From the IMG/VR virus record IMGVR_UViG_3300045988_005550: a stretch of DNA of 5,052 nt, one strand, 5' to 3'. This document shows, one piece after another, positions 1 through 5,052 of this stretch; the first letter of the stretch is position 1; each line of letters starts with the position of its first letter. Both the position numbers and the translations under genes were made by a program. The DNA is from a virus. The notes beneath the pieces are model-generated. The model made no database searches and was not told the origin of the DNA. It worked only from the letters and a program-made list of their open reading frames with translations.

Positions 1-99
1 CTTTTTTTTATCTATAGCTATGGATTTTTAGATGTCATCAGTTAATCGTTCTACTCAGCATCTGTTCTCTCAGATTCCTTCAACTCAGATTCCTCGATC
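1..99. repeat. Terminal redundancy, copy 1. It is identical to 4954-5052, which implies a circular 4953-nt genome.
   Basis: Base-by-base comparison: c1 t2-t9 a10 ... c99 matches c4954 t4955-t4962 a4963 ... c5052. The offset is 4953 throughout and I found no mismatch. Confidence 0.95.
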
Positions 100-1702
100 G
101 GTCTTTGACCGTTCTCATGGATATAAGACAACTTTTAATTCTGGTTTTCTTGTACCCTTTTACGTTGACGAAGTTCTTCCAGGAGATTCGTTTAAGCTGA
201 CTGCTACTTTGTTTGCCCGTTTGGCTACGCCGATCGTGCCTTTCATGGACAATCTCTATTTAGAGACTTTCTTCTTTTTTGTTCCTAATCGTCTTGTTTG
301 GGATAACTGGCAAAAGTTCAATGGTGAGCAGAAAAATCCTACCGATCCTACGGATTTTTTGATTCCTACGGTTTCCGGCACGAATGTTCAGAATCAGACC
401 TTGTGGGATTATTTCGGTCTTCCGACCAATGTCAATAAAGCTTTGAAAGTAAATGCGCTTCCTTTCCGCGCTTACAATCTCATTTTCAATGAGTGGTTTA
501 GAGACGAGAATCTTCAAGAATCTTTGAAAGTTCCGACTAACGACGGTCCTGACAATTTGTCTGACTACAACTTGGTTCGTCGCGGTAAGCGTCACGACTA
601 TTTCACGTCATGTTTGCCCTGGCCTCAGAAAGGTCCAGGCGTAGAGATTTCGATTGGTGGTCAGGCTAATGTTTCTGGCTCTTTAACTTCTTGGCCCGAT
701 TCTATTTCGTATTCCATGACTGCGACGGAAGGCGCTACCGTTAATCCTTCTGTTGTTTCGTTGAATCTTTTCCCTCAAACGATGACTTCCGGTACTGGAA
801 GTTCGACGTCTGCCTCTTTTGCTCAATCTCAATTTTTAGGTTCAGGGTTTCAAGTACATACGACCCGCGGTAATGTTTCTGTGACTGCTACCCGTGGCGA
901 TCTTGGTGGTTTTGGTTTTTCTGGTAAGGCTGATCTTTCGTCTGCTTCGCCGATCTCTATTAATGATCTTCGTCAAGCCTTCCAGATTCAAAAGCTCTAT
1001 GAACGCGACGCGCGCGGCGGTACGCGCTACACAGAGATCCTTCGCTCGCATTTTGGCGTGGTCTCGCCTGATGCTCGTCTCCAGCGCCCTGAGTACCTCG
1101 GCGGCTCATCTGCTCGTATTTTGATCAATCCCGTCCAACAAACTTCAGCAACGAATGAAACGACCCCTCAGGGTAATTTAGCCGCTTATGGTGTTGCTTC
1201 GGATAGTTTTCATGGCTTCTCGAAGTCCTTTGTCGAGCATGGCTACGTTTTCGGCTTTGTGAATGTCCGTGCTGATTTGACTTATCAGCAAGGTCTGAAT
1301 CGCATGTGGTCGCGTCAAGGTCGTTTTGACTTTTATTGGCCTGTGCTTGCTCATCTTGGCGAACAAGCTGTTCTCAATAAAGAGATCTATGCGCAAGGCA
1401 CTGCTGATGACGATAAGGTTTTTGGTTATCAGGAGCGTTATGCTGAGTATCGCTACTATCCTGGTCAGATTACTGGCAAGTTCCGTTCGACTGATCCTCA
1501 GCCGCTCGACAGTTGGCATTTAGCGCAGAATTTCAGCTCTTTGCCAACGCTTTCGCGGCAATTCATTGAAGATAATCCGCCCGTTGAGCGTGTAATCGCC
1601 GTTCAGAATGAGCCGCAATTCTTGTTTGACTCGTATATTCGTTTGAAGTGTGCTCGTCCGATGCCTGTTTACTCGGTGCCTGGATTGGTTGATCACTTCT
1701 AA
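32..1702 (+). CDS. VP1: Major capsid protein VP1 (Microviridae F-type jelly-roll capsid, gokushovirus-like)
   Basis: 556-aa ORF. It carries blocks typical of gokushovirus VP1: SVFDRSHGYKTTFNSGFLVPFYVDEVLPGDSF, PFMDNLYLETFFFFVPNRLVW, KRHDYFTSCLPWPQKG and INDLRQAFQIQKLYERDARGGTRYTEILRSHFGV. Codon third positions are T-rich. The stop is TAA at 1700-1702. Confidence 0.95.
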   Translation: MSSVNRSTQHLFSQIPSTQIPRSVFDRSHGYKTTFNSGFLVPFYVDEVLPGDSFKLTATLFARLATPIVPFMDNLYLETFFFFVPNRLVWDNWQKFNGEQKNPTDPTDFLIPTVSGTNVQNQTLWDYFGLPTNVNKALKVNALPFRAYNLIFNEWFRDENLQESLKVPTNDGPDNLSDYNLVRRGKRHDYFTSCLPWPQKGPGVEISIGGQANVSGSLTSWPDSISYSMTATEGATVNPSVVSLNLFPQTMTSGTGSSTSASFAQSQFLGSGFQVHTTRGNVSVTATRGDLGGFGFSGKADLSSASPISINDLRQAFQIQKLYERDARGGTRYTEILRSHFGVVSPDARLQRPEYLGGSSARILINPVQQTSATNETTPQGNLAAYGVASDSFHGFSKSFVEHGYVFGFVNVRADLTYQQGLNRMWSRQGRFDFYWPVLAHLGEQAVLNKEIYAQGTADDDKVFGYQERYAEYRYYPGQITGKFRSTDPQPLDSWHLAQNFSSLPTLSRQFIEDNPPVERVIAVQNEPQFLFDSYIRLKCARPMPVYSVPGLVDHF

Positions 1703-1706
1703 GGAG
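1701..1706 (+). promoter_or_regulatory. Shine-Dalgarno AAGGAG serving the 20-aa micro-ORF. It is the best SD match I found in the genome.
   Basis: AAGGAG at 1701-1706 overlaps the VP1 stop and sits 5 nt upstream of the ATG at 1712. Confidence 0.6.
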
Positions 1707-1711
1707 TTGTT

Positions 1712-1774
1712 ATGGCTTTAGTTATTTGGCTTGCCGTTGTTGGTACTGTTGTTATCTTTGCTTTAGGACAGTGA
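1712..1774 (+). CDS. Hypothetical 20-aa hydrophobic micropeptide (MALVIWLAVVGTVVIFALGQ), a predicted single membrane-spanning segment
   Basis: Hand translation of ATG 1712 to TGA 1772-1774. A strong AAGGAG lies at 5-nt spacing. The ORF fills the VP1-VP2 gap almost exactly: 9 nt after the VP1 stop and 1 nt before the VP2 ATG. 11 of 20 third positions are T, as in the core genes. There are no charged residues. Confidence 0.55.
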   Translation: MALVIWLAVVGTVVIFALGQ

Positions 1775-1775
1775 T

Positions 1776-2399
1776 ATGGGTTTCGGTTGGGCTGAAGCGA
1801 TAGGTAGTGTTGCTAATTTAGGTAGTTCTGCTATGGCTGCTTATTTTGGCTGGAAGCATCAGAAAGAAGTTATGCAAAATCGGCATCAATGGGAAGTTGC
1901 TGATATGCGCAAAGCAGGTCTTAATCCGATACTTTCTGCTACTGGCGGCTCTGGTGCTCCTGGCAACGCACCTACGATCGTTGCTCCTGATCTCGCTGGA
2001 GCGATGAAGTCTGGTGCTGAAGCGTCAACTCAGCATTCTGAGAAGAGTTTGAAAGATGCTCTTGAGAAACAGACTTACGTTCAGAATTCTGCTCTGCAGG
2101 CTGATGCAGGTTTGAAACGCGCTCAGTCTGTTGCTGCTGATTCTTCTTCAAATTTGATGTGGTCTCAAACTAAAGGACAGGAGATTGCTAATAAGATTCA
2201 AGAAGAGAATTTGAAGCAAGCGAAATTTATGACTCAGAATTCTGCTATTGCTGCTGAGAAGCAAAAGATGTTTTTTGATTACATGCGTGATCATTCCTCT
2301 GCTTGGAAGTTTGGTCAGTGGATGGGTCTTGTTAATCCGTTTAACAATACTTCCTCTGCGGCTACTTCTGCTGTAGGTGCCGCTCGTCTTGCAAAATGA
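1776..2399 (+). CDS. VP2: Minor capsid / DNA pilot protein VP2 (phiX174 H analogue)
   Basis: 207-aa ORF directly after VP1. The Gly/Ala-rich N-terminus and the MRKAGLNPILS motif are typical of gokushovirus VP2, and the C-terminal half is helical and Ala/Gln/Lys-rich. AGGA at 1765-1768 lies 7 nt before the ATG. Confidence 0.85.
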   Translation: MGFGWAEAIGSVANLGSSAMAAYFGWKHQKEVMQNRHQWEVADMRKAGLNPILSATGGSGAPGNAPTIVAPDLAGAMKSGAEASTQHSEKSLKDALEKQTYVQNSALQADAGLKRAQSVAADSSSNLMWSQTKGQEIANKIQEENLKQAKFMTQNSAIAAEKQKMFFDYMRDHSSAWKFGQWMGLVNPFNNTSSAATSAVGAARLAK

Positions 2400-2494
2400 T
2401 AGATGCGATTCTTAAGTTCGTTAATGTTTTGCTGAATTCTGGTTCAGCGATCTGGGAGGCCTTCAAGGCCGTTAAGAAGCTTTTTAAAAAGTGA
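2396..2494 (+). CDS. Hypothetical 32-aa amphipathic, C-terminally basic peptide (MIDAILKFVNVLLNSGSAIWEAFKAVKKLFKK)
   Basis: Its ATG (2396-2398) overlaps the VP2 stop TGA (2397-2399) in an ATGA arrangement, which suggests translational coupling. It ends at TGA 2492-2494, 7 nt before the next gene. It has no independent SD, and third-position T bias is only moderate. Confidence 0.4.
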   Translation: MIDAILKFVNVLLNSGSAIWEAFKAVKKLFKK

Positions 2495-2501
2495 GGTTTA
2501 T

Positions 2502-2621
2502 ATGTCTCGTCGTCATAAGCTTTCTCGTAAGGCATCTAAGCGTATTTTCCGTAAAGGTGCATCACGCACGAAGACTTTGAATACTCGTGCTACGCCTATG
2601 CGTGGCGGTTTCCGTATTTAA
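2502..2621 (+). CDS. VP8: Small basic DNA-binding / packaging protein (phiX174 J analogue; gokushovirus ORF8/VP8-like)
   Basis: Hand translation gives the 39-aa peptide MSRRHKLSRKASKRIFRKGASRTKTLNTRATPMRGGFRI. It has 9 Arg, 5 Lys and no acidic residue. The C-terminal MRGG-F-R-I resembles the MRGGIRF-type tail of chlamydiaphage ORF8 proteins, recalled from memory. GAGG at 2493-2496 lies 5 nt before the ATG. Confidence 0.8.
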   Translation: MSRRHKLSRKASKRIFRKGASRTKTLNTRATPMRGGFRI

Positions 2622-2696
2622 GCGTTAACCCTTGTTACCTGCCGCGGTCGTCATAGTTATCATTTTGAACATCTCAATTTCATTTGGAACTGCGCT

Positions 2697-2927
2697 ATGG
2701 CTACTGCGGCTTTTCGTTTGACTCTTAAAGACTTTGGCGTCTGCTGGCTTATCCCTGGCGAAGAAAGCTATGTTGGTCGTCGCAAGTTGGTGGCCTGGAC
2801 GCTTTATCGCGATCGCCCTTGGGTCGCTCTTTGTTCATTTCAGGTTCGTTTTCGCTCTTCTCGTGAGACGATTCTTCGTGAGCTTCATATTGCGTGTCTT
2901 GAAAAATGCCTTGCTTTCACCCGATAA
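2697..2927 (+). CDS. Hypothetical 76-aa basic, Cys/Trp-containing protein (orphan). Its 3' end overlaps the VP4 start by 22 nt.
   Basis: ORF from the track. By my count about 38 of 76 third positions are T, like the core genes, versus about 19 of 72 for the competing frame at 2734-2952. It occupies an otherwise unexplained 284-nt gap between VP8 and VP4. The SD is weak (TGGA, 8 nt upstream). I recognise no family motif. Confidence 0.45.
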   Translation: MATAAFRLTLKDFGVCWLIPGEESYVGRRKLVAWTLYRDRPWVALCSFQVRFRSSRETILRELHIACLEKCLAFTR

Positions 2928-3823
2928 CGGCTTATCGACTCGCCGGATCTAAGACTGAAGACGGTACTCGCAACGCTGTAACCTTTGATCCTTCGAAGGC
3001 TATTCCGTTTTCTGAGTTTAAGATTCCTTGTGGTCAATGCATTGGCTGTCGTCTTTCTAAGTCTCGTGAATGGGCCGCTCGATGTGTTGTTGAAGCTAAG
3101 TCACATAAGAACAACATGTTTCTTACGTTGACTTATGACGATGCTCACTTGCCTGAAGATGGCTCACTTCATTACGAGCATTTTCAGCTGTTCATGAAGC
3201 GCATGCGTAAATACTTCATGAGCCGTTTTGGTCAACAGCTTCGCTTTTTCATGTGTGGTGAGTATGGCGATAAGCTTGGTCGTCCTCACTATCACGCCAT
3301 AATTTTTGGCGTTACTTTTGTAGATAAACAGCTCTGGTCGATTCGTCGAGGCAATAACTTATATCGTAGCCGTACGCTTGAGAAACTTTGGCCGTATGGT
3401 TTTAGTTCGATTGGTTCAGTCAACTTTGAGACTGCCGCTTATGTCGCTCGTTATGTTACGAAGAAAATTACAGGTCCTTTGAAGCTTGAGCATTACGATG
3501 GTAAGGTTGCTGAATTTTGTCATTGCTCGCTTAAACCTGGCATTGGTCATGACTTTTGTGAAAAGTACATGACTGATATCTATACTAATGACCGTCTCAT
3601 TCTTAGCGAGAAGATAATGATGAATCCTCCGGCTTATTTTGATAAGTTGCTTGAGCGTTCTGATATCGTTCGTTATGAAGAGATTAAGCGTCTTCGCGAA
3701 AAGCGAGGCCGTGACTTTGAAGATACTGGAGAGACTTCTCCTCATCGTCTTTCAGTTCGTGAACGCGTCCAAGAATTGAAAGCCGCTAAACTTAGACGCG
3801 TTATGGAAGAGAATCAATCATGA
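2906..3823 (+). CDS. VP4: Replication initiation protein VP4 (HUH-superfamily rolling-circle endonuclease, phiX174 A analogue)
   Basis: 305-aa ORF with the canonical N-terminus MPCFHPITAY. It has the Cys cluster CGQCIGCRLSKSREWA, motif 1 FLTLTYDD, the HUH motif RPHYHAIIFG, and the tyrosine motif AAYVARYVTKK. There is no recognisable SD before the ATG. Confidence 0.95.
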   Translation: MPCFHPITAYRLAGSKTEDGTRNAVTFDPSKAIPFSEFKIPCGQCIGCRLSKSREWAARCVVEAKSHKNNMFLTLTYDDAHLPEDGSLHYEHFQLFMKRMRKYFMSRFGQQLRFFMCGEYGDKLGRPHYHAIIFGVTFVDKQLWSIRRGNNLYRSRTLEKLWPYGFSSIGSVNFETAAYVARYVTKKITGPLKLEHYDGKVAEFCHCSLKPGIGHDFCEKYMTDIYTNDRLILSEKIMMNPPAYFDKLLERSDIVRYEEIKRLREKRGRDFEDTGETSPHRLSVRERVQELKAAKLRRVMEENQS

Positions 3824-4110
3824 TCCTTAAGGTATTTTCCGTTTTCGATTCGAAGCTTCAGGTCTTTAATACCCCTTTCTTTAGTCGTTCTGCCGCAGAT
3901 GCTTCACGGTCTTTTTCTGATCTTGTCCGCGATAGTCGCACTACAGTCGGTCAGCATCCTGATGATTTCTTTCTTTATGAGATCGGTCAGTACTCTGATG
4001 AGACTGGAGAGCTTGTAGCCTCTGCTCCGACACAGATTGCCGCCGCGACTGCTTTTGTTTCTACGATTGAGGGCCCCAAAGCGGCCGCGCCTGCTAAGGC
4101 CGAAGTCTAA
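3820..4110 (+). CDS. VP5: Non-structural protein VP5 (gokushovirus ORF5 family, proposed analogue of phiX174 protein C)
   Basis: 96-aa ORF. Its ATG overlaps the VP4 TGA in an ATGA arrangement at 3820-3823. The N-terminal pattern KVFSVFDSK...FNTPFFSRSAADASRSF and the later DDFFLYEIGQYSDETGEL match the VP5 pattern as I remember it. The position after VP4 is typical. Confidence 0.8.
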   Translation: MILKVFSVFDSKLQVFNTPFFSRSAADASRSFSDLVRDSRTTVGQHPDDFFLYEIGQYSDETGELVASAPTQIAAATAFVSTIEGPKAAAPAKAEV

Positions 4111-4126
4111 GTACAGACGCGGCCGC
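4081..4126. repeat. Pair of GC-only palindromes (GCGGCCGC, NotI-type) that can form a 9-bp intermolecule-free stem bracketing the VP5 stop codon
   Basis: GCGGCCGC occurs at 4081-4088 and 4119-4126. GCGGCCGCG at 4081-4089 is the exact reverse complement of CGCGGCCGC at 4118-4126. The 28-nt loop contains the VP5 TAA (4108-4110). Confidence 0.6.
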
Positions 4127-4147
4127 GACACGGAGATTCTTCTAATC

Positions 4148-4175
4148 AGTCCTTGCGTAGTGCGAGGACTTTTTT
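4148..4175 (+). terminator. Intrinsic-terminator-like hairpin plus T5 between VP5 and VP3
   Basis: AGTCCTTGCG at 4148-4157 pairs with TGCGAGGACT at 4161-4170, giving 10 pairs (2 of them G-T/G-U wobbles) and a 3-nt loop. TTTTT follows at 4171-4175. Confidence 0.55.
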
Positions 4176-4188
4176 ATATGGAGCTTAT

Positions 4189-4638
4189 ATGAAGTTCAAA
4201 ATTAATCACACAAACGCTACTGCCGAAGGCATTGTTTTTACTGAACCGTCGATGACTCAACAGCACTTTAAAGATGAGACCATGATTGACAACATCTTGC
4301 AAAAGTATGCTGAGACCGGTTTTTTGACTGATCCTTTTTCGCCGAAGCGTCCGATTCAGTTTGGTGATTTCTCTGGCGTAACTGATTTTCAGACTGCTCA
4401 GAATGCGGTTGCTCGTGCAACTGAGTACTTTGAAAGTTTGCCGTCGTATATTCGTTCTTCGTTCAATAATTCTCCATCTGACTTTCTCCAGGCGCTCAAT
4501 GACCCTGAGCAGAGAAGTAAGCTTGAGACGCTTGGCTTTATTGCTCCTGAGGAAACTAAACTTCCTGAGCCTACTGGAGAATCTAAGCCTGTTCCGACTG
4601 CAGAGGTTAAACCGTCTTCTTCTGACAACAACGGGTAA
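4189..4638 (+). CDS. VP3: Internal scaffolding protein VP3
   Basis: 149 aa counted from ATG 4189. GGAG at 4180-4183 lies 5 nt upstream. The motif TEPSMTQQHFKDETMIDNILQKYAETGFL matches the conserved T-x-Q-x-x-KDE-x-DIN-x-I-x-KY-x-x-TG block of gokushovirus or chlamydiaphage scaffold proteins, recalled from memory. The C-terminus is acidic and Pro-rich. The TTG start at 4153 in the track lies inside the upstream hairpin and is disfavoured. Confidence 0.85.
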   Translation: MKFKINHTNATAEGIVFTEPSMTQQHFKDETMIDNILQKYAETGFLTDPFSPKRPIQFGDFSGVTDFQTAQNAVARATEYFESLPSYIRSSFNNSPSDFLQALNDPEQRSKLETLGFIAPEETKLPEPTGESKPVPTAEVKPSSSDNNG

Positions 4639-4655
4639 TTACTAATAACCAATAT

Positions 4656-4676
4656 AAGGGATGGTTTCCATCCCTT
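4656..4676 (+). other. Perfect 9-bp hairpin located 18 nt after the VP3 stop
   Basis: AAGGGATGG at 4656-4664 and CCATCCCTT at 4668-4676, with a TTT loop. The 3' arm core ATCCCTT is repeated at 4681-4687, which offers an alternative pairing partner. Confidence 0.6.
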
Positions 4677-4688
4677 CAAAATCCCTTT

Positions 4689-4716
4689 GACCGTCCACTT
4701 GTGGCGGTCTTTTTTT
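4689..4716 (+). terminator. Intrinsic-terminator-like hairpin plus T7 downstream of VP3
   Basis: GACCG(T)CCA at 4689-4697 pairs with TGGCGGTC at 4702-4709, with one bulged T. Seven T residues follow at 4710-4716. Confidence 0.6.
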
Positions 4717-4729
4717 ATAGGTATCTCAA

Positions 4730-4745
4730 CGATTTGCGCACGGGT
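4730..4745 (+). repeat. Direct repeat copy A (CGATTTGCGCACGGGT), 3 nt upstream of the 16-bp hairpin
   Basis: It matches 4796-4811 at 15 of 16 positions; the single difference is T4734 versus C4800. It contains the palindrome TGCGCA. Confidence 0.8.
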
Positions 4746-4748
4746 ACA

Positions 4749-4789
4749 CACCGGAACCAGTTACTTACTTGATGTAACTGGTTCCGGTG
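4749..4789 (+). promoter_or_regulatory. Perfect 16-bp stem with a 9-nt loop (TTACTTGAT). Candidate plus-strand origin and Rep nick-site hairpin.
   Basis: CACCGGAACCAGTTAC at 4749-4764 is the exact reverse complement of GTAACTGGTTCCGGTG at 4774-4789. The loop at 4765-4773 contains ACTTGAT, identical to the core of the phiX174 gene A protein cleavage site (CAACTTG/ATATT, from memory). The structure is certain. The functional call is inference. Confidence 0.45.
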
Positions 4790-4795
4790 ACACCC

Positions 4796-4811
4796 CGATC
4801 TGCGCACGGGT
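4796..4811 (+). repeat. Direct repeat copy B (CGATCTGCGCACGGGT), 6-7 nt downstream of the 16-bp hairpin
   Basis: See copy A. The two copies are spaced 66 nt apart and bracket the hairpin. Confidence 0.8.
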
Positions 4812-4833
4812 TCCCAACGCACTGCTCGGATGT

Positions 4834-4869
4834 TTGCTTTCTGGTTGCTTTGTGGTATATGCTTTGTCC
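4834..4869 (+). repeat. Tandem 11-nt repeats TTGCTTTNTGG (two adjacent copies) plus a third degenerate copy
   Basis: TTGCTTTCTGG at 4834-4844 and TTGCTTTGTGG at 4845-4855 are adjacent. ATGCTTTGTCC at 4859-4869 shares the TGCTTTGT core. Confidence 0.6.
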
Positions 4870-4912
4870 TACGGTGATAAAGCTTTTTGGAGTCTTAGGT
4901 TTTAGAGCCGTA

Positions 4913-4962
4913 GGGCGATCGGTTCGATGAGAGGGCTTTCAGAACTGGTCGCCCTTTTTTTT
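4913..4962 (+). terminator. Long hairpin plus T8, intrinsic-terminator-like, ending 22 nt upstream of the VP1 start codon in circular coordinates
   Basis: 4913-4925 pairs with 4942-4954, giving 13 pairs of which 2 are wobbles. An inner extension pairs 4928-4932 with 4937-4941. T8 follows at 4955-4962. The element spans the linearisation point, and its T-run also appears at window positions 2-9. Confidence 0.6.
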
Positions 4963-5052
4963 ATCTATAGCTATGGATTTTTAGATGTCATCAGTTAATC
5001 GTTCTACTCAGCATCTGTTCTCTCAGATTCCTTCAACTCAGATTCCTCGATC
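4954..5052. repeat. Terminal redundancy, copy 2, identical to 1-99
   Basis: Same comparison as for copy 1. Confidence 0.95.
4985..5052 (+). CDS. VP1: Duplicate 5' fragment of VP1. It is a wrap-around artefact, not a second gene.
   Basis: The ATG at 4985 corresponds to the ATG at 32 (offset 4953). The sequence is identical to 32-99 and is truncated by the window end. Confidence 0.9.
   Translation, partial: MSSVNRSTQHLFSQIPSTQIPR

What the first reader, a model, noticed from the sequence alone, without database searches (positions are those of the whole stretch)
1701..1775. 20-aa all-hydrophobic micro-ORF with the strongest SD in the genome, wedged between VP1 and VP2
The peptide is MALVIWLAVVGTVVIFALGQ. 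It has no charged residue and is about the length of one membrane-spanning helix. AAGGAG lies at ideal 5-nt spacing, whereas VP1, VP4 and the 76-aa ORF have weak or absent SDs. The ORF fills the intergenic gap to within 1 nt of the VP2 ATG, and its third-position T bias matches the core genes. Standard ORF callers would miss it; it is absent from the supplied track. To my knowledge gokushoviruses have no assigned lysis gene, since no phiX174 E homologue is known. Chromosomal type I toxins of similar size and composition, such as the 18-19-aa Ibs peptides, kill by membrane damage. Candidate roles include a single-gene lysis or holin-like factor, a membrane anchor for assembly, superinfection exclusion, or a purely regulatory coupling ORF for VP2.
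Basis: partly seen in the sequence, partly recalled or inferred. Interest (0 to 1): 0.65.

Follow-up and report, generated by a model that had tools for sequence, protein, structure and literature searches.

The report
Unannotated 20-codon membrane-peptide gene, gokushovirus
Between the capsid gene and the DNA-pilot gene of a human-gut gokushovirus sits a real, conserved but never-annotated 20-codon gene for a one-helix membrane peptide; its job (helping lysis, blocking rival phages, or something else) is untested, and a few close relatives live without it.

Summary
AAGGAG (1701-1706), a 5-nt spacer and ATG 1712 open a 20-codon ORF ending at TGA 1774, 1 nt before the VP2 ATG. The peptide, MALVIWLAVVGTVVIFALGQ, is the most hydrophobic ORF in the window.

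It is a gene, not chance. Every relative that has the segment keeps it intact, with the same start and length. Stop codons vary (TGA/TAA/TAG) and there are no internal indels. pN/pS is 0.25 in frame against 0.94 and 1.33 off frame. No replacement introduces a charge.

It is confined to one human-associated clade (VP1 at least 80% identical). The next relatives join the same Shine-Dalgarno (SD) sequence directly to VP2, so the ORF was inserted between VP2's SD and its ATG. VP2 now probably depends on termination-reinitiation.

Three clade genomes lack the ORF cleanly, so it is accessory rather than the sole lysis gene. Unrelated 26-60-aa membrane ORFs fill the same slot in other gokushovirus clades.

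No known family matches, no gene caller has recorded the peptide, and the host is unknown. My best reading is a dispensable late membrane micro-protein. I favour a lysis or egress aid (about 0.3) over superinfection exclusion (about 0.25).

The parts
1700..1702 (+). VP1 (major capsid protein) stop codon TAA, overlapping the SD
   Evidence: VP1 spans 32-1702 and matches Phage_F capsid genes in relatives.
1701..1706 (+). Shine-Dalgarno AAGGAG, the only copy in the genome. It is the ancestral VP2 ribosome-binding site, now serving the micro-ORF.
   Evidence: -8.6 kcal/mol, the strongest of the gene starts. In genomes without the micro-ORF the same SD sits 5-6 nt before the VP2 ATG. A purine-rich SD is kept in all 73 haplotypes.
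1712..1774 (+). Micro-ORF of 20 codons plus TGA, encoding MALVIWLAVVGTVVIFALGQ, a predicted single membrane-spanning helix
   Evidence: Intact in 53 of 53 unbiased unique haplotypes. pN/pS is 0.25 in frame against 0.94 and 1.33 off frame; Fisher p = 3e-4. None of the 18 observed replacements is disruptive, against 27 of 106 possible (p = 0.003). There are no indels inside the ORF, while the spacer after the stop varies. GRAVY is 2.28 and summed insertion free energy is about -2.2 kcal/mol (the scale values are recalled from memory).
1765..1768 (+). Weak internal SD (AGGA) for VP2, inside micro-ORF codons 18-19
   Evidence: -3.9 kcal/mol. Codons 17-18 are invariant even at synonymous sites, and in codon 19 only the third base, outside the AGG core, varies. 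This contributes to the low synonymous diversity.
1772..1778 (+). Stop-start junction TGAtATG (micro-ORF stop, 1 nt, VP2 start); inferred site of termination-reinitiation
   Evidence: The spacer is 1 nt in 42 haplotypes, 2 nt in 29, and 4-5 nt in 2. The analogous ORFs in other clades end in TGATG or TAATG, overlapping the VP2 start.
1776..2399 (+). VP2 (DNA pilot protein), the downstream gene coupled to the micro-ORF
   Evidence: phrog_20617 and pilot-protein PHROGs. Annotated as VP2 or DNA pilot protein in relatives.

Best explanation
The feature is a genuine, translated, lineage-specific accessory gene. It encodes a 20-residue, uncharged peptide that forms one helix long enough to span the host cytoplasmic membrane.

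Origin and expression: the gene arose in the ancestor of one human-associated gokushovirus clade by insertion of about 64 nt exactly between the VP2 Shine-Dalgarno sequence and the VP2 ATG. It therefore took over the best ribosome-binding site in the genome. It is co-transcribed with VP1 and VP2, since there is no terminator, promoter or stable structure in the gap. It hands ribosomes on to VP2 by termination-reinitiation at TGAtATG or TAAtyATG, helped by a weak AGGA inside its last codons. The peptide should therefore be made at least as abundantly as VP2, late in infection, and should accumulate in the inner membrane.

Function: it is useful but dispensable. I favour a membrane-perturbing helper of lysis or egress, with holin-like or type-I-toxin-like threshold logic (about 0.3). 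Next comes superinfection exclusion or modulation of a host membrane protein (about 0.25).

Shown: the ORF, the SD, conservation, purifying selection, clade restriction, the insertion site, and presence/absence polymorphism. Inferred: translation, membrane insertion, coupling to VP2, and any phenotype.

Confidence by layer: real coding gene 0.9; membrane peptide 0.8; coupling to VP2 0.7; specific role at most 0.3.
For: Coding signature. All 53 unique junction haplotypes retrieved through VP2 or whole-genome similarity, that is, without reference to the ORF, keep start, length and frame. Synonymous variants are seen at 21 of 46 possible changes and nonsynonymous at 22 of 125 (Fisher p = 3e-4). 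Pairwise pN/pS is 0.25, against 0.94 and 1.33 in the other frames. That value is comparable to VP1 (0.12-0.20) and VP2 (0.19-0.35) in the same genomes. All replacements in codons 2-19 stay hydrophobic or small (p = 0.003). The stop codon switches among TGA, TAA and TAG at a fixed position, and indels occur only in the spacer after it.

Internal negative controls. A similarly hydrophobic chance ORF at 2632-2721 is broken by indels in relatives. An overprinted hydrophobic ORF inside VP5 is broken in 10 of 55 relatives.

Insertion model. Relatives with 60-69% VP1 identity place the SD directly before VP2, or have a hairpin there. Three clade genomes read TAA-SD-ATG(VP2).

No structural alternative. 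The RNA fold z-score is 0.30 and no promoter or terminator lies in the gap.

SD strength.

Membrane character.

Recurrence. Unrelated 26-27-aa and 38-60-aa membrane ORFs occupy the same VP1-VP2 slot in other gokushovirus clades. Their stops overlap the VP2 start, and each family is conserved across divergent VP2 alleles. SD-led membrane-like intergenic ORFs are enriched: 6 of 109 genomes, against 0.75 +/- 0.7 in shuffles.

Literature. The gokushovirus lysis mechanism is unknown (PMC7062461, PMC3394797). Lysis-associated accessory genes of other microvirus families sit between VP1 and VP4 (PMC9239249).
Against: There is no direct evidence of translation or of any phenotype. The host is unknown: there are no prophage copies, and the long contigs are concatemers.

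Only 19 informative codons exist, and the genomes recombine, so the selection statistics are rough.

Synonymous diversity (0.21) is lower than in any 19-codon window of the VP1 3' region (minimum 0.25, mean 0.50). So part of the conservation is at nucleotide level (the VP2 ribosome-binding site in codons 17-19), or the segment is young and has spread by recombination.

Hydrophobicity is the default product of T-rich DNA.

Membrane insertion is inferred from hydropathy alone. The peptide has no flanking charges and could be unstable.

Against a lysis role specifically: sister lineages and three nested genomes manage without the ORF. In the levivirus screen, most candidates with a predicted transmembrane domain had no phenotype (PMC7693330).
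Confidence: 0.6

Rival explanations
1. It is the phage's sole single-gene lysis (Sgl) protein: a 20-residue helix that blocks a membrane step of cell-wall synthesis (as phiX174 E does to MraY and LysM does to MurJ) or collapses the membrane, and is essential for release.
For: It has an SD plus a transmembrane-like segment, two of the three criteria used to find Sgls (PMC7693330). It is expressed late from the structural mRNA. No other lysis gene is known in gokushoviruses (PMC7062461). Unrelated membrane ORFs recur in the same slot, which resembles the repeated de novo birth of Sgls.
Against: The ORF is absent from the nearest sister lineages. It is missing in three genomes nested in the clade that are 6-13% diverged from ORF-bearing relatives, with no compensating new ORF. 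About 74% of sampled gokushovirus VP1-VP2 gaps are 20 nt or shorter. It has no homology to E or to any PHROG or Pfam lysis family. At 20 codons it is below the 25-codon cut-off used in that screen.
Confidence: 0.1
2. It is a superinfection-exclusion or host-modulating micro-protein: the helix binds a host inner-membrane protein needed for entry of related phages, or retunes a host membrane complex, protecting the infected or carrier cell.
For: Its accessory, clade-specific, presence/absence behaviour fits an arms-race gene. It stays conserved while VP2 diverges to 50% identity, so its partner is not the variable part of VP2. Gokushovirus-carrying cells are immune to superinfection by an unknown mechanism (PMC7062461). 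Precedent recalled from memory: the 30-aa PfsE of Pf filamentous phage.
Against: There is no test. Conserved residues do not fall on one helix face (my reading of the variation). Strong expression on the late structural mRNA is not what an exclusion factor specifically needs.
Confidence: 0.25
3. It is only a regulatory upstream ORF: translating it sets VP2 output by coupling, and the peptide itself has no function.
For: It captured VP2's SD. VP2 is left with a weak AGGA and a stop-start distance of 1-2 nt. In the deletion alleles VP2 simply regains the strong SD.
Against: Amino-acid-level constraint is as strong as in VP2: pN/pS is 0.25, there are no disruptive replacements, and W6-L7-A8 are invariant despite synonymous change in L7 and A8. 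Length is fixed at 20 codons in 72 of 73 haplotypes.
Confidence: 0.08
4. It is a chance ORF in T-rich intergenic DNA with no function.
For: T-rich sequence yields hydrophobic ORFs by default. Several such ORFs exist off frame in the window.
Against: It is conserved in frame in every carrier, with an excess of third-position variation. True chance ORFs in the same genomes decay.
Confidence: 0.03
5. It is not a separate gene but an extension of a neighbour: either a VP1 C-terminal anchor made by stop-codon readthrough, or a VP2 N-terminal helix made by frameshifting.
For: In the window the ORF is in frame with VP1 (32 and 1712 are both 2 mod 3). Microvirus pilot proteins are reported to have N-terminal transmembrane segments (PMC3394797).
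Against: Seven of 73 haplotypes are out of frame with VP1. The offset to VP2 is +1 in 42 haplotypes and +2 in 29. The ORF's own ATG (72 ATG, 1 GTG) and SD are conserved.
Confidence: 0.02

Closest known systems
phiX174 protein E (Microviridae single-gene lysis protein, 91 aa)
   Same: A small membrane protein of a microvirus whose activity resides in one transmembrane helix. It is expressed with the late morphogenetic genes, and it is a lineage-specific invention.
   Different: There is no sequence similarity. E is overprinted inside scaffold gene D, whereas this ORF is free-standing in an intergenic slot. E is 91 aa with a soluble tail, and this peptide is 20 aa with none. E is essential for lysis, whereas this ORF is missing in viable-looking relatives.
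Levivirus Sgl proteins, e.g. LysM/SglM (37 aa; PMC12506998) and the de novo Sgls of PMC7693330
   Same: They are tiny, have an SD and one transmembrane domain, are born repeatedly and without homology in minimal phage genomes, and are missed by annotation.
   Different: This is a DNA phage. The ORF falls below the 25-codon threshold used in that screen. Lytic activity is untested, and the gene is dispensable in some genomes.
Ibs type I toxins of E. coli (18-19 aa; recalled from general knowledge)
   Same: Nearly identical size and all-hydrophobic composition. They act by membrane damage when over-produced.
   Different: Ibs toxins are chromosomal and are repressed by an antisense Sib RNA. Here no antisense promoter or partner is evident, there is no homology, and expression is driven by a strong SD on a phage structural mRNA.
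PfsE of Pf filamentous phages (30 aa inner-membrane superinfection-exclusion protein; recalled from general knowledge)
   Same: A very small hydrophobic accessory protein of an ssDNA phage, acting through a helix-helix contact in the inner membrane.
   Different: A different phage family, no homology, and the function is not tested here.
phiX174 protein K (56 aa, non-essential, affects burst size; recalled from general knowledge)
   Same: A small, dispensable microvirus protein that improves yield rather than being required.
   Different: K is overprinted on A/C, is longer and is not purely hydrophobic. There is no homology.
Unrelated junction ORFs found here in other gokushovirus clades (MNWFS...27 aa; [ML]N[DE][LM]QIST...26 aa; MDSIKW/MGKIEW...38-60 aa)
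   Same: They occupy the same slot between VP1 and VP2, have one hydrophobic helix, end on or next to the VP2 start, and are conserved within their clades.
   Different: There is no sequence similarity to the 20-aa peptide. They are longer and carry polar N-termini and basic C-termini. None is annotated or characterised.

Membership tests
Single-gene lysis (Sgl) candidates, operational criteria of PMC7693330 | ORF of at least 25 codons | tested here: not met
   The ORF has 20 codons. That paper found one functional gene below 25 codons.
Single-gene lysis (Sgl) candidates, operational criteria of PMC7693330 | Legitimate Shine-Dalgarno sequence | tested here: met
   AAGGAG lies 5 nt upstream at -8.6 kcal/mol and is conserved.
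Single-gene lysis (Sgl) candidates, operational criteria of PMC7693330 | Predicted transmembrane domain | tested here: met
   There is a 19-20-residue uncharged hydrophobic stretch with GRAVY 2.28. This rests on hydropathy only; no dedicated predictor was available.
Single-gene lysis (Sgl) proteins, functional definition | Expression causes host lysis, and the gene is required for release | not testable with these tools
   Indirect evidence is against a strict requirement. Three clade genomes and all sister lineages lack the ORF.
phiX174 E family | Sequence homology to E, and overprinted in the scaffold gene | tested here: not met
   There is no Pfam, PHROG or NCBIfam hit. The ORF is intergenic, not overprinted.
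Holin-endolysin systems | A holin with a charged C-terminal tail, paired with a muralytic enzyme gene | tested here: not met
   The peptide has no charged residue. The window holds no endolysin or peptidase gene: the protein-family scans covered every substantial ORF except VP1 and VP4, and the latter two are identified as capsid and replication genes by the annotation and Pfam hits of relatives.
Type I toxin-antitoxin (Ibs/Sib-like) | Antisense RNA antitoxin overlapping the toxin gene | tested here: inconclusive
   No minus-strand promoter-like site lies near 1650-1850 in a simple sigma-70 scan. All genes are on one strand, as expected for a microvirus. The host's promoter type is unknown.
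Protein-coding gene (general) | Reading frame, start and stop conserved, with an excess of synonymous change in that frame only | tested here: met
   negative controls.
Gokushovirinae core gene set (VP1, VP2, VP3, VP4, VP5, VP8) | Present across the subfamily | tested here: not met
   The ORF is restricted to the clade with VP1 at least 80% identical. It is absent at 60-69% identity and from 116 sampled junctions of other clades.

The most novel reading that the evidence does not exclude
The 20-residue peptide is the lysis effector of this clade, which would make it the smallest known phage lysis protein. The unrelated membrane micro-ORFs at the VP1-VP2 junction of other gokushovirus clades would then be convergent, repeatedly born lysis genes, the DNA-phage counterpart of de novo Sgl evolution in RNA phages. 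That would begin to answer how gokushoviruses, which lack an E homologue, lyse their hosts. The rare ORF-less genomes would be defective or carrier-state variants.
Probability: 0.2. Interest if true: 0.85.

Novelty: new variant of a known kind. Interest (0 to 1): 0.62.

Why it matters
Gokushoviruses are among the most abundant ssDNA phages in the human gut. Their genomes are regarded as fully parsed into six or so genes, and how they lyse cells is an open question.

This work shows that a 5-kb genome still hides a selected gene of only 20 codons. That is invisible to every gene caller and absent from a 15-billion-protein collection. It also shows that the VP1-VP2 junction is a recurrent birthplace of tiny membrane proteins.

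The finding gives a concrete, cheap-to-test candidate: a 2.1-kDa peptide that can be synthesised or induced. It bears on lysis, exclusion or burst control. Natural with-ORF and without-ORF alleles are available for comparison. It is also a clean example of gene birth by capture of a neighbour's ribosome-binding site.

Tried and rejected
1. Structured RNA or a transcription signal in the gap. The fold z-score is 0.30, and no promoter- or terminator-like site lies there. Rejected.

2. VP1 readthrough or VP2 frameshift fusion. The frame relations are not conserved. Rejected.

3. Origin by tandem duplication of the VP2 5' end. Alignment to the VP2 start is only marginally better than to other windows (tail fractions 0.06, 0.02 and 0.05). 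Unproven.

4. Homology to known families. Pfam, PHROGs, NCBIfam, PADLOC and PDB sequences gave nothing meaningful.

5. Homology search of the big protein database. An exact look-up shows the peptide is not in the collection.

6. Host or prophage search. The DNA pattern found nothing in 185,579 species genomes. A VP1 profile found 12 gokushovirus loci, none from this clade. Contigs longer than one genome are concatemers.

7. A compensating gene in the ORF-less genomes. None was found.

8. Alternative lysis candidate 1: a TTG-start 29-aa hydrophobic ORF at 2632-2721. It is broken by indels in relatives.

9. Alternative lysis candidate 2: a 39-aa hydrophobic ORF overprinted in VP5 (3899-4018). 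It has premature stops or a lost ATG in 11 of 55 relatives.

10. A conserved helix face. Invariant residues are spread around the helix, so there is no support for one.

11. Literature. No paper mentions the peptide or a junction micro-ORF.

12. Bias check. My first pN/pS run used pattern-retrieved sequences, which biases towards conservation. I repeated it on the unbiased set with the same result.
Full report
WHAT THE WINDOW IS. The 5052-base window is one complete circular gokushovirus genome of 4953 nt, with a 99-nt terminal redundancy. All genes lie on the + strand:
- VP1, major capsid: 32-1702
- the micro-ORF: 1712-1774
- VP2, DNA pilot: 1776-2399
- a 32-aa ORF: 2396-2494
- a 39-aa basic VP8-like gene: 2502-2621
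- a 76-aa ORF: 2697-2927
- VP4, replication: 2906-3823
- VP5: 3820-4110
- VP3, scaffold: 4189-4638

Six GenBank genomes from human faeces or vaginal secretion are 85-89% identical. None annotates anything between VP1 and VP2.

THE OBSERVATION. TAA (1700-1702) overlaps AAGGAG (1701-1706). Five nucleotides later ATG 1712 opens 20 codons (MALVIWLAVVGTVVIFALGQ) that end at TGA 1772-1774. One T separates the stop from the VP2 ATG at 1776.

AAGGAG is unique in the genome. Its pairing with the 16S 3' end (-8.6 kcal/mol) is the best of any gene start, tied with the VP8-like gene (-8.5). VP1, VP4 and the 76-aa ORF have poor sites.

The peptide is the most hydrophobic ORF in the window (GRAVY 2.28). The most hydrophobic 20-residue windows in any of the six frames lie inside it. 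A summed insertion free energy of about -2.2 kcal/mol predicts membrane insertion (the scale values are recalled from memory). Third-position T is 60%.

Composition alone is not evidence, however. The genome is 33% T, and off-frame ORFs are routinely hydrophobic.

IS IT A GENE? I collected relatives in ways that do not depend on the micro-ORF: whole-genome similarity, VP2 protein similarity in IMG/VR, and contigs encoding the neighbouring 32-aa protein.

Every junction that contains the segment has the ORF intact. That covers 53 unique haplotypes in the first two sets and 11 further junctions in the third. Start and length are conserved: 72 ATG and 1 GTG; 20 codons in 72 of 73 haplotypes, and 19 in one. 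The stop codon alternates among TGA, TAA and TAG at the same position. There is no indel inside the ORF, although the spacer immediately after the stop is 1, 2, 4 or 5 nt.

In the unbiased set:
- 21 of 46 possible synonymous single-base variants are observed, against 22 of 125 nonsynonymous ones (Fisher p = 3e-4).
- Pairwise pN/pS is 0.25 in the ORF's frame, but 0.94 and 1.33 in the other two.
- VP1 and VP2 in the same genomes give 0.12-0.35.
- None of the 18 distinct replacements in codons 2-19 introduces a charged, strongly polar or proline residue, although 27 of 106 possible ones would (p = 0.003).
- Only the last codon is free (Q, H, R, N, C, G or stop).

Two internal controls behave as non-genes should. 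A 29-aa hydrophobic ORF in the non-coding stretch 2632-2721 is disrupted by 1-2-nt and 7-10-nt indels in relatives. A 39-aa hydrophobic ORF overprinted in VP5 has premature stops or a lost ATG in 11 of 55 relatives.

The gap has no unusual RNA structure (z = 0.30) and no promoter- or terminator-like site. I conclude that the ORF is a protein-coding gene under purifying selection for a hydrophobic helix.

One caveat. Its synonymous diversity (0.21) is lower than in any 19-codon window of the VP1 3' region (minimum 0.25, mean 0.50). Part of this is explained by the VP2 ribosome-binding site: AGGA sits in codons 18-19, codons 17-18 never vary even at synonymous sites, and codon 19 varies only at its third base, outside the AGG core. 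The rest may mean the segment is young and spread through the clade by recombination.

WHERE IT CAME FROM AND HOW IT IS EXPRESSED. The ORF is confined to one clade. A degenerate DNA pattern for it gave the following:
- 56 IMG/VR contigs, all gokushovirus genomes of about 5 kb.
- 24 true metagenome contigs, those with source labels being human-gut or viral metagenomes, plus one chance hit in a GC-rich bacterium.
- Nothing in 185,579 bacterial and archaeal species genomes.

The next-nearest GenBank genomes (VP1 60-69% identical) have no such ORF. Their VP1 stop and VP2 start are 8-14 nt apart with the SD in between, or are separated by a hairpin terminator followed by AAGGAG. Thus the strongest SD is the ancestral VP2 SD. 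About 64 nt were inserted exactly between it and the VP2 ATG.

VP2 now has only a weak AGGA (-3.9 kcal/mol) and a stop-start spacing of 1-2 nt. That is the classic arrangement for termination-reinitiation. This step is inferred, not shown.

The ORF is in frame with VP1 in the window, but 7 of 73 haplotypes break that relation. The offset to VP2 is +1 in 42 haplotypes and +2 in 29. Readthrough or frameshift fusions are therefore excluded.

A tandem duplication of the VP2 5' end is a tempting origin. The nucleotide similarity is only marginal (tail fractions 0.02-0.06), so I leave this open.

IT IS DISPENSABLE. Three genomes inside the clade read TAA-SD-ATG(VP2), with the micro-ORF cleanly absent: L030 and L031 and L271. 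That is roughly 3 of 67 junctions sampled without bias.

L030 and L031 are not each other's nearest relatives around the junction. L031's VP1 3' end is 94.8% identical to the ORF-bearing L007, but only 87.3% identical to L030. All three have different SD-ATG spacers. These are therefore independent alleles that have persisted while diverging 6-13% from carriers.

They carry no compensating new SD-led membrane ORF. Together with the ORF's absence from the sister lineages, this argues against the peptide being the only means of lysis.

THE SAME SLOT IS USED REPEATEDLY. I sampled 116 distinct VP1-VP2 junctions from other gokushoviruses through the conserved VP1 C-terminus. Of these, 86 have gaps of 20 nt or less.

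Among the longer gaps, unrelated small hydrophobic ORFs fill the space and end on the VP2 start:
- A 27-aa family (MNWFS[TA]IA...), found in 9 contigs and ending TGATG or TAATG.
- A 26-aa family ([ML]N[DE][LM]QIST...VVLR[ST]FGLI), found in 4 contigs and ending TAATG.

Each is conserved across very different VP2 N-termini. A 38-60-aa membrane ORF family occupies the slot in marine and freshwater lineages.

SD-led, transmembrane-like intergenic ORFs occur in 6 of 109 genomes, against 0.75 +/- 0.7 after shuffling. None of these peptides matches PHROGs or NCBIfam, and none of the short ones is in the protein collection. The VP1-VP2 junction is therefore a recurrent birthplace of tiny membrane proteins.

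WHAT IT PROBABLY DOES. Shown: a selected, SD-led, 20-residue hydrophobic peptide gene on the VP1-VP2 message, accessory and clade-specific. Inferred: the peptide inserts into the cytoplasmic membrane and accumulates late in infection, at least stoichiometrically with VP2.

The published record says gokushoviruses lack an E-type lysis gene and that their lysis mechanism is unknown (PMC7062461, PMC3394797). In other microvirus families, lysis-associated accessory genes lie between VP1 and VP4 (PMC9239249). Repeated de novo birth of small SD-plus-transmembrane genes is the hallmark of Sgl lysis genes in RNA phages. In that screen, however, most transmembrane candidates had no phenotype (PMC7693330).

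Weighing this against the dispensability, my ranking is:
- a non-essential membrane-perturbing helper of lysis or egress, about 0.3
- superinfection exclusion or modulation of a host membrane protein, about 0.25 (gokushovirus carriers are immune to superinfection by an unknown mechanism, PMC7062461)
- sole lysis gene, about 0.1
- purely regulatory upstream ORF, about 0.08
- chance ORF, about 0.03
- fusion to a neighbouring protein, about 0.02

The remainder of the probability is an unforeseen role, for example in VP2 handling or assembly. The peptide stays nearly constant while VP2 diverges to 50% identity. That argues against co-evolution with VP2's variable N-terminus.

COMPARISON WITH KNOWN SYSTEMS. 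The peptide has no detectable homology to anything: Pfam, PHROGs, NCBIfam, PADLOC and PDB sequences gave nothing.
- In size and composition it resembles Ibs type I toxins.
- In genomic logic it resembles levivirus Sgls and phiX174 E.
- In being a dispensable microvirus extra it resembles phiX174 K.
- As an ssDNA-phage inner-membrane micro-protein it resembles PfsE.

The Ibs, K and PfsE comparisons are recalled from general knowledge and are leads only. It fails the membership tests for the E family (no homology, not overprinted) and for holin-endolysin systems (no charged tail, no muralytic gene). It meets two of the three operational Sgl criteria. The functional criterion cannot be tested here.

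VERDICT. The lysis idea remains possible but only as an accessory role, and the special SD is inherited from VP2. The feature is a new variant of a known kind (tiny phage membrane micro-proteins), with a broader pattern of junction micro-ORFs that appears undescribed. Interest 0.62.

Noticed in passing
window 2396-2494 (+): A second small gene encodes a 32-aa amphipathic, C-terminally basic peptide, MIDAILKFVNVLLNSGSAIWEAFKAVKKLFKK. Its ATG overlaps the VP2 stop (ATGA). pN/pS is 0.13 in frame against 1.0 and 1.9 off frame. It is present in the ORF-less genomes too, and as a 36-aa version in relatives with 69% VP1 identity. The six GenBank relatives do not annotate it, but it exists in databases as 'hypothetical protein', in a cluster of 87 members on more than 600 contigs. 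Its function is unknown, and it could itself be membrane-active.
   Followed up: partly
L030 ~2035-2060; L031 ~1977-2002; L271 ~3373-3400: Three genomes nested in the clade lack the micro-ORF cleanly: VP1 TAA, then the SD, then directly the VP2 ATG. Each has a different spacer, and they are not nearest relatives of one another. They form a natural presence/absence polymorphism that could be used for experiments.
   Followed up: yes
L145, L244, L261-L267 (27 aa); L160, L189, L259, L260 (26 aa); L218, L251, L254 (38-60 aa): Unrelated small single-helix ORFs occupy the same VP1-VP2 slot in other gokushovirus clades. The 26-27-aa families end with TGATG or TAATG overlapping the VP2 start and are conserved across divergent VP2 alleles. 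None is annotated or assigned to a family.
   Followed up: partly
window 1712-1771: Synonymous diversity of the micro-ORF (0.21) is below that of every 19-codon window in the VP1 3' region (minimum 0.25, mean 0.50). The embedded VP2 ribosome-binding site explains only part of this. A young segment spread by recombination is the other possibility.
   Followed up: partly
window 2622-2675: A highly conserved non-coding block follows the VP8-like gene: GTTAACCC..TACCTGCCGCGGTCGTCATAGTTATCATTTTGAACATCT. The next ~20 nt are indel-prone. It might be an origin or promoter element, and a few relatives (L003, L005, L041) carry a different module here.
   Followed up: no
window 4730-4819: In the long non-coding region, two 24-nt direct repeats (CGATYTGCGCACGGGT...) flank a perfect 16-nt inverted repeat (CACCGGAACCAGTTAC / GTAACTGGTTCCGGTG, 9-nt loop). 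The role is unknown: replication origin, packaging or a recombination site. Terminator-like hairpins lie at 4148-4170 and 4689-4709.
   Followed up: no
window 3899-4018 (+), inside VP5 in the +1 frame: A 39-aa hydrophobic overprinted ORF (MLHGLFLILSAIVALQ...) looks like an E-style candidate. However, 10 of 55 relatives have premature stops and one has lost the ATG. It is probably a by-product of the T-rich third positions of VP5.
   Followed up: yes
window 2502-2621 and 2697-2927 (+): The 39-aa arginine/lysine-rich VP8-like gene (phrog_10695, E = 7e-13; C-terminal PMRGGFRI shared by distant relatives) is missing from the annotation of all six GenBank relatives. So is the 76-aa ORF that overlaps the VP4 start, although metagenome gene callers do call it. 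The 76-aa product matches no family.
   Followed up: partly
window 1-99 and 4954-5052; L120/L270, L268, L269, L271: The window carries an exact 99-nt terminal repeat, giving a circular genome of 4953 nt. Several public contigs of 5.2-13.8 kb are head-to-tail concatemers of non-identical genome copies, that is, assembly chimeras of co-occurring strains rather than prophages.
   Followed up: yes
L194 ~2746-2893; L233 ~1182-1350 (coordinates rotated to start just after the VP1 stop, not locus coordinates): Some unrelated gokushoviruses carry SD-led intergenic ORFs with lipoprotein-like signal peptides (…FYSGC…, …LTQGC…). These are another class of possible envelope-acting accessory genes.
   Followed up: no

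Follow-up and report, generated by a model that had tools for sequence, protein, structure and literature searches.

A hairpin between VP3 and VP1 is probably the site where rolling-circle replication of the gokushovirus analyzed here begins, its viral-strand (plus) origin, judging from sequence comparisons. The window (the whole 5,052-nt stretch of DNA that was analyzed) holds a gokushovirus genome that is circular at 4,953 nt. Its hairpin exemplifies a module that gokushovirus-type phages conserve and that the covariance model R1 scores at 62.8 bits (E of ∼1e−12) in the window, on the plus strand (Table 1). The initial annotation had proposed a rolling-circle origin with its nick site in a hairpin loop, unlike the origin of phiX174, and this proposal gains support from relatives sampled by VP4, from co-variation in the stem, and from the uniqueness of CTTGAT.

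Table 1. Features of the window and of integrated prophages that carry the module.
Feature	Position	Strand	Sequence or comment
5′ direct-repeat copy	4730-4745	+	CGATTTGCGCACGGGT; 3 nt from stem
Whole module (hairpin, loop motif, and 3′ box)	4740-4799	+	Covariance model R1
5′ arm of hairpin	4749-4764	+	CACCGGAACCAGTTAC; 16/16 complementary to 3′ arm (repeat finder)
Loop, 9 nt	4765-4773	+	TTACTTGAT; ACTTGAT at 4767-4773
3′ arm of hairpin	4774-4789	+	GTAACTGGTTCCGGTG; 16/16 complementary to 5′ arm (repeat finder)
3′ box	4786-4793	+	GGTGACAC; TGAC at 4788-4791; at stem base, 17 nt past nick-site G
3′ direct-repeat copy	4796-4811	+	CGATCTGCGCACGGGT; 6 nt from stem
VP4, HUH rolling-circle Rep, 305 aa	2906-3823	+	Predicted to act on module
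Desulfovibrionaceae prophage (L209/L228)			Module intact, between VP3 and VP1
L211 prophage			Module intact, internal
Intestinirhabdus alba			Two tandem prophages, one module each
L273 tandem prophage pair			Module internal; 66-nt junction repeat elsewhere
E. coli C41 prophage			Module intact, internal

The perfect 16-bp stem and 9-nt loop described from the sequence were borne out, with all 16 pairs formed. The predicted DNA fold of the region reaches −29 kcal/mol vs −10.7 ± 2.2 in 200 shuffles (z = −8.3), none of which was equally stable (0/200). The hairpin had also been called the strongest structure in the genome, which is correct in the sense of the longest perfect inverted repeat of the window, and in that sense only. 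CTTGAT had been reported to occur nowhere outside the loop; we counted one copy across both strands vs ∼3.9 expected, and there is no second copy inside VP4 or elsewhere in the window.

Given its intergenic position on the coding strand, between terminator-like hairpins at 4689-4716 and 4861-4888, the hairpin might instead act in RNA, as a terminator, attenuator, or mRNA-stabilizing element between VP3 and VP1. However, it is not followed by a T-run or called by a terminator scan, and an Rfam search of the whole window (E ≤ 1) returned nothing relevant, the best match being mir-582 at an E value of 0.52. Moreover, 19 genomes carry the full module opposite all genes, so that a transcript would hold its complement, and conservation of the loop and box extends to their sequence, beyond structure. 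We therefore consider this already disfavored reading very improbable.

The predicted partner of the module is VP4, which matches Pfam family PF23343 (2.4e−25) and, weakly, Phage_GPA (PF05840). It is homologous to phiX174 gpA (BLASTP, 8e−8 over the HUH region), and both proteins have an HUH motif, PHYHAIIF in VP4, and the pattern YVA(K/R)YV.KK, which reads YVARYVTKK in VP4 (Y179 and Y183) and YVAKYVNKK in gpA (Y343 and Y347). No SF3 helicase domain was found in VP4, for which Pfam gives only the REP_ORF2-G2P and GPA nuclease region.

The phiX174 origin sequence given in the initial annotation is correct against NC_001422, where positions 4299 to 4328 read CAACTTGATATTAATAACACTATAGACCAC and a rep_origin is annotated at 4306. 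The ACTTGAT of the window loop is identical to phiX174 positions 4301 to 4307, spanning the origin, and a GAC box lies in the same register as the box of the module, at positions 25 to 27 of the 30-mer. In an ungapped register, 11 of the 13 invariant module columns equal phiX174. A weight matrix built from 16 VP4-sampled modules ranked the true phiX174 origin second of 10,772 positions, and the nonanchor columns of the matrix alone placed it in the top 1.3%. Beyond ACTTGAT, the likeness is modest (p of ∼0.01 to 0.04), and a search of phiX174 with R1 did not detect the origin. Like the phiX174 origin, the module is located on the T-rich strand; in phiX174, this is the strand that is packaged.

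The two arrangements differ in other respects. The module is intergenic, whereas the 30-bp viral-strand origin of the Bullavirinae phiX174 and G4, which gene A protein cuts, lies inside the Rep gene and has no hairpin. Where phiX174 has an AT-rich spacer, the module has a G+C-rich 3′ arm, and because this arm pairs with the upstream arm, the nick site comes to lie in a hairpin loop. Dulem virus 247 is intermediate between the two: its sequence, CTACTTGATATTA...AGTGACAC, has an AT-rich spacer like that of phiX174. The phiX174 origin was mapped experimentally, whereas the origin role of the module is predicted from comparison.

Directly 3′ of the stem, a TGAC(A)C box constitutes a second conserved determinant that was overlooked in the first reading. 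In alignment A1, columns T49, G50, and A51 do not vary, and conservation reaches at least 90% at C52, A53, and C54. Of the 79 modules measured, 57 have TGAC at 17 nt from the nick-site G and another 17 have it at 18 nt (74/79 together). We regard the TGAC box as a candidate Rep-binding (“key”) sequence. In ∼40% of lineages, the TGACACC box serves as the 5′ arm of a second hairpin; this hairpin was placed outside the core module because it is missing from the window and is not universal.

Whether relatives defined by VP4 might lack the hairpin or an ACTTGAT-like loop had been posed at the outset, and we examined three independent samples chosen by VP4 alone. Matches to R1 were found in 21 of 22 distant viral contigs and in 66 of 78 bacterial-genome loci. 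Among 14 GenBank genomes spread evenly down the VP4 ranking (28 to 45% identity), R1 found 9 and inspection by eye added 3 (9 to 12 of 14 carrying the module); no module was found in the other 2, whose VP4 is ∼28% identical. The module also occurs in Chp2, phiMH2K, SpV4, and an E. coli gokushovirus prophage (C41), and blastn recovered the same 35 to 45 nt from microviruses that are otherwise unalignable to the window. In strain C41, the module occupies NZ_CP127252 3021974-3022033 (L304 4108-4167), and the prophage Rep is WP_286004707. For SpV4, an initial candidate (AAACTTGATAAG..., near 1642) was superseded by a far better hairpin at ∼504 to 547, which R1 misses at default filters.

The stem sequence co-varies. 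In the VP4-sampled alignment, stem positions pair in 91.7% of cells vs 24 to 50% in slid controls, and all 10 stem pairs show two-sided changes (10/10). Cells with double changes number 176 vs 44 ± 7 in shuffles, and none of 500 shuffles reached that value. Alignment A1 gives an agreeing picture, with central stem pairs co-varying across lineages, and two compensatory changes were found within the close clade of the window. GTAACTG of the 3′ arm is kept as sequence, and the remainder of that arm co-varies with the 5′ arm.

The loop was evaluated in the same samples. Since A1 sequences were fetched by an exact 15-mer, loop conservation in A1 holds by construction, and our conservation claims rest on the VP4-sampled sets. 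There, (A/T)CTTGAT is present in 58 of 85 modules; the heptamer is not invariant, with variants TCTTGAT, ACTAGAT, and ACTTGAC, and G/TT in phiMH2K and SpV4. In the exact 15-mer scan, 24 of 204 matches lacked the box, mostly on longer contigs that are not microvirus-sized, and box-less matches L142, L156, L161, and L187 are microvirus variants. Genomes with the module are labeled Chlamydia, Bdellovibrio, Spiroplasma, Enterobacteriaceae, Negativicutes, Clostridia, Desulfovibrionaceae, and Alphaproteobacteria, a wide host range which argues that the partner of the module is encoded by the phage rather than by the host.

This breadth also bears on a possible role as a complementary-strand (minus) origin, at which host primase, RNA polymerase, or primosome would be recruited on the incoming single-stranded DNA, as at the phiX174 n′ site, the G4 origin, or plasmid single-strand origins. 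A hairpin that is stable and lies on the packaged strand would suit such an origin, with which the skew result given below is equally compatible. Olo Ndela et al. (2022) tentatively read hairpins of other microvirus clades in this way: the “roodoodoo-” and “reekeekeeviruses” have conserved intergenic hairpins by Rep, with compensatory stems and conserved loops, to which a minus-strand priming role was tentatively assigned and for which no phiX-like nick motif was reported (PMC9865509). For the present module we think this role unlikely: the loop holds the exact cleavage heptamer of a homologous Rep at the phiX174 box spacing, and other hairpins in the intergenic region could serve priming. Its loop and box, furthermore, keep their sequence across genomes whose assigned hosts span at least five phyla, whereas host-dependent priming signals normally vary with the host.

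Near-identical direct repeats had been described around the hairpin, and they are indeed present (16 nt, 15/16 identical). An exact 11-mer is common to both flanks and is not attributable to chance, since only 1 of 395 control flank pairs shares a substring of at least 11. The initial annotation asked whether relatives combine a co-varying stem with a fixed loop and fixed flanking repeats; stem and loop behaved in this way, but the repeats are restricted to the clade of the window (VP4 at least 94% identical) and are missing from other lineages. Within 42 distinct close-clade sequences, the 5′ copy is nearly invariant, and the center of the 3′ copy (4800-4806) is the most variable stretch of the region, with GCACGTG, GCTTGCA, GTGCGTG, GAGCGTG, CTGCGCG, and other variants; only CGAT and C(A/G)CGGGT of this copy are conserved in relatives. 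Across 80 lineages, we found no excess of flanking direct repeats (mean longest common substring, 6.25 vs 5.83 in controls). The interpretation of the repeats as Rep-binding iterons is therefore not supported, given their confinement to one clade and the hypervariable center of the 3′ copy. They are a clade feature and no general part of the origin. The repeats may extend the hairpin, as CGGG of the 5′ copy can pair with CCCG at 4793 to 4796 in the predicted fold; the clade alignment is compatible with this helix but contains no co-variation in it, which leaves the extension unproven.

A hairpin between direct repeats can resemble a mobile-element footprint with a target-site duplication, or a site-specific recombination or integration site (a XerCD/dif-like attP). 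Enterobacterial gokushoviruses do integrate at dif (PMC7062461), and the repeats contain the palindrome TGCGCA. Nevertheless, the module is internal, and never at the ends, in every integrated prophage with a gene map that we examined (Table 1), and these maps rule out a recombination site for the hairpin itself. A mobile-element footprint is contradicted by the presence of the module in almost all relatives, by the clade specificity of the repeats, and by the 3′ copy not being maintained. We consider explanations of this kind extremely improbable. One sequence, L210, was considered as a free circular form of prophage L209; it proved to be an identical fragment of the same integrated region and for that reason gave no attP position.

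In about 10 to 15% of genomes, the module lies on the noncoding strand. Such inversions number 10 among the 66 prophage or MAG loci, 6 among the 156 IMG/VR contigs, and 3 among the 14 GenBank genomes, and their carriers include many contigs labeled Clostridia or Oscillospiraceae as well as KT264797, PP511662, and PQ007272. Of the 169 genomes with the module on the coding strand, 143 have a positive T/A skew at synonymous sites (median, +0.52; window, +0.73; phiX174, +0.72), the exceptions being phiMH2K and 25 other genomes with negative skew. Of the 19 genomes with an inverted module, 17 have negative skew (median, −0.50; Mann-Whitney p = 4e−10), so that positive skew occurs in 143/169 vs 2/19 genomes (p of ∼1e−10). 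GC skew at synonymous sites showed no clear flip with module orientation. Because the sign of T/A skew flips with its orientation, the module appears, on this indirect evidence, to act as DNA on a specific strand and to mark the packaged strand. Any element acting on the packaged strand would explain the skew result equally well; a complementary-strand origin and a packaging signal are two examples.

If the module were a packaging signal or another viral-strand recognition signal (for example, for VP5, VP8, or the procapsid), with the true origin elsewhere, both its strand-specific conservation and its association with skew would be accommodated. The 30-bp phiX174 origin itself doubles as a packaging determinant, as reported from plasmid-origin work of the 1980s; in phiX174, the two roles coincide and do not compete. 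A separate origin is improbable, and slightly more so than a minus origin: the window offers no other conserved noncoding element and no second CTTGAT, and the match to the phiX174 nick heptamer would have to be a coincidence. More evenly balanced, although we lean slightly against it, is the idea that the module alone decides which strand is rolled off and packaged, and that a sizable minority of gokushovirus-type phages are negative-sense Microviridae. Since the module is repeatedly inverted relative to the genes, this minority would package the strand antisense to all of them, and the reversed T/A skew in 17 of the 19 inverted genomes would be the footprint of antisense packaging.

For the plus origin that we favor, we infer binding and cutting by VP4, an exact nick position, hairpin extrusion, and a coupling to packaging. 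Extrusion of the inverted repeat as a hairpin would take place in the supercoiled double-stranded replicative form, and VP4 would dock at the 3′ stem base, on the TGAC(A)C box. By analogy with the ACTTG/AT of phiX174, VP4 is predicted to nick the loop at G4771/A4772, one of its two catalytic tyrosines becoming joined to the 5′ end while host polymerase would extend the 3′-OH. After one round, the second tyrosine would cut the regenerated hairpin, and the displaced strand would be circularized. Packaging of that strand might take place during its synthesis, as in stage III of phiX174.

Origins of comparable design are known from other replicons. CRESS-DNA viruses (geminiviruses, circoviruses, and nanoviruses) likewise have an intergenic nick motif in the loop of a co-varying stem that is served by an HUH Rep. 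Their nick motif is of the TAATATT/AC type and is unrelated to ACTTGAT, and the module has a fixed 3′ box in place of their iterons, which are unsupported here. The Reps of these viruses have a single catalytic tyrosine. They also carry a helicase domain (PMC6668415). VP4, with two tyrosines and without a helicase domain, belongs to a different HUH class. Among plasmids, the pC194 family (pC194/pUB110) is reportedly nicked in CTTG/ATA, according to Khan's reviews, which would be the same nick core as in the module and phiX174; pT181 and pMV158 are said in these reviews to extrude a hairpin beside the Rep-binding locus and to have their nick in its loop. In difference to the phages, both groups are plasmid replicons with separate, host-specific single-strand origins.

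A full-text search found no description of the module, the older Chp1, Chp2, SpV4, and phiMH2K papers being outside its scope. The literature searched does not state where gokushovirus replication starts, and the major surveys searched do not take up the question of which strand is packaged by microviruses.

Among the single-stranded DNA phages of gut and environmental viromes, gokushovirus-type microviruses are the most abundant, and a module of ∼45 nt, composed of hairpin, loop motif, and box, would give thousands of their genomes an explicit, testable origin. Through at least one intermediate form, it would connect the in-gene, hairpin-less origin of phiX174 to the hairpin-loop origins found in plasmids and CRESS-DNA viruses. 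For the annotation of metagenomic microvirus genomes, it would supply a natural zero point and strand, and it would predict that some microviruses are negative-sense. The module would also serve as a cis element for gokushovirus vectors; Kirchberger and Ochman have reportedly revived the E. coli gokushovirus prophage family, of which an E. coli prophage carries the module.

The window opens and closes with the same 99 bases and therefore represents a 4,953-nt circular genome, with all genes on the plus strand. Its closest GenBank records are human-associated Gokushovirinae (86 to 89% identity). The hairpin lies in the ∼345-nt noncoding stretch between VP3 and VP1. Its 16-bp stem proved perfect, as initially annotated: 4749-4764 and 4774-4789 are complementary at 16/16 positions around the loop TTACTTGAT, and the CTTGAT claimed to be single does occur once in the genome. 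DNA folding gave −29 kcal/mol for the hairpin versus −10.7 ± 2.2 for shuffled sequences (z = −8.3), and the intergenic region folded whole gave z = −6.8. Besides the module, this region holds four hairpins (4656-4676, 4689-4716, 4861-4888, and 4917-4961), which are candidate terminators or a candidate minus-strand priming site. Two are followed by T-runs (4689-4709 with T7 and 4917-4953 with T8) and bracket the module, and the hairpin at 4861-4883 is also terminator-like.

Genes of the window and modules lying opposite to all genes
Feature	Sequence	Position	Strand
VP1 capsid	window	32-1702	+
VP2, probable	window	1776-2399	+
VP4 Rep	window	2906-3823	+
VP5	window	3820-4110	+
VP3 scaffold	window	4153-4638	+
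Inverted module	L218	3043-3103	-
Inverted module	L217	2767-2826	-
Inverted module	L220	2698-2757	-
GenBank accessions of these three genomes	KT264797, PP511662, PQ007272		
Inverted module, IMG/VR contigs (6)	L123, L147, L157, L164, L181, L204		
Inverted module, bacterial assembly loci (10)	L264, L267, L270, L277, L280, L281, L284, L285, L295, L299		

In sensitive blastn searches, the window's noncoding region aligned end to end with six close relatives only, but the 35 to 45 nt of the hairpin alone also matched 28 otherwise unalignable microviruses at 84 to 94% identity. Exact matches to TACTTGATGTAACTG in IMG/VR came to at least 120 stretches, nearly all on 4- to 5-kb contigs, and one consensus query found the module in 438 phage records, the organism names listed all being microvirus names. 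Read in context, the 5′ arm ends in CAGT and the 3′ arm starts with ACTG; the loop of 9 to 18 nt terminates in YTACTTGAT(G/A)TA, and (G/A/C)(G/C/T)TGACAC(C) directly follows the stem. Because sequences fetched by a motif say nothing about its conservation, we ran the census with a covariance model of the module (R1) on genomes picked solely by VP4 similarity. The module was present in 21 of 22 distant IMG/VR contigs (VP4 43 to 50% identical), the sole exception being truncated, and in 66 of 78 loci from bacterial genome assemblies, several of the remainder being short fragments. In a GenBank sample spaced evenly along the tblastn ranking from 45% to 28% identity, 9 of 14 genomes carried it at E < 0.05 and 3 more by eye; neither R1 nor inspection by eye found it in the other two, at ∼28% identity. 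The outcome that the initial annotation named as evidence against an origin, relatives lacking any ACTTGAT-like loop or conserved hairpin, thus did not arise in this VP4-sampled census.

The module was recognized in Chp2 (CTAGCGTATAACAG-TCTACTTGAT-CTGTTATACGCTAG-GTGATAGC), in phiMH2K (L208 3286-3346; loop CTACTTGTTGTAA), and in SpV4 (L207 ∼504-547; GGGGCATATAT-TACTTGTTA-TAATATGCCCC-ATTGAC), and a gokushovirus prophage in the E. coli C41 chromosome carries a textbook copy in its VP3-VP1 gap. Of these three classical isolates, phiMH2K and SpV4 have ACTTG-TT instead of ACTTG-AT in the loop, and phiMH2K has CTCACAG where the TGACAC box is expected. Six contigs (L104, L139, L146, L148, L176, and L190) hold two module copies. 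In some, the copies are one genome length apart, as strain mixtures or terminal redundancy would produce; others (L190, ∼750 nt apart; L104, 8,974 nt) could be chimeric or recombinant, with the junction near origins. Among bacterial assemblies, the nearest VP4 relatives (L227, L231, and L232; 43 to 48% identity) include matches from Veillonella and Phascolarctobacterium, among the latter an integrated prophage of the isolate P. faecium DSM 14760, which hints that Negativicutes host phages related to the window.

Central stem pairs were >95% paired in 81 diverse copies, and double changes were numerous: at one pair, for instance, 38 copies have C-G and 31 have A-U, and at another, 55 have A-U and 23 have C-G. 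In 85 VP4-sampled copies, aligned by fitting to the model and so biased toward structure, although a MAFFT alignment agrees, 91.7% of cells were paired and all 10 pairs had changed on both sides. Double-change cells numbered 176, versus 44 ± 7 in shuffles (0/500), and sliding the partner by 1 to 3 columns reduced pairing to 24 to 50%. Of these copies, 43 have ACTTGAT as the loop heptamer and 15 have TCTTGAT, and the heptamer's G lies 17 nt (57 copies) or 18 nt (17 copies) from the T of TGAC. As judged from these alignments, what selection keeps is structure in the stem and sequence in the loop and box.

The phiX174 origin given in the initial annotation is correct: the sequence of NC_001422 4299-4328 is CAACTTGATATTAATAACACTATAGACCAC, and the record places the origin at 4306. 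Ungapped, the window 30-mer TTACTTGATGTAACTGGTTCCGGTGACACC shares with it ACTTGAT, T11, T15, and G25-A26-C27, and in this register phiX matches 11 of the 13 columns invariant among gokushoviruses. When 16 VP4-sampled modules were made into a weight matrix, the true phiX origin ranked 2nd of 10,772 positions, and in the top 1.3% once the seven anchor columns were dropped, which is real, if modest, sequence support for the likeness. Similarity between VP4 and phiX gpA covers the HUH region (E = 8e-8), and VP4 has YVARYVTKK at the site equivalent to YVAKYVNKK, whose tyrosines Y343 and Y347 are the established catalytic pair of gpA. Dulem virus 247 (L225, PP511616; VP4 31% identical), with a 6.25-kb genome and a large capsid gene, has CTACTTGATATTATATGTAGGAGTGACAC, also given as CTCTACTTGATATTATATGTAGGAGTGACAC, at ∼3950-3985. 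Like phiX, it combines ACTTGATATTA with an AT-rich spacer; like gokushoviruses, it has a TGAC box at unchanged spacing, but the hairpin is nearly absent. From its sequence, this element appears intermediate between phiX-type and gokushovirus-type origins.

We regard the element as most likely an origin of the phiX type that has taken on a hairpin-loop form, and the window carries an ordinary example. Neither a gokushovirus origin nor the module motif is described in the literature covered, which included the eLife revival paper, the 81-genome survey, and the 2022 global microvirus survey; the original Chp1, Chp2, SpV4, and phiMH2K genome papers may hold an early remark. On orientation, the 2022 survey states that microvirus genes all face one way, and nothing further.

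A single base does separate the two 16-nt direct repeats (4730-4745 and 4796-4811), as annotated, but their proposed role as Rep-binding iterons did not hold as a general origin component: they are confined to the window's clade, and across 80 lineages flanking direct repeats were not longer than mismatched controls. The 5′ copy hardly varies in 42 distinct clade sequences, and the 3′ copy keeps CGAT and C(A/G)CGGGT alone; the seven bases between (4800-4806) are the region's most variable, so the window's 15/16 match is unusual even among its nearest relatives. The repeats could pair (CGGG with CCCG; TGCGCA with itself) and extend the hairpin, but this pairing showed no co-variation in the clade. 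They may have an accessory, clade-restricted role. The hypervariable heptamer just 3′ of the module, framed by invariant CCCCGAT and CGGGTA, has at least 10 variants in phages with VP4 ≥94% identical (L006-L063). Downstream of it are two alternative "alleles," …CCCAACGCACTGCTCG… and …CCGTACGAAACTCTCG…, which suggests recombination adjoining the origin.

An integration or recombination site was rejected, as the prophages examined carry the module internally and unbroken: in a Desulfovibrionaceae prophage (VP3-VP1 gap), L211, and E. coli C41, and once inside each unit of two tandem arrays. One array (L252, Intestinirhabdus alba BIT-B35, NZ_WMJZ01000007, 2660-11000) has two divergent units of 68 to 74% identity; the other (L273, 2912-13321) has two 5,171-nt units 97.8% identical. 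In L273, a 66-nt repeat present at the unit junctions (2912, 8083, and 13256), and presumably the attachment site, is not at the module.

In 19 genomes, a complete, strand-specific module lies opposite to every gene (see the table). The 10 assembly loci among them comprise integrated prophages as well as MAG contigs, and many bear the label Clostridia or Oscillospiraceae. VP1 of inverted genomes is as similar to that of same-orientation genomes as to one another, so inversion is not one deep split. No T-run follows the hairpin and no Rfam family matches it, which, with these inverted copies, argues against a terminator or RNA element. The (T−A)/(T+A) skew was computed from coding-strand four-fold degenerate sites in VP1 and VP4. 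Skew was positive in 143 of 169 genomes with a coding-strand module (median, +0.52; window, +0.73; phiX174, +0.72) and negative in 17 of 19 with an inverted one (median, −0.50; exceptions, L147 at +0.65 and L280 near zero). The p values (4e-10 by Mann-Whitney test, 9e-11 by Fisher test) make the evidence look stronger than it is, as genomes are nonindependent; a matched Clostridia-type subset gave +0.40 versus −0.40. The module is thus on the T-rich strand irrespective of gene direction. phiMH2K has a skew of −0.25 despite its coding-strand module.

The module's tie to the T-rich strand excludes an RNA-level role and orientation-free roles in double-stranded DNA, and it fits any element acting on the viral strand. 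A minus-strand (complementary-strand) origin would also fit, and Olo Ndela et al. (PMC9865509) tentatively suggested minus-strand priming for conserved hairpins in two other microvirus clades. We consider both this role and a packaging signal unlikely for the module. Both leave the exact Rep cleavage heptamer and the phiX-register box unexplained, and neither accounts for conservation over assigned hosts from Chlamydia, Bdellovibrio, Spiroplasma, and Enterobacteriaceae to Negativicutes and Clostridia, a range that suggests as the partner VP4, the only conserved DNA enzyme that the phages encode. The phiX origin is also a packaging determinant; given this dual role, such functions may coexist with an origin.

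For a viral-strand origin nicked by VP4, the most likely reading, we propose that supercoiling would extrude the hairpin in the replicative form and that VP4 would dock where stem meets single strand, at the TGAC(A)C box. One VP4 tyrosine would then cut the loop at ACTTG/AT (G4771/A4772), and host enzymes would extend the 3′ end. The second tyrosine would cut the regenerated hairpin, and the displaced strand would be sealed and packaged. The observations behind this scheme are the module's conservation and co-variation, its register with phiX, the motifs of VP4, and the link to one strand; VP4 binding and cutting, the nick position, hairpin extrusion, and the tie to packaging are inferred. The packaged strand of phiX174 is the T-rich one, and the inverted module with reversed skew predicts microviruses that package the antisense strand.
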